Source: an uncultured Clostridia bacterium
Lineage (GTDB): Bacteria; Bacillota; Clostridia; TANB77; CAG-508
Assembly: GCA_947589265.1 (NCBI GenBank)
Contig: CANQAI010000001.1
Span: 14,484 to 78,483 of the forward strand
DNA length: 64,000 bases
Reading direction: 5' to 3'
Both the position numbers and the translations under genes were made by a program. Numbering within the stretch: the first letter of the stretch is position 1; each line of letters begins with the position of its first letter. Positions 1 to 64,000 of this stretch are shown piece by piece. The notes under the pieces were generated by a model. That model was not told the DNA's origin and did no database searches. It worked only from the letters and a program-made list of their open reading frames with translations.

Positions 1-13
1 TGCTGTTAGACTA

Positions 14-1282
14 TTGTTATTAAATAAAGGGCTAATAATGGAAAAATATATTACTTTTGAAAGTAATATAGATAAAATAATAGAATCTTTTGAAGGAAAT
101 GCTGCAGATGAAATTGATGTAGATGCTGACATTTCTGGCTTGGTAGATACTATTATTAAAACTGCTATGGAAAAAAGAGCAAGTGATATTCACGTTGAGC
201 CACAAGAAGATAAGGTAAGAATTAGATACAGAATAGATGGAAAGCTTAGCACAGCAGTAGAAATTGGCAAAGATAAACAAGCACAATTAATAGGTAGACT
301 AAAAGCAATTTCTAATATGCACCAAGAAAAACAAGAATCTCAAGATGGTAGAATATTAAATTATCCAGAATATAACATTCGTGTATCATCACAAAAAAAT
401 GTATATGGAGAAAAATTCGTATTAAGATTATTAAAGAAAAATAATAATATTAGACGTATTTTTGAATTAGGATTTCCAGAAGATGAAGAATTAGTTAAAA
501 ATAGTTTTAATAAAAGAAATAGTATTACAATAATTGCAGCACCAACTGGTGAAGGTAAAACAACAACACTTTATAGTATTATAGACTATTTAAATAATCC
601 ACATATAAACATTACTACTATTGAGGACCCTGTAGAAATTAGAATTAATGGGCTAAACCAAATTGAAATAGATGCTAAAGAAACATTCTCAGATTCATTA
701 AGAACTGTTTTAAGACAGGACCCAGATATTATACTAGTAGGAGAAATTCGTGACACAGAAACAGCAGAAATCGCAATGCAAGCAGGACAAACAGGTCACT
801 ATGTTTTATCTACAATACATACCATAGATAGTATAGAGGTTATTACAAGACTTAGAAAAATGGGGATATCTAACTATGATATAGCAAGTATTTTAGCAAC
901 ATCAGTATCACAAAGACTAGTAAGAAGAATATGCCCATATTGCTCAGTAGAAAGAGACTTTAATAAAAAAGAAATTGAAGTAATAAATAAAATTGGTGAA
1001 AAATATGGAGTTAAGTTCGACTTAACTAATAAAAGAACTTATACTGCAGTAGGATGCAAAAAATGTAATAATACTGGTTACCTAGATAGAATTGGTATTT
1101 TTGAAGTATTAAATATTAGTGATGAAATTAAAGAATTAATCTCATCAAATTCATCTAGTATGGAAATAAGAAATGAAGCATTAAAATTAGGCTACAAACC
1201 ATTAGTTGTAGATGGAATTTATAAAGTTTTAAACGGAATAACAACATTAGATGAACTAAATAGCAAGTTAGTTATTTATTAA
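14..1282 (+). CDS. Type IV pilus / type II secretion assembly ATPase of the GspE/PilB family. It is a short form; the frame is open to the window edge and the first ATG is at 38, so it may be 5'-partial.
   Basis: Walker A IIAAPTGEGKTTTL, Asp box IEDPVE, Walker B DIILVGEIRD, His box GHYVLSTIHT, ASDIHVEP N2-domain motif, C-terminal CxxC..CxxC zinc motif (CPYC...CKKC). Confidence 0.8.
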   Translation: MLLNKGLIMEKYITFESNIDKIIESFEGNAADEIDVDADISGLVDTIIKTAMEKRASDIHVEPQEDKVRIRYRIDGKLSTAVEIGKDKQAQLIGRLKAISNMHQEKQESQDGRILNYPEYNIRVSSQKNVYGEKFVLRLLKKNNNIRRIFELGFPEDEELVKNSFNKRNSITIIAAPTGEGKTTTLYSIIDYLNNPHINITTIEDPVEIRINGLNQIEIDAKETFSDSLRTVLRQDPDIILVGEIRDTETAEIAMQAGQTGHYVLSTIHTIDSIEVITRLRKMGISNYDIASILATSVSQRLVRRICPYCSVERDFNKKEIEVINKIGEKYGVKFDLTNKRTYTAVGCKKCNNTGYLDRIGIFEVLNISDEIKELISSNSSSMEIRNEALKLGYKPLVVDGIYKVLNGITTLDELNSKLVIY

Positions 1283-1299
1283 TACATAGGAGGAAAACA

Positions 1300-2424
1300 A
1301 TGGTTGATATAGATAAAATTTTAAATGAAGCAATAAGAAAAGATGCTTCAGACGTGCATTTAATCTCAGGAATAAAACCTATTTTAAGAATTAAAAGAGA
1401 ATTAGTTGAAGCTGAAAATTCTAAAGAATTAACCAATGATGATATGATAGAAATCTATGATTATTTTGTAAGAGGAAATGTAGACAAAGATAAGGTATAT
1501 AGAGAAACTAAAAAACTAGATTGCTCTTATGTATTCGGAGATATTAGACTAAGAGTTAATATTTCAACAGTAGATGAAGTTCCAGTGCTTGTACTAAGAT
1601 TAATAAAAAATACACTTCCAAAATATGAAGACTTAGGAGTACCAGATATAGTTAGAAGAATGATGAACCAAACTCAAGGTTTAATACTAGTAACTGGTAA
1701 AACAAACTCAGGTAAAACAACAACATTAAATGCACTTATTAATGAAATAAATGAAAATCAAAATAAAAAAATACTAACACTAGAAAACCCAGTAGAATAT
1801 AAACATAAATGCAAAAAATCAATTATTGTTCAAAAAGAAATAGGACTAGGTAGGGACTGCCTAGATTATAGTTCTGGTGTTAAGAACTCTTTAAGAGAGG
1901 ACTGCGACATTCTAGTTATAGGAGAGATTCGTGATAAAGAAACTATGGAAGCAGCCATTGAAACAGCAGAAGCAGGACACTTAGTAATAGGAACACTTCA
2001 CACAAAATCTTGTGCAGAAACTATCGATAGAATGATAAACTTCTACGATATTCGTGACCAACAAACAGTAAAATACTTAATATCATCATTATTAAAACTA
2101 GTAGTTTCTCAGAGATTATTAAAAGGTAAAGATGGTTCACTTGTTTTAGTGCCTGAAGTAATGGTAGTAGATAATATTATAGCAGGAATAATTCGTAAAG
2201 AGAAAATTAGTATTTCTGAAATAGAAGATGCTATTCAAAGTAACTCAGACAAAGGAAGTATTGGTTTAATAAATTCCTTAGCTAAGTTATTTGTACAAGA
2301 TAAAATCACATTAGACCAAGCAAAATCTCAAATGGAAGAGAAAAACATTGAAATTTTAAATAGAACAATTATGCAATTAAAGATTAAAAAAGATAGTGGA
2401 ATTGGTTCTCAAGTTAGCCATTAA
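1300..2424 (+). CDS. pilT: Type IV pilus retraction ATPase of the PilT family
   Basis: Walker A GKTNSGKTTTL, LENPVEY box, DILVIGEIRD, His box AGHLVIGTLHT, about 370 aa. RBS AGGAGG upstream. Confidence 0.8.
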   Translation: MVDIDKILNEAIRKDASDVHLISGIKPILRIKRELVEAENSKELTNDDMIEIYDYFVRGNVDKDKVYRETKKLDCSYVFGDIRLRVNISTVDEVPVLVLRLIKNTLPKYEDLGVPDIVRRMMNQTQGLILVTGKTNSGKTTTLNALINEINENQNKKILTLENPVEYKHKCKKSIIVQKEIGLGRDCLDYSSGVKNSLREDCDILVIGEIRDKETMEAAIETAEAGHLVIGTLHTKSCAETIDRMINFYDIRDQQTVKYLISSLLKLVVSQRLLKGKDGSLVLVPEVMVVDNIIAGIIRKEKISISEIEDAIQSNSDKGSIGLINSLAKLFVQDKITLDQAKSQMEEKNIEILNRTIMQLKIKKDSGIGSQVSH

Positions 2425-2442
2425 AATGAAGGAGATGATAAA

Positions 2443-3795
2443 GTGCCAGAATATATGTATAAAGCTGTTACTAAGCAAGGGCAGATAGTTAAAAACAGAG
2501 TAGAACAGGCCAACAAAAATAATTTAATACAAAAGCTTAAAAGTAATGGGTTACTTCCTATTGAAGTAATACAAATAGGATATGGAGGCAAAAGAAAAAG
2601 AGTAAATAAAAGAAATGTAATGGATATAGATGAAATTATGCAAACTTCAAACTCAGCTATTATTTCTCAAGGAAGTACGGCAAATAAACAAACAATAAGA
2701 GAAAAATTTAATATTGCCTTATCTATTGGACAAAGAATTACTGAGAGGGATCTTGTAATTTTCACACAAAACTTTTATTTATTAAAAAAGGCAAACTTCA
2801 ATAATATACATGCTTTAAGCACTATTATAAACAGTACAGAAAACTTATCATTTAAAGGTGTACTAGAAGATATTCTAGCAGGTGTAGAAGCCGGAGAATA
2901 TATGTACACCACAATGGAATATTACTCAGATATATTTCCATATATATATATAAATATGATTAGGGTAGGAGAACTTTCTGGTTCACTTACAAAATCTTTG
3001 GAACAAGCAGTAAAATACTTAGATGAAACAACGGCTAGAACAAAGAAAATAAAAAGTATTGTAATACCAAATATTGCTCAATTTATAGCAATACTTGTTC
3101 TATTAATTGTAGGAACATTATATGTATTACCTGCAATACAAGACGTATTTATACAAATGGGCAGTAATGCAGAACTTCCAGGAATAACATTATGGTTTAT
3201 GGACTTCTTAGACTTAGCAATGGCATATTGGTACATTCCAGTTGGAATTATTTTAGCAATTATAGGAATTATAGTTGCATATATAAACACACCAAAAGGA
3301 AAATACAATTGGCATTACTTTAAATACAAAGCACCTATTTTTGGTAGATTAATATTTGGCATAGACTTTTCAAGACTAATGAGAGCAATGCTTTTAAATT
3401 TACAAAATGGAATGAGAATTCAAGAAGCATTAGAAGTTAGTAAAACAGTAGTAAAAAATTATGTAATGCTATCAATAATAGAAACAGCTATTAACAACTT
3501 ACTTATTGGTGATTCATGGATAGAGCCATTTGAAAACTCAGGACTATGTAAATCAATGGAAATTGAAATGTTGAAAATAGGTATGCAAACTGACCTTTCA
3601 GAAATGATGGAAAAATTACTAGACTATATGGATGCAGATATACAACAAAGCTTAAACAACTTAATGAAGGTATTACCAGAAATATCTTACTTATTCGTTG
3701 GAATAATATTAATATTCTTAGTAGTTGTAGTACTTGTACCATGTATCCAATTATACATGGGCAACTGGTTGATAGAAGCATTAACAGCACAATAA
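2443..3795 (+). CDS. pilC: Type IV pilus / T2SS inner-membrane platform protein of the PilC/GspF family
   Basis: About 450 aa, two GspF-type repeats each followed by transmembrane segments. GTG start with AAGGAG RBS. Immediately follows the pilB-like and pilT genes. Confidence 0.8.
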   Translation: MPEYMYKAVTKQGQIVKNRVEQANKNNLIQKLKSNGLLPIEVIQIGYGGKRKRVNKRNVMDIDEIMQTSNSAIISQGSTANKQTIREKFNIALSIGQRITERDLVIFTQNFYLLKKANFNNIHALSTIINSTENLSFKGVLEDILAGVEAGEYMYTTMEYYSDIFPYIYINMIRVGELSGSLTKSLEQAVKYLDETTARTKKIKSIVIPNIAQFIAILVLLIVGTLYVLPAIQDVFIQMGSNAELPGITLWFMDFLDLAMAYWYIPVGIILAIIGIIVAYINTPKGKYNWHYFKYKAPIFGRLIFGIDFSRLMRAMLLNLQNGMRIQEALEVSKTVVKNYVMLSIIETAINNLLIGDSWIEPFENSGLCKSMEIEMLKIGMQTDLSEMMEKLLDYMDADIQQSLNNLMKVLPEISYLFVGIILIFLVVVVLVPCIQLYMGNWLIEALTAQ

Positions 3796-3796
3796 T

Positions 3797-3832
3797 GGGG
3801 ACTGTCCCTATTGGGACAGTTCTCTTTTTTTG
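3797..3832 (+). terminator. Rho-independent terminator after pilC
   Basis: Perfect 8-bp stem ACTGTCCC/GGGACAGT (3801-3808 and 3813-3820), loop TATT, followed by the run TCTCTTTTTTT. Confidence 0.6.
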
Positions 3833-3865
3833 GGGTGCCACTTTGGAAAGGAATGGATATTTATT

Positions 3866-4801
3866 ATGAAAATAGGGATTGATATAGGTGGAAGTCATAT
3901 TGGAATTGGCGTAGTAAATGAAAATGGTAAAATAATAGAAAAATACGAAACAGATTTAAGCAATAATCAAGTTGCTTTAAATAATACTAATGAGTCAAAC
4001 CTAAATAATGAAATAAGTTTAAATATAACTGAATTTATAGAAAAATATATTATAGAAAATATTAAAAAAATTCAGAAAAACTATAATATAGATGTGATTG
4101 GCGTGGCAAGTCCTGGAACTCCACAAAATGGAAAAATTACTACTATGGTGAACTTAGGCATAAAAGAGCTAGATATTACTAATATTATACAAAAAGTATA
4201 CAATGGAAAAATAATTGTAAAAAATGATGCAAAATGTGCAGGCTTGGCAGAAAAAACTTATGGAAGTTTAAACAAATATGATGATTGTGTATTTTTATGT
4301 TTAGGAACAGGAATTGGTGGTAGTGTATTTATAAATGGAAAACAGCTAGAACCTAAAAGATATCCAGCTTTTGAAATAGGGCATATGGTTATACAAAAAG
4401 ATGGAAAAATTTGCAACTGTGGAAAAAAAGGCTGTTTTGAAACTTATTGTTCTATAAAAAGGCTAAAAGATGAATTAATACAAGAATTAAATTTAAACAA
4501 AGAAATTATGGCAAAAGATTTATTAGAAATAATAAAGTCTAAAAATCAAGACGAAAATGTACGAAGAATAATAAAAGAATATATAAATAATTTAATTGTA
4601 GGTCTTTCAAATATAATAGACATATTTGAGCCTGAAGCAATTGCTTTGGGTGGTAGCTTTGTATATTTTGAAGACATTCTTTATAATGAATTAGTAAAAA
4701 CATATAACGAAAAAAGGTATGCCTTTAATAAGGAAAAATTGCCAGAATTAAAACTTGCTATTTTATGTAATGATGCAGGAATTATTGGTGCAACACTATA
4801 A
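3866..4801 (+). CDS. ROK-family sugar kinase (glucokinase-like)
   Basis: MKIGIDIGGSHIGIGVV N-terminal ATPase motif and ROK zinc motif CNCGKKGCFETY. I chose the ATG at 3866 because the ORF-track start at 3830 lies inside the pilC terminator. An N-rich low-complexity insert is present. Confidence 0.75.
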   Translation: MKIGIDIGGSHIGIGVVNENGKIIEKYETDLSNNQVALNNTNESNLNNEISLNITEFIEKYIIENIKKIQKNYNIDVIGVASPGTPQNGKITTMVNLGIKELDITNIIQKVYNGKIIVKNDAKCAGLAEKTYGSLNKYDDCVFLCLGTGIGGSVFINGKQLEPKRYPAFEIGHMVIQKDGKICNCGKKGCFETYCSIKRLKDELIQELNLNKEIMAKDLLEIIKSKNQDENVRRIIKEYINNLIVGLSNIIDIFEPEAIALGGSFVYFEDILYNELVKTYNEKRYAFNKEKLPELKLAILCNDAGIIGATL

Positions 4802-4823
4802 ATAAGTTAACATAAGTCATAAT

Positions 4824-4852
4824 TTGACAAAAGTAAAAAAAAACGCTATAAT
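4824..4852 (+). promoter_or_regulatory. Sigma-A type promoter for rnj (TTGACA-17-TATAAT)
   Basis: TTGACA at 4824-4829, exact 17-nt spacer, TATAAT at 4847-4852. It lies about 270 nt upstream of the rnj ATG. Confidence 0.55.
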
Positions 4853-5123
4853 AGATGCTAGTTGTTACCAAATTTGGTAAAGAAGAGATTTATATATAAA
4901 AAACAAATCAAAATAATATAATTAGAAATAAAATAAAATATGTTTAATGTCCGGAATTTTAGTTAAACATATATATTTTATTTATATTTTTTATGCAATG
5001 TTTAGTTTAAAAATTGAAAAATGGTAAATCATACAAATAGTATAAAATGATTTATTTGTTTTTGTAATTTATTAAAAAATATATAAACCTGAAAAACAAG
5101 AAAAAAGGAGAGATAAAAAAATA

Positions 5124-7034
5124 ATGTTAACAAATGAAAGGCATCAAAGTAATAGAAGAGAGAAAGATACTACTATTACAAACAAAAGAAGAAATGTTTA
5201 TGCAAGTTCAAACTTAGATCCTACACAAAATAATGGAGAAAAACTAAAGACTTCACAAAGCAGATTAGGTCAAAACAGAACTCAAAGAACAGAAACAAGA
5301 AGTACACACTCTAGAGCATTAAATGAGAGAAAATTAGAAAAAAAAGCTTTAGAAGAAAAAGACAAATTTGAATTTAAAAAAGAGAATTTAAAAATTATTC
5401 CTTTAGGAGGGCTAGAGGAAATAGGAAAGAACATAACAGTTTTTGAATATGGAAATGAAATAGTGCTTGTAGACTGTGGCTTAGAGTTCCCAGAAGACGA
5501 CATGCTAGGTGTAGACCTAGTAATACCAGACATAACCTACCTAGAAAGAAACAAGGAAAAAATAAAAGGTTTAGTAATCACACATGGACACGAAGACCAT
5601 ATTGGAGCAATACCATATATATTAAAACAAATAAATATTCCTATTTATGCAACTAAACTAACAGTAGCTTTAATAAAAAATAAATTAGAAGAACATAACT
5701 TAGAGAAAACCACAAAAATACACATTGTAGAACAAGGCAAAACTATTAATTTTGGAAAAATGAAAGTAGAATTTATACGTAGCAACCATAGTATTCCAGA
5801 CTCTGTAATGCTTGCTATTCATACACCAGTTGGAGTTGTACTTCATACAGGAGACTTTAAAATAGACTATACCCCAATTGATGATAAAGTAATAGACTTA
5901 GGAAGAATAGCAGAACTAGGTAACAAAGGAATTTTAGCATTACTTTCAGATAGTACAAATAGTGAAAGAAAAGGATATACAATGTCAGAAAGCTCTGTTG
6001 GAGAAGTATTTGACAAGTTATTTTTAAATAACACTAAAAGAATTGTTGTAGCAACATTTGCATCTAATGTTCACCGTGTACAACAAATTGTAAACTCATC
6101 TATAAAATACGGTAGAAAAATTGCTGTATGTGGTAGAAGTATGATGAACATGATAGAGGCTGCAATAGAACTAGGCTACATCAATGTACCAGCCAATACT
6201 TTCATTGACATAGATAATATAAACAACTATAGAGATGACCAATTAGTTATAATAACTACAGGAAGCCAGGGCGAGGCTATGTCAGCACTTACCAGAATGG
6301 CAAACGGAGAGCATAAAAAAGTAACTATTACACCAAATGATATGGTTATTATTTCAGCAACTCCAATACCAGGAAACGAAAAACTAGTGTCTAAGGTAAT
6401 AGATGAATTAATGAAAATAGGTGCAACTGTTATTTACAGTTCTTTAGAGGCTATTCACGTATCTGGTCACGCTTGTCAAGAAGAGCAAAAGTTAATATTA
6501 ACATTAGCTAAACCAAAATATTTTATGCCAGTTCACGGTGAATATAGGCAACTTATAGCACATGCTGAAACTGCTAAAAAAGTTGGAATAGAGCCTCAAA
6601 ACATATTTATAATGTCAAATGGTAGAACACTAGAATTAAATGAAAATGAAGCCAAAATTACTACTTCTGTACCAAATGGAAAAATATTAGTAGATGGTTT
6701 AGGCATAGGTGATGTTGGAAATATTGTTTTAAGAGATAGACAACATTTATCACAAGATGGATTAATTGTAATTGTAATGACAATGGATACATCAACAGGA
6801 GAAATAGTTTCTGGACCAGACGTAGTATCAAGAGGATTTGTTTATGTTAGAGAATCTGAAAACTTAATGGAAGAAGTAAAAAGAGTAGCAAGAGAAGAAG
6901 TTAAAAGATGTGAAGAAAGTCATATTCGCGATTGGGCAACTATTAAATCTAATGTAAAAGATACACTAAGAGATTATATTTTTGAAAGAACAAAACGTAA
7001 CCCAATGTTACTCCCAATTATTATGGAAGTTTAA
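5124..7034 (+). CDS. rnj: Ribonuclease J (beta-CASP metallo-beta-lactamase RNase) with an N-terminal extension of about 85 aa that is basic and low-complexity
   Basis: KIIPLGGLEEIGKN, HGHEDHIGA motif, beta-CASP and C-terminal domain. The only in-frame ATG upstream of the catalytic core is at 5124. Confidence 0.9.
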   Translation: MLTNERHQSNRREKDTTITNKRRNVYASSNLDPTQNNGEKLKTSQSRLGQNRTQRTETRSTHSRALNERKLEKKALEEKDKFEFKKENLKIIPLGGLEEIGKNITVFEYGNEIVLVDCGLEFPEDDMLGVDLVIPDITYLERNKEKIKGLVITHGHEDHIGAIPYILKQINIPIYATKLTVALIKNKLEEHNLEKTTKIHIVEQGKTINFGKMKVEFIRSNHSIPDSVMLAIHTPVGVVLHTGDFKIDYTPIDDKVIDLGRIAELGNKGILALLSDSTNSERKGYTMSESSVGEVFDKLFLNNTKRIVVATFASNVHRVQQIVNSSIKYGRKIAVCGRSMMNMIEAAIELGYINVPANTFIDIDNINNYRDDQLVIITTGSQGEAMSALTRMANGEHKKVTITPNDMVIISATPIPGNEKLVSKVIDELMKIGATVIYSSLEAIHVSGHACQEEQKLILTLAKPKYFMPVHGEYRQLIAHAETAKKVGIEPQNIFIMSNGRTLELNENEAKITTSVPNGKILVDGLGIGDVGNIVLRDRQHLSQDGLIVIVMTMDTSTGEIVSGPDVVSRGFVYVRESENLMEEVKRVAREEVKRCEESHIRDWATIKSNVKDTLRDYIFERTKRNPMLLPIIMEV

Positions 7035-7098
7035 ACAATAAAGGTTATAGGATCCTCTTAAAAACCTAAATATTATATAACAAGGAATGATTAAAAAA

Positions 7099-8748
7099 AT
7101 GAATTATAAAGAACTAGCAGACCTAATTTTTCCAGATGCAAAAGAAATATCATATTATGAAGAAAAATATCCAGAAAGAAACTTACCAGAAGATGCAATT
7201 GTTACAAGATTTGCACCAAGCCCAACGGGATTTGTTCATGTTGGAGGATTAATGCAATGTGTTATAAATAGACAGCTTACAAATCAAACAGGTGGAGTAT
7301 TTTTGCTAAGAATAGAAGATACAGACCAAAAGCGTGAAATTGAGAATGGCGTAGCTCAAATTGTAAATGCAGTTAAAGATTTTGGCATAGAATTTGATGA
7401 AGGAATGATAAATGAAACTGAAGAAAAGGGAAAATATGGACCATATAAACAAAGTAATAGAGCTCCTATTTATCAAGCTTATGCTAAGCACTTAATAGAG
7501 CAAGGAAGAGCATATCCTTGTTTTGCAACAGCAGAAGAATTAGAAGAAATGAGAAAAAAGCAAGAAGCTGCTAAAATTAGAACAGGTTATTATGGAGTAT
7601 GGGCAACTTATCGTAATTTGCCAGTAGATGAAGCAGCAGAAAAAATAAAAGCAGGGGTCCCATATATTATTCGTTTTAAATCAATGGGAAGTGAAGAAAA
7701 GAAAATAAGACATCATGATGTTATAAAAGGGAATATAGATTTCCCAGAAAATGATCAAGATATAGTCATTATTAAAGCAGACGGACTTCCAACTTATCAC
7801 TTTGCACACGCAGTAGATGACCATTTAATGAGAGTAACACACGTAATTCGTTCAGATGAATGGGTTTCATCTATACCATTACATTTAGAGCTATTTCAAA
7901 CATTGGGATTTAAAACTCCTAAATATTGCCACTATGCTCCTATTTTAAAAGAAGAAGATGGCAAAAAACGTAAAATTAGTAAAAGAAAAGACCCAGAAGC
8001 AGCAGTTAGCTATTACCATGAAGAAGGTATTCCAGCACAAGCTGTTTGTGAATATTTAATGAATATAGGAAATTCTAATTTTGAAAGCTGGAGAAGAGCA
8101 AACCCTAATAGGCCAATGTCAGATTTTAAATTTGAAATTAATAAAATGAGTGTAAGTGGTGCAATATTTGACTTAGTTAAATTATTGGATGTTTCTAAAA
8201 ATGTTATTTCAAAATATACAAAAGAAGCAATGTACGAAGAGGTACTAGAATGGGCAAAAAGATATGATAGTGAACTTGAAAAACTATTAGAAAATAAAGA
8301 ATATTCTCTTAAAATTTTCGGAATAGAAAGAGGAAATGCTAAGCCTAGAAAAGATATATCAAAATGGTCTGATGTTAAAAATGCTATTATTTATATGTAT
8401 GATGAAGAATTTTTTAAACAAGACACAAATTTTGAATATGGCAAAATAAACGACAAAAATGAAATTAAAAAGATATTAAGCTTATATTTAGAAAAATATT
8501 TTGACATAAATGATGATAAGCAAACATGGTTTGATAAAATGAAAGACTTATCAGAAGAATTAGGATATGCAAGAGAAGTAAAAGAATATAAACAAAATCC
8601 TGAAAAATGGCCAGGACATGTTGGTGACATCAGCACAGTTTTAAGAGTAAGTCTAACAGGCAGACAAAACACCCCTGACCTTTACGAGATTATGCAAGTA
8701 TTAGGAAAAGAAAGCATCGAAAAAAGAATAGAAAGATTAATTAAATAA
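7099..8748 (+). CDS. gltX: Glutamate--tRNA ligase (class I). An alternative start is at 7087.
   Basis: HVGG HIGH-type motif in RFAPSPTGFVHVGG, KMSKS variant KISKRK, and a long C-terminal anticodon-binding region. Confidence 0.85.
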   Translation: MNYKELADLIFPDAKEISYYEEKYPERNLPEDAIVTRFAPSPTGFVHVGGLMQCVINRQLTNQTGGVFLLRIEDTDQKREIENGVAQIVNAVKDFGIEFDEGMINETEEKGKYGPYKQSNRAPIYQAYAKHLIEQGRAYPCFATAEELEEMRKKQEAAKIRTGYYGVWATYRNLPVDEAAEKIKAGVPYIIRFKSMGSEEKKIRHHDVIKGNIDFPENDQDIVIIKADGLPTYHFAHAVDDHLMRVTHVIRSDEWVSSIPLHLELFQTLGFKTPKYCHYAPILKEEDGKKRKISKRKDPEAAVSYYHEEGIPAQAVCEYLMNIGNSNFESWRRANPNRPMSDFKFEINKMSVSGAIFDLVKLLDVSKNVISKYTKEAMYEEVLEWAKRYDSELEKLLENKEYSLKIFGIERGNAKPRKDISKWSDVKNAIIYMYDEEFFKQDTNFEYGKINDKNEIKKILSLYLEKYFDINDDKQTWFDKMKDLSEELGYAREVKEYKQNPEKWPGHVGDISTVLRVSLTGRQNTPDLYEIMQVLGKESIEKRIERLIK

Positions 8749-8785
8749 ATTTCAAAAAAATATTTTATAGGAAAATAAAGAAAAT

Positions 8786-8986
8786 ATGGAATTTAATGTT
8801 GGAGATATTGTTAGAACCAAAAAAGAGCATCCTTGTGGTAGTAAACTATGGGAATTAACTAGAATAGGTGTAGATTTTAAATTAAAATGTTTAGGTTGTG
8901 GTCATATAGTTACAATGGAAAGACAAAAAGCCTTAAAGGCAATTACTAAAAATGTAACTAATGAAACTAACCAAAATGCTAATTAG
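8786..8986 (+). CDS. DUF951 family small protein (YyzM-like)
   Basis: 66 aa, NVGDIV..KEHPCGS..W...RIG.DFK.KCLGCG pattern with paired Cys motifs. Confidence 0.55.
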   Translation: MEFNVGDIVRTKKEHPCGSKLWELTRIGVDFKLKCLGCGHIVTMERQKALKAITKNVTNETNQNAN

Positions 8987-8996
8987 TAATAAAATA

Positions 8997-9024
8997 AAAG
9001 AGGTGGCCAGGTAGCCACCTCTTT
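8997..9024. terminator. Bidirectional intrinsic terminator
   Basis: Perfect 11-bp stem AAAGAGGTGGC/GCCACCTCTTT with a 6-nt loop. It is flanked by an A-run on one side and a T-run on the other, so it can terminate both the + strand DUF951 transcript and the - strand engB-serS transcript. Confidence 0.7.
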
Positions 9025-9062
9025 GCATTGCACTAAGAGGATATAAGTACCCTACTTAGGTG

Positions 9063-9299
9063 TTAGGATTCAAAGGGAAGTGGAATCGAACCGTAGCACT
9101 GTAGCAAAAATGCTCTTGCCATATTACGAGGAACATCGACAGAGTCTTCCTGAATGTAAACAGTTTCATGTTCCACCCTCGAAAGATCTCTGGATGCGAT
9201 CAGCTGGGTAGGATGCGCTGCACGGAACAGCTTGAAGGCATCCATTGCAGACTTGTGGTCAGCAAAATGAACGACTACATACTTCCGATTTTTAGACAT
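9063..9299 (-). CDS. Hypothetical 78-aa ORF inside an anomalously GC-rich island of about 250 bp. It could instead be a structured RNA.
   Basis: The ORF has a GGAGG RBS 9 nt upstream of its ATG. The region is about 48% GC against about 27% for its surroundings and contains several perfect 6-7 bp GC-rich hairpins. I recognise no homolog. Confidence 0.3.
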   Translation of the reverse strand: MSKNRKYVVVHFADHKSAMDAFKLFRAAHPTQLIASRDLSRVEHETVYIQEDSVDVPRNMARAFLLQCYGSIPLPFES

Positions 9300-9353
9300 A
9301 TATAATGCCTCCTAACAAAAATTCTCCACAGGGGAGTTATATTTATTATACAC

Positions 9354-9941
9354 CTATTTGAATATAAAATCAATAATGTTTTCCCAAACTTCTTCTGTAT
9401 ATATTTTTCTTTCTGAAGAAAAAGGCAAAAACTTTAAATCTTTTAGGGGATTTAAAGTTTTTTGCAAACTTTCTACATAGTCATCTACTTTAGTAATAGC
9501 AATTTTATCAGCCTTATTTGCAATTACTATACAAGGAAGATTTGTTTTAAAAATATAATCATACATCAGTTTATCATTTTCAGTAGGATCATGTCTAATA
9601 TCAATTATAAAAATAATAAGACATATATTTTTGCTAGTTTGTAAATATTGTTCAATAAAACTTCCTACTTTTTCTTGTTCTACCTTAGACATTTTACTAT
9701 ATCCATATCCAGGCAAGTCTACAAAGTAAAATTTATTGTCCATATTATAAAAATTAATTTGTCTTGTTTTTCCAGGTTCACTACTAGTTCTAGCTAAGCC
9801 TTTACGGTTTACCAAAGTATTAATAAAAGAAGATTTCCCAACATTAGATTTTCCAACAAGTACAACTTGAGGCAAATTGTCATTTGGATATTGTTTAGGG
9901 CTTACTGCTGAAATTTTAAATTCTGGATTTTTAATTATCAT
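9354..9941 (-). CDS. engB: Ribosome biogenesis GTP-binding protein YsxC/EngB
   Basis: G1 motif LVGKSNVGKSSFIN and DLPGYGY, about 195 aa. It sits downstream of serS. Confidence 0.85.
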   Translation of the reverse strand: MIIKNPEFKISAVSPKQYPNDNLPQVVLVGKSNVGKSSFINTLVNRKGLARTSSEPGKTRQINFYNMDNKFYFVDLPGYGYSKMSKVEQEKVGSFIEQYLQTSKNICLIIFIIDIRHDPTENDKLMYDYIFKTNLPCIVIANKADKIAITKVDDYVESLQKTLNPLKDLKFLPFSSERKIYTEEVWENIIDFIFK

Positions 9942-9963
9942 AAATTTTTCTCCAATTTAAAAA

Positions 9964-11250
9964 TTATTTTTTAGGCTTTAAAATTTTCGTACCACCCATA
10001 TATGGCCATAAAACTTCTGGAATAATAATACTTCCATCTGGTTGATAATGATTTTCTAAAAATGCAATTAACATACGAGGTGGAGCAACTACTGTATTAT
10101 TTAAAGTATGAGCATAATAGTTTCCTTTTTCACCCTTAATACGAATGCCAAGACGTCTGGCCTGTGCGTCTGTTAAATTAGAACAGCTACCAACTTCAAA
10201 ATATTTTTGTTGTCTAGGGCTCCATGCTTCAACATCACAGCTTTTGGCCTTTAAATCTGCTAAATCTCCACTGCAACATTCCAAAGTACGAACTGGAATT
10301 TCCATGCTTCTGAATAATTCTACTGTGTAAGACCATAATTTATCATACCATTTGTAGCTATCTTCTGGCTCACAAACAACTATCATTTCTTGTTTTTCAA
10401 ATTGGTGAATACGGTAAACACCACGCTCTTCAATACCATGTGCACCTTTTTCTTTTCTAAAACATGGAGAATAAGATGTCATAGTATATGGTAAACTTTC
10501 TTTTTGTAAAATTTGGTCTTTAAATTTACCAATCATAGAATGCTCACTAGTACCAATTAAATATAAATCTTCACCCTCTATTTTGTACATCATAGCATCC
10601 ATTTCTTCAAAACTCATAACACCTGTTACTACATTACTACGAATCATAAAAGGAGGAACACAATAAGTAAATCCTTTATTAATCATAAAATCTCTAGCAT
10701 AAGAAATAACAGCAGAATGAAGTCTTGCAATATCTCCAATTAAATAATAAAAGCCATTGCCAGCAACTCTACGAGCACTATCTAAATCAATACCTTCTAA
10801 TGCTTCCATAATATCTGTATGATAAGGAATTTCATAAGGAGGAACATAAGGCTCTCCAAACTTTTGAATTTCAACATTTTCACTATCATCTTTTCCAATT
10901 GGAACAGACTCATGAATAATGTTTGGAATTTTCATCATTCTTTCCTCAATTTGCTTGCTATATTCTTCTTCTAGTTTTTCATTTTCTAATAATTTTTCAT
11001 TAATTTCAGCAACTTGATTTTTAATGCCTTCTGCTTCTTCTTTCTTTCCCTGTTTCATTAAATTGCCAATTTCACTACTTAATGAATTTCTTTTGCTTCT
11101 TAATTCATCACCATTTAACTTTGCTTCACGATTTTTTGAATCTAACTCAATTACCTCATCTACTAAATGAAGTTTGTGGTCTTGAAATTTTTTCTTAATG
11201 TTTTCCTTAACTGCATCTGGATTTTCTCTTAAAAATTTAATATCTATCAT
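9964..11250 (-). CDS. serS: Serine--tRNA ligase
   Basis: N-terminal coiled-coil arm (MIDIKFLRENP), class II motifs, 428 aa. Confidence 0.9.
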   Translation of the reverse strand: MIDIKFLRENPDAVKENIKKKFQDHKLHLVDEVIELDSKNREAKLNGDELRSKRNSLSSEIGNLMKQGKKEEAEGIKNQVAEINEKLLENEKLEEEYSKQIEERMMKIPNIIHESVPIGKDDSENVEIQKFGEPYVPPYEIPYHTDIMEALEGIDLDSARRVAGNGFYYLIGDIARLHSAVISYARDFMINKGFTYCVPPFMIRSNVVTGVMSFEEMDAMMYKIEGEDLYLIGTSEHSMIGKFKDQILQKESLPYTMTSYSPCFRKEKGAHGIEERGVYRIHQFEKQEMIVVCEPEDSYKWYDKLWSYTVELFRSMEIPVRTLECCSGDLADLKAKSCDVEAWSPRQQKYFEVGSCSNLTDAQARRLGIRIKGEKGNYYAHTLNNTVVAPPRMLIAFLENHYQPDGSIIIPEVLWPYMGGTKILKPKK

Positions 11251-11460
11251 TTAAATTCCCCCTTGACATTTTATATAATCTATTTTATTGTATAGAAATA
11301 ACTAAATTTTTTCTATGCAACAAGGTCTTGTTTAAATAAGTTTGAACATAGCTATTTTAACACTTAATTAAAGATTTTTCAACTATTTGAGTCAAAGTAA
11401 ATTTATAAAAATTATATAATAGAGCATACTAAGAAAAATAACTAAAAAAAGAGGAAAAAT

Positions 11461-12309
11461 ATGAGTTTAATTTGGGAATTTTTTAAATTTATTTTTTATA
11501 CAACAATAATAGTAGCAATTTCTAAATATCTTTTAGTGCCAATTTTAAGAAAATTAGCAGAAAGTTTAAGCTTAAAGCCTAAAACGGTTGGAAATATTGC
11601 AGGTTTAGCAACTTCTGTACCAGAATTATTAACAGTGTCTTTCTCGGCTTTTACAGGCTTGATTTCAGCAAGTACGTATAACATTATAAGTTCTAATATT
11701 ATTAATTTGGTGCAGTATTTAGCAACAATATTTTTAAATAAAAATCAAAGTATTTTAAGCAAAAGAGCAATAAAAATAGATCTTGTTATGGTTGCATTAA
11801 CTATAATCATACCAATATTTTTTTCTATGCTAAGAATAGATTTTTCTATTCAAATTGTTCCAATATTTATTTTATTACTTTTACTTTTTTATTTTATTAA
11901 TAATCATTCTCATAAACTATATTTAAATATAATAACTGAGCAAGAAAAGCAAATAGAAGAAGAGCAAAAATGGGTAAAAGGTAAGAAAAAAATAGTTATA
12001 AAAAATATAATATTTCTAAGTTTAATAGCAATTTTACTTTATTTTATTGGTAATTTACTAAGCAACACACTAGAAAATTTAAGTAATACCTTTGAAGTAC
12101 CACAATCACTTATTGGAATTTTTCTTGGATTTATTACAAGTATACCAGAATTAATTACTTTTTTAGAGGCACAAAAACACTACAAATTAAACAAACAAAA
12201 TTCAGCAAATGGGGTAATAGAAGCTACCAACAATTTATTAACTTCTAATATTATTAACTTGTTTGTTATACAATCACTTGGAATTATTATATATAGCATT
12301 GTCAGTTAA
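11461..12309 (+). CDS. CaCA-family (Na+/Ca2+ exchanger-like, YrbG-like) membrane protein
   Basis: Two alpha-repeat signatures GLATSVPELL and GFITSIPELI in hydrophobic segments, with a central low-complexity loop. Confidence 0.55.
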   Translation: MSLIWEFFKFIFYTTIIVAISKYLLVPILRKLAESLSLKPKTVGNIAGLATSVPELLTVSFSAFTGLISASTYNIISSNIINLVQYLATIFLNKNQSILSKRAIKIDLVMVALTIIIPIFFSMLRIDFSIQIVPIFILLLLLFYFINNHSHKLYLNIITEQEKQIEEEQKWVKGKKKIVIKNIIFLSLIAILLYFIGNLLSNTLENLSNTFEVPQSLIGIFLGFITSIPELITFLEAQKHYKLNKQNSANGVIEATNNLLTSNIINLFVIQSLGIIIYSIVS

Positions 12310-12384
12310 AAATGAATAGAAAACCAAAATTGGTATATAATACTAGCAAGCTTTAGATAAAAATCCAGAGGAGATGAAAAAATA

Positions 12385-12660
12385 ATGTACGATGGTTTTC
12401 AAAAAGATGATTTGCCAATAGATAAAACTGAGGAAGAAAAAAAGGTTGAGTTAATTAGAAGTGTATTAAAATCAAAAAAAGAGTTAGACCTAGCCATAAA
12501 AAATTTTGAAACTGCTGAAATGGGGTTAGTTGACTATTATGTTTATCAAATTAAAGCAAGTAAAAGTAAATTAGATTTTTTAGTTGGAAAAGCTAGAAAA
12601 ATAGGAATATCCTTAAATATGATTGAAGAATTATATTTTAGAACAAATCAAGTTAGTTAA
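12385..12660 (+). CDS. yaaL: YaaL-like protein (DUF2508)
   Basis: 91 aa, LVDYYVYQIKA..K.DFL pattern. It lies immediately upstream of bofA, which is the conserved yaaL-bofA order. Confidence 0.55.
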   Translation: MYDGFQKDDLPIDKTEEEKKVELIRSVLKSKKELDLAIKNFETAEMGLVDYYVYQIKASKSKLDFLVGKARKIGISLNMIEELYFRTNQVS

Positions 12661-12719
12661 ACAAGTCATATTTGTCCAAATTATATCATAATGATTAATA
12701 TAAGGATTGGTGATATAAT

Positions 12720-12980
12720 TTGGACATTTTTAATGCATTTATTATTTTAGGGTGTATAGTTGCATTTTGGATAATAGGAAAGGTATTTTCTATTCCACTA
12801 AAAGCTATTGGAAAGCTTATATTAAATTCTGTATTAGGTGGCATATTAATTTTTATAATAAACCTAATAGGACAACTATTTAATTTCCACATAGGGCTTA
12901 ATGTTGTAACATCATTATTAGTAGGAATTTTAGGAATTCCAGGTGCAATATTACTTATTATTTTAAAACTGTTTATTTAG
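12720..12980 (+). CDS. bofA: Pro-sigma-K processing inhibitor BofA (sporulation)
   Basis: 86 aa with two transmembrane segments and a glycine-rich LLVGILGIPGA motif. TTG start. Follows yaaL. Confidence 0.65.
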   Translation: MDIFNAFIILGCIVAFWIIGKVFSIPLKAIGKLILNSVLGGILIFIINLIGQLFNFHIGLNVVTSLLVGILGIPGAILLIILKLFI

Positions 12981-13001
12981 TTTTAAATTTTATATAAATT
13001 C

Positions 13002-14840
13002 CTATTCAACAGTAACTGATTTTGCTAAATTTCTAGGCTTATCTACATCTAATCCCTTATTTTTAGCAATATAATAAGCAAGAAGTTGAAGAGGAATTAT
13101 TGAAAGTACAGGAGATATTAAATTATTAGTTTCAGGTATATTTATAATAAAATCAAAATTATTATTACTTAGCATTTGATTTGTAATTACTAAAGTTTTT
13201 GCTCCTCTAGATACTACCTCTTGAATATTGCTAATACACTTATCAACTAAAGCAGGATCTGTTAAAACTCCAATAACTGTAACATCATTTTCAATTAATG
13301 CAATAGGACCATGCTTTAATTCTCCAGAAGCATATGCTTCAGAATGAATGTATGAAATTTCTTTTAACTTTAAAGAACCTTCCATAGCTGTATAGTAGTC
13401 ATTTCCTCTACCTAAGAAATACATGTCTTTTTCAGTATAAATTTTATCAGCAAATTTTTTAATTTCACTTACATCATTTAATACAGTTTCTACCTTAGAT
13501 GGAAGATCTAATATATCAACTTTTAAATTATCTATAATATCCTTGTCACAACTTTCTAAAATTTCTGCAAAATACATAGCCAAAATTACTAATAATATTA
13601 TTTGAGAAGTATAAGCCTTTGTAGAAGCTACAGCAATTTCAGGCCCTGCATGTGTATATATATTGCAATCTGCAATTCTTGTTATTGAACTTCCAATCAC
13701 ATTAGAAATTGCTATTGTTTTAGCCTTTTTTTCTTTTGCTAATTTTAATGCAGCAATAGTATCTGCAGTTTCACCAGATTGGCTAATATATATGCAAAGA
13801 GTTTTTTCATCAATAATAGGATTTCTGTAACGAAACTCAGACGCAATATCTACTTCAGTAGGAATATTACATAGTTTTTCAAGTGCTACTTTGCCAACTA
13901 ATCCAGCGTGCATAGCAGTACCACATGCTACAATATAAATCTTATTAACTGTTTTTAAATATTCTTTACTTATATCAATATCATCAAAACAACAATTTTT
14001 ACCAAGTTTAAATCTAGTTCCAACTGTTTCACGAATAGAATTTGGCTGTTCATAAATTTCTTTAAGCATATAATCTTCATAACCATTCTTTTCAGCATCT
14101 GCCATATCCCATTCAATACTTTTAACAGCTTTGCTATGCTCTGTTAAAGAACTATCAAAAAACTTAATATGATTATTATAAACTACTGCATACTCATAAT
14201 CATCTAACAAATAAAAATTTTTTGTATATGACAAAATAGCTGGAATATCAGAAGAAATAAAGTTTTCACTTAAGCTTGTTCCAATTACTAAAGGGCTATC
14301 TTTTCTAACTGCAATTACTCTATCTGGGTATAAGCTAGATACAACCTCAATAGCATAACTTCCCTTTAGATCATCAACAGCAGACTTTACAGCTCTTAAA
14401 AATTTATCGTCATCAGAAATTCCATTAGTATAGTAATAATGAATTAAATTAGGAATTATTTCTGTATCTGTTTGAGATAAGAATTTGTACCCTTTGCTAG
14501 ATAAAAATTCTTTTAGTTCATTATAGTTTTCTATTATTCCATTATGTACAACTGCAAATTGGTTACTATTATCTGTATGTGGGTGAGCATTTTCTTTTGA
14601 TGGCTTTCCATGAGTGGCCCATCTAGTATGAGCAATTCCAATAGAACTTGTTAAAGTGTCTATTTCTGGCATTTTTCTTAAATTTGAAACTCTCCCTTTA
14701 TCTTTTAAAACACAAATTTTATTATTTTCAATTACAGCAATGCCTGCTGAATCATATCCTCTATATTCTAAACTTAAAAGTCCATTTATTAAAACAGGCG
14801 TAGCCTTTTTATTTCCTATATATCCAACAATTCCACACAT
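13002..14840 (-). CDS. glmS: Glutamine--fructose-6-phosphate aminotransferase
   Basis: N-terminal nucleophile MCGIVGYIG, two SIS domains, C-terminal ...KSVTVE. 612 aa. Confidence 0.9.
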   Translation of the reverse strand: MCGIVGYIGNKKATPVLINGLLSLEYRGYDSAGIAVIENNKICVLKDKGRVSNLRKMPEIDTLTSSIGIAHTRWATHGKPSKENAHPHTDNSNQFAVVHNGIIENYNELKEFLSSKGYKFLSQTDTEIIPNLIHYYYTNGISDDDKFLRAVKSAVDDLKGSYAIEVVSSLYPDRVIAVRKDSPLVIGTSLSENFISSDIPAILSYTKNFYLLDDYEYAVVYNNHIKFFDSSLTEHSKAVKSIEWDMADAEKNGYEDYMLKEIYEQPNSIRETVGTRFKLGKNCCFDDIDISKEYLKTVNKIYIVACGTAMHAGLVGKVALEKLCNIPTEVDIASEFRYRNPIIDEKTLCIYISQSGETADTIAALKLAKEKKAKTIAISNVIGSSITRIADCNIYTHAGPEIAVASTKAYTSQIILLVILAMYFAEILESCDKDIIDNLKVDILDLPSKVETVLNDVSEIKKFADKIYTEKDMYFLGRGNDYYTAMEGSLKLKEISYIHSEAYASGELKHGPIALIENDVTVIGVLTDPALVDKCISNIQEVVSRGAKTLVITNQMLSNNNFDFIINIPETNNLISPVLSIIPLQLLAYYIAKNKGLDVDKPRNLAKSVTVE

Positions 14841-14999
14841 AAATGCCTCCTTATAAATTTAACTATACATACTATATTAATACAAAAAATAAAATGTGTC
14901 AAAAAATTGTAAAAAACACTTAATTGTGTTAAAATAATTCTAAGAATATTGCCTAATATAGTAAATAAGAAAATTTTGTATAAAAGGAGGCTTACAACA

Positions 15000-16796
15000 T
15001 TGTTTGATATAGAACAGGAATTAAAAAAGTTACCAAACAAACCTGGCGTTTATATTATGAAAGATAAAAACGACCATATTATTTATGTTGGAAAAGCCAT
15101 TTCTTTAAAAAATCGTGTTAGACAATACTTTAGAAAAACAAATAAAACAAAAAGAATTCAAAACATGGTAGCATTAATTGACCACTTTGAATATATTGTT
15201 ACAGATAATGAATCAGAAGCATTAATTTTAGAGTGTAACTTAATAAAAAAGAATATGCCAAAATTCAATGTTTTGCTTAAAGATGATAAAACATATCCAT
15301 ACATTAAAATAAATGTAAAAGCAGACTTCCCAGACATATACTTAACTAGAAGAATTTTAAACGATGGAGCTAGGTATTTTGGACCTTATGCAAGCAGTGG
15401 AAGTGCAAAGGAAATGATAGACTTCATTAAATCAAAATTTCAAATTAGGCAATGTAAAACTTTTAAATATAAAGATAGAGCCTGCTTAAATTATCATATA
15501 AAAAAATGTAGTGCTCCTTGTATGGGCAAAATTTCAAAAGAAGATTATAGAAAACAAATAAATCAAATAATTAGCATATTAGATGGAAATACATCAGAAG
15601 TTATAAAAGAATTATCACAGGAAATGAAACAAGCCTCTGAAAATTTAAACTATGAAAAAGCTGCTGAAATTAGAGACAAAATACTTGCAATTCAAAAAAT
15701 TACAGAAGAAAAACAAAAAGTGTCAAATATATCAGAATTTAACATTGATGTTATAGGGCTAGCAAAAAGTGCAATACAAGTATGTATAGAATTATTTTTA
15801 ATACGTGATAGAAAAATGATAGAAAGACACCATTACTTTTTTGAAGGCTTACAAGATGAAAATGATAAAGAAATTCTTTCAAACTTTATTAAACAATATT
15901 ATATAAATAATTTATTACTTCCAAATAAAATAATGATAAGAGAAGAGATAGAAGACAAAGAATTAATTGAAGAATGGTTAACAAAAAAAGCAGGAAGAAA
16001 AGTAGAAATAAAAATCCCACAAAAAGGTGAAAAATTACGTTTAGTAGAAATGGCAGAAAAAAATGCACAAATTACGCTTTTAAATAAAGAAGGAGAAAAG
16101 TATAGCATAATAAAAGAATTAAAAGAAGTTTTAAAATTAGAAAAAATGCCAAGAAAAATTGAAGGATATGATATTTCAAATCTATCTGGACAATATATTG
16201 TTTCTGGTATGTGCGTTTTAAAAGATGGGGAAATAAACAAAAGCTTATCTCGTAGATTTAAAATAAAAAGTGTTTTAGATCAAGATGATCCAAAATGTAT
16301 GTGGGAAGTTATAAAAAGAAGATTACCACATTCAATAGAAGATCCAAATGGTGGCTTTGGAGACCTTCCAGATGTTATTTTTGTAGATGGTGGCATAACA
16401 CAAATACAAGCAGCAAAAATGGCAATTAGTGAATTAAACTTGAATATTCCTGTTTATGGAATGGTAAAAGATAATAAGCACAGAACAAGAGCATTAATAG
16501 ATGAAAATAGAAAAGAAATAAAAATATCTGAAGCATTAATGAATAGAATAACTGCATTTCAAGATGCTATTCATGATACAGCAATTTCATATCATAGAAA
16601 ATTGAGAGACAAGCAAATAACAAAATCTTCCTTAAATGAAATTGAAGGCATAGGAGAAGTTAGAAAAAAAGCATTGCTTAAAAAATTTGGTACAGTTTCT
16701 AATATTAAAAATGCAAGTTGTGAGGAAATTGCACAAATTCCAGGAATAACTGTACAACTTGCTCAAAAAATAAAAGATTCACTCGAAATACCATAA
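15000..16796 (+). CDS. uvrC: Excinuclease ABC subunit C
   Basis: GIY-YIG domain (PGVYIMKD...IYVGKA), UvrC homology region, C-terminal RNase H-like/HhH domain. I chose the TTG at 15000, which has GGAGG 9 nt upstream; the track start at 14949 has no RBS. Confidence 0.8.
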   Translation: MFDIEQELKKLPNKPGVYIMKDKNDHIIYVGKAISLKNRVRQYFRKTNKTKRIQNMVALIDHFEYIVTDNESEALILECNLIKKNMPKFNVLLKDDKTYPYIKINVKADFPDIYLTRRILNDGARYFGPYASSGSAKEMIDFIKSKFQIRQCKTFKYKDRACLNYHIKKCSAPCMGKISKEDYRKQINQIISILDGNTSEVIKELSQEMKQASENLNYEKAAEIRDKILAIQKITEEKQKVSNISEFNIDVIGLAKSAIQVCIELFLIRDRKMIERHHYFFEGLQDENDKEILSNFIKQYYINNLLLPNKIMIREEIEDKELIEEWLTKKAGRKVEIKIPQKGEKLRLVEMAEKNAQITLLNKEGEKYSIIKELKEVLKLEKMPRKIEGYDISNLSGQYIVSGMCVLKDGEINKSLSRRFKIKSVLDQDDPKCMWEVIKRRLPHSIEDPNGGFGDLPDVIFVDGGITQIQAAKMAISELNLNIPVYGMVKDNKHRTRALIDENRKEIKISEALMNRITAFQDAIHDTAISYHRKLRDKQITKSSLNEIEGIGEVRKKALLKKFGTVSNIKNASCEEIAQIPGITVQLAQKIKDSLEIP

Positions 16797-16879
16797 AATT
16801 TGTATTACGATTTTAGGAATAATTCACAAAACCTAATCATATATTTTAAAAAGAAATATATATTTAGGGGGATTATTTT

Positions 16880-17083
16880 ATGGAGTATACAAAAGATTTA
16901 ATTTTAAATGTTAATATGAAAGAAGCTAGGCATAAAATAGAAAAAACAAAATGGACAAGCAGTATTTTAAAACATATAAAAAATTATAAAACTGCATTTA
17001 TTGCTACAATTGCTTTAAGTTTATTTATTGCAATAGATATAGCATTACTAACAGGTTTTGTAAGCTTACTTACTAAAATATAA
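16880..17083 (+). CDS. Small hypothetical membrane protein (67 aa)
   Basis: Strong RBS (AGGGGG 8 nt before the ATG) and a C-terminal transmembrane helix. No recognisable family. Confidence 0.35.
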   Translation: MEYTKDLILNVNMKEARHKIEKTKWTSSILKHIKNYKTAFIATIALSLFIAIDIALLTGFVSLLTKI

Positions 17084-17102
17084 GATTGAAAGTTTTATTA
17101 CT

Positions 17103-17292
17103 AGTTAATGGTTTTATTGGTAATTGCTTAAATAGTACTACATATAGATAATTGCTTAAATAGTACTAGTTTTCTTGTTTTTCAAATGCCCGTTGCTAGT
17201 CAGGCAAATTCAAAGAAGAAGGTCAGAACGGGACCTTTCAAAACTGCGAAAAATAGTACTATTTAAGCTTTAGTGCAATTATAATTATTAAC
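17103..17292. repeat. Copy A of an intergenic element bounded by inverted repeats, with a conserved GC-rich core (MITE-like or sRNA-like)
   Basis: About 85% identical to 51936-52095. The 14-bp terminal inverted repeats GCTTAAATAGTACT...AGTACTATTTAAGC pair perfectly. There is an internal 27-nt tandem duplication and a conserved core TTCTTGTTTTTCAAATGCCCGTTG...CAGAACGGGACC...AAAACTGCGAAAAATAGTACTATT. Confidence 0.7.
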
Positions 17293-17381
17293 TACTAACA
17301 AAGGTTTATAGGTAAACCCTAGGGTATTTGAAAATTAATATGCAAAAACCTAAATATAATAAAGGAACTAAAAAATAAAAA

Positions 17382-18242
17382 ATGGATGTAGCAAAAGATT
17401 GGAAAGATTATGAAATATTAGACATGGCAGATGGAGTAAAATTAGAAAGATGGAAAAATGTTATTTTATCAAGACCTGATCCACAAATAATATGGAAAGA
17501 AAAAAGTTTTCCAGAAAAATGGAAAAATGTAAATGCAACTTACCATAGAAGTTCATCAGGTGGTGGTGGCTGGAAATATGAAAAAAAGATGCCAGAATCT
17601 TGGAAAGTACAATATAAAGATTTAACTTTTAACATAAAACCAATGGGCTTTAAACATACAGGCTTATTTCCAGAACAAGCAGTTAATTGGGACTGGATGA
17701 TTTCAAAAATTAAAAATGCAGGAAGGCATATAAAAGTATTAAATTTATTTGCCTATACAGGTGGAGCAACAGTAGCATGTAGCTATGCAGGTGCAGAAGT
17801 ATGCCATGTAGATAGTTCCAAAGGTATGGTAACATGGGCAAAAGAAAATTTAGAAGCCTCAGGCTTAGGGAATAACCCAGTTAGATTTATTGTTGATGAT
17901 GTATTTAAATTTGTAAACCGTGAAATACGTAGAGGCAATAAGTATGATGCTATAATAATGGACCCACCATCTTATGGAAGAGGCACTAATGGAGAAGTAT
18001 GGAAATTTGAAGAAAACTTAACAGAATTAGTAGAACTATGTTCTAAAGTTTTATCTAACAATCCACTATTTTTTCTAATAAATTCATATACTACTGGAAT
18101 TTCAAGTATGGTATTAGAAAACATTTTAAGATTAACCATTGGAAAAATGTATGAAGGCGAATTTGAAAGTGGAGAGCTTGGACTTCCAATGACAGACTCA
18201 AAACTAATACTTCCATGTGGCATTTTTTGTCGCACTAAATAA
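17382..18242 (+). CDS. Class I SAM-dependent methyltransferase (RlmI/YwbD-like rRNA methyltransferase core, without a PUA domain)
   Basis: SAM-binding motif LNLFAYTGGATVA and DPPSYG motif IV, 286 aa. Confidence 0.65.
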   Translation: MDVAKDWKDYEILDMADGVKLERWKNVILSRPDPQIIWKEKSFPEKWKNVNATYHRSSSGGGGWKYEKKMPESWKVQYKDLTFNIKPMGFKHTGLFPEQAVNWDWMISKIKNAGRHIKVLNLFAYTGGATVACSYAGAEVCHVDSSKGMVTWAKENLEASGLGNNPVRFIVDDVFKFVNREIRRGNKYDAIIMDPPSYGRGTNGEVWKFEENLTELVELCSKVLSNNPLFFLINSYTTGISSMVLENILRLTIGKMYEGEFESGELGLPMTDSKLILPCGIFCRTK

Positions 18243-18266
18243 GTAAAAAAATAAATAGGAGCAAAA

Positions 18267-18953
18267 ATGGAACAAATAAAAGTAATTTATGAAGATAATC
18301 ATATAATAGTTGTAGAAAAACCAGTAAATATTCCATCACAGGCAGACAAAACAGAAGATATAGATATGCTAACCTTAATAAAACAATATTTGAAAGAAAA
18401 ATACAACAAACCAGGAAATGTATATTTAGGATTGATACATAGATTAGATAGACCAGTTGGTGGGGTAATGGTATTTGCCAAAACCTCTAAAGCTGCTGCA
18501 AGGCTTAGCGAGCAAGTAAGGGAAAAGAAATTTCAAAAAACATATTTAGTTGTAGTAAACGGAAAGATGGAAAAGGAAAAAGATGCACTACAAGATTATT
18601 TGCTAAAAAATGAAAAAAATAATATGAGCAAAGTAGTTAAAGAAGGAACTAAAAATAGCAAACTTGCTATTTTAGATTATGAAGTATTAAAGTATGAACC
18701 AGAAATAGACTTATCTGTTTTAAAAATTGATTTGCACACAGGAAGACATCATCAAATAAGGGTTCAGTTATCTAGCAGAAATCATAGCATTTACGGTGAT
18801 CAAAAATATGGTGGAAGAGGACATGGAAAACAAATTGCTCTTTGGGCATATGCTCTTAAAATTTACCATCCCATATCAAATGAAGTCATGACATTCTACT
18901 CTATTCCAGATTTTGTTGGAAGTTGGAAAATACTAGATGGAATTTTGAATTAA
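18267..18953 (+). CDS. RluA-family pseudouridine synthase
   Basis: Catalytic motif HRLDRPVGGVMVFAK and the RluA-family core. No S4 domain. Confidence 0.8.
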   Translation: MEQIKVIYEDNHIIVVEKPVNIPSQADKTEDIDMLTLIKQYLKEKYNKPGNVYLGLIHRLDRPVGGVMVFAKTSKAAARLSEQVREKKFQKTYLVVVNGKMEKEKDALQDYLLKNEKNNMSKVVKEGTKNSKLAILDYEVLKYEPEIDLSVLKIDLHTGRHHQIRVQLSSRNHSIYGDQKYGGRGHGKQIALWAYALKIYHPISNEVMTFYSIPDFVGSWKILDGILN

Positions 18954-18979
18954 ATAAAAACAGTATTTCTAGTAAAAGT

Positions 18980-19030
18980 AGAGAATATAATACCGTTTTG
19001 GTAATAAAATATTCTCTATTTTTGTTTTTA
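18980..19030 (+). terminator. Intrinsic terminator after the pseudouridine synthase gene
   Basis: 9-bp stem AGAGAATAT/ATATTCTCT with an internal TACC/GGTA extension, followed by ATTTTTGTTTTT. Confidence 0.55.
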
Positions 19031-19224
19031 AAATAAAAACATATATACCAAAGTAAAATGATTTTTATCAATCCAATCTTATGTAAATTTTATGAAAACG
19101 AAATATAAATATACAAAACAAAAAACGACAAATTTCGTAAATATATTTTAAAATTTTATAAATAAAACTGCTTGAATTTAATTTTTAAATATAAAATCAT
19201 TATATAAAATTTTAGAGGTAAGAA

Positions 19225-19845
19225 ATGATTGATAAATTTTGTGATTGGGTAACAAATAAAATTAAACAAGATGTAGATAACATAGATGAAGAAAAAGAAC
19301 TTGTAATTAATTTTGGGGTAAGGCTTATATTTGGTGAACTACCAAAAATACTTTTACTATTTATAATTGGTTTTCTACTAGGTATTGGCTGGTATACATT
19401 AATATTCTTCTTGCTATTATGCCCTTATCGTAGTTTTACAGGTGGCTTTCATTTAAAAACACACTTAGGATGTATAATTACAACTAGCATACTATATTTA
19501 GGTCCAATTCTACTTGCAAAATATTTACCAATACAACAGGACTATATTTTATACATAATGTCTGGAATTGTGGCAGTTTTTAGCATATTTATTATAAGTA
19601 AATATGCTCCTGCAGATACTGAAAATATACCAATTTTAACTAAAAAAGAAAGAAAATCTAAGAAGATAAAAGCTTGTATTTCATTAATTATTTTAATGGC
19701 AATTATAATATTTTACCCAAACAAATTGATTAGCTATATACTTGTTTATGGAATATTTCTACAAAATTTAACTGTTCTACCAATAGCATATAAGCTTACA
19801 AATAACAAACATGGATATGAAGTATACACAGAAGGAACAGTTTAA
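19225..19845 (+). CDS. agrB: Accessory gene regulator B (AgrB-family membrane peptidase that processes the autoinducing peptide)
   Basis: 206 aa polytopic membrane protein with the AgrB signature LLLCPYRSFTGGFHLKTH (R...GG.H) and a C-terminal basic region. Confidence 0.8.
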   Translation: MIDKFCDWVTNKIKQDVDNIDEEKELVINFGVRLIFGELPKILLLFIIGFLLGIGWYTLIFFLLLCPYRSFTGGFHLKTHLGCIITTSILYLGPILLAKYLPIQQDYILYIMSGIVAVFSIFIISKYAPADTENIPILTKKERKSKKIKACISLIILMAIIIFYPNKLISYILVYGIFLQNLTVLPIAYKLTNNKHGYEVYTEGTV

Positions 19846-19914
19846 TAATTTATGGTAATAAAGCATTTGCCGGCAATGCTTATTATAAAAATTTATTTTT
19901 AAGGAGGAATACAA

Positions 19915-20034
19915 ATGTTAAAATTATTAGCTAAAATAGCTGAAAAATATGCTCAATCAACAAATACTGCATGCTGGGTTTTAGGAATTGTTCATCAACC
20001 AAAAATGCCTGCATCTTTAATAAAAAAAGACTAA
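19915..20034 (+). CDS. agrD: Autoinducing peptide precursor AgrD (39 aa). It is not in the ORF track.
   Basis: MLKLLAKIAEKYAQSTNTACWVLGIVHQPKMPASLIKKD. It has an N-terminal amphipathic leader, a single Cys for thiolactone formation and an HQP(E/K)xP C-terminal recognition tail as in clostridial AgrD. The RBS AAGGAGG is 7 nt before the ATG and the gene follows agrB directly. Confidence 0.7.
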   Translation: MLKLLAKIAEKYAQSTNTACWVLGIVHQPKMPASLIKKD

Positions 20035-20088
20035 CACTAAAAAACAAAATAGAATATAAATATTTCCTTAAAACATAAAAACGACAAA

Positions 20089-20132
20089 AATGAGTAGCAT
20101 ATTCTTAAAAGAAAAGCTACTCATTTTTTTAT
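20089..20132. terminator. Intrinsic terminator shared by agrBD (+) and the convergent kinase gene (-)
   Basis: 10-bp stem AATGAGTAGC/GCTACTCATT with a 17-nt loop, followed by TTTTTTT. Confidence 0.65.
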
Positions 20133-20197
20133 TACACACATAAGACTTAATAAATAGTAATGCAAAAATTATATACAAATAAATATAAAAGAAAGAA

Positions 20198-21552
20198 TTA
20201 ATAATAAATTTCAAATTGTTGCACAAAAAATTCATCATTTTTAGTAGTATATAAATTTAAGTTATTATTTTTCTTTAAAATTTGCCTTACTTCCCATAAA
20301 CCAAGTCCACTATTTGTTCTTTTAGATTTAGTGGAAAAATCTTTCTCAAAAATTTTATCTATATTTATATCCTTATTTTTATAAGTATTTTCAATTACCA
20401 TAACTATTCTTTTTCGATTTTCCTCTTTCCTAAAACTAACATGAACAATTTTTTCTTCACATTCCTCAGCAGCCTCAATAGCATTATCCATTAATATACC
20501 AAGAATTCTTGTAAATTCATAAATCTTCATATATTTTTCAATTTCATTTAAATCAATAAAAATGCCTAAATTAATTTGAACACCGATTTCATCTGCTTTA
20601 TGATGCTTAGTAGCCATAATATTATAAATGGCTGGATTATTAACAACATTTGGATTAAGTGCTGTTAAATTATTTACACGATTACAATCTTTTAAAAGCT
20701 GTGAATAATACTTTTTAAGTCCTTCTATATTATTAGTTTCTATATAACCTCCAATACCTTGAACTATATTATTAAAATCATGTTTAAAACCTCTCATACT
20801 ATCATGTAATAAAATTAATGTTTTATTATATAATTGTGCTTCTTCTAGACTTCGAGAAGTTGTTTCTAATTTGGAAGTATTAAATAAACTATAAAGACTT
20901 ATGAAAAAGTATGCAAGTAGACTAACAATGCTAATAATAGTAATGGCAATTGGCATTTTATCACTGTAAAATGAAATTAATGAAAGCTGTGTACTAATTG
21001 CAATTATTCCTAATATAGTGTTTACAATAAATAGGATCTTGTGTTTCTTAGTTAAATTCTCTAAATTAATGTGCAACTTAAAATAACGAATAATTCGATA
21101 AATTAAGTATATACATAAATAAATGCTAAGTGTAAACAATATCCTATATAGAGGAATTGTCATTACAAATTCATAAGGAATATGTAAAACAGATAAGTAA
21201 AATTGGAGCATAATTAATTCTAAAACACTAATTGCAATAATTGGAAGGAATAAGGCTATAAGTGATTTGAGAATATTAGCTTTCAAAATAAATTTTATAA
21301 GCAAAAATGTAGCAATCATATTAAGAAATGTAGCATATGGATTTGGTATAAAAATTCTAGAAACGAAAGCTATAATACCCATAACAGTTACGTAAATTAT
21401 TTTTACTTTTTTAGAACACTTAATATTCAAAATAGTGGTAAATAATAACATATCTACCCAAGTTTCAACAAAACAAGATATAAAACCAATCACATTTAAA
21501 GCTACCTCATTTGGTGTTGTTAGTGCCGTCCAAATTGTTTGAAAAATTTCCA
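20198..21552 (-). CDS. AgrC-like sensor histidine kinase (HPK10 subfamily, polytopic N-terminal sensor). The ORF track extends it to 21616.
   Basis: Six or seven N-terminal transmembrane helices, H-box region LHDSMRGFKHDFNN, GHKL ATPase with ENTYKN...SGLGLW. An internal ATG at 21552 has GGAGG 9 nt upstream. The gene overlaps the 3' end of the LytTR regulator gene. Confidence 0.75.
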
Positions 21553-22253
21553 TAATTAAAAACCTCCATAAATTTATTTTTATACTTAGGACCAATAAAA
21601 CATTTAGAACTTTCATTATTATTTAGAAAAATAGTACTAGTAGAAGTATTAACATCTGTAATCTTCTCAGTATTAACAATATAAGACTTATGACACTGAA
21701 CAAACTGCTCAGGAAGTTGTGGCAAAATCTTCTTGAAAGAACTATAAGTCTCATAATCTCTTGTATCTGTATGAAAAACTACTTTCATGCCTTCTTTTTG
21801 AATATATTGAATACTATCTTGTTTAATAATAGTTTTATTATTATCCAATCTAACAAACCTAGCCTCATCGCCAGATGTATCTTCAAATAATCTAATTAAA
21901 GTTTCTTCCAACCTTTCTGCCGTAATAGGCTTAGGCAAATAATCAAAAGTTTTATATTTATATGCCATCAAACCATATTCCAAATGACCGGTGGTAAAAA
22001 TAATATATACATTTTTATCTTTTTTACGAATCATATCAGCCAAATCAAGTCCAGAAATATTAGACTTTAACTCAATATCTAAAAATACAACATTAACGTT
22101 ATGATTTTTAATAAAAGTAGCCAATTCATCTGGCTTAGTTGTGCTAAGAACAATTTGAGCATCATACTTTTTTCTTATAAAAATAGACTCTAGCATTCTT
22201 TCTAATCTATTAAGAACATTAACATTATCATCACACAATACAAAATCTAACAT
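21507..22253 (-). CDS. LytTR-family response regulator (AgrA-like)
   Basis: Receiver domain (VLCDDN...FLDIEL with D and K residues) plus a C-terminal LytTR DNA-binding domain (FVRLDNNKTIIKQDSIQYI...CHKSYIVN). Confidence 0.8.
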   Translation of the reverse strand: MLDFVLCDDNVNVLNRLERMLESIFIRKKYDAQIVLSTTKPDELATFIKNHNVNVVFLDIELKSNISGLDLADMIRKKDKNVYIIFTTGHLEYGLMAYKYKTFDYLPKPITAERLEETLIRLFEDTSGDEARFVRLDNNKTIIKQDSIQYIQKEGMKVVFHTDTRDYETYSSFKKILPQLPEQFVQCHKSYIVNTEKITDVNTSTSTIFLNNNESSKCFIGPKYKNKFMEVFNYGNFSNNLDGTNNTK

Positions 22254-22514
22254 AACTTATCCTCCGTAACTTGAAAAAAGAAGTCGACAAAAAATTACAA
22301 TATAACCAAAATTTTCCAATTATTTATTATAATATAATTAAGAATTTATATTGTCAAGATATTATTAATAATATTTTTTTCATACCTAATAGAACGTGAT
22401 TTTAAAGGAAAGGAAGATATTATAACAAAAAGAAAAATTATCCAAAAAACAAAAAACTAAAGCAAAATTTAAAAAAAATATTCTAAAAAATTTGACAAAA
22501 GTAGACAAAAGATA

Positions 22515-22543
22515 TTTACAAGTTTTTACTTAAAGTATATAAT
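22515..22543 (+). promoter_or_regulatory. Candidate sigma-A promoter for the surface peptidase gene (TTTACA-17-TATAAT)
   Basis: TTTACA at 22515-22520, 17-nt spacer, TATAAT at 22538-22543, about 50 nt upstream of the ATG at 22596. Confidence 0.45.
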
Positions 22544-22595
22544 TATATTATAGTAGATTTTAAACTTATAAAAGCAAATCAAAGGAGATTAACTA

Positions 22596-25500
22596 ATGAA
22601 AAATTTAAAGAAAATATTTTTTACAATCTTATTAATTTTTATTCTATTTTTATTAGTAGATAAAAGTGTATTTGCAAGCACAAACCAATTTCAAAATAGC
22701 GAATACTCAGAAAAATTTAAAGAATGGTTAGAACTATCAGATGAAGAAAAACAAAATGTTTTGCAACCTAGAATGTACGATGTTTTACCAACAACTACTA
22801 ATTCCAAAAATATATTTTATAAAATAAGGCTATTAGGAGCAACCATTAATTCAACATATGATTTAAGAAATATAATACCAGCCAACTTAAAAATAAGAAA
22901 TCAAATGAATACAGAAGCTTGTTGGGCTTTTGCTGCACTATCTTCATTAGAAACTAATCTCGCATTATATGATTATAAACAAAATGGAAATGTTTCAAAT
23001 CCAAAAATATATGACTTTTCTGAAAGACATATGGACTATGCTACAAGCCAAACATTTAAGAATAACGCAAAAAATGAATTTGGATATAATAGGCAAGTTG
23101 CAGATGGAGGAAATTACCTAATTGCACAATCATATTTAACAAATGGAACTGGTGCAATAAATGAATCAGATATGAAATTCGAAAATAATATGTCACCAAT
23201 AGACTTAAGTGAAATACAAGGAAAAACTATTACAAGCCAAGTATATGATACAATAGAATTTCCAGATTATAATGCAAATGCAAATTCAGCTCAAAAATCA
23301 GAAATAATGAGACAAATTAAACAGCATATAAAAGATTATGGCTCAGCATCTGCCTCAACACATTCTGACATTTCAGGCTCATGTTACAATAATACTACTG
23401 GAGCTATTTATTGCAATAATTCTGAAACTCATAAACCAAACCATAATGTTTCCATTGTAGGATGGGATGATAATTATAGCAAAACTAATTTTTCAGTAGG
23501 GGCTCAGCCTAAGTCAAACGGTGCATGGATTATTAGAAATTCAGGTGGAGAAAGATTAGAATATGATTTAGCAAGAGTAAAGCAAGAAATATTTAATATT
23601 TTAAAAGAAGGAGGAAGAGCAGAAGAATACACTAGCCCAGACCAAATTCCAAATGATTTTTTAGAATACCTAGGATATACCATTGAAGGCCAAAAAGCGT
23701 ACTTAAAACTTGGAGACAATGGCTTTATGTATGTTTCATATGAAGACTGCAATGTAGCATCACAACTTTGGGGAATAATCAAAGCAACAAACAGCGTAAA
23801 TTATGAAAATATATATCAATACGATGAATTTGCCCCAGGGAGATCAACATATATACTTAACTCTAAAGCAATGCTAGCTAATATTTTTGAAAAGGAAACT
23901 AGTGGAGATGAATATTTAACACAAGTGTCGCTATATGCACCAGAAACATATACCTGCAAAGTATATGTAAATCCTAATGGAGAAGAACGTGATGCAGAAC
24001 ACTTAACTCAAGTTAATTTAAAAGCAGGAAAAACAGAAACCTTCGGTGTGGGTTATCATACTTTAGAATTTGCTCAGCCAATTAAAATAACTGGAACTAA
24101 GTTTACAGTAGTTATAGGAATACAAGGAACAAGGGAAAAAGTGGCTATAGCATTAGAATGTAAACCTAGTGATTCTAAAGTTTTGCAGAATGTAACAATA
24201 CAAGAAGGAAAATGTTTTATTGCAGGGGGAGATAGTCTAACAAATGCTACTTGGGACGACCTTAGTAAGTTATCTCAAAAAGATGGTGAATTACCAAACG
24301 GTGATAGCACAATAAAAGCATTTACAACATCAAAATCAGATATTAAAGCATTACAAAGCATACAAGTAGTTACACCACCAACTAAAACACAATATTTAAT
24401 CGGAGAAGATTTTGAAAAAGCTGGTATGAAAGTACAAGCAAATTATAGTGATGGAACACATACTATGTTACATGATACAGACTACAGCATCACAAATGGA
24501 ACAAACTTAGTAGCAGGACAAACAAGTGTAACAATAACTTATGAGGGACAAACTACCACACAAAAAATAACAGTAGGAAACAATAATGTAACTGCATTAA
24601 CAATAGAAACTCCTCCTACAAAAACAGAATACATAGAAGGAGAAAACTTTAATCCAGCAGGTATGGTAGTAAAAGCAACATACAAAGATGGAACTACAAA
24701 AGAAGTACCACAAACAGATTATACAATAGAAGATGGTAACAATTTAGATGCAAGACAAACTACAGTAACAATTTCATATGAAGGCCAATTAGTAACACAG
24801 GCCATAACAGTAACACAAAATCTTTTATTAGGAATAAGCATAACTAAAGCACCAAACAAAACAGAATATATAGTTGGACAAAACTTTAATCCAGAAGGAA
24901 TGATTGTTACAGGAACATATCAAAACGGAACAACTCAAACTATACTAGACTACACAGTAGAAAATGGAACTAACTTAACTAAAGAACAAACTTCAGTAAC
25001 AATAAAATATAAAGATAAAACAGCAACTCAAGCTATAACAGTTGTAGAAAAAACAATTACAGCAATTTCAATAAATACAGAACCAACAAAATTAACATAT
25101 ATTAAAGAAAAAGAAAACTTAGACTTGACAGGTGGAACATTAAAAATCACATACAATGATGGAACATTTGAAACTATTCCAATGACAGCAGAAGGAGTAA
25201 CAGTAACAGGATTTAGCAATGAAAAAGTAGGAAAAGTTACAATTACAGTTACATATCAAAACAAAACAGTTCAATTTGAGGTTCAAATAGTAGAAGAAAA
25301 AGCTGAAAACTCAAATTTAAGTAATGCTACAAGTAATGTAAAAAAAGTAAAAGCTTATTTTTACACAAATGGAACCAAAAAAGATTATGTATTAATAGAT
25401 GTAGAAGTAAATAACATTTCATTAAATAAAAATAATGACAAAGTTGAATACTATTATTACTTATCATCAAATGCAAACGAAGAACAAATAACAAATTGGG

Positions 25501-25886
25501 TAAAAATTACAGAAGCACAAAATGATAATAATAAACTACAATTTACAATAGACTCAAGGAAAATTTCAAATTATAGTGAAATATCAGATGAAGGTGTTGT
25601 ATATTTATATGTAAAAGAAGTAGCAATAAAAGGTGGAGACCAAAGTGTAGAGGTTTCTAAATCAATGAAACTAGAAACAGATAAAGAAGTAGAAACTTAT
25701 GTAAATGATGTAAAAAAAGATACCTCACAAACAAATAAACCAGGAACCAATGACAAAGATGACACTACTGCACCTGGAAAAATTCCAGATACAGGAATTG
25801 CACCAGTTATTATAATTTGTATAGCAGGTTTAGCAGTATTTGGTGTGGTTACATATATTAAATACAATAAATTCAAAGAATCTTAA
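22596..25886 (+). CDS. Secreted or cell-surface C1-family papain-like cysteine peptidase with four Big_3-type Ig-like repeats and a C-terminal sorting-like signal
   Basis: Signal peptide. C1 catalytic triad contexts NTEACWAFAA (Cys), HNVSIVGWDDNY (His) and NGAWIIRNSGG (Asn). Four repeats of about 75 aa (PPTKTEYI.G..F...GM.V.A.Y.DGT...). C-terminal IPDTG followed by a hydrophobic helix and a KYNKFKES tail. Confidence 0.8.
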   Translation: MKNLKKIFFTILLIFILFLLVDKSVFASTNQFQNSEYSEKFKEWLELSDEEKQNVLQPRMYDVLPTTTNSKNIFYKIRLLGATINSTYDLRNIIPANLKIRNQMNTEACWAFAALSSLETNLALYDYKQNGNVSNPKIYDFSERHMDYATSQTFKNNAKNEFGYNRQVADGGNYLIAQSYLTNGTGAINESDMKFENNMSPIDLSEIQGKTITSQVYDTIEFPDYNANANSAQKSEIMRQIKQHIKDYGSASASTHSDISGSCYNNTTGAIYCNNSETHKPNHNVSIVGWDDNYSKTNFSVGAQPKSNGAWIIRNSGGERLEYDLARVKQEIFNILKEGGRAEEYTSPDQIPNDFLEYLGYTIEGQKAYLKLGDNGFMYVSYEDCNVASQLWGIIKATNSVNYENIYQYDEFAPGRSTYILNSKAMLANIFEKETSGDEYLTQVSLYAPETYTCKVYVNPNGEERDAEHLTQVNLKAGKTETFGVGYHTLEFAQPIKITGTKFTVVIGIQGTREKVAIALECKPSDSKVLQNVTIQEGKCFIAGGDSLTNATWDDLSKLSQKDGELPNGDSTIKAFTTSKSDIKALQSIQVVTPPTKTQYLIGEDFEKAGMKVQANYSDGTHTMLHDTDYSITNGTNLVAGQTSVTITYEGQTTTQKITVGNNNVTALTIETPPTKTEYIEGENFNPAGMVVKATYKDGTTKEVPQTDYTIEDGNNLDARQTTVTISYEGQLVTQAITVTQNLLLGISITKAPNKTEYIVGQNFNPEGMIVTGTYQNGTTQTILDYTVENGTNLTKEQTSVTIKYKDKTATQAITVVEKTITAISINTEPTKLTYIKEKENLDLTGGTLKITYNDGTFETIPMTAEGVTVTGFSNEKVGKVTITVTYQNKTVQFEVQIVEEKAENSNLSNATSNVKKVKAYFYTNGTKKDYVLIDVEVNNISLNKNNDKVEYYYYLSSNANEEQITNWVKITEAQNDNNKLQFTIDSRKISNYSEISDEGVVYLYVKEVAIKGGDQSVEVSKSMKLETDKEVETYVNDVKKDTSQTNKPGTNDKDDTTAPGKIPDTGIAPVIIICIAGLAVFGVVTYIKYNKFKES
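24340..25300 (+). repeat. Four tandem coding repeats of about 225 nt (Ig-like Big_3 domains) within the peptidase gene
   Basis: Protein-level repeats share the ETPPTKTEYIEGENFNPAGMVVKATYKDGTT...VTISYEGQ consensus. Identity is imperfect, so these are diverged repeats. Confidence 0.6.
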
Positions 25887-25985
25887 GAGAATAATTTTAA
25901 AATCAAATAAAAACAGAGAATATGTTGTTGGCTATATGCCAAACTATTCTCTTTTTTATAAATTAAAATAGAAAGGGAGCATTTT

Positions 25986-28900
25986 ATGAAGAAAAAAATT
26001 GCAAAACTTATAGGCTTACTTATTTTTATTTCAATAGTTATAGTAACTGCATGTAATATTTATAACTGGATTGTAACCGGAAAGCAACGAATAAAAATAA
26101 ATACAGCAAGTAAAGCTTATGCAAATAGTGATTTATATGTATCTATTATTGCACAAAAAAATGGAGTAGATTTAGAAACAAAAACTAAGCTAAAATTACT
26201 AAACTCTGAAGGAAAAAAAGTAAAAAATGTAGCTATTAAATATGATGGAAATAATAACATTATAAGCATCCCAGATGTTGAAGCAGGTAACTATTATATA
26301 GAAGCAAAGGTATCTAGTAAGGCAGGAAAAGACACTATACAAGAAAAGATTTATATATCTAATGAAAATATGGAAAATGTAACAATTACTTTAGATAAGG
26401 GAATATATAAGCCCGGAGATAAAGTTAATTATAGAGCATTATTAACAGCTAAAGAAAATGATGAACCTATTAGCAAAGATGTAAATGTTAGTATTTATGA
26501 TGGGAATGATAATAGAGTTTATAATGAAAACTTAAAATCTTCTGATTATGGTATAATAAGTGGAAATTTTACTTTGGCAAACGAAGTTAACAGTGGACTA
26601 TATAAATTAGTAGTAAAAACCCAAAATAGTCAAACTGAAAAACAATTTAAAGTAAATCCATATATTACGCCTAAATATGAAGTAAAAGTAAACTATGATA
26701 AAGAAAATTACTTAGTGGGAGAAACAGCAAAAATAACATTTAATGCAAAATACTTTTTTGGAGAAGCAGTTCAAAATGCTAATCTAACAGTTTATATTAA
26801 TAATGAAAAGTATAAAACATTACAAACAGATTCACAAGGAACAGCAGAAATTAGCTATCAAATAAAAGATGCTAAAAAATATGATATAAAAGTAGAAGCA
26901 GTAGACTCTTCAAATTATTTTGTTGAAACAACAAGTAGTTTTATAGCTGGAACAGACATATTTGAAGTAGAATTATTACCTGAATATGGCATACTAGCTG
27001 CAGAGAAGAATAATAACGTATACATATTTACATCTAACACAGATGGCACACCATTAAAAACATATGTTACAGTATCTTCCAATAATTTTACTAAACAAGT
27101 AGCAACAGATGAAAATGGTATTGGTAAATTCTCAATAGATATAGATAAAATAAGTGCAAATAATTATTCTGGAAGTTATAATAATAGCAAAAAAACCACA
27201 AAAGAATTTTCTATTGTAGCAGAAGACACAAAAGGAAATACAGTACGAAAAACTTTAAGCTTAACAGTAGAACAAAAGAATTTATTGGTATCAACTAATA
27301 AAGCAAAATATGAACAAGGCGAAGATATAGAAATTAACATATCTTCAATAAATGAAGCTACAAGAAATATTTATGTATTTAAAAACGACAAATTAATAAA
27401 AATGTTAAGTACAGATTTAGACAATACAAAAATAAACTTAGAAGATACTTATGGTTTAATAGATATTTATGTAACAGAAAATATAGAAAAAGAGTACAAA
27501 TATTACAATACATATGATAGCAATAAATACAAAAAAACAATATTTATAAATCCAGCTAAGAAGTTAAACATAGATATAAGTACAGATAAAAAAGAATATA
27601 AACCTGGAGGAAAAATTAATATTTCATTTAATACAGCAGATGAAAATAAAACAGGAGTAGATTCTGCTTTACTTGTAAGTATACTAGATAATTCTGTATT
27701 AAATTTAGCTAATAATGATTTATCAATAGATAATATAAAATTAGCTTTGCAAGACATAAAATTTTCAAACGAATTAGATGCAGCAAGCTTATATTCTTGT
27801 ATAGTAAATAATAAATCAGAACAAGCCATAATGGCATTATTACTAAAACAAAGCGATAAAGATATTAAAGTATCAGAAGCTAGAATATACAATTATGACC
27901 AAGAACTAAAATCAGCAATAATATCAATTATTTCAATAACAATTATTGCAATAATAGTTATTACATTTTTATGTAGAAGATTTAAAAAGTTTAGGAATAT
28001 ATTAAAACATATAATTAACTTTATAGTATATGACCTTATATTAGTTGTAATATCTATATGCATTATAGAAAAATTCTTCTGGGGAGCTAACTACTCATGG
28101 GGAATGTTTGCAATAATAACAATATTAGGATTAACAACATATATATTGCTTTTAGCTAAGTTAAATAAAAAAATATTTAGAACATCAATTTCAATAATCA
28201 TAACTTGTATGATTTTTATGTTGTTAGCTATTTTAATTAGTGAATTTGAAGTATCACCAATAGTTCTTGGCTTAATATTTGCTGTGTTATTTCTAATTAT
28301 AGTTATAATAGCAAAAATTAGCCAAGTAAAGAAATTAAAAATAGATAAATATATGCAGATTATAATTAAAGAAATATTATATATATTAAAATTTATAGGA
28401 GCATTAGTAATTTCTTTAGTTATAGGAGGAGTTATACAAGCAATAATACAAATACCTGAAGCAATAATACCAGTAACTTTAATTTGTTTATACTTATTTA
28501 ATTATTTGTTTAATAAATCAAATAAAGAGGAAAAAGAAAAAATATATTCAAAAACTATATCAATAGGACTTTCTACTTTAATAGTCTTAGCAGTAATAGG
28601 AATTATAGCAGTAGTATATGGATTAATGTATTTTGTTTCTAAGCAAGCTGGTGGCACATTAGATAATGCTGCTGTGGACTCTGACATTGTAGAAAGTGGA
28701 GGATTCGGATTAGGAAGTGTAGAGCCAGCCCCTGATAGCACATCTATATCTTCTAGCAATAATTTCTTTGATGGAGTACTTTCTGCAAATAAAGGAGAAA
28801 GCAATTCTCAGCAACAAGCAAACACTACAAACAAAGAAGAACCTCAAATTGTAAAAGATGATAATATAAGAAATGTATTTTTAGAGAGCATGTGCTTTAT

Positions 28901-37949: not shown

Positions 37950-39806
37950 TTGAACACACTAGAAAAAATTAGAGAAATTAGAGAATTAAAAAGAAAAGAA
38001 TTAGATATAAGAGTTAATAGTCAAGTTGGAACAAAAGAAAAACATATTTTAGTATGTCATGGAACAGGCTGTACATCTTCAAAATCTCCTAAAATAATAG
38101 AAAATTTTAGAAAAATAATAAAAGAAAAAAAATTAGAAAATGTACGCGTTATACAAACAGGTTGTTTTGGTTTATGTGCAAAAGGACCAATAGTTATTAT
38201 AAGACCAGAAGATACATTTTATGCAATGGTATCACCAGAAGACTGTGAAGAAATTATAGAATCACATATTATAGAAGGAAAAGTAGTAGACCGATTACTT
38301 TGCAAAGATGTAGACGGAAGCAAGGTTCAAAAACTAGATGATTTAACATTCTATAAAAAACAAAAAAGAATTGCTTTAAAAAACTGTGGGAAAATTGATC
38401 CGGAAGAAATAGAAGAATATATTGCATTTGATGGATATAAAGCTCTAGAAAAAGTTTTATTAGAAATGACACCAGATGAAGTAATAGAAGAAGTAGAAAA
38501 ATCTGGGCTAAGAGGTAGAGGGGGAGCAGGTTTCCCAACAGGCAAAAAGTGGAGATTAACTAAAAATGTAGAAGGAAAGCAAAAGTATGTAGTATGTAAT
38601 GCAGATGAAGGAGATCCAGGTGCATTTATGGATAGAAGCATTTTAGAGGGAGATCCACATTCTGTTTTAGAGTCTATGATAATTGCAGGATTTGCTATAG
38701 GTGCAAATCAAGGTTACATATATGTTAGAGCAGAATATCCAATTGCAGTAGAAAGATTTAGCGTTGCTATTAAGCAGGCTAGAGAATATGGACTTCTTGG
38801 AAAAAATATTTTTGGAACAAATTTCAGCTTTGATGTAGAAGTTCGCTTAGGTGCAGGAGCATTTGTATGTGGAGAAGAAACTGCACTTTTAGAGTCAATA
38901 GAAGGAAAACGTGGACAGCCAAGAATAAAACCACCATATCCTGCAAATTCTGGGTTATGGGGCAAACCAACTTTGATTAACAATGTAGAAACTTATGCAA
39001 ATATTACTAGAATTATTTTAAATGGTGCTGATTGGTATTCATCTATTGGAACAGAAGGCTCAAAAGGAACAAAAGTATTTGCACTTGGTGGCAATGTAGT
39101 AAATGTAGGCTTAGTAGAAGTTCCAATGGGAACAACATTAAGAGAAATTATATATGATATTGGCGGTGGAATTCCAAATGGTAGAGGATTTAAAGCTGCC
39201 CAAACTGGTGGACCTTCAGGCGGATGCATTCCAAAAGAGCATTTAGATACCCCAATAGATTACGAATCATTAAAACAAATAGGCTCTATGATGGGTTCAG
39301 GTGGACTTATTGTAATGGATGATACAAAATGTATGGTAAATTTAGCAAAATTCTATTTAAGCTTTACAGTAGATGAATCTTGCGGAAAATGTACTCCTTG
39401 TAGAATTGGAACCAAAAGAATGTTAGAATTATTAGAAAAAATAACTAAGGGAGATGGAACACAAGAAGATGTTCAAAAACTAGAAGAACTAGCAAATAGT
39501 ATTCCAAAAACTGCAGTTTGTGGTTTAGGCCAATCTGCTCCAAATCCTGTACTTTCTACACTTAAATATTTTAGAGAAGAATATTTAGAACATGTAAACG
39601 AAAAAGTATGTAAAACAGGAGAATGTAAGGCCTTAGCTAAAATTCAAATACATGAAGATAAATGTAAAGGCTGTGGAATGTGTAAAAGAAATTGCCCAGT
39701 AGAAGCAATTTCAGGAGAACCTGGAAAGATTCATCATATAGATGAAGCTAAATGTATTAAATGTGGTACCTGCATTTCAGTCTGCCCATTCCACGCAATA
39801 GGCTAA
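37950..39806 (+). CDS. NuoF-like NAD(P)H-binding flavoprotein subunit (HydB/beta)
   Basis: FMN/NADH site GRGGAGFPTGKKW, [4Fe-4S] SCGKCTPCR, N-terminal [2Fe-2S] thioredoxin-like domain, and a C-terminal 2x[4Fe-4S] ferredoxin domain (CKGCGMCKRNCP...CIKCGTCISVCP). Confidence 0.8.
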   Translation: MNTLEKIREIRELKRKELDIRVNSQVGTKEKHILVCHGTGCTSSKSPKIIENFRKIIKEKKLENVRVIQTGCFGLCAKGPIVIIRPEDTFYAMVSPEDCEEIIESHIIEGKVVDRLLCKDVDGSKVQKLDDLTFYKKQKRIALKNCGKIDPEEIEEYIAFDGYKALEKVLLEMTPDEVIEEVEKSGLRGRGGAGFPTGKKWRLTKNVEGKQKYVVCNADEGDPGAFMDRSILEGDPHSVLESMIIAGFAIGANQGYIYVRAEYPIAVERFSVAIKQAREYGLLGKNIFGTNFSFDVEVRLGAGAFVCGEETALLESIEGKRGQPRIKPPYPANSGLWGKPTLINNVETYANITRIILNGADWYSSIGTEGSKGTKVFALGGNVVNVGLVEVPMGTTLREIIYDIGGGIPNGRGFKAAQTGGPSGGCIPKEHLDTPIDYESLKQIGSMMGSGGLIVMDDTKCMVNLAKFYLSFTVDESCGKCTPCRIGTKRMLELLEKITKGDGTQEDVQKLEELANSIPKTAVCGLGQSAPNPVLSTLKYFREEYLEHVNEKVCKTGECKALAKIQIHEDKCKGCGMCKRNCPVEAISGEPGKIHHIDEAKCIKCGTCISVCPFHAIG

Positions 39807-39975
39807 ATTTTAAAAATAATAGGAATCTTGTGCTATCACTTCACATTTAAAATTGAACCGATGTGCAAAAAGCACACCTCATCAATGTTAAATGCTTGTT
39901 CCTAGCAATATAACTATTCTTTTGAAGATCAAAGAATTAAAGCAAACTAATCGCAAAAAATAGAAGGAGAAAATT

Positions 39976-40548
39976 ATGAAATATTTTAAAAAATTAATAG
40001 GGGATAGAATATATTTATCTCCAAGAAATAATGAAGATGCAGAAAAATTTGTTAAATGGCTAAATGATTTTGAAATAACAGATTACACTGGAAGAAGTCA
40101 TCAATTATTAACATTAGATGGAGAAAAAGAATATCTAGCACATCCAAAAGAAAATGCAGTATATTTTGCAATAGTTACTTTAGAAAATGACGAAATGATA
40201 GGATCAGTTTCATTAGAAAATATAGATTACAACAACCAATGTGCCACATTAGGGATTTTAATAGGAGAAGCAAAATACAGAAATAATGGTTATGGCACTG
40301 AAACAATTTGCTTATTATTAGATTATGGATTTAATTATTTGAACTTAAATAGTATTCAATTAACAGTTTTTGAATGCAATGAAAGAGCAAAGGCTTGCTA
40401 TAAAAAATGTGGCTTTAAAGAAATGGGAAGAAGAAGAAAATCTATTTTTATAAATGGGAAATTTTATGATAAAATATATATGGATATTTTAAGAGAAGAA
40501 TTTAATAATTTAGGAAAAGAATACATTAGAAATAAAAATATAAAATAA
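39976..40548 (+). CDS. GNAT-family N-acetyltransferase
   Basis: 190 aa with an acetyl-CoA binding motif region (NNGYGTE...). It is inserted between the hydB-like and hydA genes. Confidence 0.7.
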   Translation: MKYFKKLIGDRIYLSPRNNEDAEKFVKWLNDFEITDYTGRSHQLLTLDGEKEYLAHPKENAVYFAIVTLENDEMIGSVSLENIDYNNQCATLGILIGEAKYRNNGYGTETICLLLDYGFNYLNLNSIQLTVFECNERAKACYKKCGFKEMGRRRKSIFINGKFYDKIYMDILREEFNNLGKEYIRNKNIK

Positions 40549-40603
40549 AAAAGGAAGGAGTAGGGTTTGCTTATAGAAAAATAAGTATTCCTTAATAAAA
40601 TAA

Positions 40604-42358
40604 ATGTCTAAAGAAAGTATGGTAAATTTAGTAATTGATAATAAAAAAGTAAGCGTACCAGAAGGAACTACTATTTTAGAAGCAGCAAGAAAAGTGAATA
40701 TAGATATTCCAACACTTTGCTTTTTGAAAGATATAAATGAAGTAGGAGATTGCAGAATGTGTATTACAGAAGTAGAAGGAAGACGTGGATTTGCAACTTC
40801 TTGTATACAAAAAGTAGAAGAAGGAATGGTAGTACATACTAATTCACCTGCAGTTGTTGAAGCTAGAAAAATGATACTAGACCTAATTTTGTCTAATCAT
40901 CACAGAGATTGCTTAACCTGTGTTAGAAATGGAAATTGTGAATTACAAGCTTTAGCAGAAAAGCTAAATATGACTGATGTACGATATGATGGCGTAAAAA
41001 ATGAATATGAAATAGATGACAAATCCCCATCAATAGTTAGAGATTTTAATAAATGTATATTATGTAGAAGATGTGTAGCAACATGTAAAAAGGTCCAAAA
41101 TATAGGAGCAATATCAGCTACTGGTAGAGGATTTTCTTCTTGTGTATCTACAGTAGGAAATAACAGCTTAGATGATGTAAACTGCACTTTCTGTGGACAA
41201 TGTATAGAAAGCTGTCCAACAGGCGCACTTCACGAAAAATATTCTATAAATGAAGTATGGGAAAAATTAAAGGATGAAAATACTTATGTAGTTGTTCAAA
41301 CAGCTCCAGCAGTTAGAGTTGCACTAGGTGAAGAATTTGGCATGGAAATAGGCACAAATGTAACAGGAAAAATGGTAACAGCTTTAAAAAATTTAGGATT
41401 TGATAAAGTATTTGACACAAATACAGGTGCAGACTTCACAATTATGGAAGAAGGAACAGAATTTATAAAACGTTTCAAAGAAAAAGATAATCTACCAATG
41501 ATTACATCTTGTAGCCCTGGCTGGGTAAAATATATTGAAATGAACTATCCAGAAAACTTGCCACATTTATCTAGCTGTAAATCTCCACATGAAATGTTTG
41601 GAGCAATTATAAAAACATACTATGCAGCAAAAAACAAAATTAATCCAGAAAAAATATATGTAGTATCTGTAATGCCTTGTATTGCTAAAAAATTCGAAAG
41701 GCAAAGAGAAGAAATGAAAGAAAATGGCTTATATGATGTTGATGCAGTTTTAACAACCAGAGAACTTGCTAAAATGATAAAACAAGCCAATATTGACTTC
41801 GTAAACCTAGAGGATAGTAGTTTTGACGATCCAATGGGAGAAGCAACAGGTGCAGGGGCAATTTTTGGAGTAACTGGTGGTGTTATGGAAGCTGCATTAA
41901 GGAGTGTATCTGAAATAATTACTGGAAAAGAACTAGAAAAAATTAACTTTGAAGAAGTAAGAGGGCAAAAAGGAATAAAAAGAGGAACAGTAAAAATAGG
42001 AAAAGAAGAGATAAAAGTAGTAGTTGCAAGTGGACTTGGAAATGCAAGAAAAATTATGGAAGAAATTAAAGAAGGAAAAGCAGACTATCAATTTGTAGAA
42101 ATAATGGCATGTCCTGGTGGATGTATTATGGGTGGAGGACAACCAATAAAAAGTTCTAAAATTAGAGCCACAGTAAATGTCCACAAAAAGCGTGCTGATG
42201 CTATGTATACAATAGATGAAAAAAGCAAAATTAGAAAATCACATGAAAACCCAGTCTTACAAAGGATATATAAAGAATATTTAGGAGAACCAGGTGGACA
42301 TTTAGCACATGAAATATTACATACACATTATGAAGCAAAACAAAAATATCGAATTTAA
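40604..42358 (+). CDS. hydA: [FeFe] hydrogenase catalytic subunit (HydA, CpI-like M3 architecture) with an atypical L1 motif TSCSPGW
   Basis: N-terminal [2Fe-2S] (CRMCITEV), accessory FeS domains, and H-cluster motifs L1 PMITSCSPGWV, L2 MPCIAKKFE, L3 EIMACPGGCIMGGGQP. Confidence 0.85.
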   Translation: MSKESMVNLVIDNKKVSVPEGTTILEAARKVNIDIPTLCFLKDINEVGDCRMCITEVEGRRGFATSCIQKVEEGMVVHTNSPAVVEARKMILDLILSNHHRDCLTCVRNGNCELQALAEKLNMTDVRYDGVKNEYEIDDKSPSIVRDFNKCILCRRCVATCKKVQNIGAISATGRGFSSCVSTVGNNSLDDVNCTFCGQCIESCPTGALHEKYSINEVWEKLKDENTYVVVQTAPAVRVALGEEFGMEIGTNVTGKMVTALKNLGFDKVFDTNTGADFTIMEEGTEFIKRFKEKDNLPMITSCSPGWVKYIEMNYPENLPHLSSCKSPHEMFGAIIKTYYAAKNKINPEKIYVVSVMPCIAKKFERQREEMKENGLYDVDAVLTTRELAKMIKQANIDFVNLEDSSFDDPMGEATGAGAIFGVTGGVMEAALRSVSEIITGKELEKINFEEVRGQKGIKRGTVKIGKEEIKVVVASGLGNARKIMEEIKEGKADYQFVEIMACPGGCIMGGGQPIKSSKIRATVNVHKKRADAMYTIDEKSKIRKSHENPVLQRIYKEYLGEPGGHLAHEILHTHYEAKQKYRI

Positions 42359-42359
42359 A

Positions 42360-42390
42360 ACACATCTCTGCTTGCCTCGAGATGTGTATT
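42360..42390 (+). terminator. Hairpin after hydA (a weak terminator)
   Basis: 9-bp stem ACACATCTC/GAGATGTGT with a 10-nt loop. The T-run is displaced by about 12 nt. Confidence 0.4.
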
Positions 42391-42613
42391 AACATATACT
42401 TTTTCTAGACAACCACACTTTGTGGTTCCTAATTTCTAATAATATTAGAACATAATTTTTAAAATTGTCAAATTTAACTATAAAATTTATTATAATATGT
42501 AATTTTAACTTAAGTAGTCAAGCAAAATTAGTAGAAAAAAACTAAAAACTTTTTTACAAAATTCTACAAAAAATATAAACTAATGGTAGTACAATGACAA
42601 AAAAGGAGCATAT

Positions 42614-43519
42614 ATGGAAAATTTCAAATCTGGGTTTGTAGCAATTGTTGGTAGAACAAACGTAGGAAAATCAAGTATTTTAAATAGTATAGCAGGCCAA
42701 AAAATAGCAGTAGTTGTAAATAAACCACAAACAACAAGAACATCTATTAAAGCCATAGTAAATAGACCAAATTCACAAATAATTTTTATAGATACACCTG
42801 GAATACATAAACCAAAATCAAAGCTAGGAACTACAATGAATGATACAGCTTGGGAATCCATTCCAGATGCAGATGTTATTTTATTTGTAGTTGAAGCAAC
42901 ATCAAATGAAATTGGAAAAGGCAATCAAATGATTTTAAACAAAATAAAAGAAAGTGGCAGAAAAACTATTTTAATTATAAATAAAGTTGATTTAGCTACT
43001 AAAGAGCAAGTACTAAACTTAATTGAAACCTATAAAAATGAATATAACTTTAAAGCCATAATTCCAACATCTGCTATAAAAAATAAAGAAATAGAAGTTG
43101 TACTAGAAGAAATAGAAAAAAATTTAAAAGAAGGTCCAGCATATTATAGCAAAGAAGAATATACAGACCAAACTCTAAGAGATATAGCATCAGAAATAAT
43201 TCGCGAAAAAGCATTAAAACTTCTTCAAGATGAAGTTCCACATGGAATTTTTGTAGAAATAGAAAAAATGAAGAAATCAAAAACAAGGGAAAATAAACCA
43301 ATATTCAATATAGAAGCAACAATATACTGCTTAAGGAATTCTCACAAAGGTATTATTATAGGAAAAAACGGTCAAATGTTAAAAAGAATTGGAACTTATG
43401 CAAGAGAAGACTTAGAAAAAGAACTGGAAGAACAAGTAAATCTAAAACTATGGGTAAAAGTGAAAGAAGATTGGATTAATAATGATCAAATTGTAAAGAA
43501 ATTCAAAACCACAGATTAA
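42614..43519 (+). CDS. era: GTPase Era
   Basis: G1 motif GRTNVGKSS, G3 motif DTPG, C-terminal KH domain. 301 aa. Confidence 0.9.
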   Translation: MENFKSGFVAIVGRTNVGKSSILNSIAGQKIAVVVNKPQTTRTSIKAIVNRPNSQIIFIDTPGIHKPKSKLGTTMNDTAWESIPDADVILFVVEATSNEIGKGNQMILNKIKESGRKTILIINKVDLATKEQVLNLIETYKNEYNFKAIIPTSAIKNKEIEVVLEEIEKNLKEGPAYYSKEEYTDQTLRDIASEIIREKALKLLQDEVPHGIFVEIEKMKKSKTRENKPIFNIEATIYCLRNSHKGIIIGKNGQMLKRIGTYAREDLEKELEEQVNLKLWVKVKEDWINNDQIVKKFKTTD

Positions 43520-43651
43520 AAATATACAATTGGCAAATTGTGTTAACGCAAAATAAGAATAAAAATCCAAAAAAAGCAAAACATAAGAAAAGAAGCAAAA
43601 ATAGGATAACAGCTATTAAGAAAACTTCTAGAACAGGAGACTGGTGCACGT

Positions 43652-43840
43652 ATGATTGAAAAGCAAATTAAAAACTTAGCATGGAATACATTCAAGCAAA
43701 CAGGTGATATTAATACATTTATGGAGTTGATGCAAATAGAAAATATAACAAAACCTAAACCACAAATTAAACTAAAAAATATAGAGGAAATGCAATATGG
43801 GACTTATCAAAACCAAAGGAATAATAATTTCGGAAAGTAA
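43652..43840 (+). CDS. YqzL-like small protein
   Basis: 62 aa with the WNTFKQTGDINTFMEL pattern resembling YqzL. It sits in the conserved position between era and recO and overlaps the recO start by 44 nt. Confidence 0.45.
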   Translation: MIEKQIKNLAWNTFKQTGDINTFMELMQIENITKPKPQIKLKNIEEMQYGTYQNQRNNNFGK

Positions 43841-44513
43841 TATGAACGATTTCGATAAAATGGTAACAATACTTACCCCAAATGGTAAAATTGGGTGCAG
43901 CGCAAAAGGGGCTAGAAAACCAAAAAGCCTCTTAATGGCAGGCACTCAATTTTTGTGTTTTGGCGAATATTTAATTTATGAAGGGGCAAGTACATACCAT
44001 ATTAATTCTTGTGACACCATAGAACTTTTTTACCCAATTAGAACAGATTTAAACAAACTAAAATATGCTTCTCATGTATCTAAAATTATAAATGATGTCA
44101 CTTACGAAAATCAAAATACTTATAAAATTTTACAACTCTATTTAAACACATTATATATGATTTCACAAACAGATAGAAACCTAGACTTTATACTTTCAGT
44201 ATTTAAAATAAGACTTTTAACACTTTTAGGCTTTTCACCTGAAATTAAGTATTGCACAATTTGTAAAACAAATGAAAATTTAAGCTATTTTAGCATAAAA
44301 GATAATGGATTTAAATGCTTAAGCTGTGGTAAGGTAGACAAAAGCGCAATTCAAATTTCAAATTCTACAATAACAGCAATTAGATATATAATGATGTCAG
44401 ATGCAAAAAAAATATTCTCTTTTCAAATTTCAGATGAAAATTTGAAAGAACTAAACTTAGTAAGTAAGTTATATTTTAATGAAAAATTAGAAAAAGAATA
44501 CAAGCTTGAATAG
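43797..44513 (+). CDS. recO: DNA repair protein RecO
   Basis: N-terminal OB fold (GIIISESNMNDFDKMVTILT) and a C-terminal Cys4 zinc motif (CTICK...CLSCG). Confidence 0.8.
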   Translation: MGLIKTKGIIISESNMNDFDKMVTILTPNGKIGCSAKGARKPKSLLMAGTQFLCFGEYLIYEGASTYHINSCDTIELFYPIRTDLNKLKYASHVSKIINDVTYENQNTYKILQLYLNTLYMISQTDRNLDFILSVFKIRLLTLLGFSPEIKYCTICKTNENLSYFSIKDNGFKCLSCGKVDKSAIQISNSTITAIRYIMMSDAKKIFSFQISDENLKELNLVSKLYFNEKLEKEYKLE

Positions 44514-44626
44514 GGATTATGCTTGAAATATAAGCTTTTTGAAAGTTTGACACAAAATGAAGAATATGATATAATCTAGTAGTTAAATGCTATTATTTGG
44601 CGACTATAAACGCAAAGGAGAGAACT

Positions 44627-45874
44627 ATGAGCAAAACAGTTCAATTTGGATTGGGGTTTGTAGCAGGAAGACCTAATGTATGTAAAATTATAAATGAAAC
44701 TTATGAACAATTATTAAACCAATTTAAAAATATAGATGACAAAGTAGAATTAACTATATTTATCCTTTTTGATTTAGGATATCAATATACAACAAGAGTA
44801 GATTTTTATGGCTTAATGCCAAATGTTTATAAAAATATTAAAATAAAATATATTACCCCAGAAGACATTGAGGAAATGAAAAAAAGACTAGTTGGTAGGG
44901 GTAACTTAACAAAAGATGAAGCTGATTTGTTTTTTGGCCATGGACATGCTAAAGGAAGAAATACACTAATGTATTATGCTTTTATTAGAGGTATGGATTA
45001 TTTATTGTTCTGGGATGATGATGAATATCCAGTAGCATGCATAAAAGATAATGAAACAAAAGAAATTATATGGAAAGAACAAGACAATGTCTTAAGACAT
45101 TATGAATATATTCAAAAAGCAGATGTAACTATTGGATATCATTGTGGATATATTTCACCAATTCCTTATGTAGAACTAAATGAAGAGGTGGACGAACAGC
45201 TTTTTAGAGATTATATAGAAGCTATTAGCAATGACATTATTTCATGGGATTCTATTAGAACTAAGTTTGTAAAGGATAATGGAATTACTTATGCAGATCC
45301 ACAACTTGCAAGTGGCAAAGAAGCTTATGAAATAAAAAAACAAAATGGTGGTAAATGGGTTGCAGGTTCTACCCTATGTTTAAATTTAAAACATATAAAT
45401 AAAATTCCAGCATTTTACAATCCAGAAGGAGCAAGAGGAGAAGACACATTCTTTTCTACTTTATTAGATGAAGCAAAGGTTATAAAAGTGCCAGTATATC
45501 ATTTCCATGATGGTTTTTTGAAATATACAAGTATTTTAAGAAAAAAATACCCAAAAAATTTAAGAAAAATAAAAATAGAAGATGAACAAATTGCAAAAAG
45601 ATTTGTACAAGCCTCTAGAGGTTGGATAAAATATAAACCACTATTTCAATATATTACAGATAGAGAAAACTATAAAACAAAAATGGCAGAAATCCATAAA
45701 AAATTAGAAGTAGGTATTCCTGAAATTAATAAATTGTTCGAAGGCGAAGACTGCAACATTTTAATGGATGATTTAAATAAATATGACAAAAATGTAAAAA
45801 AACATTATATGGAATATTTAAAAACAAATGAAATCTGGAATAAGCTAAAAAATAAGGAGCTAGGAAATGTTTAA
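44627..45874 (+). CDS. Hypothetical protein with a GT-A-like DxD motif (putative glycosyltransferase-like). The ORF-track start is 44597.
   Basis: The hydrophobic run YLLFWDDDEYP resembles the hhhhDxD of GT-A folds. The ATG at 44627 has an AAAGGAGAG RBS. No close family recognised. It is the first gene of an islet inserted between recO and pth. Confidence 0.45.
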   Translation: MSKTVQFGLGFVAGRPNVCKIINETYEQLLNQFKNIDDKVELTIFILFDLGYQYTTRVDFYGLMPNVYKNIKIKYITPEDIEEMKKRLVGRGNLTKDEADLFFGHGHAKGRNTLMYYAFIRGMDYLLFWDDDEYPVACIKDNETKEIIWKEQDNVLRHYEYIQKADVTIGYHCGYISPIPYVELNEEVDEQLFRDYIEAISNDIISWDSIRTKFVKDNGITYADPQLASGKEAYEIKKQNGGKWVAGSTLCLNLKHINKIPAFYNPEGARGEDTFFSTLLDEAKVIKVPVYHFHDGFLKYTSILRKKYPKNLRKIKIEDEQIAKRFVQASRGWIKYKPLFQYITDRENYKTKMAEIHKKLEVGIPEINKLFEGEDCNILMDDLNKYDKNVKKHYMEYLKTNEIWNKLKNKELGNV

Positions 45875-47000
45875 TGAACAGGAAATTGAAGAATTAAAAA
45901 AAATAGAATTTAACAACAGAGAAAAAAGATTAAACAATGCTATTCCTCAAAAACTAGTATATACGGAAAATACTAAACAAAAACTTCATATAACTTATGT
46001 AATGACATGGACAGGAGTATGTGGAGGTAGCAAAATCATATTAGAACATGCAAATAAATTAACTTTAAGAGGCCATAAAGTAACTTTAATATCACATGAT
46101 AATAAACCAGTGTGGTATCCACTAAATAGTGATATAGAGTTTATACAAGTACCATATGATAAAGTATTGTGTGAGCAAATTCCAAAATGTGACATAATAG
46201 TGGCTACTTATTGGCGAGAAATTTATGAATGCATAGAACAAAAAATAGCTCCGGTTATTTATTTTGAACAAGGAGATTATCACTTATTTGATTTAAAACA
46301 ACTAGATGATAGAACTTTTGAATATATAAAAAAGCAATTAAAAACAGTAAAATTTATTTATACTGTTTCTAATTTTGCCAAAAACAAACTAAAAGAAATT
46401 TATGATGTAGAAGCAGAAGTAATACCAAATGCAGTAGATGACAGTATATTTTATTATGAACCTCATAAAAAAAATTCGAAACTAACTATTACTGTAATTG
46501 GAGCAGAGCAAGCAGAATTTAAAAGAATTACAAATATAATAAAGGCAATAGAAATAGTAAAATCTAAAGGATATGACATTAATTTAAACTGGATTACTCC
46601 TGTAACACCAATTAACCCAGTAGGAAATGTAATTGTAAATCCGAAACAAATAGTAATAGGAGATACTTTACGAAACACAGATATTTATATTTGTGCATCA
46701 ATTTATGAATCTTTTTGTTTACCAGTTTTGGAAGCTATGACTTGTGGAACAGCAATTATTACTACAAATAATGGTGGAAACATGGATTTTGTGGAAGATG
46801 GAAGAAATGCTTTATTGGTTCAAAAAGATAATATTGAAGATATGGTTGATAAAATAAAAACATTAATAGAAAATTCAGACCTGCGATATGAACTTTCAAA
46901 AAATGCTGTAAAAACTTCCAAGTTATATTCTTGGAACAAAACAATAGACGAAATAGAAAAATACTACAAAAATGTTAATATGTATGAAGTATTATTATAA
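45867..47000 (+). CDS. GT4-family (GT-B) glycosyltransferase
   Basis: C-terminal glycos_transf_1 signature ESFCLPVLEAMTCGTAIITTNNGGNMDFVEDGRNALLV. 377 aa. Overlaps the upstream gene by 8 nt, consistent with an operon. Confidence 0.75.
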   Translation: MFNEQEIEELKKIEFNNREKRLNNAIPQKLVYTENTKQKLHITYVMTWTGVCGGSKIILEHANKLTLRGHKVTLISHDNKPVWYPLNSDIEFIQVPYDKVLCEQIPKCDIIVATYWREIYECIEQKIAPVIYFEQGDYHLFDLKQLDDRTFEYIKKQLKTVKFIYTVSNFAKNKLKEIYDVEAEVIPNAVDDSIFYYEPHKKNSKLTITVIGAEQAEFKRITNIIKAIEIVKSKGYDINLNWITPVTPINPVGNVIVNPKQIVIGDTLRNTDIYICASIYESFCLPVLEAMTCGTAIITTNNGGNMDFVEDGRNALLVQKDNIEDMVDKIKTLIENSDLRYELSKNAVKTSKLYSWNKTIDEIEKYYKNVNMYEVLL

Positions 47001-47038
47001 CAATAGTAGCAATAAAAAAGAAAGGAATAACATAAAAA

Positions 47039-48220
47039 ATGAAGAAAGTATTAATTTTTGGTGCAGTAAAACATGCTATTGAAAAAGCAAAAGAATTAGG
47101 ATATGAAACTATAGTAGTAGACCAAGTTTCTACTTTGCCTACAATAAAGTTAGCAGATAAATTTAAATGTATTCCATTCGAGGATTTTGAAGCCAATTTA
47201 GAATATGCAAAACAAGAAAAAATAGATGGAGTTGTAAATGCAACAGAATTTGCAGTTTTAGTTTCTAGTTATGTCGCAGAAAAATTAAATTTACCAGGCT
47301 TAAATTTTGAAACTGCTAAAATTGTAAAAAACAAATATGAAATCAGAAAAAAAATGTTAGAAAATGGAATAACAAATGTTCCACAATTTTTTGAAGTCGA
47401 AAATATAGAGCAACTAAATGACATAAAGGGAAAAATAAAATTTCCAGTAATTATAAAGCCTGCTTCAGGCTTAGGAAGCTTACATGTATATAGAATAGAT
47501 GATTTTGAAACATTAAGTGAAAAAATTATAGAAGTAATAGACGGTTCATTTAACAAAAAGGCTTTAATAGAAACTTTTATAACTGGACAAGAATACGGAG
47601 TAGAATCATTTGTATATAATGGAAAAGTATTTGTTTTAGGAATAATGAAAAAAAATATGACTCCATTACCTTATCGTTCTGAACTAGGACATATAATACC
47701 TTCAGAATTACCTGAAGAAATCGAAAATAAAATTAAAAACGTTGTTACTAATTTGATTATGACATTAAAAATCAATGCTGGGGCTGTTAACATGGACCTT
47801 ATATTATCAGAAGACAATGAAGTATTTATCATAGATGTTGGTGCTAGGATGGGAGGAAATGCAATCACATCCCACATTATACCTCTTAGCAAAGGAATAG
47901 ACCATGTTGGAAATGTAATTAAGTATTCAATGGGAGATAATAATATAGAACTAGAACCAAAATTTAATAAATGTGTAGTAACAAGAATATTAGATTTAGA
48001 TGAAGGAACTATTAAAAAGCTCCCTGATTTTTCAAAGTATTATGATAATGAAGTAGTAGAAATATATTTTGAAAAAGCAGTAGGAGATAAAATAGAAAAA
48101 TACATATCTGATGCACAAAGATGTGGATTTCTTGTTGTACAAGGTGAGGATATTGAGAAAATAAAGAAAAAGGCTGTAGAAATTAGGAACAGAATTAATG
48201 AAGAAATAGTAAGGTGTTAA
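47039..48220 (+). CDS. ATP-grasp domain protein (carboxylate-amine ligase type)
   Basis: ATP-grasp B/C subdomain patterns (KIVKNKYEIRKKM..., FPVIIKPASGLGS, EYGVESFVYNGKV, DVGARMGGN). 393 aa. Confidence 0.7.
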   Translation: MKKVLIFGAVKHAIEKAKELGYETIVVDQVSTLPTIKLADKFKCIPFEDFEANLEYAKQEKIDGVVNATEFAVLVSSYVAEKLNLPGLNFETAKIVKNKYEIRKKMLENGITNVPQFFEVENIEQLNDIKGKIKFPVIIKPASGLGSLHVYRIDDFETLSEKIIEVIDGSFNKKALIETFITGQEYGVESFVYNGKVFVLGIMKKNMTPLPYRSELGHIIPSELPEEIENKIKNVVTNLIMTLKINAGAVNMDLILSEDNEVFIIDVGARMGGNAITSHIIPLSKGIDHVGNVIKYSMGDNNIELEPKFNKCVVTRILDLDEGTIKKLPDFSKYYDNEVVEIYFEKAVGDKIEKYISDAQRCGFLVVQGEDIEKIKKKAVEIRNRINEEIVRC

Positions 48221-48283
48221 AATAAAAAATTATTTATTTAAAAGATACTAGAAATAAAACTTACTTGAAATGTGAGGAAAAAT

Positions 48284-48841
48284 ATGTATTTAATCGTAGG
48301 TTTAGGAAATCCAGAGCCAGAATATAGCAAAACAAGGCATAACATGGGCTTTGATGTAATTAATAAAATAGCTAAAAAATATGAAATAGAACTAACAAAA
48401 ACAAAATTTAATGCAATATATGCAAATGCTATTATAGAAAATCAAAAAGTAATACTATTAAAGCCACAAACATTTATGAATTTGAGTGGACAAAGTATAG
48501 AAGCATTTGTAAGCTTTTACAAAATTCCAATAGAAAATGTTCTAGTAGTTTATGATGATATGGATGTAAAAATTGGAAGCATTAAAATTAGAAAAAAAGG
48601 TGGACCAGGCTCACATAATGGAGCAAAATCTGTTGTTCATGAACTAGCCTCTGAAGATTTTCCAAGAATTCGTGTAGGAATTGGAAAACCAGTAGATGAA
48701 TATGATGCCATAGATTATGTTATAGGACCTTTAGATGATGAAACATACAAACAATTAGAAGAAGGAATTGAAAAAGCAGCAATAGCAGTAACAGAATTTT
48801 TAAAAAATGGCATTGATAATACAATGAACAAATACAATTAG
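48284..48841 (+). CDS. pth: Peptidyl-tRNA hydrolase. The track start at 48272 probably lies upstream of the true start.
   Basis: MYLIVGLGNPEPEYSKTRHNMGF with the catalytic His, and the GIGKP motif. Confidence 0.85.
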   Translation: MYLIVGLGNPEPEYSKTRHNMGFDVINKIAKKYEIELTKTKFNAIYANAIIENQKVILLKPQTFMNLSGQSIEAFVSFYKIPIENVLVVYDDMDVKIGSIKIRKKGGPGSHNGAKSVVHELASEDFPRIRVGIGKPVDEYDAIDYVIGPLDDETYKQLEEGIEKAAIAVTEFLKNGIDNTMNKYN

Positions 48842-48854
48842 AAGGGACAAAAAA

Positions 48855-50046
48855 ATGCAAGAAATTATCATAAAACAGGATAACGATTTTAATAAAATAG
48901 TTGCAGTAGTTGAAAACGGAAAGCTTGTAGAAAAGTATGAAGAAAAAGAAAATCAAGAAAGACTAGAAGGCAATATATATTTAGGAAAAGTAGAAAATGT
49001 ATTAATTCGGAATGCAGGCAGCATTTGTAAATATAGGAGCAGATAAAAATACATTTATCCATGTAAAAGATATTATTCCTAAAATTAGTAATGAAACCGG
49101 AAATAAAAATGAACAATTAAGCAAATATGACATAAAAAACTACATACACAACGGAATGCCAATTTTAGTTCAAGTTAAAAGAGATGCCACATCAAAAAAA
49201 GGTGCAAGAGTATCAAGCCACATTACTATGCCAGGAAGATTTATAGTATTAATGCCTGAAACAGAATTTATTACTATTTCCAAAAAAATAGAAAAAGAAC
49301 AAGAAAAAAATAGACTAATAAATATTGTAAAACAAAATTTGCCAAAAGGCTATGGAGTAATTGTAAGAACATCAGCACAAGGAAAATCAGAAGAACTTAT
49401 AACTGAAGACATTAAAAGAGTTTTAAACCAATACGAAGCAATCTTACAAGAATTTAATCACCTAAAAAATAATGAAAATTGTAATTCAACATTACTATAC
49501 AAAAACGATGGAATTGTTGGTAAAATATTAACAGATTTAGTAGACCAAGACCTAATGAGAATTACTACAAATAATATAAAAGTACATGAATATGTTAAAA
49601 AGTTTCTAGACGAAACAGGACTTAAAGAAAAAGTAAAACTAGAACTTAAAAATGATGATGTGCTTAAAATATATGATATTGAAGAACAAATAGAAAAAGC
49701 AAACAATCGTAAAATTTGGCTAAAATGTGGTGGCTTTATTACCATAGATAAAACAGAAGCTTTAACTGCAATCGATGTAAACTCTGGGAAATATGTAGGA
49801 ACAAAAGACCTAGAGCAAACAGTATATACAGTAAATAAAGAAGCAAGCATTGAAATTGCAAAACAACTAAGACTTCGCGATATTGGTGGAATTATTATAA
49901 TCGATTATATAGACATGGAAAAAGAAGAAACCAAACAAAAAATATTACAAACTTTAGAGCAAGCATTAAAAAAAGATCGTTCAAAAACACAAATCGTTGG
50001 ATTTACACCACTTGACCTTTTGGAAATGACTAGAAAACACATGTAA
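48855..50046 (+). pseudogene. rng: RNase G/E-family ribonuclease (rng/cafA-like) interrupted by a frameshift near 49005-49010
   Basis: Frame 1 (48855-49046) encodes the S1-domain N-terminus ending ..EGNIYLGKVENVLI. Frame 2 continues with GMQAAFVNIGADKN.., the canonical RNase G S1 motif. One extra nucleotide separates them. Confidence 0.65.
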
Positions 50047-50108
50047 TAAGTACTTAACCAAATTTTCATTTTAGGGTAATTTGTAACAGATTAGAAAAAG
50101 AGGAAGTT

Positions 50109-50798
50109 ATGAGAATAAGATATAAACCATGGGCAAGAAAAGAACTAGAAGAAAGCCCATTTTATAGAGAATATCCAGAAAAAATAATTGGAAAATGGAG
50201 GCAAGAGTTTATAAACCCTAGCCATCCATTTTTTGTAGAACTTGGATGTGGAAAAGGAAGTTTTATTGCCCAAAAGGCAGTCACTAATCCAGAAAATAAC
50301 TATTTAGCAATTGACCTAGTTGACCCAATGCTAGGTTTAGCAAAAAGAAAAATAGAAGAAGTTTTCAAAGGGCAAAACAAGGAAATAAATAATGTTCTCT
50401 TAACACGTTTTGATATTGAGCGCATTTTACTAATATTAAACGAGAATGATAGAGTAGATGGAATTTATATTAATTTTTGTAACCCATGGCCAAGAGGAAA
50501 ACATCATAAAAAAAGACTAACTCATACTAGACAATTAGAAAATTATAAAAAATTTTTAAAACCTGGGGCAAATATTTATTTTAAAACAGATGATGATAAT
50601 TTGTTTGAAGAAAGTATAAATTACTTTAAAGAAGCAGGTTTTGAAATAAAAAAGCTAACAAGAGACTTAAGTAGTGAACCGAATTTTTGGGAAAATATTG
50701 AAACAGAGCATGAAAAAATGTTTAAAGAGCAAGGTATTAAAATAAAAGCATTATTGGGTACAGTTCCTTTTTCCACTTTTGAAGGAAAAAAGGAGTAA
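50109..50798 (+). CDS. trmB: tRNA (guanine46-N7)-methyltransferase
   Basis: VELGCGKGSF SAM motif and the TrmB family pattern. 229 aa. Confidence 0.85.
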   Translation: MRIRYKPWARKELEESPFYREYPEKIIGKWRQEFINPSHPFFVELGCGKGSFIAQKAVTNPENNYLAIDLVDPMLGLAKRKIEEVFKGQNKEINNVLLTRFDIERILLILNENDRVDGIYINFCNPWPRGKHHKKRLTHTRQLENYKKFLKPGANIYFKTDDDNLFEESINYFKEAGFEIKKLTRDLSSEPNFWENIETEHEKMFKEQGIKIKALLGTVPFSTFEGKKE

Positions 50799-50909
50799 AT
50801 CTAAACAATACAGCATTTCCCAAAAGCATTTACTTAAAAAGAAATTTGAATAAGAAAAAACAAATAGGCAAGAATATAAGTAAATTAAAAATGAGGAGAA
50901 AAATTACTT

Positions 50910-51914
50910 ATGTTCTTGCCAAAATCGGTTTATTATGAAAAAGAAAGCGAAAATTATGAACTTGGAAAGAAATTATTACAAGAATATAGAGATAAAAATA
51001 TTCCTTGCATAGAAATTCAAAATCACAACAATATAGAAGAAATGCGAAAAAAACAAAATAGTGAATTTCCTAATATGAAGCAAAACTTAATTATTGGAAT
51101 TAGAAAAACGCATAATTTTGTACCAAATCATAAGACCTCAGATTTTTTAGTACCCTATACATCATCTGGTTGTATTGCAATGTGTCTTTACTGCTATTTG
51201 GTTTGTAACTATAATAAATGCGCATATTTAAGGTTGTTTGTAAATAGAGAGCAGATGCTAGAAAAGATTATAAAAGTAGCTAATAAAAGTGAAAAAAATT
51301 TAACTTTTGAAATAGGAAGTAATAGTGACCTAATTTTGGAAAACACAATTACAGGAAACCTAAATTGGACAATAGAAAACTTTTGCAATAATGAAAAAGG
51401 ATTTTTAACTTTTCCAACTAAATTCGATATGGTTGATCCAATTTTACCTCTAAAGCATAATGGAAAAATAATTGTGCGTATGAGTGTAAATCCAAAAGAA
51501 ATAATCAGAACAATCGAAATAGGCACATCTCCTTTAGAAAATCGTGTGCAAGCAATTAATAAATTAGCAGAAGCAGACTACAAAATAGGAATTTTAATAG
51601 CTCCAATCATATTAGTTGAAGACTGGAGGGAAAAGTATAAAGAACTAATAGAATATTTATCAGAACACTTAAGTAGAAAAGTAAAAGAAAAAGTATTTTT
51701 TGAAATTATTTTTATGACATATAGTTATATACATCGCAAAATAAATGAAGAAGCTTTTCCAAGTCTAATAAACCTATATAACCCTAATATTATGACAGGA
51801 AGAGGAAAAGGAAAATACACGTACAATAAGGAAGTAAGAGGAGAAGCAGAAATTTATTTAAGAGACCTTATGAAAAAGTACTTTCCAAGTAATGAAATTA
51901 AGTATATAGTGTAA
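50910..51914 (+). CDS. splB: Spore photoproduct lyase (radical SAM)
   Basis: CxxxCxxC motif in SSGCIAMCLYCYL. The N-terminal MFLPKSVYYEKES... resembles Bacillus SplB along its length. 334 aa. Confidence 0.8.
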   Translation: MFLPKSVYYEKESENYELGKKLLQEYRDKNIPCIEIQNHNNIEEMRKKQNSEFPNMKQNLIIGIRKTHNFVPNHKTSDFLVPYTSSGCIAMCLYCYLVCNYNKCAYLRLFVNREQMLEKIIKVANKSEKNLTFEIGSNSDLILENTITGNLNWTIENFCNNEKGFLTFPTKFDMVDPILPLKHNGKIIVRMSVNPKEIIRTIEIGTSPLENRVQAINKLAEADYKIGILIAPIILVEDWREKYKELIEYLSEHLSRKVKEKVFFEIIFMTYSYIHRKINEEAFPSLINLYNPNIMTGRGKGKYTYNKEVRGEAEIYLRDLMKKYFPSNEIKYIV

Positions 51915-51935
51915 AAAAATTCAAAATTTAGTTAC

Positions 51936-52095
51936 TGTTAATGGTTTTATAGTTAATTGCTCGAATAGCACTATTTTTCTTGTTTTTCAAATGCCCGTTG
52001 TAGCCAGCAAATCCAAAGAAGCACTTCAGAACAGGACCTCTCAAAACTGCGAAAAATAGTACTATTCAAGCTTTAATGTAATTATAACTATTAAC
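51936..52095. repeat. Copy B of the intergenic element bounded by inverted repeats (see 17103-17292)
   Basis: Same conserved core and terminal inverted repeats (GCTCGAATAGCACT...AGTACTATTCAAGC) with a compensatory A:T to G:C change in the stem relative to copy A. It lacks the 27-nt duplication. Confidence 0.7.
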
Positions 52096-52181
52096 AAATT
52101 TTTCACACTCTAGACATAATTAATAATTATAATATATAATAAATGTAAATAAAAACTATGCTTTTGAAAGGAAGTATAAAA

Positions 52182-52859
52182 ATGAATGATGTTACAATAT
52201 TAGTAGTAGATGATGAATCTAGAATGAGAAAATTAATAAAAGATTTCTTAATGCAAAAAGGCTATTCTATTCTAGAAGCAGGAGATGGAGAAGAAGCTTT
52301 AAAAACATTTGAAGAAAACCAAAATAAAATAAGCCTAATTTTATTAGATGTTATGATGCCAAAATTAGATGGATGGTCTGTTCTTCGCCAAATTAGACAA
52401 ACATCGAAAGTGCCTATTGTTATGCTAACTGCAAGAGGAGAAGAACAAGATGAACTATTCGGCTTTGAATTAGGAGTAGATGAATATATTTCAAAACCAG
52501 TTAGCCCTAAAATTTTGGTAGCAAGAGTTGAAGCTATATTAAAAAGGACTATGGCAAACAAAAAGAATGTACAAGAATGTGGTGGAATTACAATAGACCC
52601 AGATGGAAGAACTGTAAAAATAGATGGAAAGCAAGTTGAAATGAGCCTTCGTGAATATGAACTACTAAAATATTTAGTAGATAACCAAGGAATTGCATTA
52701 TCTAGGGATAAAATTCTAAATAATGTATGGAATTATGATTATTACGGAGACTCAAGAACCATAGATAGCCATATTAAAAAAATTAGACATAAACTAGGGA
52801 AAAAGGGAAAATACATACAAACAATGAGAGGTGTAGGATATAAATTTGAAATAAAATAA
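52182..52859 (+). CDS. OmpR-family response regulator. The ORF-track start is 52158.
   Basis: Receiver domain (ILVVDDE...LLDVMMPKLDG...K) plus a winged-helix trans_reg_C domain (LSLREYELLKYL...MRGVGYKF). Confidence 0.85.
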   Translation: MNDVTILVVDDESRMRKLIKDFLMQKGYSILEAGDGEEALKTFEENQNKISLILLDVMMPKLDGWSVLRQIRQTSKVPIVMLTARGEEQDELFGFELGVDEYISKPVSPKILVARVEAILKRTMANKKNVQECGGITIDPDGRTVKIDGKQVEMSLREYELLKYLVDNQGIALSRDKILNNVWNYDYYGDSRTIDSHIKKIRHKLGKKGKYIQTMRGVGYKFEIK

Positions 52860-52881
52860 GAAAAAGGAATGATTAAAAAAC

Positions 52882-54381
52882 ATGAAAAAAATAAAGGAGC
52901 AATTTAAGTCAGTAAGATTTAAGCTATTTATTACATTTTGTATTTTTGTTATGTTTTTAGTAGTTTGTTTAATTGCCATAAATAGATTAGTATTAGAGAA
53001 CTTCTATATGTATAACAAAACAAAAACTATTAAAGGGGTATATCAAAAAATCAATGAATATTACGAAAATCCTAGCTTAGATAAAAATTTAGAAAGTGAA
53101 CTTAAAAAAATTGCATATAAAAATAATTTCGATATTTTAATACAGGCAGATACAAATTTAATAGTATTTTCAACTAATAAAGACTTATTAGAAAACGTAG
53201 AAAAAATTACAAATATGCTAAATATGCCAGAATTATCAAGGGGTCCAAATGTAATTTATTCAGATGAAAATATGCAAATTAGAAGAATAACAGATAATAC
53301 AAATAATTTAAATTACATATTATTAACAGGCAAACTGGTAAACGAATACAATTTATATATTAGAATTCCAATAGCGCCAATAGAAGAAAGCGTTAGAATA
53401 TCTAACGAAACATTAATTTTAATTGGACTTCTTACTATTATAGTGGCATTTTTCGCAATATCATTTATTACTCGCAAATTTACAAGCCCTATATCACAGC
53501 TAAGTGAAATTACTAATAAAATGGCAAAGCTAGACTTCAGCCAAAAATATAGAATTACAGACTCTGATGATGAAATAAATGAACTTGGAAAAAATATTAA
53601 TACTATGTCAGATAAGCTAGAATCTACTATTAAGCAATTAAGAGAAAATAATAAAGAGCTAGAAAAAGATATTGAAGAAAAATCAAAAATTGACGAAATG
53701 AGAAAACAATTTATTTCAGATGTATCACATGAACTAAAAACTCCAATAGCTTTAATACAAGGCTATGCAGAAGGATTAGTAGAAAATGTAAATAAAGATG
53801 AAGAATCTAAAAAATTTTATGCAGAAGTAATTCTAGATGAATCTAATAAAATGGATGAGCTAGTAAAACAACTTTTGGAATTAATGAAACTAGAATATGG
53901 AAAAAGAGAATTTAATAATAAAAAGTTTGACCTAAATGAGTTAATAAGAGAAGTAATTAGAAAATGTCATGTTATGCTTGAAGAAAAAAATATAGAAGTT
54001 ATTTTTAATCAAAACGAACCTGTTTACGTATATGCAGATGATTTTTATATTGATCAAGTTGTAACAAATTATTTCACAAATGCAATAAAAAATGCAGAAG
54101 AAATAAATGGCAAAAAACAAATTAAAATTACAATAGAGCAAAATAATAATAAAATAAGAGTATTTGTATTTAACACTGGAAAGAATATTGCACAGGATGA
54201 CTTAGATAGAGTTTGGGGAAGATTTTATAAAGTTGATAGTTCTAGAAACAGAGAAAATGGAGGAAGTGGAATAGGTCTTTCAATTGTAAAAGCAATCCAA
54301 ACTAATTATAAAAATAGTTATGGCGTAGAGAATAAAGAAGACGGAGTAGAATTTTATTTTGATATTAACTTGAGCGATTAA
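52882..54381 (+). CDS. Sensor histidine kinase (transmembrane sensor, HAMP, HisKA, HATPase_c)
   Basis: Two transmembrane helices, H-box SHELKTPI, N-box and G-box GGSGIGLSIV. It is adjacent to the OmpR-type regulator. Confidence 0.8.
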   Translation: MKKIKEQFKSVRFKLFITFCIFVMFLVVCLIAINRLVLENFYMYNKTKTIKGVYQKINEYYENPSLDKNLESELKKIAYKNNFDILIQADTNLIVFSTNKDLLENVEKITNMLNMPELSRGPNVIYSDENMQIRRITDNTNNLNYILLTGKLVNEYNLYIRIPIAPIEESVRISNETLILIGLLTIIVAFFAISFITRKFTSPISQLSEITNKMAKLDFSQKYRITDSDDEINELGKNINTMSDKLESTIKQLRENNKELEKDIEEKSKIDEMRKQFISDVSHELKTPIALIQGYAEGLVENVNKDEESKKFYAEVILDESNKMDELVKQLLELMKLEYGKREFNNKKFDLNELIREVIRKCHVMLEEKNIEVIFNQNEPVYVYADDFYIDQVVTNYFTNAIKNAEEINGKKQIKITIEQNNNKIRVFVFNTGKNIAQDDLDRVWGRFYKVDSSRNRENGGSGIGLSIVKAIQTNYKNSYGVENKEDGVEFYFDINLSD

Positions 54382-54478
54382 CATTTGAATTATAACAAAA
54401 CGAAAAACAGAATTAAGATGTAATGTCGAAAAAGGTCGATGAAAAGTTCTTTACAAATTAGCAAAAATGGTGTATTAT

Positions 54479-54509
54479 AATTGCAATTTAAAAAATTGCA
54501 ATTTTTTTT
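54479..54509 (+). terminator. AT-rich hairpin terminator after the kinase gene
   Basis: 11-bp stem AATTGCAATTT/AAATTGCAATT with a 3-nt loop, followed by TTTTTT. Confidence 0.45.
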
Positions 54510-54626
54510 AATCAATAAAGTTTTATCAAAGGCATTTTTAATATTTACTTATATGTATAGAAATTTAATTTCTAAAAATTAAAACTCAAAAACACAAATT
54601 TAATATTAACAAAAAAGGTAGGTGCA

Positions 54627-55499
54627 GTGTATGTGATTAATTATACAAAAAGAAATATAAGCTTTTTAAGCCTTATTTTAACTCTCATTTTGTTTATATC
54701 ATTTTGCATTATTTATTCATATTTTCAAAAAACAAAAACCACAAAATCATCAAATAATTTGTATTCAATCTCAATTCAAAATTATCACACAAAAAATCCA
54801 AGTTATTACAATGAAAATTCTGAAAACAATATCCAAAATGACTTTTTATTAAAAAATAAATTAAATGTAACTTTGTTAAATAACAATGAAAGTGTAGAAC
54901 TTTTAACTAAAACAAAAAAAATACTAGAAAACTCTAAAAGTGCTACTAAAAATGTAGCCAATAATACAAGCTTTACACAAAATAGCGAAAATAGCACAAA
55001 CAATAACCAAAATGGCAGTAAAAAACAAAATCTAGAAGAAAATGAATATAAAGAGCCTAATTTAAATGAAAAAACTCAAACACAAGTGCTTGAAGAAAAC
55101 AGAAATAAAACATGGAGAATTCAAATACCAAAAATAGATTTAGATGCACATATTGCAGAAGGAATTACATCTTCAGTTTTATTAACTGCAGTAGGACATT
55201 TTGAAGAAACAAGCAAATGGCAAGGCAATGTAGGATTAGCAGCACATAACAGAGGCTATAAATGCAACTTTTTTCAAGATATAAAAAATCTACAAATAGG
55301 AGACGAAATAATTTATACTACTGTGAACAATAAAAAAGTTTATAAAGTACAAACTAACAAAGTTATTTCACAAACAGATTGGAGTTATTTACAAAATACA
55401 AAAGATAATCGTATTACCTTAATCACTTGCGAAGAAAATAGAAAAGATTGCAGAAGATGTGTGCAAGCAGTAGAAGTTGCAAATTATATAATTAATTAA
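54627..55499 (+). CDS. Sortase-family transpeptidase (class B/D-like)
   Basis: N-terminal transmembrane anchor, long N/S-rich linker, catalytic His (TAVGHFEETS), TLITC active-site Cys, and a downstream conserved Arg (RRCVQAVEV). Confidence 0.75.
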   Translation: MYVINYTKRNISFLSLILTLILFISFCIIYSYFQKTKTTKSSNNLYSISIQNYHTKNPSYYNENSENNIQNDFLLKNKLNVTLLNNNESVELLTKTKKILENSKSATKNVANNTSFTQNSENSTNNNQNGSKKQNLEENEYKEPNLNEKTQTQVLEENRNKTWRIQIPKIDLDAHIAEGITSSVLLTAVGHFEETSKWQGNVGLAAHNRGYKCNFFQDIKNLQIGDEIIYTTVNNKKVYKVQTNKVISQTDWSYLQNTKDNRITLITCEENRKDCRRCVQAVEVANYIIN

Positions 55500-55524
55500 A
55501 AAAACATATTATAGGAGGAAAAAA

Positions 55525-56793
55525 ATGTTTAAATTAAAGAAAATAATATACATACTAATGATAGCAATAATGATTATAGTTAATTTTTCAATTTTTTTAG
55601 GAGCAGGTAAAACAAAAGCTACTGTATTACCTGAAGAAGCTCCAGATTTATATTCTAAAGGAAAAGTTACATATTTCAATTACAAAGGTAGCCCAGTTGA
55701 AATAGAACTTGTTTTTTATAAAAAAGGCAATACTGAATACCCAGTATATGGTTTAAACCAAGCCAAAAACAGCTTTTCATCAGAAAATGATTATGAAGTA
55801 AAAATAGATGGATTAGTAACCAATCAAAAAATATGGAGAGTAATCACTAATGGATATCCATTTAAAACAGTAGAAGAACTAGGCTGTGAAACTATACAAA
55901 GAGCTTATGCAGCAACCAAAATAGCAGTATATGATGTCTTTAATAATTATGACTTAACAAAATTAACACAGGTTTCAGATGAAGACGCATCTACTGTAGC
56001 AGCTGCAAAAAATATTATTGAAAAAGCAAGAAGTTCAAAAGAAACTAAAACAATGGGAAAACTAGAAATTAAAGAAGCTTCAAAATGGCAGGTAGATGAT
56101 ATAGACGGAAATTATGTTAGTAAAACCTATACTGTAACTGCCTCAGCATCAAACAAAACTTATGACATTTACATTACAGGAAAAAACCTTAGTAATGTTA
56201 GAGTAACAAAAATGGATAATTCTATAGATTCTGAATTTCCAGCAAACGAGAAATTTAAAGTTATAGTACCAATATCAAAGCTACCAGTTTCTGGACAATT
56301 TACTATTCATGCTAGATCTTCTCTAAAAACATATCCAATCTATCATGCACAAGATTCAGCAGGAACATATGAAGACTTTGCTGTTACAGCAGGTGAATAC
56401 GAAACTGTAGAAGCTTCCTATGTACAAAACTATGAAATAAATAGAACAAAAATAAAAGTATTAAAACAAGATGGAGACACTGAAAGACCATTGCAAGGAG
56501 CCGTATTTAACCTGTTAGACCAAAACAAATCTATACTTTATTCTGAATTAACAACAAATGAAAGTGGAATTATAGAAATTTCAGATTTAGCACCTGGGGT
56601 ATATTATTTAGAAGAAGTATCTGCTCCAAATGGATATTATGGATATGATGAATTAATTAAAGTAGACACTACTGCTAAAGAATTAGTAGAAATTATAGTC
56701 GACAATTTTGTAGATGAAGGTGAAAAAGTAGTTCCAGAAGAACCAGAAGAAAATCATTACACAAATAAAAGACTACCCACAACAGGTTTTTAA
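55525..56793 (+). CDS. Cell-surface protein with a CnaB/prealbumin-like domain and an LPXTG motif. The ORF ends right after LPTTGF, with no membrane anchor or charged tail.
   Basis: Signal peptide. CnaB-like domain (TKIKVLKQDGDTERPLQGAVFNLLDQ...GVYYLEEVSAPNGY). C-terminal ...NKRLPTTGF followed by the stop codon. Confidence 0.7.
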   Translation: MFKLKKIIYILMIAIMIIVNFSIFLGAGKTKATVLPEEAPDLYSKGKVTYFNYKGSPVEIELVFYKKGNTEYPVYGLNQAKNSFSSENDYEVKIDGLVTNQKIWRVITNGYPFKTVEELGCETIQRAYAATKIAVYDVFNNYDLTKLTQVSDEDASTVAAAKNIIEKARSSKETKTMGKLEIKEASKWQVDDIDGNYVSKTYTVTASASNKTYDIYITGKNLSNVRVTKMDNSIDSEFPANEKFKVIVPISKLPVSGQFTIHARSSLKTYPIYHAQDSAGTYEDFAVTAGEYETVEASYVQNYEINRTKIKVLKQDGDTERPLQGAVFNLLDQNKSILYSELTTNESGIIEISDLAPGVYYLEEVSAPNGYYGYDELIKVDTTAKELVEIIVDNFVDEGEKVVPEEPEENHYTNKRLPTTGF

Positions 56794-56881
56794 TAATAAA
56801 ATATTTAAATAAAATAAAATTACAGCCCTATAAAGTAAATGCAATTTTCGATAAAACCTAAGTAAAAAAATGGCACATTTA

Positions 56882-56910
56882 TTGACATACAAACAAAGAG
56901 AATATATAAT
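56882..56910 (+). promoter_or_regulatory. Sigma-A type promoter (TTGACA-17-TATAAT) for the CNNM/CorC gene
   Basis: TTGACA at 56882-56887, 17-nt spacer, TATAAT at 56905-56910, 40 nt upstream of the ATG at 56950. Confidence 0.5.
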
Positions 56911-56949
56911 AATTTCATATAATTCGTTTACAAAAAAGAAGGAGAATAT

Positions 56950-58272
56950 ATGATTTCACAAATAATTTTTTTAGCAATTTTAATTTTACTTAATGCTTAT
57001 TTTGCAGCAACAGAAATTGCTTTTATATCATTAAATGATGCCAAAATAGAAAAACAAGTTAAGGAAGGAAATAAAAAAGCAAAACAAATTCAAAAAATGC
57101 TAAAAAATCCAAGCAAATTTTTAGCAACAATACAAATTGGAATTACATTAGCAGGATTTTTATCAAGTGCATTTGCATCAGATGCGTTCGCAGATGTGTT
57201 AGCACCAGTATTAAATAGTTTAATGCCATTTTTAAGTATTTCAGTATGGAGAGGCATTTCAATAGTAATTATTACATTAATACTTTCATTTTTTACACTT
57301 GTATTCGGTGAACTTGTTCCTAAAAGATTAGCAATGAAATATTATGAAAAAATTGCATTTGGTACAGTTGGAGCTATTAGAACAATTTCTATTTTAACAG
57401 CACCTTTTGTAAAACTATTAACAAGTGCAACAACTGTAATTTCTAAAATATTTGGAGTAAGTGAACAAGATGAAGAGGTTGTTACTGAAGAAGAAATAAA
57501 AATGATGGTAGATGAAGGCGAAGAAAAAGGTTCAATTGAAGAAGCAGAAAAACAACTAATCAACAATGTATTTGAATTAAATGACATTGTTGCTTCAGAA
57601 ATCATGACACACCGTACAGAAATGTATGCAATTGAAATAAATCAAGATTTATATCAAATTCTAGATGAAATAGATGACTATAAATATAGCAGAATACCTG
57701 TATATGAAGAAACTATAGATGACATTAAAGGAATTTTATTTTTAAAAGATATTTTAAAATTTGTTAGCTCAAGAGAAAAAATTGAAATAAGAAATATTTT
57801 AAAAGAAGCATATTTCGTTCCAGAAACAAAACCAATAGATGAAATTTTCAAAGAACTACAAACAAATAAAATGCAAATGGCAATAGTTGTAGATGAATAT
57901 GGAGGAACTTCTGGTTTACTTACAATGGAGGACATTTTAGAAGAATTAGTAGGTAATATATTTGACGAGTATGATGAAGTAGAAGTAGAATACAAAAAAA
58001 TAGATAACAACACATACTTAGTAGAGGGAAATATGAACCTTTATGAATTAGAAAGAATTCTAGATGTAAAAATTCCAGAAGGAGACTACGAAACACTATC
58101 AGGATATTTAATAGAAAAATTAGGCAGATTACCTGAAGAAAACGAAAACCCTACAATAGAAGATGAACAATTAACATACCATATTGAAAAATATCAAGAC
58201 AAAAGAATTCAATGGGTTAAAATATGCAAAAATGGCCAGGAAAAAATAGAAGAAGCTGAAAATGAAGAATAA
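56950..58272 (+). CDS. CNNM/HlyC/CorC-family transporter (DUF21 + CBS pair + CorC_HlyC)
   Basis: N-terminal DUF21 membrane domain (AATEIAFISLN), a CBS pair, and a C-terminal CorC/HlyC transporter-associated domain. 440 aa. Confidence 0.8.
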   Translation: MISQIIFLAILILLNAYFAATEIAFISLNDAKIEKQVKEGNKKAKQIQKMLKNPSKFLATIQIGITLAGFLSSAFASDAFADVLAPVLNSLMPFLSISVWRGISIVIITLILSFFTLVFGELVPKRLAMKYYEKIAFGTVGAIRTISILTAPFVKLLTSATTVISKIFGVSEQDEEVVTEEEIKMMVDEGEEKGSIEEAEKQLINNVFELNDIVASEIMTHRTEMYAIEINQDLYQILDEIDDYKYSRIPVYEETIDDIKGILFLKDILKFVSSREKIEIRNILKEAYFVPETKPIDEIFKELQTNKMQMAIVVDEYGGTSGLLTMEDILEELVGNIFDEYDEVEVEYKKIDNNTYLVEGNMNLYELERILDVKIPEGDYETLSGYLIEKLGRLPEENENPTIEDEQLTYHIEKYQDKRIQWVKICKNGQEKIEEAENEE

Positions 58273-58341
58273 AATTAAATACAAAAACAATAAAAACATA
58301 AGCATAAAAAATAAAGATAAAAAAGAAAAGGAGAAAAGGTT

Positions 58342-60099
58342 ATGAAGGGAAAATTAAAATGGATTATTTTAGCAGTCATAGTTTCATTAATAGCAGTAGT
58401 TACAGTAATTATTGTAATGAATGAATTAGGTATGCAATATACCATAGAAGAAATTAAAGAATATAACTATTTTGTACTTACTGAAAATTCTAAATATGGT
58501 GTAATTGACAAAAATGGAAATGTTATTATTGAACCTAACTATATAGCTATTCAAATTCCAAACCCTTCTAAACCAGTTTTTATATGTATAAGCGACTATA
58601 ATCAAGAAGCGAAAAATTATGAAACAAAAGTATTTAATGATACTGGAACACAAATTTTTACAGATTATGAAAATGTACAAGCAATTTCTATTAGTACTAA
58701 CATAGACTCTAGCCATTATGAAAAAAGTGTATTATCATATCAAAAAGATGGAAAATATGGCCTAATTACTTTAGACGAAAAAGTTATAACAAAACCAATT
58801 TATGATGAAATAAGTAGCATCAATTATAAAGAAGGCACATTTTTAGTAAAGAAAGACGAAAAAGTTGGCGTTATTAATATGAAAGGAAAAGTAATTATCA
58901 AAAACGAATATGAAACAATCACTTCTGATAATTATTATAATGAAACCACTAAAAATAAAACAACAGGATTTATTGTAAGCCAAAAAACAGAAGATGGCTT
59001 TAGATATGGTTATATAGATTATCGTGGACGTACTATATTAAACACAGAATATACTCAACTAAAAAGAGTTACTCAAATACCTAGTGAAAAAGATATTTAT
59101 TTCATAGCATATAAAGAAGGACAAGCAGGACTACTAAAAAACAAGCAAGTAATATTAAATTATGAATATCAAGAAATTTCTTATTATGCAGTTGATGATA
59201 TTTTCATTACAACACGTAATGGAAAACAAGGAGCTGTTACAAAAGATGGTCAAACAATATTACATTCAGAATATGATAGTATTCTATTTGGTGGAATTTA
59301 TTTAAATGCTACTAAAGGAGACGAAAACTTTATGTTTGACTTAAGTGGAAATCAAATAGAAACTGAAAGCATTAGTATGACAAAAACCGATAACCCAAAT
59401 TATTATATTGCAATAGATAAAAATGATGTATATACTGTTGTGGACGCAAATGGAAAAACAATTATAGATAACAATTATACATATATTGGATATTTGCCAG
59501 GCAGTTACTTTATTGTTGCTAAAGATGGAAAAAACGGAATTATTAATAGTAAAGGTGAAGTCATAGTAGAAATTAAATATACAAGTATTTTTAAATTTAA
59601 TGATACAAATTTAATTCAAGCAGAAATTGCAGACACAAAAACTATTGAATTATACAATATGAAAATAGAAAAAATAGTTAGTATGGATAATGCTGTAATT
59701 GGAGAATATAAGGCTTCTAGTATAAACCCTAATAAATATATAATGCTAACATCAGAGAATAACTTTTTATACTATGATGAAAACGGAAATGAACTGCAAG
59801 CAAAAGATGTATTTCCAAACAATACCCTTTTAGCTGAAAAAATAGATAACAAATGGGTATTTGTTGATAGAGAAGGAAACATAAAACTACAAGACAACTA
59901 TGAAATGATTACAGACTTTAATGAATACGGATTTGCAGGAATAAAAGTAAAAGGCAAATGGGGAGTAATAAACCAAAATGGAGAAGTGGTCCAAGAACCA
60001 ACTTATGAACTAGACTGGTATCAACCAAGCTTTTTAGGAAGATATTATAAAGTTAACACATGGTATACAGAAGCAAGATATAGTAGTGACGAAATATAA
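58342..60099 (+). CDS. WG-repeat (KWG-type) containing membrane-anchored protein
   Basis: N-terminal transmembrane helix, then at least 10 repeats of about 35-40 aa of the form (K)YG(V/L)I(D/N)..G..(I/V)I.P.Y..I. Confidence 0.6.
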   Translation: MKGKLKWIILAVIVSLIAVVTVIIVMNELGMQYTIEEIKEYNYFVLTENSKYGVIDKNGNVIIEPNYIAIQIPNPSKPVFICISDYNQEAKNYETKVFNDTGTQIFTDYENVQAISISTNIDSSHYEKSVLSYQKDGKYGLITLDEKVITKPIYDEISSINYKEGTFLVKKDEKVGVINMKGKVIIKNEYETITSDNYYNETTKNKTTGFIVSQKTEDGFRYGYIDYRGRTILNTEYTQLKRVTQIPSEKDIYFIAYKEGQAGLLKNKQVILNYEYQEISYYAVDDIFITTRNGKQGAVTKDGQTILHSEYDSILFGGIYLNATKGDENFMFDLSGNQIETESISMTKTDNPNYYIAIDKNDVYTVVDANGKTIIDNNYTYIGYLPGSYFIVAKDGKNGIINSKGEVIVEIKYTSIFKFNDTNLIQAEIADTKTIELYNMKIEKIVSMDNAVIGEYKASSINPNKYIMLTSENNFLYYDENGNELQAKDVFPNNTLLAEKIDNKWVFVDREGNIKLQDNYEMITDFNEYGFAGIKVKGKWGVINQNGEVVQEPTYELDWYQPSFLGRYYKVNTWYTEARYSSDEI

Positions 60100-60158
60100 T
60101 GGGTTATAGGTTACCTTCAAAATAAAAACCTAAATAATTTGATATAGGAAATAGTAAA

Positions 60159-61409
60159 ATGTACAAAAAATTTGGAATAAGTGAAAATTTATTAGAACTA
60201 TCAGAAAAGGTAGAAGAATCTATTAAAGAAGAATTTAAAAAAATAAATAAACTATGTGAATATAATAGTTTAAAAGTATTAAATGCATTTCAGAAATATA
60301 ACATTTCAGATATTCACTTTAATAGTACCACAGGTTATGGTTATTCAGATATTGGAAGAGACACAATTGAAAAAGTATTTGCAGAAGTACTTCACACAGA
60401 AGATAGCCTAGTAAGAAGCCAATTCATTTCTGGCACTCATGCATTAACAGTTGCTCTATTTGCTTTTTTAAGGCCAGGAGATACTTTTTTAAGCATTAGT
60501 GGTAAACCTTATGATACTCTAGATGAAGTAATTGGAATTGTAGACAATCAAAGCTCTTTAAAAGCACATAATGTAAAATATGAGCAAATAGATATGATAC
60601 AAAACGATTTCGATTATGAAAAAATAGAAAAAAGAGTAGCAAAAAATGATATTAAATTAATTGAAATACAACGTTCTAGAGGTTATAGCTTAAGAAAAAG
60701 CATTACTTTAGATAAAATAGAAAAAGTAATAAATACAATTCGCAAAGTTAATAAAACTGTTATTATAATGGTAGATAACTGCTACGGAGAAATGGTAGAA
60801 ACAATAGAACCAAGCGACCTAGGAGCAGACATTATAGTAGGCTCTTTAATAAAAAACTTGGGTGGTGGAATTGCACCAAATGGAGCATATATTGCAGGAA
60901 AAAAAGAACTAGTTGATTTAGCAGCACAAAGGTTAACTGCACCAGGACTTGGAAAAGAAGTAGGACCAACACTTGGAATAAATAAACAAATATTGCAAGG
61001 GCTATATATGGCACCTAGCGTAGTAGCAAGTAGCTTAAAAACAGCTATATTTGCAAGTAAATTGCTAGAAGAATTGGGATATGAGCCAAGTCCAAAATAT
61101 AATGAAAAAAGGTCAGATATTGTACAAACTATTACATTCCATAATGAACAAAAATTAATAAAATTTTGCCAAGGCATACAAATGGGTTCGCCAATTGATA
61201 GTAACTCAATTCCAGAACCATGGGATATGCCAGGCTATACAGATAAAGTTATAATGGCAGCAGGAGCATTTACACAAGGCTCATCAATAGAACTTTCTTG
61301 TGATGCACCAATAAGAGAGCCTTACACAGCTTTCCTTCAAGGTGGGCTTACTTATGAATATGGAAAGCTAGGAGTACTCAAAGCAGTACAAACTATGTTG
61401 GAAAAATAA
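60159..61409 (+). CDS. YnbB / aluminium-resistance family PLP-dependent enzyme (Cys/Met metabolism fold)
   Basis: Length (416 aa) and N-terminal pattern (YNISDIHFNSTTGYGYSDIGRDTIEKVFAEV...FISGTHAL) are typical of PF06838. Confidence 0.7.
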   Translation: MYKKFGISENLLELSEKVEESIKEEFKKINKLCEYNSLKVLNAFQKYNISDIHFNSTTGYGYSDIGRDTIEKVFAEVLHTEDSLVRSQFISGTHALTVALFAFLRPGDTFLSISGKPYDTLDEVIGIVDNQSSLKAHNVKYEQIDMIQNDFDYEKIEKRVAKNDIKLIEIQRSRGYSLRKSITLDKIEKVINTIRKVNKTVIIMVDNCYGEMVETIEPSDLGADIIVGSLIKNLGGGIAPNGAYIAGKKELVDLAAQRLTAPGLGKEVGPTLGINKQILQGLYMAPSVVASSLKTAIFASKLLEELGYEPSPKYNEKRSDIVQTITFHNEQKLIKFCQGIQMGSPIDSNSIPEPWDMPGYTDKVIMAAGAFTQGSSIELSCDAPIREPYTAFLQGGLTYEYGKLGVLKAVQTMLEK

Positions 61410-61419
61410 GAGGTAAATA

Positions 61420-62685
61420 ATGAAAGTAATTGTAATAGGTGGTGGACCTGCTGGAATAATGGCAGCCTTGCATTCAGCTAAATGCAAAAATGATGTAACA
61501 ATATTAGAAAAAATGGAAACTATAGGAAAAAAACTATTAATTACTGGCAAAGGTAGATGCAATATTACAAGTAGTCTTCCAATAGAAGAATTTATACAAA
61601 ATGTACCAGGTAACGGTATGTTTCTTTATAGTAGCTTTAACAAGTTTACAAATCAAGACATAATTAATATGTTAAAACAAGAAGGCTTAGAAGTAAAAGA
61701 AGAAAGAGGACATCGAATTTTTCCTGTTACAGATAATGCAAAGGATGTATTAAATGTATTTATAAAATTGTTGAAAAAACAAAATGTAAAAATTCAAACA
61801 AATACAAAAGTAGAAGAAATAATTGTAAAAGAAGGCAAAGCAGTTGGTGTGCAATGCCTTTTTTGTGGTAAAAAACAAACAATACTAGCAGATAAAATTA
61901 TTCTAGCAACAGGTGGAAAAAGCTATCCAGCAACAGGTTCAACAGGAGATGGATATTTACTAGCAAAAAAACTAGGGCATACTATTAAACCAATAAAACC
62001 ATCTTTAGTACCATTAACAGTTAATAAACCTTCACTTCAAATATGTAGTCAAATGCAAGGGCTAACACTAAAAAATGTTGCAATAAAAATACAAAATGAA
62101 GAAAACAGTAAACTCATATATGAAGATTTTGGAGAAATGCTATTTACACATTTTGGAGTCTCAGGACCTATAATATTGAGTGGCTCTGCACACTTACTTA
62201 GAGTTCAAAATATAGAAACTCTATTAAGGGAAGAAAAAATTTGCCTTACAATAGACTTAAAACCAGCTTTAACAGAAAACCAACTAGAACAAAGAATATT
62301 GCGAGACTTTGAAAAACAAAAAAATAAAGAATTTAAAAACAGTTTAAATGATTTACTACCTCAAAGAATGATACAAACAATAATACAGTTATCTAAAATA
62401 AATGAAGAAAAACAGGTAAATTCTATTACAAAAGAGGAAAGAAAAACTTTAGTAAATATACTTAAAAACTTCAAAATAACCATAACAGGTTTTAGACCAA
62501 TTGAAGAAGCTATAATTACATCTGGTGGTATATCCATAAAAGAAATCAATCCAAAAACAATGGAATCTAAATTAATTAATGGTTTATATTTTGCAGGGGA
62601 AATAATAGATGTAGACGCATATACAGGAGGCTTCAACTTGCAAATTGCATATTCAACAGGCTATGTAGCAGGCGAAAATGAATAA
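61420..62685 (+). CDS. HI0933/YhiN-family FAD-dependent oxidoreductase (BaiN-like)
   Basis: N-terminal Rossmann motif MKVIVIGGGPAGIMAA. 421 aa, consistent with the family. Confidence 0.8.
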   Translation: MKVIVIGGGPAGIMAALHSAKCKNDVTILEKMETIGKKLLITGKGRCNITSSLPIEEFIQNVPGNGMFLYSSFNKFTNQDIINMLKQEGLEVKEERGHRIFPVTDNAKDVLNVFIKLLKKQNVKIQTNTKVEEIIVKEGKAVGVQCLFCGKKQTILADKIILATGGKSYPATGSTGDGYLLAKKLGHTIKPIKPSLVPLTVNKPSLQICSQMQGLTLKNVAIKIQNEENSKLIYEDFGEMLFTHFGVSGPIILSGSAHLLRVQNIETLLREEKICLTIDLKPALTENQLEQRILRDFEKQKNKEFKNSLNDLLPQRMIQTIIQLSKINEEKQVNSITKEERKTLVNILKNFKITITGFRPIEEAIITSGGISIKEINPKTMESKLINGLYFAGEIIDVDAYTGGFNLQIAYSTGYVAGENE

Positions 62686-62691
62686 TAATTT

Positions 62692-63349
62692 ATGCAAATA
62701 TGTGAAAAGCAGAAAGTAGGAATAAAATTGAAAACAATTAACGAAAATATAACAGAGCAAATTATAGAAAAAAAGTCCAAATTTATTTGTGACTTAATTT
62801 ACGTAAGCTCTGAAAAAGAAGTGGAAGAAAACCTACAAAAAATTCGTAAAAAATATTATGATGCTAAACATCATTGCTTTGCATATAGGTTGCAAAATAA
62901 AAATGGAATAATAGAGAAATCAAGTGATGATGGTGAGCCATCTGGCACAGCAGGTGCACCTATGCTAAATTTACTTACAAAAAATGAACTTGTAAATTGT
63001 TTAGCAATTGTAACAAGATATTTTGGAGGAATACTTTTAGGAACGGGAGGACTAGTTAGAGCATACTCAGAAGTTACAAAAAACGCGATAGAAAGTGCAA
63101 ATATTGTAGAAGAATATTTACGGAGTAGAAATAAAGGTAACCCTATCATATCAAGATTTTGAAAATTTTAAACATTATTGTAACTTAAATCAAATTAATA
63201 TTATAAAAACAGAATTTAATGAATTTATATGTTGTAATATAGAATTAACTTTTAACGAAAAAGACCAATTATTAACTCAAATAGATAAAAAACAACTTAA
63301 TATACAAAATATAGAACTTTTAATGGAAAAGAATATAAAAAAATTATGA
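62692..63349 (+). pseudogene. yigZ: YigZ/IMPACT-family protein (UPF0029 + DUF1949) split by a frameshift between about 63110 and 63160
   Basis: Frame 1 (62692-63162) encodes the UPF0029 domain (KHHCFAYRL...DDGEPSGTAGAPML...VTRYFGGILLGTGGLVRAY). Another frame stays open from 63110 to the stop at 63347 and encodes ..LSYQDFENFKHYCNLNQINIIKTEFNEFICCNIEL.., matching the C-terminal YigZ domain. Confidence 0.6.
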
Positions 63350-63495
63350 CGAGAAACCATTGAAAAATAAATAAAAACAAAATAAAATGGAAAATTTTTC
63401 CAAAAACTATTGCAATTTATTTTTAAATTTAATATAATTTCAAACGTAAGAAATGTAAAAATTTTACAAATATTATTGAATAGGAGGAAAAAAAC

Positions 63496-64000
63496 TTGAA
63501 CGAAAAAATTACAGTATTAGTAGCTGATGACAATAATGACTTTACAATGACATTATCTAGTTATTTAGAAAAGGAGGAAGATATTCAAATAGTAGGAATT
63601 GCAAAAGATGGAAATGAAGCTTATAGTATGGCTTTAGAATTAAAGCCAGATATCCTTCTACTAGATATTATAATGCCACACTTAGATGGTTTAGGAGTAT
63701 TAGAAAAACTATTTGAATCAAATATGGATAAAAAGCCATTATGCATCATTTTATCAGCCGTTGGGCAAGACAAAATTACGCAAAGAGCAATTAGCCTAGG
63801 AGCACAATACTATATTGTAAAACCTTTTGACATTAATGTATTAATAAAAAGAATGAAAGAATTAAAAAATTATCAACCAACACAACTAAAAAATAATTTT
63901 ATTAGTAGAGAAATAAAAAGCCAATATATAGACATAGCACCAGATAAAAAGAAAAATCAAGAAAACTTAGAAGCATTAGTAACAAACGTTATACATGAAG
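63496..64000 (+). CDS. spo0A: Stage 0 sporulation protein A (Spo0A), 3'-partial because it runs off the window
   Basis: TTG start with GGAGG 8 nt upstream. Receiver domain with the Spo0A-specific stretch DIIMPHLDGLGVLEKL and phosphoacceptor context. The ..ALVTNVIHE start of the C-terminal DNA-binding domain is present at the window end. Not in the ORF track. Confidence 0.8.
   Translation, partial: MNEKITVLVADDNNDFTMTLSSYLEKEEDIQIVGIAKDGNEAYSMALELKPDILLLDIIMPHLDGLGVLEKLFESNMDKKPLCIILSAVGQDKITQRAISLGAQYYIVKPFDINVLIKRMKELKNYQPTQLKNNFISREIKSQYIDIAPDKKKNQENLEALVTNVIHE

Follow-up and report, generated by a model that had tools for sequence, protein, structure and literature searches.

The question raised by this locus is why a short stretch of an AT-rich genome should be so much richer in G+C than everything around it. 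The window, that is, the whole 64-kb stretch of DNA that was analysed, has a GC content of 0.278. In 250-bp segments the mean is 0.278 with a standard deviation of 0.042, against which the segment starting at 9001 reaches 0.476; this is the highest value in the 64 kb, the runner-up standing at 0.396. The maximal-scoring GC segment extends from 9000 to 9263, and GC amounts to 0.444 across 9040–9300 and to 0.451 across the 78-residue ORF that the island contains. An earlier note had described the island as a compositional outlier and had suggested that it was either a structured RNA or recently acquired DNA. As a description this holds up well. The island is the strongest outlier in the 64 kb (47.6% versus 27.8 ± 4.2% in 250-bp segments), and the excess, which the note conceded might vanish under proper windowing, persists when so computed (0.476 versus 0.278). 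The ORF (minus strand, 9063–9299, with a TAA stop at 9065–9063) does have the good ribosome-binding site claimed for it, AGGAGG at 9308–9313, 8 nt before the ATG. The hairpins that were quoted are also present, GGATGC/GCATCC at 9211–9216 and 9238–9243 with GCTG/CAGC nested within, and GGAACAT/ATGTTCC at 9130–9136 and 9168–9174. Codon usage likewise sets the ORF apart, its GC3 being 0.43 versus 0.156 ± 0.024 (maximum 0.213) in the 39 long ORFs of the window. Upstream of the small gene lie engB (minus strand, 9354–9941) and serS; the DUF951 gene (plus strand, 8786–8986) is convergent with it.

The island is a protein-coding gene, the ORF being the GC-rich island itself. Syntenic orthologues with 25–61% amino-acid identity are found 3' of engB in related uncultured gut Clostridia, many other relatives having an empty gap at this point. 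The family surfaced only through tblastn on the flanks of engB loci (E values from 3e-28 to 4e-3) and its members were also recovered by HMM; a single-sequence protein search matched nothing but an identical protein encoded on a 649-bp contig. At least 20 syntenic orthologues have kept the frame open, and identity is highest at the second codon position and lowest at the third (0.49/0.57/0.34 for positions one, two and three). The dN/dS values are 0.10–0.41, with purifying selection along the entire ORF, and every orthologue possesses a strong Shine-Dalgarno (SD) sequence (AAGGAGG, GGAGG or GGGGG) at the proper spacing. It had been allowed that a protein conserved among relatives while its nucleotides are not would simply be a coding sequence. 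This is in essence what was found, the nucleotides being far less conserved than the protein (tblastn E values reaching 3e-28 versus patchy blastn identity of 68–80%); the syntenic orthologues show a coding pattern of substitution and a conserved SD.

Clustered at 50% identity, the family forms approximately 40 groups within a set of 1.84 billion representative proteins, and not one of these groups carries an annotation. The 78-residue protein had no significant match in Pfam, NCBIfam, PADLOC or PHROGs, nor in a PDB profile search or in Foldseek comparisons with PDB and BFVD. AlphaFold2 predicts a beta-alpha-beta-beta-alpha(-beta) arrangement (pLDDT 88, pTM 0.76), the topology of which is like that of ferredoxin-like domains (ACT, DCoH, Pcc1, HMA, RRM), although ligand-binding or RNP motifs could not be established in the small protein. 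The best Foldseek neighbours, DCoH, Pcc1, the ACT domains of phosphoglycerate dehydrogenase and NikR-C, are not significant (E at least 0.3, TM 0.44–0.48). Because of a R-K-Y-V-V-V-x-F ... A-x-x-A-F pattern and weak matches, a relationship to RRM proteins was considered. The N-terminal beta-alpha unit weakly resembles RRM beta3-alpha2, and the top PDB profile match is nucleolin, with a whole-sequence E of 0.036 that covers beta3-alpha2 only. Eukaryotic multi-RRM proteins appear only by summed partial matches, the top 50 Foldseek neighbours include no RRM, and homology to RRM was rejected as unsupported. The product may thus be described, on the strength of the model, as a predicted ferredoxin-like alpha/beta protein of an unannotated and fast-evolving family. 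Conservation is mostly at hydrophobic positions of the core and in a G-A-x-P motif at the C terminus, suggesting a protein that binds something or has a structural role, and not an enzyme.

The small gene appears to be a transcription unit of its own. The earlier note had taken it for the 3' tail of a serS-engB operon, which is not simply so, a near-consensus promoter being kept in every orthologue. In the window this predicted sigma-70-type promoter (minus strand, 9345–9373; -35 TTGATT at 9373–9368, 17-nt spacer, -10 TATAAT at 9350–9345) overlaps the final codons of engB and places the predicted transcription start at about 9338. It agrees with the consensus at 10 of 12 positions and is the top promoter-like site in 8600–10000; in the 64 kb only four other near-consensus promoters occur. 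A TTGAC/TT-17-TATAAT sequence was found at the same position in 20/20 orthologous loci and ahead of the other small genes of the slot. At the other end an intrinsic terminator (minus strand, 8987–9024), scored by the scan on the minus strand only, adjoins the DUF951 gene; it sits 39 nt past the stop codon and consists of a 12-bp stem (9024–8997) followed by UAUUUUAUUA. Nearly all orthologues have an equivalent terminator after the stop codon, and in L082 and L086 engB has a terminator of its own. The promoter within the 3' end of engB would thus start a transcript of about 340 nt bearing a stem-loop, a perfect SD, the 78-residue ORF and a strong intrinsic terminator.

The 5'-terminal stem-loop, AACUCCCCUGUGGAGAAUU (minus strand, 9320–9338), has a core stem of CUCC (9336–9333) and GGAG (9327–9324). 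In the window it is weak (4 bp, -4.0 kcal/mol), 12% of shuffles folding equally well. A hairpin is nevertheless found at the equivalent place in 19/19 short-leader orthologues with differing stem sequences (CUCC/GGAG, UUCCA/UGGAA, GCUCUU/AAGAGC, AUGCUU/AAGCAU, UCCC/GGGA and others). When 22 sequences were aligned with a covariance model, pairing was seen in 85% of cells, and 4/4 pairs had changed on both sides; 0/500 shuffles reach the observed values, and controls slid along the sequence pair at no more than 60% of cells. This covarying hairpin begins 8–12 nt past the -10 hexamer in all short-leader orthologues, the start site being a predicted one, and the SD of the window follows approximately 25 nt from the predicted start. 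The SD region (GUUAGGA, 9316–9310) is moreover complementary to UCCUAAC (minus strand, 9062–9068), which overlaps the stop codon. This candidate 5'/3' pairing appears in the MFE fold (RNAduplex -19.3 kcal/mol, p = 0.037 versus shuffles) and is retained in 5–7 of the 9 closest transcripts. Across the wider family it is unsupported (median p 0.28), and we regard it as tentative; a conserved 5'/3'-UTR duplex of the hbs kind, supported in the window and its nearest relatives, was rejected for want of support family-wide.

The high GC3 arises because adenine is depleted on the sense strand. The coding sequence contains 0.24 A versus 0.43 in other genes; A at third positions is 0.19 versus 0.50, with T unchanged, and depletion is seen at all three codon positions. 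The overall composition is A 26, C 22, G 23 and T 29. The rise and the fall in GC coincide with the start and stop codons, and both the leader and the downstream spacer are AT-rich. Because of the A depletion the gene is filled with the rarest codons of the genome (CGG 0.24 versus 0.00 in other genes, CTG 0.14 versus 0.00, CCC 0.27 versus 0.01, CAG 0.69 versus 0.09), and arginine and alanine are enriched about twofold in the proteins. GC3 lies between 0.32 and 0.65 in 20/22 family members versus 0.11–0.20 for engB; the low exceptions in the family, L085 (0.135), L082 (0.21) and L094 (0.25), indicate that the protein does not need GC richness and are compatible with partial amelioration of an old import. 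Selection for translationally optimal codons was considered and rejected, G-ending and otherwise unused codons being enriched as much as C-ending ones, and avoidance of MazF-type motifs (ACA, UACAU) was not seen.

These messages also fold more stably than expected. The folding z-score averages -1.9 (n = 22) versus +0.05 for engB segments (n = 16; Mann-Whitney p = 9e-5), and 20/22 members show an excess of folding energy. The two near-perfect hairpins within the coding sequence (minus strand, 9130–9243), both of which occur in the MFE fold, were looked for in the orthologues and are not conserved; they feed the family-wide excess and do not constitute a conserved structure. RNAalifold on the codon alignment gave -3.7 kcal/mol with 8 sequences and -1.3 with 17, without covariation, and from nine aligned full transcripts it recovered only the 5' leader hairpin and the short SD/3'-end pairing, so that a conserved coding-region structure was rejected. 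The case for a structured mRNA is hence one of folding-energy statistics. Highly structured ORFs can reduce translation instead of aiding it. The suspicion that something here acts at the nucleotide level was, in our analysis, justified by the A depletion, the codon usage and the folding excess.

Among the unusual codons CGG deserves separate mention. It is the rarest sense codon of the genome, and the small gene has a single one, at Arg5 (minus strand, 9285–9287); the long ORFs of the window, which total 17,222 codons, contain none. In relatives it accounts for 32 of 123,919 codons (0.26 per 1000), fewer than any other sense codon. Yet 47/49 small genes of the slot have at least one CGG and 39/49 exactly one, against 0/84 engB genes (0/561 Arg codons) and 2/52 DUF951 genes as controls. 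In the first set 42/42 had CGG, where 10.8 genes lacking it were expected even if one allows for how often the family itself uses CGG (P = 2.5e-6, which like the other p-values is optimistic, the sequences being phylogenetically related), and 34/42 had exactly one where 16 were expected. Of the members fetched afterwards as an out-of-sample test, 5/7 possess the codon, L094 and L096 being without it. At the Arg5 column all 12 of 12 arginines are CGG, whereas the conserved Arg41 is spelled by five codons, and where Lys or Asn stands in place of Arg5, the gene has a CGG elsewhere. The codon is often inside the first 15 codons, no nucleotide motif was found around it, its contexts being different, and because it aligns with Arg or Lys in relatives it is probably still read as arginine. 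The trinucleotide is common out of frame too, as befits a GC-rich gene, with 52 occurrences in frame versus 61 in the other two frames together. No tRNA gene lies within the 64-kb window. With the kinship of the sequences and the out-of-frame occurrences as caveats, it would seem that CGG is retained in the slot genes beyond chance, and that related gut Clostridia share an adenine-poor gene with nearly always one CGG.

Between engB and DUF951, which converge, there is a gap, and it is almost exclusively here that the family occurs; the bacteria concerned form a clade of uncultured gut Clostridia with small, AT-rich genomes. A small gene occupies the identical slot in more than 25 lineages; elsewhere the gap is empty, or is filled by a tandem pair of genes or by other inserts. 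The farther apart two small proteins are, the farther apart their EngB proteins tend to be (Spearman 0.40, p = 1.6e-8). Four protein types occur in the slot, all with the compositional anomaly. Homology among them was considered and is only suggestive (hhalign 63% for the window type versus type B and 71% for C versus D, with under 6% for the window type versus C or D). Identity at four-fold sites is 0.11–0.67 (mostly 0.2–0.5, at 9–21 sites per pair) versus about 0.27 for random sequence, and for a given pair of genomes the small gene has diverged more at synonymous sites than has engB. The composition is atypical, yet the closest relatives have the gene too, at the same place and without marks of mobility, which speaks against recent horizontal transfer or a mobile island. 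Neither integrase, tRNA nor flanking repeat was found at the island, tblastn against 50,697 phage and 72,556 plasmid records returned nothing, PHROG and PADLOC gave no matches to phage or defence genes, and a viral contig scan with the single protein was empty. The suggestion of the earlier note that the DNA was recently acquired has to be given up, the same-slot orthologues being clade-wide, equally GC-rich and near saturation at synonymous sites.

The answer towards which we lean, and which we think probable, is that the island codes for a small protein, that the gene concerned is non-essential and transcribed independently, and that the composition of this gene is held by selection on the message. 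The composition persists while the synonymous sites of the orthologues are otherwise randomised, which probably reflects selection at the level of the message and not of the protein. In the view that we prefer, selection acts on the mRNA and on how it is decoded, the message being stabilised and gated by a rare codon. By analogy with the aprE, hbs and cryIIIA mRNAs of Bacillus, the 5' hairpin and the strong SD would shield the 5' end, and the A-poor, base-balanced body would fold about twice as stably as an ordinary mRNA of the host genomes. The single CGG might make translation dependent upon a putative scarce tRNA-Arg(CCG), and would then act as a gate or pause, much as bldA acts upon TTA codons in Streptomyces or as a stalled ribosome stabilises a message.

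One can go further, though this we regard as rather unlikely, and propose that the engB/DUF951 gap holds a codon-gated cassette in which a strong promoter and a stabilised leader are combined with a small, fast-evolving ORF spelled in the rarest codons of the genome and nearly always having exactly one CGG, so that protein output or the survival of the mRNA reports the availability, charging or m1G37 modification of tRNA-Arg(CCG). A ribosome paused near the 5' end of the mRNA would determine survival of the message. Such a cassette would be the mirror image of bldA/TTA, the codon having already been lost or reassigned in sister Clostridia, and it could keep CGG readable in the clade.

Alternatively the gene may be an ancient import that is still ameliorating, having come from a GC-richer donor into the engB/DUF951 gap, the GC3 values of 0.13–0.65 representing stages of decay towards the 0.15 of the host. 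On this account the rare codons, CGG too, would be leftovers; we consider this unlikely. The wide spread of GC3 among orthologues, down to host level in L085, would be expected, as would proteins rich in Arg and Ala (about twofold) from a GC-rich past, polymorphism of presence and absence with several protein types at the slot, and a composition resembling that of an ordinary gene of a 45% GC genome. Synonymous sites, however, are near saturation in most lineage pairs, yet GC3 remains 2–4 times that of the host in distant branches (L012 0.63, L009 0.65, L020 0.56, L086 0.48). In the promoter, leader and terminator the sequence is AT-rich and like that of the host, the step in GC falling exactly at the start and stop codons, the anomaly is common to all four protein types of the slot, and no donor-like relative exists among the 1.84 billion representative proteins. 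Nor does slow decay explain why CGG is invariant at one column while other arginines vary, or why there is an excess of genes with exactly one CGG (34/42 versus 16) and none lacking it among 42.

Less probable still is that the locus acts mainly at the RNA level, as a dual-function element or regulatory RNA of approximately 340 nt (a base-pairing sRNA or a protein sponge) with the ORF secondary or co-opted. The discrete predicted transcript with its strong promoter and terminator, the balanced bases (A close to U and G close to C), the folding excess in 20/22 members, synonymous sites under selection and the possible SD/3'-end pairing in close relatives would all suit such an element. Rfam was searched with cmscan at gathering thresholds across the whole 64 kb with 0 matches, and at E of 10 or less the region 8700–9500 gave sub-threshold chance matches only, of which just the tails of terminator-like ones fall inside 9040–9300. 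Against a regulatory RNA it may further be said that, the 5' hairpin aside, no conserved or covarying structure was found (RNAalifold -1.3 to -6.3 kcal/mol over more than 230 nt) and a conserved single-stranded seed region was not seen. The ORF, moreover, makes up about 70% of the transcript, is under purifying selection throughout and has a confidently predicted fold.

We think it very unlikely that a local neutral process is responsible, the gap being a hotspot of recombination or gene replacement in which GC-biased gene conversion or a transcription-linked mutation bias lifts GC. The variable contents of the slot (empty, one gene, a tandem pair, other inserts) would fit, as would the greater synonymous divergence of the small gene relative to engB in the same genome pairs. 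Leader types, furthermore, are common to different protein types, which suggests recombination. The GC excess is, however, bounded by the coding sequence with an AT-rich leader and downstream spacer, the shift is strand-asymmetric (A depleted, T unchanged) in a manner not predicted by gene conversion, the regularity of the in-frame CGG is left unexplained, and the DUF951 gene tens of bases away is compositionally normal.

The first suggestion made for the island, a structured non-coding RNA with a fortuitous ORF, has in its favour a GC-rich island in an AT-rich genome, good local hairpins and a z-score of -5.1 for 8990–9345 (minus strand, terminator included), but is scarcely credible and indeed already contradicted by the lack of any Rfam match or of a tRNA or tmRNA in the window (ARAGORN), by a protein more conserved than its nucleotides with coding periodicity and a conserved SD, by quoted hairpins that are species-specific in a coding region without conserved structure, and by a z of only about -2 for the coding sequence alone.

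For annotation, these observations suggest that GC islands within AT-rich genomes are not necessarily RNA genes or of foreign origin. They also define a family of small proteins, hitherto unannotated, for which the predicted fold is a confident one and the place in the genome is fixed. A synonymous composition held far from genomic equilibrium throughout a clade is rare, as is the occurrence of the rarest codon once per gene, and both oddities are experimentally tractable. If codon gating is true, this would be a case of natural rare-codon control in Firmicutes, tied to the ongoing loss or reassignment of CGG in low-GC Clostridia; if instead slow amelioration is true, the slot would offer a calibrated series for the decay of imported genes.

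Among known systems, SR1/SR1P and RNAIII/hld resemble the small gene in being independent transcripts of approximately 300 nt (predicted in our case), each with a promoter and a terminator to itself; a small ORF is present, and there are hints that the RNA itself has been under selection. They differ in that here the ORF is most of the transcript and encodes a predicted folded 78-residue domain, conserved structure or seed being absent.

In Streptomyces the rarest codon, TTA, gates dispensable genes through bldA, and AGA/AGG near E. coli start codons gave rise to the idea of minor-codon modulators. As with TTA, the rarest codon is absent from housekeeping genes and is kept, usually once, in dispensable genes, and its position is not tied to one protein residue. 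Unlike TTA, CGG is a GC-rich codon in an AT-rich genome, it marks one slot and not a regulon, 2/49 genes are without it, and a regulated tRNA is only putative in the Clostridia.

The 5' stem-loop of aprE, STAB-SD and ermC stall stabilisers are known mRNA stabilisers (reviewed in PMC3997798), and hbs mRNA has a strong SD with 5'/3'-UTR pairing (PMC5737220). In common with aprE, cryIIIA STAB-SD, hbs and ermC the small gene has a predicted stem-loop a few nucleotides from the 5' end, a near-perfect SD close behind and a short ORF ending at a strong terminator. As in hbs, pairing between the SD region and the 3' end is possible in the nearest relatives of the window, though it is not family-wide. 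The hairpin of the window is, on the other hand, just 4 bp, and none of those messages has been described as a compositional outlier or as having an obligatory rare codon.

Finally, CGG is nearly unused, unassigned or reassigned in low-GC Clostridia (Codetta screen, PMC8629427; KACI preprint, bioRxiv 10.64898/2026.04.02.715157). The bacteria considered here belong to the same class, and AT pressure has likewise driven CGG to about 0.3 per 1000 codons. They differ in that CGG probably still specifies arginine, and what is new is the retention of this codon in one gene family.

The window has a GC content of 27.8% (250-bp windows: mean 0.278, sd 0.042), and against this background the GC-rich island is real: the highest 250-bp window of the 64 kb, starting at 9001, reaches 0.476, and the second peak 0.396. 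Log-odds segmentation returned 9000–9263 as by far the top GC-rich segment; the interval singled out in the earlier note, 9040–9300, has a GC content of 44.4%. The GC-rich hairpins quoted there are present in the sequence, as is a 78-aa ORF with a good ribosome-binding site (ORF78; 9063–9299, minus strand; AGGAGG 8 nt upstream of the ATG). The neighbourhood is also as described, with engB (9354–9941, minus) immediately upstream, serS (9964–11250, minus) beyond it, and the DUF951 gene (8786–8986, plus) and gltX (plus) convergent with ORF78. The supposedly bidirectional terminator, a hairpin at 8997–9024, is called as an intrinsic terminator on the minus strand and not on the plus strand. Elsewhere in the window an RNase J homologue (5124–7034, plus) bears, before its metallo-beta-lactamase domain, a basic, low-complexity N-terminal extension of about 90 residues with many Arg, Thr, Ser, Asn and Gln.

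The earlier note proposed a structured RNA or recently acquired DNA, suggested an Rfam search, and named coding-type conservation as the outcome that would speak against an RNA. Rfam gave no match at gathering thresholds in the whole 64 kb, and near the island a cut-off of E<=10 brought up nothing above chance level; ARAGORN detected neither tRNA nor tmRNA in the window, and a conserved RNA structure in the coding region is excluded since the orthologues share none. Searched as a single sequence, the ORF78 product matched nothing but an identical protein from a metagenomic contig of 649 bp. The comparison then covered 80 engB loci fetched from species-representative genomes (EngB identity 74–93%), all of uncultured Clostridia from the guts of rabbit, human, chicken and others, including Clostridium sp. 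CAG:273. An ORF78 homologue lies directly downstream of engB in a dozen of them (tblastn, E 3e-28 to 4e-3; 30–61% identity), and an HMM search raised the number of homologous loci to 20. At the nucleotide level similarity is uneven and peaks in the leader. Every orthologue starts with ATG behind a strong Shine-Dalgarno (SD) sequence, mean pairwise identity at codon positions 1, 2 and 3 of the codon alignment is 0.49, 0.57 and 0.34, and dN/dS is 0.10–0.41, with dS mostly >1.3 or not computable. ORF78 is thus coding, the outcome named against an RNA, and what makes up the island is a small, conserved protein-coding gene whose family lacks annotation.

Searching 5.8 billion proteins with a profile recovered 20 members; each is labelled hypothetical and has no Pfam domain. 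Exhaustive HMMER against 1.84 billion cluster representatives gave 45 matches at E<=1e-3, about 40 of them belonging to the ORF78 family (71–105 aa). The remainder are eukaryotic multi-RRM proteins scoring via summed partial matches, and a 397-aa protein (P0030) in which a Pro/Thr/Gln-rich unit of about 60 aa occurs six times and whose match to the family profile (E 5e-18) looks more like an artefact of low complexity than like homology. Pfam, NCBIfam, PADLOC and PHROGs held no match for the family. The AlphaFold2 model (17-sequence alignment; pLDDT 88, pTM 0.76) has the order beta-alpha-beta-beta-alpha(-beta), predicting a ferredoxin-like fold class; the top Foldseek PDB matches are DCoH, Pcc1, ACT domains and NikR-C (E >= 0.3, TM <= 0.48), and a search of viral models gave no significant match. 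In the closest pair the small proteins are 54% identical and EngB 92%, the former evolving much faster than EngB; their distances still correlate with those of EngB at Spearman 0.40.

Seven distant members (P0055, P0054, P0015, P0018, P0021, P0013 and P0031) also occur in the order serS-engB-small gene-DUF951-gltX. This clade-wide synteny, and the empty outcome of searches for phage, plasmid and mobility signals, exclude recent transfer. In many relatives the slot between engB and the DUF951 gene is empty, the latter starting 20–100 bp after engB (for example in loci L022, L035, L042, L046, L049, L059 and L062); the small gene is therefore dispensable and variably present within the clade. Other relatives carry in the slot small genes of 68–96 aa beyond the reach of the family HMM, representing three further sequence types (B, C and D); their promoter, leader, SD and terminator match those of ORF78 in kind. 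These ORFs lie about 100–500 bp past the engB stop and are GC-rich (0.37–0.54) and A-poor, usually with one CGG (loci L018, L024, L027, L028, L030, L037, L047, L053, L058, L064, L065, L068, L069, L071, L073, L075 and L076). Profile-profile probabilities of 63% between the window's type and B, 71% between C and D, and <6% between the window's type and C or D suggest, short of proof, that the types may be related to one another. Two genomes have a tandem pair of small genes (L082:4001–4548 and L086:930–1553), each one ORF78-family member and one with a Lys-rich N-terminus, which may point to an old tandem duplication and later differential loss. The slot also accepts other inserts. At L010:4597–6878 the family gene is 2.3 kb from engB, separated from it by GC-richer DNA without a clean ORF and by minus-strand ORFs; at L019 and L021 a minus-strand ORF of 170–240 aa occupies the gap downstream of engB.

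The top promoter-like site of the region, TTGATT-17 nt-TATAAT (9373–9345, minus), precedes ORF78. The window has just four more near-consensus promoters, TTGAC/TT-N16–18-TATAAT sites at 4824–4852, 44547–44575 and 56882–56910 (plus) and 44114–44085 (minus). The arrangement seen before ORF78 recurs at every orthologous locus, and a terminator follows the small-gene stop codon almost everywhere. In L082 and L086 engB has its own terminator ahead of the small-gene promoter. On these grounds the small gene is a separate transcription unit and not simply, as the earlier note had it, the 3' end of the serS-engB operon, although read-through from engB is possible in the window.

A small hairpin begins 8–12 nt after the -10 hexamer. 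Its stem in the window is CUCC/GGAG only, and lineages differ in stem sequence while retaining the pairing. When 22 leaders were realigned with a purpose-built covariance model, an alignment fitted to the model and hence leaning towards structure, 85% of cells were paired, with double changes at all four pairs; none of 500 shuffles matched the observed pairing or covariation, and slid controls paired <=60% of cells. The small gene has a conserved promoter-like element, a covarying leader hairpin, an SD and a terminator. At other loci (L014, L015, L018, L023, L024, L027, L047, L053, L064, L065, L068, L071, L073, L092, L095 and L096) the short hairpin gives way to a longer, conserved leader type, ATGTTCAATAGAAC...GTTCTAATTGG, which forms a hairpin (ATGTTCAATAGAAC ... 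GTTCTAATTGGRCAAATAA) with a stem of about 13 bp some 70 nt before the ATG. Being common to different protein types, it suggests either leader/ORF shuffling or common origin. A 7-nt inverted repeat (9062–9068 and 9310–9316) brackets the window's CDS, such that GUUAGGA in the SD region can pair in RNA with UCCUAAC overlapping the stop codon. This pairing, retained in the nearest relatives only, recalls the 5'/3'-UTR pairing of B. subtilis hbs.

The atypical composition is a clade-wide property. In all 20 HMM-found loci the small gene has a GC of 0.38–0.56 and a GC3 of 0.32–0.65, in genomes with a GC of 0.27–0.31 and an engB GC3 of 0.11–0.20; the other slot types share the anomaly. In the mean profile of the orthologues, GC steps up at the start codon and drops beyond the stop codon and terminator, promoter and leader remaining at about 0.2. 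The shift is strand-specific: sense-strand A is 0.26 in the family against 0.43 ± 0.03 in other genes (third-position A 0.19 against 0.50), T is 0.29 against 0.285, and C and G are about doubled to tripled. A-ending codons (TTA 0.14 against 0.59, ATA 0.12 against 0.48) give way to codons nearly unused by the genome, namely CAG (0.69 against 0.09), CCC (0.27 against 0.01), CTG (0.14 against 0.00) and CGG (0.24 against 0.00). The enrichment is equally strong for rare codons ending in G and in C, so selection for optimal translation is not what lies behind the shift. Nor is the shift general to strongly promoted genes, as no other window ORF has both an SD and a clearly raised GC3. Three members are low-GC3 exceptions (L085 0.135, L082 0.21, L094 0.25), so the composition is not something that the protein needs.

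No sense codon of these genomes is rarer than CGG: the window's long ORFs have none in 17,222 codons, and those of relatives 32 in 123,919 (0.26 per 1000); none of 561 Arg codons in 84 engB genes and only two of 52 DUF951 genes employ it. Just three ATG-ORFs of >=60 aa in the window have an in-frame CGG. One is ORF78, at codon 5 (9287–9285); the others (48855–49046, plus, codon 52, 63 aa; 62692–63162, plus, codon 144, 156 aa) may indicate that the codon remains readable in ordinary genes. Other Clostridia of low GC content leave CGG unassigned or have reassigned it (PMC8629427; preprint 10.64898/2026.04.02.715157); in the window's clade it aligns with Arg or Lys in relatives and so probably still encodes arginine. 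In the codon-5 column of the family alignment all 12 arginines are CGG, while five different codons serve the other arginine that is conserved, and four or five the conserved Ala, Val and Leu columns; where the codon-5 column has Lys or Asn, the gene has a CGG elsewhere.

The small gene retains CGG beyond chance. All of the first 42 slot genes, of all four types, contained at least one and 34 exactly one, against expectations at the family's own high CGG usage of 10.8 without and 16 with exactly one; the presence of at least one in every gene has a probability of 2.5e-6, for sequences that are related to each other, and 34 single-CGG genes were reached in none of 100,000 simulations. As a test of the rule seven further family members were fetched, of which five had exactly one CGG (two of these genes having just two arginines) and two had none, so that 47 of 49 genes have CGG. 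The rule is strong but not absolute. A caveat is that these GC-rich genes often have CGG trinucleotides out of frame as well, 61 in the two other frames together against 52 in frame, and that no flanking motif was found around the codon.

Ancient transfer with slow amelioration is a possible explanation of the composition. It fits poorly with the near-randomness of four-fold sites between lineages in which the gene is GC-rich throughout, with GC boundaries placed sharply at the coding sequence, and with the regularity of the CGG codon. We favour, as a statistical inference, selection on the mRNA. Small-gene coding sequences fold more stably than composition-matched shuffles (mean z -1.9, 20 of 22 negative), with similar values in the 14 members also tested with synonymous-codon-only permutation shuffles; 240-nt engB segments of the same genomes give +0.05 ± 0.99 (Mann-Whitney p=9e-5), and the absolute folding energies of small genes are about twice theirs. 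A base-balanced, A-poor message would be expected if overall pairing, not particular pairs, is favoured.

In its ordinary aspect ORF78 is just a coding sequence; what is unusual is the conserved synonymous-site anomaly and the one-CGG pattern. Its mRNA would be stabilised and strongly folded and would support high expression, and its rare codons, chiefly the single CGG, may pace or gate translation. In Bacillus, mRNAs are classically stabilised by a stem-loop at the 5' end together with a strong SD, as in the aprE leader, STAB-SD and hbs (PMC3997798, PMC5737220), and by analogy these elements would stabilise the small-gene message. Set beside known systems, the gene would work most like a combination of two: small-gene mRNAs stabilised as in Bacillus, and control through a rare codon as in bldA/TTA.

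Follow-up and report, generated by a model that had tools for sequence, protein, structure and literature searches.

In design and behavior, the closest analogue of the repeat family analyzed here is the Correia element of Neisseria. Correia elements (CREE/NEMIS) are MITEs of ~100–200 nt in which inverted repeats surround a conserved core; they occur in tens to hundreds of copies, are mostly intergenic and co-transcribed with their neighbors, and exist in long and core-deleted forms, and their inversion in place has been documented (PMC10969869, PMC2649163). The present family, found in Clostridia, likewise has an inverted repeat around a conserved core, core-deleted forms and in-place inversion. 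It differs in that its sequence is unrelated, it resides in another phylum, it has three nested layers of inverted repeats, no promoter-like sites were found in it, and its core, on which purifying selection is measurable, is also present in other genera where no MITE encloses it. It also differs in its target-site duplication (TSD), which is AT-rich and 8 bp long; Correia elements duplicate TA.

The ERIC/IRU sequences of Enterobacteria are imperfect palindromes of ~127 nt located in transcribed intergenic regions, and orientation-dependent effects on the upstream mRNA have been reported for them (PMC10969869). The Clostridia element is similarly a palindrome in intergenic regions, but the sequences are unrelated, copy-number dynamics and TSD differ, and ERIC features neither separate outer arms nor an invertible middle. 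ERIC sequences are unusually conserved across genera. The RUP, BOX and SPRITE repeats of Streptococcus pneumoniae are small, non-coding and clustered, form stable RNA structures and are inserted into one another (PMC10969869). They and the Clostridia element are all small non-coding Firmicute repeats; their sequences are unrelated to it, and BOX is modular instead of being a nested palindrome. RUP duplicates TA, and we know of no RUP, BOX or SPRITE with an invertible conserved core.

Like REP/BIME/REPIN sequences, the Clostridia element is a hairpin-forming extragenic palindrome that lies after genes. REP elements, for which roles in mRNA stability and protein binding have been proposed, are 20–40 nt long, carry a conserved tetranucleotide and have no TSD, whereas the Clostridia unit measures 165–203 nt and has an 8-bp TSD. 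The Clostridia core also resembles an inverton in being a short segment present in both orientations between inverted repeats. In known invertons, the repeats are conserved around a variable content, and a promoter and a cognate invertase are present; the Clostridia family has variable repeats around a conserved content, and neither a promoter nor an invertase was seen.

The best explanation for the present observations, to which we assign a probability of roughly 0.75, is an undescribed, non-autonomous, MITE-like family that rearranges and that carries a constrained core with a proposed role in 3' untranslated regions (3'-UTRs). The window (the whole 64-kb stretch of DNA that was analyzed, with a base composition of 27.8% G+C) contains copies A, B and C, whose features are as follows.

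17089..17096, no strand: left TSD of copy A, AAAGTTTT (7/8 match to AAAGGTTT)
17097..17299, plus strand: copy A, full composite element of 203 nt (L arm, duplicated arm/repeat segment, inner repeat, core, inner repeat, R arm)
17115..17170, plus strand: imperfect 28-nt tandem duplication in copy A (17115–17142 and 17143–17170, 24/28 identical)
17154..17167, plus strand: left inner inverted repeat of copy A, GCTTAAATAGTACT (covarying helix 1)
17169..17252, plus strand: core of copy A, 84 nt (nhmmer E=1.6e-35), in the same direction as the flanking genes
17255..17268, plus strand: right inner inverted repeat of copy A, AGTACTATTTAAGC (sequence reading and covariation)
17300..17307, no strand: right TSD of copy A, AAAGGTTT (sequence reading)
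30919..30926, no strand: left TSD of copy C, AACAGTGA (7/8 match to AACAGTAA)
30927..31002, minus strand: copy C, an arms-only element (76 nt, no core) in which both arms meet at a single AGTACT center
31003..31010, no strand: right TSD of copy C, AACAGTAA (sequence reading)
51931..52095, plus strand: copy B, full composite element of 165 nt, LR form (alignment, BLASTN and profile search)
51959..51972, plus strand: left inner inverted repeat of copy B, GCTCGAATAGCACT (sequence and alignment)
51974..52055, plus strand: core of copy B, 82 nt (nhmmer E=1.4e-32)
52058..52071, plus strand: right inner inverted repeat of copy B, AGTACTATTCAAGC (sequence and alignment)

The two similar intergenic regions on which the original prediction was founded are real. 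When positions 17080–17310 and 51915–52110 were aligned, the mean column identity was 85%; BLASTN matched copies A and B at 88% identity over ~150 nt (E=7e-49) and returned no other match in the 64-kb window comparable to this pair. The 14-nt inverted repeats are located where they had been placed, but they do not bound the element, which runs ~30 nt further on each side. Copy A starts 13 nt past the stop of a 67-aa ORF (16880–17083). Its internal tandem duplication, originally described as 27 nt long, is present but measures 28 nt; it takes in the end of the L arm and the left inner repeat, such that a second L-arm match and an additional copy of GCTTAAATAGTACT (17126–17139) are found. This duplication was scored under threshold by TRF. 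Copy B starts 16 nt past the stop of a spore-photoproduct-lyase gene. Its right terminus is devoid of the final 7 nt of the consensus and, unlike in copies A and C, no clear 8-mer pair was found as its TSD. A short sequence near 30955–30973 that had been taken for a solo remnant turned out to be part of the whole 76-nt copy C, which has its own 8-bp duplication and which BLASTN detected as two overlapping reverse matches to positions 1–42 and 154–194 of copy A. Copy C starts 0 nt past the stop of a 1646-aa alpha-2-macroglobulin ORF (Pfam), the TGA stop codon of which is included in AACAGTGA. The hairpins of copies A and B are the sole strong structures between their flanking genes. Copy C has no stable fold by itself, and a separate hairpin of -22 kcal/mol comes after it.

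The size of the family was assessed by scanning one-genome-per-species contigs with the 18-mer TTTTTCAAATGCCCGTTG and removing chance matches. Among the matches listed were at least 103 distinct core-bearing copies; the scan of this genome collection thus supplied at least 100 further copies of the repeat noticed in the window. Most populated were four rabbit-gut MAGs: Lapin-005__bin59 (at least 53 copies), Lapin-032__bin34 (at least 16), Lapin-012__bin112 (at least 14) and Lapin-008__bin45 (at least 9). All four (assemblies CANQCT01, CANQUT01, CANQPV01 and CANQTQ01) are labeled “uncultured Clostridia bacterium”, and the flanking DNA of the window is ~88–90% identical to Lapin-005__bin59. Several mouse and other MAGs had 1–2 copies each among the matches listed. 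The window's own species was sampled through low-coverage ENA/Logan metagenome contigs, in two of which (L003 and L004) copy B is 99.4% identical. The hosts are a lineage of uncultured, spore-forming, low-GC gut Clostridia. No Rfam family was matched at the gathering threshold anywhere in the window, where only noise at E=0.15–9 was returned. Phage and plasmid collections gave no blastn match, and a pattern scan of viral_contigs gave 0 matches. Two scans of JGI metagenomes yielded 0 matches and 40 matches, respectively, the latter all being spurious high-GC sequence. Exact-protein look-ups with two flanking genes found no match.

The full element is a nested palindrome composed of outer arms of ~30 nt, an inner inverted repeat of 14–16 bp and a core of 82–85 nt. 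Its outer termini are 5'-GTTACTAG...CTAGTAAC-3'; GTTACTAGTTAATGG, or its reverse complement, constitutes the element's end sequence. The arms, with the terminal inverted repeats GTTACTAGTTAAT / ATTAACTAGTAAC, are complementary in part and pair weakly when alone. In consensus, the element features the L arm GTTACTAGTTAATGGTTTTATAGTTAATT, the inner repeats GCTTAAATAGTACT (left) and AGTACTATTTAAGC (right), and the R arm TTTAATGTAATTATAACTATTAACTAGTAAC; the core consists of GTTTTCTTGTTTTTCAAATGCCCGTTGC, TTCAAAGAAG and TCAGAACGGGACCTYTCAAAACTGCGAAAA in that order, separated by two variable stretches. Column by column, the inner repeat and the fixed core segments are conserved at 90% or more, and the arms and apex at 40–80%. 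The same profile was obtained from 27 copies picked independently of the search seed. Full copies are 165–203 nt long and non-coding, within the size (under ~500 bp) used to define MITEs. A small protein was considered and rejected: an ATG in CAAATGCCC opens an ORF (MPVA...), but 76 copies use three frames (38/20/13, with the remainder unassignable), and many of these ORFs end after 5–10 codons.

Evidence for mobility was found at the outer ends. The 8-mers abutting the two ends were identical at 7 or more of 8 positions in 7 of the 24 copies with recognizable ends, compared to 5 of 552 mismatched pairs (0.9%). Examples of the 8-base direct repeats at the outer termini are AAAAAAAT, AAATAAAA, AAATAAAT, AAAATTTT and GACAGTTA. 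Occupancy differs at orthologous loci: L038 is filled and L020 is empty; L056 is filled and the orthologous site in L012 is not; and just an R-arm fragment remains at the copy B site in L033. Conversely, L033 contains copies that have no counterpart in the window, after a pilin gene and, as two tandem copies, after a histidine-kinase gene, with the orthologous sites in the window too diverged for the junctions to be read. Several of these filled/empty comparisons involve remnants and not clean excisions or insertions. Copy A is polymorphic within the window's species, because contig L159 does not have the 28-nt duplication at the same locus, and one sample keeps a solo R arm alone there. Copy A also breaks assemblies; 8 of 10 metagenome contigs stop within it.

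The 8-bp duplications imply a trans-acting transposase making 8-bp staggered cuts. Inspection of the window and of ~0.9 Mb of fetched loci revealed neither a cognate transposase nor a full-length IS with these termini; the 50 ORFs of the window include no transposase and no recombinase. As candidates for an autonomous partner, pairs of termini located 260–4000 nt apart were inspected and rejected, as they hold only pilin/sortase or chemoreceptor genes; a larger insert in L069 revealed nothing element-like on reading. With its many dispersed copies, 8-bp TSDs, filled versus empty or remnant sites, and absence of a conserved ORF and of an Rfam family, the repeat is MITE-like, as had been proposed. 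Apart from an identified transposase, it has the features of the MITE working definition, and it is a new MITE family. In spreading, the composite would insert between genes where the DNA is AT-rich, usually at a distance past a stop codon that ranges from a few nucleotides to a few tens. Copies decay by shrinking to solo arms, and segments duplicate, as in copy A, by mechanisms that we infer. Loss of the core gives arms-only copies such as C; one route may be deletion between short direct repeats, which could arise from the palindromic center AATAGTACTATT.

When the copies are read in the direction of the core, two arrangements are evident: L arm–core–R arm, and reverse-complemented R arm–core–reverse-complemented L arm. 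The core is therefore present in both orientations relative to the arms. Between the orthologous loci L048 and L053, the cores are 99% identical, and 70 nt of arms and flanks match at 91% solely as the reverse complement; L079 and L030 have the arrangement of L048. Core orientations are also opposite in L054 and L052 and, at the accA-fabI locus, in L090 as compared to L006, L028, L041 and L047. The core has inverted in place at orthologous loci. In the window's species, the window's orientation was found in all 7 of the 10 copy A contigs that reach the core and in both contigs that span copy B (L003 and L004), all of these being assembled consensus sequences. Thus, inversion is documented between species and not within a population. 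The flip between the inner repeats might occur by recombination or by replication template switching, which homogenizes repeat arms and inverts the spacer (PMC8604942, PMC8794818).

Whichever strand is taken, copies A and B each fold into a single hairpin that is long and imperfect (z = -4.1 to -4.8). The fold of copy A has an energy of -50.3 kcal/mol (z = -4.1), and those of copy B have energies of -39.2 kcal/mol (plus strand) and -48.1 kcal/mol (minus strand). Using RNAalifold and pair counting on 99 copies, the enclosing stem was found to have 13 pairs with 114 cells that carry double changes; 98.2% of the cells are paired, 0 of 500 shuffles reached the observed value, and slid controls gave 3–14 cells. 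The A:T to G:C compensatory change between copies A and B, which was part of the original prediction, is one case of this family-wide covariation. The signal is limited to the inverted repeat, where it is equally expected for a DNA palindrome. Mismatches of the G.U and A.C types are equally frequent in the stem (15 versus 15); the constraint is thus one of Watson-Crick symmetry, as for a DNA palindrome, and such symmetry also matches the product of replication template switching. Pairing between the two variable apex segments was evaluated and rejected (mean stem 2.22, compared to 2.14 in permutations), and there is no covariation in the apex.

Constraint was quantified in 25 between-species pairs at orthologous loci. 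Divergence was 2.5% in the fixed core segments, 3.9% in the inner repeat, 15% in the arms, 19% in the outside flanks and 22–28% in the apex; the core and inner repeat accordingly evolve 6–8 times slower than the arms, apex and flanks. In low-copy genomes, 0 of 490 positions in the core and repeat differ, compared to 32 of 550 (5.8%) in the flanks and 9 of 70 in the apex. Concerted evolution is implausible in these genomes. The core and stem are held by purifying selection. A conserved structure, as originally proposed, is borne out in that the core and inner stem are strongly constrained and the core has an orientation preference (see below).

The core also occurs outside the MITE. In mouse and other MAGs, it is ~87% identical and lies between different inverted repeats of 13–16 bp (TAGCATAATATGATA/TATCATATTATGCTA, TATAGTAGTATTTAC/GTAGAATACTACTATA and TAGCATAAAGGATATG/CATATCCTATGATGCTA); these distant copies have no arms and no visible TSD. 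The presence of the core within different inverted repeats implies that it has a history of its own, apart from that of the MITE arms. Between these MAGs and a rabbit MAG, orthologous proteins share only 58–77% identity, meaning that the core is better conserved than the proteins.

Such armless cores within unrelated inverted repeats of other genera would be expected if the core hairpin itself were the mobile or functional unit, entering the apex of existing hairpins (including the center of an older arms-only MITE), with the composites representing nested insertions. We regard this as improbable, though slightly less so than the other alternatives considered below. It accommodates both orientations of the core relative to the arms, the existence of arms-only copies (copy C in the window; L051, L039 and L033), and arms that are much more diverged than the core. 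ATAGTACTA, moreover, flanks the core as a direct repeat, in the manner of a target duplication; the flanks in the distant genomes, however, are true inverted repeats and not direct ones, and no common target is visible. The pair L048/L053, with near-identical cores in opposite orientation within alignable arms and flanks, is explained more simply by inversion in place. The apex has diverged as much as the arms, so that the core is not simply younger, and the inner repeats of different loci appear to be homologous and covary.

The elements are intergenic. Measured from the upstream stop, the core lies at a median distance of 54 nt, and 122 nt separate it from the next start. The 54 nt include ~45 nt of arm and inner repeat, which places the outer end of the element near the stop. 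Between tandem genes, the core points in the gene direction in 47 copies and against it in 13 (n=60, p=1.2e-5); counted by locus cluster, the ratio is 29:9, with 2 mixed (p=0.0017). The arms, examined in the same way against the direction of tandem genes, gave 21:22. The orientation preference of the core thus does not depend on the arms. The core shows no bias between divergent genes (10:11 by strand and 9:9 against the sign of the skew), and between convergent genes the core mostly tracks the nearer gene. GC skew in 8-kb blocks follows gene direction, such that it does not fully separate transcription from replication as the cause of the bias. No promoter-like site was found in copy A, in copy B (core, either strand) or in the region around copy C. 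A candidate intrinsic terminator, the minus-strand hairpin GGTC-CCGTTCT-GACC with a T-rich tail (-3 to -7 kcal/mol), was rejected; it is alike in both orientation classes and leaves the orientation bias unexplained, and neither a promoter nor a conserved ORF accounts for the bias.

An orientation bias relative to genes, strong covariation in the enclosing stem, purifying selection on the core, and conservation across genera whose proteins are only 58–77% identical are also what one might expect of structured small-RNA genes or cis-regulatory RNAs, in which case dispersal would be incidental and the DNA immobile. This reading, slightly less probable than that of nested insertion, is countered by the 8-bp TSDs and the presence/absence polymorphism. 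There is, further, neither a promoter nor a terminator in or around the element. Both strands fold, and in 85 of 99 copies it is the disfavored strand that has the slightly better RNA fold. The equal frequencies of G.U and A.C and the lack of covariation in the apex are likewise at odds with it, as is the Rfam search (no match at the gathering threshold, with noise alone at E<10). For the same reasons, namely the missing promoter and terminator signals, the parity of G.U and A.C and the folding of both strands, the alternative in the original prediction, taken as a free-standing structured sRNA gene family, is not supported.

That a site-specific invertase flips the core between the inner repeats, thereby phase-varying neighboring genes, is very unlikely. 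An inverted-repeat-flanked segment is indeed found in both orientations, including at orthologous loci, and Correia elements have been proposed to work in this fashion (PMC10969869). Against this stand a core with no promoter-like site on either strand, the lack of a recombinase among the 50 ORFs of the window, the single orientation found in the assembled consensus of 7 copy A and 2 copy B contigs, and at least 50 copies per genome; an inner repeat that varies by locus around conserved content is the opposite of known invertons. Least likely of all is a REP/REPIN-type palindrome dispersed by a RAYT (an IS200/IS605-like, single-strand DNA transposase): the high copy number of an intergenic repeat that forms a long hairpin, the possibility that the orientation bias mirrors the replication strand and the distant copies lacking a TSD would suit it, but the composites carry 8-bp TSDs, which HUH single-strand transposition does not produce, the unit is far longer than a REP, the conserved GTAG-type 5' tetranucleotide is absent, and no Y1 transposase was present in the fetched DNA.

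We return to the MITE-like family with a constrained core. The core is probably functional: it is under selection at orthologous sites, is conserved from genus to genus and prefers one orientation irrespective of the arms. The constraint on the core and inner stem, combined with this preference, makes an RNA-level role possible. The role of the core would most likely be that of a 3'-UTR hairpin read by a host factor, which is the weakest step of the reading. Transcribed within the 3' untranslated region of the upstream gene, the core would form a long hairpin whose internal loops are conserved; recognition of this hairpin by a host factor would influence 3'-end formation, processing or stability. 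The parity of G.U and A.C points to DNA-type complementarity, against a role at the RNA level, and the core may alternatively act as a protein-binding site in DNA. We tentatively extend this to a more speculative proposal, which we think possible but doubtful: the core and inner stem (~110 nt) could be a structured nucleic-acid motif, not described before, that several gut Clostridia genera keep under strong purifying selection and that, in one lineage, was captured by a MITE and copied to the 3' ends of 50–100 genes, where it would be a shared, orientation-dependent post-transcriptional tag or a protein-binding DNA site read by a host factor, with inversion as the on/off switch. If this is true, in-place inversion could switch the tag on or off gene by gene.

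For those who assemble genomes of the host organisms, the repeat is a disruption in short-read data. MITEs are commonly regarded as decaying selfish DNA; here, orthologous loci keep the core measurably constant as the remainder of the element decays, and the nucleotide identity of the core across genera exceeds the amino-acid identity of orthologous proteins. The core is thus a candidate new structured motif for research on RNA or DNA structure, and the family offers a testable case of a mobile element that may be equipping many genes of an uncultured gut lineage with a functional hairpin.

The gene content of the window was that of the housekeeping set of spore-forming Clostridia, and 44 of the 50 ORFs (window 1-64000) were carried on the + strand. 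Among the genes were those for type IV pilus ATPases, RNase J, UvrC, the Agr system, alpha-2-macroglobulin, YabP/YqfD, FeFe hydrogenase, RNase G, and spore photoproduct lyase. Searches of the same 64,000 positions returned neither a transposase nor a recombinase from Pfam, and no tRNA and no other RNA family from Rfam.

Ten metagenome contigs (L155-L164) carried the 67-aa gene that precedes copy A, the full element bearing the 28-nt tandem duplication. In eight of them, a contig end fell within copy A, and these ends were thus attributed to assembly breaks caused by the repeat. Copy A was present without the 28-nt duplication in L159; in L155, it was reduced by a deletion with ATT microhomology to a solo R (outer) arm.

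At the histidine-kinase site, the rabbit-gut MAG Lapin-005__bin59 (L033:3330-4200) featured two full copies in tandem directly 3' of the stop codon. The same site in the window (54382-54430) held ca. 45 nt, AATTATAAC..AAAACGAAAAACAG, with only a faint likeness to the right end of the core and the R arm. This segment may be a decayed remnant of the element.

Immediately 3' of copy C, the arms-only element at the stop of the alpha-2-macroglobulin ORF, a strong hairpin was located at 31021-31064 (AUAGAGAACAU...AUGUUCUCUAU; -22.1 kcal/mol, z = -6.7), with an A-run just 5' of it. Transcription of the alpha-2-macroglobulin gene probably terminates at this hairpin, in which case copy C would sit within the 3' UTR of that gene. 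A 52-nt inverted match to the hairpin was found at 18979-19030, 3' of a pseudouridine synthase gene.

The core upstream of folD in MAG ABMPRH_45_1 (L044:7730-7900) had an apex with ca. 65 nt of extra insertion, which formed its own hairpin (CTGAGGTTGT...ACAACCTCAG) and had no counterpart in the L008 and L037 orthologs of this copy. The insertion may be a further small element nested within the apex.

The core consensus (e.g. window 17180-17245) contained T(T/C)TCAAA three times, all on the same strand (TTTCAAATG, GTTCAAAGAAG, and CTCTCAAAACTG). These motifs, noticed by eye only, recur at intervals of ca. 31-34 nt, close to three helical turns, and could represent a protein-binding face.

Follow-up and report, generated by a model that had tools for sequence, protein, structure and literature searches.

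The region 19225–22253 of the window (the whole 64-kb stretch of DNA that was analysed) carries a four-gene agr-type module that, judged by its sequence, is complete and intact. Its products are AgrB, a genuine AgrD and, from the convergent strand, an AgrC-like kinase and a LytTR regulator. An earlier note had read the region as a complete agr-type module, and this reading is supported here by matches to profiles, by the conservation of catalytic residues and of synteny, and by co-variation. Very probably, the module is functional and the adjacent receptor is its cognate one. The module is ordinary in kind, but its signal core has two residues more than the usual five and varies between species along with the sensor domain of the receptor. 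The genes are arranged as follows.

19225–22253: agr module, agrB and agrD on the plus strand, operon of LytTR regulator and AgrC-like kinase convergent on the minus strand
19225–19845, plus strand: agrB, 206 aa, predicted polytopic membrane cysteine endopeptidase/cyclase processing AgrD
19915–20034, plus strand: agrD, 39 aa, with leader (residues 1–19), core CWVLGIV (20–26) and follower HQPKMPASLIKKD (27–39)
20198–21553, minus strand: agrC-like HPK10 sensor histidine kinase, 451 aa
21507–22253, minus strand: agrA-like response regulator, 248 aa, REC and LytTR domains (PF00072, PF04397)

AgrB matches Pfam family PF04647 (E 7.8e-44, 149.7 bits versus a cutoff of 23), contains the motif YRSFTGGFH and has about five TM-like segments. 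The earlier note had left it to an alignment whether the catalytic His and Cys are present. The pair, His76 and Cys83, is seven residues apart, invariant in 45 of 45 orthologues and aligned with His77/Cys84 of S. aureus AgrB, with consistent numbering. No solved AgrB structure was found in a search of the PDB.

The agrD gene is preceded by the ribosome-binding site AAGGAGG (19902–19908). Its product scores 32.7 bits (cutoff 19) with NCBIfam TIGR04223, 'AgrD family cyclic lactone autoinducer peptide'. It has a single cysteine (Cys20) and an HQPKMP (P-x-x-P) tail. The leader is amphipathic, with a hydrophobic moment of 0.59 compared to 0.26 in shuffles (p 0.007). A 39-aa ORF is present at the same place after agrB in all 45 species-level genomes, which is far beyond chance. 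The small ORF had been called AgrD before, and the ribosome-binding site, the single cysteine, the tail, the profile match and the conservation in relatives uphold that call. It is indeed absent from the ORF track, as had been pointed out; the reason is only a length cut-off, and the peptides of the relatives are labelled 'cyclic lactone autoinducer peptide' by NCBI. Genome annotation gains nothing new here: standard pipelines already call the genes of the module. Two long proteins also matched by the AgrD profile (P0292 and P0325) are spurious repeat matches.

The kinase consists of about seven TM-like segments (residues 1–220), followed by His258 in an FKHDFNN box and an HATPase_c_5 domain (PF14501, E 1.6e-17). 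Its longest ORF extends to 21616; conservation points instead to the ATG at 21553 (MEIFQT) behind GGAGG as the start. Among solved structures, the best match is S. aureus AgrC (6e52, E 1.8e-20), and the His boxes align. The 3' end of the regulator gene overlaps the kinase start by 47 nt. The LytTR domain of the regulator matches S. aureus AgrA (3bs1) at 5e-8, an E-value close to that of the top hit. His258 of the kinase and Asp8, Asp9, Asp59 and Lys108 of the regulator are invariant (41/41). The convergent AgrC-like HPK10 kinase and LytTR regulator described earlier were found again in the domains and in the AgrC and AgrA matches.

All four genes pass the family-level tests, and their catalytic and phospho-acceptor residues are invariant across 41–45 orthologues. 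The S. aureus equivalog cutoffs are missed by AgrB (NF002210, 97.8 versus 282), AgrC (NF046015, 116.2 versus 500) and AgrA (NF046049, 83.4 versus 400). These scores are far under the cutoffs, so the proteins are members at the family level only and not staphylococcal orthologues.

In 45 species-level genomes from uncultured gut Clostridia, the module occupies one and the same chromosomal position. Wherever the contig is long enough, these genomes repeat the gene order methyltransferase – pseudouridine synthase – agrB – agrD, with kinase – regulator running convergently. The GC content is uniform and there is thus no island signature. The relatives that carry the module are named Clostridium sp. 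CAG:508, CAG:273, CAG:567 and kin at NCBI; going by these names, they probably belong to the GTDB family CAG-508, order TANB77. For this family 109 gut species were counted, of which only 2 are named species (PMC13106387). Agr systems are well understood in pathogens and barely studied in gut commensals; here the module belongs to the core genome of an uncultured lineage of gut Clostridia. The sporulation genes yabP and yqfD are found near the module.

Two segments of the module are hypervariable.

19972–19992, plus strand: hypervariable AIP core codons, Cys20–Val26 (from the entropy profile)
21213–21512, minus strand: hypervariable segment of the kinase sensor, residues about 14–114 (from the comparison with the relative L046)

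In AgrD, the leader and the tail (HQPKMPASLIKKD) are almost invariant and the seven residues from Cys to the position before HQP are hypervariable. The entropy amounts to 1.5–2.4 bits at five core positions, 0–1.0 bits in the leader and 0–0.5 bits in the tail. In the kinase, it is 1.1–1.8 bits in the sensor (residues 21–220) compared to 0.35–1.1 bits in the kinase domain. In a partial Mantel test with permutation, the distance between AgrD cores is correlated with the distance between sensors when kinase and regulator distances are controlled (partial r 0.355, p about 5e-4). There is no correlation with the distance between kinase domains (-0.01). In the close relative L046, with an overall nucleotide identity of 94.8%, the core CWVLGIV is changed to CWILGIA and 34 of the 35 amino-acid differences in the kinase lie in residues 9–116. 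The nucleotide identity is 66–81% at 21213–21512 and 91–100% in most of the flanks. These patterns suggest that the signal core and the sensor of its receptor co-diversified, giving rise to many specificity types.

The same data bear on the possibility that the adjacent kinase and regulator are not cognate and that agrBD is an 'orphan' pair, as in C. perfringens or C. botulinum, beside an unrelated LytTR two-component system. Clostridial agrBD loci often lack agrCA or have distant receptors (PMC12312760; PMC8534292), and in the window the agrBD and kinase/regulator operons are separate and convergent. However, the four genes are linked in 45 of 45 genomes, core divergence tracks the sensor and not the kinase domain, and in the 95%-identical relative nearly all kinase differences fall within the sensor while the core changes. 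Furthermore, the kinase has S. aureus AgrC as its best solved relative and the regulator has the AgrA LytTR domain among its top matches. An orphan pair is highly improbable.

The mature signal is probably a seven-residue macrocycle, CWVLGIV. This is predicted by analogy, because the MS-verified precursor of C. acetobutylicum reads CVLVTL before and YEPKMP after the cut. The sequence of the latter AgrD is CVLVTL followed by YEPKMPEELL (PMC10301443 supplement), and its AIP is a 6-residue ring without a tail, verified by MS (PMC8251862). In C. difficile AgrD1, CPWII is followed by HQPK (PMC8534292; PMC12312760). Together these precursors place the start of the follower at [HY][QE]PK.P. By homology of this follower motif, AgrD of the window would be cleaved directly before His27, and ring size and absence of a tail are predicted along with the site.

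Six residues lie between Cys20 and His27, not the four or five of the clostridial precursors with five- or six-residue rings. All of these six positions vary, up to the invariant His. A core of seven residues is present in 126 of 126 parsed close homologues; among representatives at the 50%-identity level, 40 have seven residues, 9 have six and a few have another length. In the public homologue search, for which AgrD plus two extra upstream codons served as the query, the 126 cluster sequences (about 130) carried no fewer than 96 different cores of seven residues. The earlier note had hedged the signal as C-W-V-L-G(IV); most likely it comprises the full seven residues. The claim of a new peptide sequence holds in so far as no characterised peptide from this lineage was found in the literature searched, while the sequence as such is already in public databases.

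In an alternative reading of the same agr system, AgrB cuts after Gly24; the product would then be CWVLG, a canonical ring of five residues, and Ile25-Val26 would depart with the follower. Rings of five are by far the most common size (PMC12312760; PMC10301443), and the Gly at position 5 of the core, which never varies in the 96 closest distinct cores, might help to determine the cleavage. Yet positions 6 and 7 (1.8 and 2.1 bits, respectively) are as hypervariable as positions 2–4, compared to 0–0.5 bits in the follower, and discarded residues are not expected to diversify. In the near-identical relative, position 7 changes from Val to Ala, and it does so together with the sensor. Further out in the family and in the Ser variants, Gly5 gives way to other residues (CFLWSIL, CMIWHAF, CLVLALF and SFVFTIM). 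Additionally, a C-terminal Gly would be atypical, as the last residue of the listed AIPs is Thr or a bulky hydrophobic one, and the MS-verified ring of C. acetobutylicum ends directly before YEPKMP. A five-residue ring is thus unlikely.

For the favoured seven-membered ring, no report of an AIP of this size was found in the literature searched, in which sizes of 5, 6 and 9 are listed. A more specific proposal is that the signal is a tail-less cyclo-CWVLGIV, its thiolactone rearranged to a homodetic heptapeptide, and that it belongs to a family of more than 100 receptor-matched pherotypes in gut Clostridia. In our estimate, the chances for and against this proposal are evenly balanced. If true, it would place the system among the most polymorphic peptide-signalling systems of the gut microbiome, in a pherotype-rich family that spans a widespread, almost entirely uncultured family of gut Clostridia. 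From the locus, a set of hydrophobic heptapeptides can be predicted that are chemically simple and come with matched receptor sensor domains. Once synthesised, these could be used to test whether AgrB enzymes make seven-residue rings and how ring size and sequence affect receptor specificity. That such signals could help to cultivate or manipulate organisms of the lineage is likewise testable.

The following control elements were assigned around the two operons.

19089–19118, minus strand: upstream candidate LytTR pair, TTTTGTATA N12 TTTCATAAA, in the opposite orientation to the proximal pair
19133–19162, plus strand: proximal pair of candidate LytTR boxes, TTTCGTAAA, 12-bp spacer, TTTTATAAA
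19192–19197, plus strand: putative -10 hexamer TAAAAT of the agrBD promoter, in a conserved TATAAAAT block at a fixed offset from the repeat pair
20086–20128, both strands: predicted bidirectional intrinsic terminator separating the convergent operons, with an A-run and a T-run on the two sides of a 13-bp stem
22329–22357, minus strand: predicted sigma-A-type promoter of the regulator-kinase operon, TTGACA, 17 nt, TATTAT (11/12 consensus match)

Both candidate pairs are 9-12-9 direct repeats of TTT[CT][GA]TA[AT]A that are conserved across species. With a PWM for paired boxes, trained only on the proximal pair, the upstream pair is the top paired site of the window, but in this AT-rich DNA PWM scores alone are no better than those of shuffles. 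The candidate boxes are based on the conservation of sequence, position and spacing. The minus-strand pair exceeds the 95th percentile of shuffles in 42 of 45 orthologous promoters and is usually located about 101–125 nt upstream of the agrB ATG. The box blocks contain 0.76–1.03 bits per column, compared to 0.36 in the spacer. A -10-like hexamer follows the proximal pair at a fixed distance of 28–30 nt in 41 of 45 orthologues. No good -35 element was found for the agrBD promoter among the matches listed, as expected for an activator-dependent promoter. For the regulator-kinase operon, CTTGACA is present in 33 of 39 orthologous upstream regions. The terminator has free energies of -17.1 and -18.2 kcal/mol on the two strands (z -7.5 and -6.8, respectively).

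Other sites fared less well. The AAAACGA(A/C)A repeats at 19080–19140, suggested earlier as LytTR sites, are not conserved as repeats, and in relatives the first copy is not conserved either. A look for paired repeats upstream of the peptidase gene had also been suggested; none of the 25 best pairs in the window is found there. This gene adjoins the module in 2 of 45 relatives and has its own consensus promoter, and it was dismissed as a target or partner of agr. The motif CGACAAA occurs six times in the window, close to a hand estimate based on base composition, and its copy at 20082 is the terminator's T-tract read on the opposite strand. When the window was scanned with the PWM for further regulon members, the result was uninformative (90 matches versus a shuffle mean of 68), and no target genes were identified.

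In S. aureus, the promoters P2 and P3 are arranged divergently and P3 drives RNAIII. The two inverted box pairs of the window mirror this layout, and the minus-strand pair is conserved in 42 of 45 promoters. The upstream pair (19089–19118) could therefore mark a divergent agr promoter for a leftward small RNA or antisense transcript. However, a leftward -10-like hexamer is present in at most 6 of 45 promoters at any offset, compared to 30 of 45 at the best offset on the agrB side. The coding sequence of the pseudouridine synthase starts within 10–30 nt of the pair in several genomes and the DNA leftward of the pair is poorly conserved. There is no Rfam match within the window. A divergent promoter is very doubtful on these grounds, and an RNAIII-like transcript was rejected since there is no conserved -10, no room in several genomes and no Rfam match.

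In all likelihood, the locus encodes a working agr-type autoinducing-peptide circuit that is native to the chromosome of a low-GC lineage of uncultured gut Clostridia. Each of the steps below is derived from sequence and from characterised agr systems. The amphipathic leader would anchor AgrD in the membrane, where AgrB (His76/Cys83) would recognise the invariant HQPKMP follower and cut between Val26 and His27. Acyl transfer to Cys20 by AgrB would produce the seven-residue thiolactone CWVLGIV, and a further peptidase would remove the leader. If there is no exocyclic tail, as in every MS-verified clostridial AIP, an S-to-N acyl shift could convert the thiolactone to a homodetic cyclic heptapeptide. 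The extracellular peptide would bind to the polytopic sensor of the AgrC-like kinase, which would autophosphorylate on His258 and pass the phosphate to Asp59 of the LytTR regulator. The regulator would bind the 9-12-9 repeats upstream of agrB and activate the -35-less agrBD promoter, which would close the autoinduction loop. The regulator-kinase operon would be read from its own consensus sigma-A promoter.

The four protein families of S. aureus agrBDCA are all present, including the His/Cys pair of AgrB, the HPK10 kinase with its His box (FkHDfnN) and Asp59 of the regulator. As in S. aureus, hypervariability is limited to the AgrD core and the AgrC sensor, which appear to co-diversify into specificity types, and paired 9-bp repeats with a 12-bp spacer, here candidate LytTR boxes, are located upstream of a weak promoter. 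The repeat consensus, TTTCGTATA, is unlike and unrelated to the S. aureus AgrA box, ACAGTTAAG. The S. aureus ring of five residues with a tail of 2–4 residues contrasts with the predicted ring of seven, probably tail-less. S. aureus has one operon and RNAIII, whereas two convergent operons and no RNAIII-like gene were found here. Furthermore, the hypervariable block of S. aureus is contiguous (3' end of agrB, agrD and 5' end of agrC), while about 1.2 kb separates the agrD core from the sensor-coding segment in the window.

C. acetobutylicum also has agrBD and agrCA in separate operons, a follower [Y/H][E/Q]PKMP directly after the core and a hydrophobic core of more than five residues, and it is a spore-forming member of the Clostridia (compare yabP and yqfD above). 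Its core has six residues (CVLVTL, no tail) instead of seven, and its leader before Cys has 32 residues instead of 19. Unlike in C. acetobutylicum, the operons of the window are convergent, the regulator gene precedes the kinase gene and no homologue of the LanM-like CA_C0082 is seen beside the module.

C. difficile AgrD1 and C. perfringens AgrD, both from gut Clostridia, share a follower of the HQPK.P or HQPEEP type right after the core. A small residue (Ala/Thr) precedes Cys, with NTA-C in the window, NST-C in C. difficile and SA-C in C. perfringens. Their cores have five residues (CPWII and CLWFT) and their loci no adjacent agrCA, in contrast to the seven-residue core and the adjacent, very probably cognate two-component system here. 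The fsrBDCA system of Enterococcus faecalis, which makes the nine-residue lactone GBAP, differs in precursor, follower motif, ring size (9) and lineage; it illustrates that AgrB-family enzymes can make rings of more than 5–6 residues. The Ser-containing relatives L041, L043 and L045 would give lactones, like GBAP.

Four genes at 19225–22253 form an intact, conserved and, as judged from the sequence, almost certainly functional agr-type quorum-sensing system. An earlier note had described such a module here, and all four genes are present as described, with matches to the expected families.

Features of the agr module
19225–19845, + strand: agrB, 206 aa (Pfam PF04647, E 7.8e-44)
19915–20034, + strand: agrD ORF, 39 aa, MLKLLAKIAEKYAQSTNTACWVLGIVHQPKMPASLIKKD, with AAGGAGG in front
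20086–20128, both strands: predicted bidirectional terminator, a 13-bp stem between an A-run and a T-run
20198–21553, - strand: kinase gene, 451 aa, conserved ATG start at 21553, GGAGG upstream
21507–22253, - strand: regulator gene, 248 aa, its 3' end overlapping the kinase start by 47 nt

His76 and Cys83 of AgrB align with His77 and Cys84 of S. aureus AgrB, and both are invariant in all 45 homologues, so that the catalytic residues expected by the earlier note are in place. The numbering of the S. aureus sequence in this alignment agrees with H77/C84. Hydropathy indicates about five transmembrane-like segments in AgrB and about seven in residues 1–220 of the kinase. With 32.7 bits, the small ORF is above the cutoff of 19 for the AgrD family model NCBIfam TIGR04223, and a 39-aa ORF lies directly 3' of agrB in 45 of 45 loci, which bears out its reading as AgrD. 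Its leader is amphipathic (hydrophobic moment 0.59 versus 0.26 in shuffles, p 0.007). The ORF is indeed absent from the ORF track, but NCBI and JGI already label its relatives 'cyclic lactone autoinducer peptide'. Thus, the omission is a mere length-threshold artefact.

A profile search finds a HATPase_c_5 domain in the kinase. Among solved structures, the closest to it is the kinase module of S. aureus AgrC (6e52, E 1.8e-20), and the His boxes align (FkHDfnN in the kinase, FrHDyvN in S. aureus AgrC). The regulator consists of REC and LytTR domains, with the AgrA LytTR domain 3bs1 among its best solved relatives. His258 of the kinase and Asp8, Asp9, Asp59 and Lys108 of the regulator are invariant (41/41). 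The window proteins score far under every cutoff of the S. aureus equivalog models and are therefore family members, not staphylococcal orthologues. The stem at 20086–20128 (-17 to -18 kcal/mol on each strand, z about -7) is the predicted terminator of both convergent operons.

The exact module proteins are already public on a 99-kb NCBI contig. AgrB relatives are present in 45 species-level genomes, all of them MAGs of uncultured gut Clostridia (from rabbit, mouse, human, ruminant and other hosts), including Clostridium sp. CAG:508, CAG:273 and CAG:567. Wherever contigs are long enough, the order is constant: methyltransferase, pseudouridine synthase, agrB, agrD, convergent kinase and regulator. 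GC content is even (26–30%). Thus, the locus is chromosomal and vertically inherited rather than an island.

The leader and the follower HQPKMPASLIKKD of AgrD are nearly unchanging across species. The core between them, from Cys20 to the residue before HQP, has an entropy of 1.5–2.4 bits at five of the six positions after the Cys. It is exactly seven residues long in all 126 parsed closest public cluster representatives. Together they make up 96 different cores, every one of which is hydrophobic and keeps Cys1 and Gly5; Gly5 is replaced in more distant relatives. The family is small (68 matches in 1.84 billion proteins at an E-value of 1e-3 or lower, as 50%-identity representatives), and at this level the core has seven residues in 40 cases, six in 9 and other lengths in a few. 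In the three most divergent relatives (AgrB identity 41–49%), the cyclising Cys is replaced by Ser and seven residues are retained. These cores predict lactone instead of thiolactone signals.

Loci with Ser cores
L041, 6689–6805: agrD, core SFVFTIM before HQPKCP
L043, 6694–6801: agrD, core SYVFNIF before HQPKCP
L045, 6687–6803: agrD, core SVIFSII before HQPKCP

The kinase is likewise more variable in its sensor (1.1–1.8 bits, residues 21–220) than in the kinase domain (0.35–1.1 bits). Core distance correlates with sensor distance when kinase-domain and regulator distance are controlled for (partial r 0.355, permutation p about 5e-4), and not with kinase-domain distance (-0.01). So many core variants matched by sensor variants, in a poorly known gut lineage, merit specialist attention.

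The pattern is clearest in a close relative, the 4-kb ENA contig L046, whose overall identity to the window is 94.8% (kinase domain 99.5%, regulator 96.4%). Its sister contig L047, with the same agrB allele, has a pseudouridine synthase 97.8% identical to that of the window. The L046 core is CWILGIA, compared with CWVLGIV in the window, and 34 of 35 kinase substitutions fall in residues 9–116. Nucleotide identity drops to 66–81% at 21213–21512, between flanks of mostly 91–100%. This joint change of core and sensor reads as the signature of agr specificity groups. Here, unlike in S. aureus, the convergent arrangement of the operons puts about 1.2 kb between the two hypervariable pieces.

Most AIP macrocycles have five members; rings of six (C. 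acetobutylicum CVLVTL) and nine (GBAP) are also described (2025 primer, PMC12312760). The C. acetobutylicum AIP is a tail-less six-residue ring according to mass spectrometry by Molloy et al., who also verified the R. cellulolyticum product CWFWSY; tail-less thiolactones rearrange into homodetic cyclopeptides (PMC8251862). The precursors of C. acetobutylicum (...GKCVLVTL-YEPKMPEELL; PMC10301443 supplement) and C. difficile (AgrD1, ANSTCPWII-HQPK; PMC8534292) place the start of the follower at [HY][QE]PK.P. In the window, HQPKMP occupies this position and a ring would end directly before it. Hypervariability covers the six residues between the Cys and the invariant His, positions 6 and 7 included; position 7 changes from V to A in a near-identical relative, and Gly5 is lost in distant ones. 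Together with the follower homology, these observations favour a seven-residue ring, CWVLGIV, as the best and a reasonably probable reading of the mature signal. The canonical five-residue ring, CWVLG, has the commonest size on its side and is unlikely in the light of the same observations. No seven-membered AIP ring turned up in the literature that we searched. The ring size predicted by the seven-residue core appears to be undescribed and deserves the attention of specialists.

The agrBD promoter was analyzed by aligning 45 orthologous agrB upstream regions, in which conserved blocks alternate with unconserved spacers. AAAACGA(A/C)A repeats, put forward earlier as LytTR sites, are not kept as repeats in this alignment. 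Two other pairs of candidate boxes are present.

Candidate LytTR boxes upstream of agrB
19089–19118, opposite strand: inverted pair, best window-wide match of a PWM trained on the proximal pair only
19133–19162, + strand: proximal pair TTTCGTAAA-N12-TTTTATAAA, consensus TTT[CT][GA]TA[AT]A, layout 9-12-9

The 9-12-9 layout is typical for LytTR regulators. A -10-like hexamer follows the proximal pair by 28–30 nt in 41 of 45 species; no -35 element was found at the agrBD promoter. In 42 of 45 orthologues an equivalent inverted pair scores above the 95th percentile of shuffles, and its distance from the ATG is mostly constant. PWM scores by themselves are no better than those of shuffles in the AT-rich window DNA, so the candidate boxes rest on conserved sequence, spacing and position. 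Given its orientation, the inverted pair might serve a leftward, P3-like promoter. This is less likely, as no conserved -10 was found to its left in the orthologous promoters, and in several genomes the space is too short for one. More likely, the boxes would form a four-site operator for agrBD, and the inverted double pair is worth a specialist's inspection. The 12-mer AAAAACGACAAA occurs in three exact copies: between the two box pairs (19121–19132), as the terminator T-tract read on the other strand (20077–20088) and within an alpha-2-macroglobulin gene (27381–27392). In DNA so rich in A and T, the repetition is probably a coincidence.

A promoter that matches the consensus is conserved in front of the regulator-kinase operon.

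Elements upstream of the regulator gene
22357–22329, - strand: promoter TTGACA-17-TATTAT
22281–22318, - strand: 5'-UTR block AATTGGAAAATTTTGGTTATATTGTAATTTTTTGTCGAC, conserved in most of 39 orthologous regions

The LytTR-box PWM scan does not detect this block, which may act as an operator or as an RNA element.

The module and the conserved genes downstream of it are separated by the neighbouring genes of a surface protease and a protease inhibitor.

Genes downstream of the module
within 22596–30926: papain-family (Peptidase_C1) secreted protease, 1096 aa, four Big_3 repeats, sortase-type C-terminal anchor
within 22596–30926: bacterial alpha-2-macroglobulin, 1646 aa, MG2, A2M, TED and receptor-binding domains
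31209–33578: polysaccharide deacetylase, sporulation genes yabP and yqfD

The protease adjoins the module in two other genomes only (L009 and L019). In L032, the one other genome with a fully annotated right flank, a polysaccharide deacetylase directly follows the regulator gene, then YabP- and YqfD-sized ORFs, in the order seen at 31209–33578 of the window. The right flank of L002 likewise starts with a deacetylase, truncated to 158 aa. Thus, the protease is not a conserved partner. After the truncated gene in L002 (9293–11655) come a NUDIX gene and a serine recombinase gene with Resolvase and Recombinase domains, an arrangement suggestive of a mobile-element insertion there. No members of an agr regulon were identified. 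Because of yabP and yqfD the host is probably a spore-former, and agr control of sporulation is a possibility by analogy with C. acetobutylicum and R. cellulolyticum.

Across the 64-kb window, every Rfam family stays below its gathering score. Base composition differs strongly between the strands: the + strand contains 43% A and 29% T, and GC skew is positive over most of the window. Most genes may thus follow a leading-strand bias and lie on the + strand, opposite to the regulator-kinase operon.

Follow-up and report, generated by a model that had tools for sequence, protein, structure and literature searches.

The window (the whole stretch of DNA analysed here, 64,000 nucleotides from an uncultured Clostridia bacterium) carries an uninterrupted ORF of 1646 aa that is predicted to encode a thioester protein of the A2M/TEP superfamily with eight membrane helices in its middle. 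The base composition of the gene (GC 26.2%, GC3 13.7%) agrees with that of the window (27.8%) and is native to the AT-rich host, and recent horizontal transfer was rejected on these grounds. Sporulation genes within the window (yabP and yqfD) support a Clostridial host, whose envelope, judged by Clostridial taxonomy, would be monoderm. An exact-sequence look-up of the protein returned no record. Promoter and terminator scanning gave counts equal to those in shuffled sequence, and the hairpins alone were confirmed, by folding. The features of the locus are as follows.

25972..25979, +: Shine-Dalgarno AAAGGGAG, 7 nt ahead of the ATG, read from the sequence
25986..30926, +: whole gene for the predicted 1646-aa membrane-integrated A2M/TEP-like thioester protein; intact ORF with full-length homologues
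25986..26081, +: N-terminal export signal, residues 1-32; MKKK and a hydrophobic segment, by hydropathy
26088..27707, +: extracellular MG1-MG6a array, residues 35-574; MG2, MG3 and A2M_BRD (MG5/MG6a) by Pfam, and AF2
27708..27860, +: conserved helical sub-domain, residues 575-625, directly before TM1; NDLSIDNIKLAL...SEQ..MALLLKQ
27912..28631, +: eight-helix transmembrane (TM) block, residues 643-882, at the bait position; hydropathy
28641..28850, +: candidate bait linker, residues 886-955, disordered and hypervariable, right after TM8
28851..29150, +: MG6b strand (IRNVFLESMCFIPEL) and A2M/MG7, residues 956-1055; Pfam A2M and alignment to human A2M
29151..29453, +: CUB N-terminal half, residues 1056-1156, by position between MG7 and TED
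29454..30314, +: thioester domain (TED), residues 1157-1443; Pfam TED_complement and PDB matches
29517..29531, +: thioester motif GCFEQ, residues 1178-1182; translation and family conservation
29856..29858, +: His1291 (TGSHxGG), conserved, 112 residues past the thioester Cys
30654..30884, +: C-terminal receptor-binding-type domain (MG8/RBD), residues 1557-1633; Pfam A2M_recep and alignment to the human A2M RBD
31021..31064, +: stable hairpin 3' of the gene, possibly a terminator, without a U-run; RNAfold -22.1 kcal/mol

Domain content of the thioester protein

Domains were assigned by a Pfam profile search of the 1646-aa protein, which matched MG2 at residues 134-223 (E 4.6e-19), A2M_BRD at 434-574 (E 4.2e-7), A2M/MG7 at 969-1055 (E 1.9e-19), TED_complement at 1157-1443 (model positions 7-309 of 312, 128 bits, E 4.8e-37) and A2M_recep at 1557-1633 (E 5.9e-10); a match to MG3 at residues 226-289 scored 22.3 bits, slightly under the Pfam cut-off of 23.1. 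An earlier note, made from the letters alone, had recognized the hallmarks of an A2M in this ORF, and these matches bear it out, as do the Foldseek matches of the AlphaFold model to CD109, C3 and A2ML1 (E about 1e-37) and the motifs that it quoted: GIYKPGD at residues 139-145, NITTWTIQT...FKDFFVDFELP at 991-1029, and GCFEQ. The AF2 model contains six N-terminal beta-sandwiches and MG7, with pLDDT 80-90 for the beta-sandwich domains of the MG1-MG6a array, and over residues 1-1200 the fold agrees with those of CD109, C3, A2ML1 and C5. Profile and model together support assignment of the window protein to the A2M/TEP superfamily of thioester proteins.

In the ectodomains dN/dS is 0.07-0.33, and in the MG1-MG6a array it is 0.10 against the closest relative (L004). 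The sub-domain that directly precedes TM1 is conserved to a mean majority-residue fraction of 0.83, with dN/dS about 0 against L004, and is modeled as three to four helices at a pLDDT of about 45-75, below that of the TM core. The MG6b-MG7 segment is near-invariant across the family. No Pfam CUB model scored on the window protein, and residues 1056-1156, which form beta strands in AF2, are putatively assigned as CUB from their alignment to the CUB of human A2M. C1179, E1181 and Q1182 of the thioester motif are invariant in 99 sequences, and GCFEQ is present in every full-length relative. The residue equivalent to 1291 is His in nearly all family members; in pairwise alignments, which are uncertain in this loop, His1291 aligns with the TEP1 His and falls 2 residues off the CD109/A2ML1 His. 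It is possibly the counterpart of the His that confers hydroxyl reactivity on C3, TEP1 and A2ML1 (PMC7864068).

The membrane block and the bait position

The N-terminal hydrophobic segment covers residues 8-30 by Kyte-Doolittle hydropathy (a helix at 2-30 in AF2), and in family members on average 3.7 of the first 8 residues are K/R. The region carries a conserved [IV]-x-A motif, a candidate signal-peptidase site, and would act either as an uncleaved signal-anchor (TM0) or as a cleavable signal peptide. Lipoprotein anchoring through a lipobox-like VTAC was rejected as a family feature because its Cys is not conserved, with F, Y, S or other residues instead in most relatives.

By Kyte-Doolittle hydropathy, eight hydrophobic helices occupy residues 643-882, between BRD and MG7. 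The membrane domain that the earlier note had placed in the middle of the protein is thus found by hydropathy, and also by AF2 and by the charges of its loops. In both AF2 runs TM1-7 reach a pLDDT of about 90 and TM8 only 45-70. Averaged over 25 family members, loop net charges alternate between +4.1/+2.6/+4.0/+1.1 and -1.2/-0.6/-0.2, the positive-inside pattern, so both A2M halves are predicted to lie outside. In this predicted topology the N-terminus is inside and MG1-MG6a (about 540 aa) outside; the eight helices, being even in number, enter the membrane and return, which places the linker and MG6b-MG7-CUB-TED-RBD outside as well. The inside loops of the block are 8-17 residues long. dN/dS in the block is 0.31-0.54, and twelve residues are conserved (H675, N678, Y719, T733, S736, L770, K788, Y799, Y836, N839, N843 and G872). 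Because these are mostly polar and grouped near the cytoplasmic helix ends, the bundle may do more than anchor.

A profile of the TM block searched against 1.84 billion representative proteins retrieved only its own family, besides the chance-level P0146 and P0151. There was no fold match in the PDB, the best Pfam scores for the block were TgpA_N (E 0.12) and DUF5693 (E 0.53), and the full-length protein had no match in NCBIfam. Pfam, NCBIfam, profile and PDB searches thus give no support to the idea that a known transporter, channel or enzyme was fused in, and the TM module is a family-specific fold. The earlier note had proposed a pore or a tether; the pore finds no homologue or structural analogue of the bundle to stand on, and the tether survives as the minimal supported role.

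The TM block and the linker sit exactly where metazoan A2M has its bait and C3 its ANA domain: residues 949-968 of the window protein align with human A2M 722-741, where the human bait ends (HVEEPHTETVRKYFPETW). The linker is modeled with a pLDDT of 28-45, varies between 59 and 109 aa across the family with a majority fraction of 0.32, and is rich in S/T/D/N/E (Ser 17.6%, K/R 6.6%). Its dN/dS of 0.64-0.98 is nearly neutral, whereas values in the ectodomains and the TM block are lower, and a semi-conserved motif, SS..SILDG...F.SS, lies in its middle. From sequence and model, the bait is probably retained as the 886-955 linker, with the TM block an insertion rather than a replacement. The claim that the block had taken the place of the bait region and MG7 is accordingly revised, since MG7 is present at residues 969-1055 and the bait probably persists after TM8. 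The bait position can accommodate a whole polytopic membrane domain, which makes the family a natural experiment on the link between cutting of the bait and the conformational switch of A2M.

Family spread and known relatives

No fewer than 120 protein clusters and 40 genomes at species level share the uninterrupted architecture (40-92% identity). At least 98 clusters are full-length, with an ORF of about 1650 aa, and the full-length homologues come from more than 100 independent assemblies. The best 120 homologues listed were all members of the TM-block family, and both the block and GCFEQ are present in 120 of these 120 and at 40 of 40 genome loci. The single ORF and the fused architecture on which the earlier note relied therefore hold up and recur in Clostridia; the sole source name recovered for relatives was 'hypothetical protein', and no paper in the literature searched describes an A2M with embedded helices. 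Every carrier is an uncultured member of the gut Clostridia, the hosts being rabbit, human, chicken, ruminants and mouse. Across 43 loci there is no conserved gene partner. The recurrent neighbors (gap, pgk, tpi, mreB, GT2 and a radical-SAM enzyme, with no PBP among them) reflect synteny of glycolytic and housekeeping genes in a single subclade, and a conserved operon partner was rejected on that basis; at other loci the gene adjoins gap-pgk-tpi, mreB, a CDP-alcohol phosphatidyltransferase and others.

The domains of the window protein follow one another as in metazoan CD109, A2ML1, TEP1 and A2M, its best matches by sequence and by fold (MG1-6, bait position, MG7, CUB carrying the TED, C-terminal RBD/MG8), and metazoan TEPs, like the window protein, combine a CxEQ thioester with a conserved nearby His. 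Searched against the PDB, the family profile matched CD109 (3e-67), A2ML1 (7e-66), A2M (9e-65) and TEP1 (5e-52), and the best matches of the TED alone were CD109 (4.5e-25), TEP1 and A2ML1. CD109 is also membrane-tethered, through a GPI anchor. However, the similarity to metazoan proteins is local, with identity of only about 11-13% in structural alignments; the thioester reads GCFEQ here and GCGEQ in metazoan TEPs; the bait position holds an eight-helix polytopic domain here, a short soluble bait in the metazoan proteins and ANA in C3/4/5; and the window protein is bacterial, without glycosylation or disulfide-dependent features to compare. In C3/C4/C5, a folded helical module (ANA) lies between MG6a and MG6b, an arrangement topologically analogous to that of the TM block with its linker, and cleavage just past ANA sets off the conformational change. 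ANA, with four helices and about 75 aa, is soluble and is freed as anaphylatoxin, whereas the TM module, at about 240 aa, spans the membrane and is unrelated in sequence.

Type I bacterial A2Ms (ECAM/YfhM, SaA2M) are likewise bacterial, membrane-associated and equipped with CxEQ, and the ECAM/SaA2M trap has a bait region. Unlike the polytopic window protein, ECAM is a lipoprotein of a diderm periplasm. Pfam finds bMG1, A2M_bMG2, bMG3, bMG5, bMG6, bMG10 and CUB_A2MG on E. coli YfhM, and none of these bacterial-specific domains on the window protein at E<=0.01. BLASTP against ECAM gave an alignment of no more than 118 residues, surrounding the thioester (26% identity, E 5e-4), ECAM was not among the 60 best PDB sequence matches, and it ranks 34th by fold. 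E. coli yfhM abuts pbpC, whereas the recurrent neighbors of the Clostridial gene in the 43 loci include no PBP, and thus no linked PBP1c. With no bMG domains, no conserved lipobox and no pbpC linkage, type I membership was rejected. In sequence, metazoan TEPs appear much closer to the Clostridial family than ECAM does, and the protein is probably not derived from the known bacterial ECAM type, a correction to the bacterial A2M that the earlier note had in mind. Type II proteins (P. aeruginosa MagD, E. coli YfaS) are also bacterial, A2M-like and held at the membrane. MagD, however, lacks CxEQ, is encoded in the six-gene mag operon and is anchored in trans, through a separate membrane protein, MagB (PMC5764988), whereas the window family has an invariant thioester, no operon and a membrane domain in the same polypeptide. 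The invariant GCFEQ and the lack of a conserved operon rule out type II membership.

Two reviews from 2026 place the A2M family in metazoans and (mainly) in Gram-negative bacteria, and describe its members as soluble or as anchored by a lipid or a partner (PMC12939704, PMC13069473). As had been noted earlier, the topology at this locus is unlike that of every described bacterial A2M, and a thioester protein with eight helices at the bait position is undescribed in the literature searched. The superfamily is extended to single-membrane gut Clostridia, and the sequence closeness to animal TEPs, CD109 and A2M reopens an old question of gene flow between host and colonizer.

Candidate functions

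With modest confidence, we favor the view that the gene product traps proteases by means of its thioester, on the outside of the cytoplasmic membrane, in a spore-forming gut Clostridium that has a single membrane. A protease that crossed the wall and reached the membrane would find the linker exposed and cut it. The cut would release the spring-loaded body, as it does in other A2Ms, and expose the Cys1179-Gln1182 thioester, and the protease would become covalently bound to the TED. The two cleaved chains would be held together by the shared MG6 sheet. Because the complex would stay on the cell through TM1-8, plus TM0 if uncleaved, the bundle would act as the anchor where neither periplasm nor lipobox is available, and would keep the bait at the membrane surface. 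Homology predicts that the thioester forms, that the bait is cleaved and that the protease is captured.

The domain set, the invariant thioester, the fold match, the insertion point and the outside topology all argue for such a trap, as does the linker, disordered, hypervariable and nearly neutral in dN/dS. The 40 genomes and at least 120 clusters of the family all come from protease-rich animal guts (of humans, rodents, rabbits, poultry and ruminants), and the family may aid survival in protease-rich intestinal contents. A precedent in envelope defense is provided by ECAM and SaA2M, which are anchored periplasmic protease traps (PMC5764988, PMC4498604). On the other side, tethering does not call for as much as eight helices with conserved polar residues, because a single anchor helix or a lipid would suffice. 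K/R make up so little of the linker that it is no obvious trypsin bait, and its semi-conserved internal motif is superfluous in a pure bait. Further, no conserved partner such as PBP1c links the family to envelope repair, and a molecule beneath the peptidoglycan meets only proteases small enough for passage through the wall.

The properties of the bundle could also be accommodated by a protease sensor or transducer, in which the A2M body would detect proteases outside the cell, linker cleavage would free or move TM8 and the A2M rearrangement would reach TM1-7, signaling inward or gating a channel, with the conserved cytoplasmic-face residues signaling to a cytoplasmic or membrane partner. This we consider unlikely. 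The insertion lies precisely at the trigger element, both AF2 runs model TM8 far less confidently than TM1-7, as for a loosely packed or mobile helix, seven conserved residues (H675, N678, Y719, T733, Y836, N839, N843) are at cytoplasm-proximal helix ends, and purifying selection on the block (dN/dS 0.3-0.5) goes beyond what a greasy anchor would require. However, there is no cytoplasmic domain, only the short inside loops; no conserved neighboring kinase, sigma/anti-sigma pair or transporter occurs in the 43 loci; the bundle is unlike any known receptor, channel or transporter; and each molecule could signal only once because cleavage is irreversible.

We are equally doubtful of covalent tagging or attachment in the manner of C3 and TEPs, whereby the activated thioester would couple to hydroxyl or amine groups rather than inhibit a protease. 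Targets might be wall polymers of the cell itself, an adjacent cell, mucus, or a phage or particle that invades, and the result membrane-to-wall tethering, adhesion or opsonin-like marking. It would fit the closest sequence relatives, which are CD109, TEP1 and complement proteins rather than ECAM, and the position of His1291, at or within 2 residues of the hydroxyl-reactivity His of C3/TEP1/A2ML1. In Gram-positive bacteria, thioester domains of a different fold serve covalent adhesion. But a polytopic protein under the wall is badly placed for host surfaces, a linker both exposed and hypervariable is what marks a promiscuous bait for proteases, a protease would remain necessary for activation, and the A2M-type RBD and MG7 are fully retained, as in inhibitor-type members.

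A bolder proposal, which we regard as a long shot, is a single-polypeptide protease receptor, perhaps together with an ancient exchange of TEPs between animals and gut Clostridia. The bait emerging from TM8 would be cut, and the A2M spring would mechanically shift the 7+1-helix bundle, opening a conduit or exposing a cytoplasmic-face site (H675/N678/Y719/T733/Y836/N839/N843), such that attack outside elicits a response inside. If true, this would be the first thioester protein directly coupled to transmembrane signaling.

Very unlikely, in our judgment, is self-protection, with the trap shielding the producer's membrane from its own upstream sortase-anchored papain-like protease, possibly under agr-type quorum-sensing control. 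The protease gene lies on the same strand, 99 bp upstream of the A2M-like gene, and its 1096-aa product has Peptidase_C1 with the catalytic CWAF and H..IVGW motifs, 4x Big_3, a signal peptide and a C-terminal PDTG sorting signal; a divergent agrB/agrD/histidine-kinase/LytTR locus adjoins it. However, between the two genes lies a hairpin with a U-run (-18.7 kcal/mol), and their adjacency is found at only 2 of 43 loci (the window and L004), therefore representing at most a lineage-specific add-on rather than the function of the family.

An artefact, with the hydrophobic block a separate gene or a fusion by frameshift or misassembly, deserves almost no credence: nothing was found in its favor, and it is excluded because at least 120 homologues and 40 loci, from independent assemblies and many hosts, carry the same block and GCFEQ, with the block under in-frame purifying selection and the GC and GC3 of the gene as in the genome.

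Domain architecture, recurrence, and affinities

The A2M-like gene (25986-30926, +) reads through 1646 codons without interruption and has a well-matched ribosome-binding site (AAAGGGAG) 7 nt upstream of its start. All of the elements from which an earlier note proposed an alpha-2-macroglobulin (A2M) with an embedded membrane domain are found in the encoded protein, based on Pfam (in which MG2, A2M, the thioester domain [TED], and A2M_recep all score), hydropathy analysis, and motif positions:

Residues 8-30, N-terminal hydrophobic segment (hydropathy)
Residues 134-223, MG2 (Pfam)
Residues 226-289, MG3 (Pfam, marginally under the cut-off)
Residues 434-574, A2M_BRD (Pfam)
Residues 643-882, eight hydrophobic helices between BRD and MG7 (hydropathy)
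Residues 969-1055, A2M/MG7 (Pfam)
Residues 1157-1443, full-length complement-type TED (Pfam, 128 bits)
Residues 1178-1182, thioester motif GCFEQ
Residues 1557-1633, A2M_recep, receptor-binding-type domain (Pfam)

Among 5.8 billion clustered proteins, 389 matched significantly, and all of the best 120 of these (46-92% identity, mostly about 1650 aa with whole-query coverage) have both the central hydrophobic block and GCFEQ, as do full-length, more distant members at 40-46% identity. A scan that took a single genome for each GTDB species confirmed 40 loci. These all lie in metagenome-assembled genomes labeled uncultured Clostridia, Clostridiales, Lachnospiraceae, or Candidatus Scatovivens, and the sampled sources were rabbit, Hadza and other human guts, chicken, sheep, roe deer, cattle rumen, and mouse. 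The block is present in every long A2M-like ORF from the loci that spans the region, and GCFEQ in every one that extends into the TED; the only source name recovered for homologues was "hypothetical protein." The fused architecture therefore recurs in Clostridia (at least 120 homologues and 40 loci), and the misassembly or frameshift that the earlier note had envisaged was not borne out. Because the uninterrupted architecture recurs in independent relatives, and because GC and GC3 of the gene are the same as in the rest of the window, frameshift, chimera, and recent transfer are excluded, and we regard an artefactual origin of the hydrophobic block as vanishingly improbable.

By sequence comparison, the best solved relatives are metazoan.

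Table. E values of matches to the A2M-like protein (single-sequence; family-profile)
CD109: 6.7e-43; 3e-67
A2ML1: 6.9e-43; 7e-66
Human A2M: 6.8e-44; 9e-65
TEP1: 4.5e-34; 5e-52
C3: 3.1e-28; 3e-48

Neither ECAM (E. coli YfhM) nor Salmonella A2M (SaA2M) is among the best 60 profile matches, and BLASTP against YfhM aligned only 118 residues around the thioester (26% identity, E 5e-4). Further, bMG1, A2M_bMG2, bMG3, bMG5, bMG6, bMG10, and CUB_A2MG score on YfhM in Pfam, whereas none does on the window protein. An AF2 model of residues 1-1200 has CD109, C3, A2ML1, and C5 as its top fold matches (E ~1e-37 to 1e-35), with ECAM at rank 34 and SaA2M at rank 48.

Two 2026 reviews place the known A2Ms in metazoans and (mainly) Gram-negative bacteria, and neither mentions Gram-positive or transmembrane forms (PMC12939704, PMC13069473). 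Only two bacterial types have been distinguished: type I, represented by ECAM, a lipoprotein linked to pbpC, and type II, represented by MagD, which lacks the thioester, is encoded in the mag operon, and is anchored via MagB (PMC5764988). Full-text literature searches turned up no account of clostridial or membrane-embedded A2Ms. Thus, the superfamily is already known; new within it are the occurrence in this host group, a sequence affinity to metazoan members, and a polytopic module built in line.

The membrane module and the adjoining linker

Loop charges computed over 25 diverse family members follow an alternating pattern: loops TM1-2, TM3-4, TM5-6, and TM7-8 carry 3.3-5.4 K+R each (net +4.1, +2.6, +4.0, and +1.1), the loops in between span 3-9 residues and are acidic or neutral, and the extreme N-terminus (MKKK) has 3.7 K/R. 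This pattern predicts a path from an inside N-terminus through MG1-MG6a outside and eight membrane passes to linker, MG6b, MG7, CUB, TED, and RBD, again outside. The N-terminal segment may be retained as a ninth helix or cut off where a conserved [IV]-x-A motif lies; VTAC in the window protein resembles a lipobox but lacks conservation among relatives.

In the AlphaFold models, TM1-7 form a bundle with pLDDT ~90, and TM8 is far less confident (45-70). The block is under purifying selection (dN/dS 0.31-0.54), and the majority of its twelve strongly conserved positions (H675, N678, Y719, T733, S736, L770, K788, Y799, Y836, N839, N843, and G872) are polar and close to cytoplasmic helix ends. It has no relative in Pfam (best E 0.12) and no PDB fold match by Foldseek (E >= 3.7), and a profile of it run against 1.84 billion representative proteins gave 33 matches, all from the same A2M family or fragments of it save two at chance level. 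The module is therefore family-specific, and a fused transporter or enzyme is rejected, as these sequence and fold searches give no outside relative. One profile match (P0135, 398 aa) apparently joins an N-terminal anchor and MG1 straight to the 8-TM block, without other A2M domains, and represents a degraded copy or, alternatively, a "TM-module only" variant that occurs naturally.

In the HMMER alignment, residues 949-968 (NKEEPQIVKDDNIRNVFLESMCF) pair with HVEEPH-TETVRKYFPETWIW of human A2M, where the human bait ends at its C-terminal side and MG6b starts. The TM block and the next 70 residues therefore occupy the bait position, which is that of the ANA domain in C3. MG7 is intact, contrary to the earlier proposal that helices replace the bait/MG7 segment. 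The part following TM8 (886-955) has the character of a bait and is a candidate for one. It is disordered in two AlphaFold runs (pLDDT ~28-45), is the least conserved stretch (majority-residue fraction 0.32 versus 0.67-0.84 in ectodomains), varies from 59 to 109 residues across the family, is rich in S, T, D, N, E, and G, and has a dN/dS of 0.64-0.98 compared to 0.07-0.33 in ectodomains. Amid hypervariable surroundings, a semi-conserved motif, SS..SILDG...F.SS (NNFFDGVLSANKG in the window, 28755-28800, residues about 924-938), lies mid-linker, with its counterpart at the same place in relatives. Such a motif would be superfluous in a pure bait; it may serve in docking to the MG ring or the bundle. 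The 50 residues preceding TM1 form a helical sub-domain with conservation among the protein's highest (0.83) and a dN/dS of ~0 versus the closest relative.

Possible modes of action

The window protein is a complete, conserved A2M/TEP machine, both halves of which are extracellular in the predicted topology, and its trigger position is occupied by a polytopic membrane domain together with a disordered linker of hypervariable sequence. On balance, we favor its being a membrane-held thioester protease trap on a single-membrane bacterium. Proteases at the membrane surface would cut the linker, the body would rearrange as other A2Ms do, the Cys1179-Gln1182 thioester would capture the protease, and the membrane domain would keep the complex on the cell. 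As such a trap, the protein would be the monoderm counterpart of ECAM, which is lipid-anchored and periplasmic.

A protease sensor, with bait cleavage transmitted through the helix bundle, is unlikely: the two observations in its favor are the conserved residues on the cytoplasmic face and the loosely modeled TM8, but there is no cytoplasmic domain or partner. His1291 (TGSHxGG), family-conserved and 112 residues past the thioester Cys, aligns at, or at most 2 residues from, the reactive His of C3, TEP1, and A2ML1, within a loop whose alignment is uncertain; in those proteins the His gives hydroxyl reactivity (PMC7864068). We likewise doubt that the window protein acts by C3-like covalent tagging or attachment.

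Gene neighborhood

Upstream lie a sortase-type surface protease gene and, divergent from it, an agr-type quorum-sensing locus (19225-22253):

19225-19845 (+), agrB
19915-20034 (+), AgrD candidate, 39 aa, MLKLLAKIAEKYAQSTNTACWVLGIVHQPKMPASLIKKD
20198-21616 (-), AgrC-like GHKL histidine kinase
21507-22253 (-), LytTR response regulator
22515-22543, protease-gene promoter, near-consensus TTTACA-17-TATAAT
22596-25886 (+), 1096-aa surface cysteine protease

The protease combines a signal peptide with a papain C1 domain (catalytic motifs CWAF and H..IVGW) and four Big_3 domains, and its C-terminal PDTG sorting signal precedes a hydrophobic helix and basic tail. It adjoins the A2M-like gene in only 2 of 43 loci, the window and its closest relative, and a lineage-specific role of the A2M-like protein in self-protection against this neighbor seems quite improbable. 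Between the two genes is a nested hairpin (25907-25959, AGAGAATA...TTGGC-TATAT-GCCAA...TATTCTCT, -18.7 kcal/mol) followed by UUUUUU, leaving ~27 nt to the A2M-like start codon, and expression of the A2M-like gene may depend on read-through past it.

Comparison of neighbors over the 43 loci found neither a conserved gene partner nor PBP1c. Downstream in the window come a polysaccharide deacetylase gene, two sporulation genes (yabP and yqfD), and ybeY; a 402-aa ORF between yqfD and ybeY (33594-34802, +), with no Pfam match at E<=0.001, keeps its position in 4 related loci. In other lineages the A2M-like gene adjoins phospholipid-synthesis genes, a glucoamylase, or an SLH protein, and in one subclade it has mreB on one side and gap-pgk-tpi on the other. 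There, a conserved 85-aa ORF (MKEYNLKEVDSTSAGNLPVLVGMWSKVKHF...), with no Pfam match and no counterpart in the window, follows mreB directly upstream of the A2M-like gene (L022, L026, L028-L031, L033, L035, L038, L040, L041, and L043), at a distance of about 66-230 bp in most loci and 1513 bp in L040. At a locus in another related genome (L001, 988-5439), the A2M-like gene is preceded, a few kilobases upstream, by genes for a 1483-aa protein (weak Cap4-nuclease match), a Fic-domain protein, and a RhuM-like protein, which may represent an adjoining defense or mobile island.
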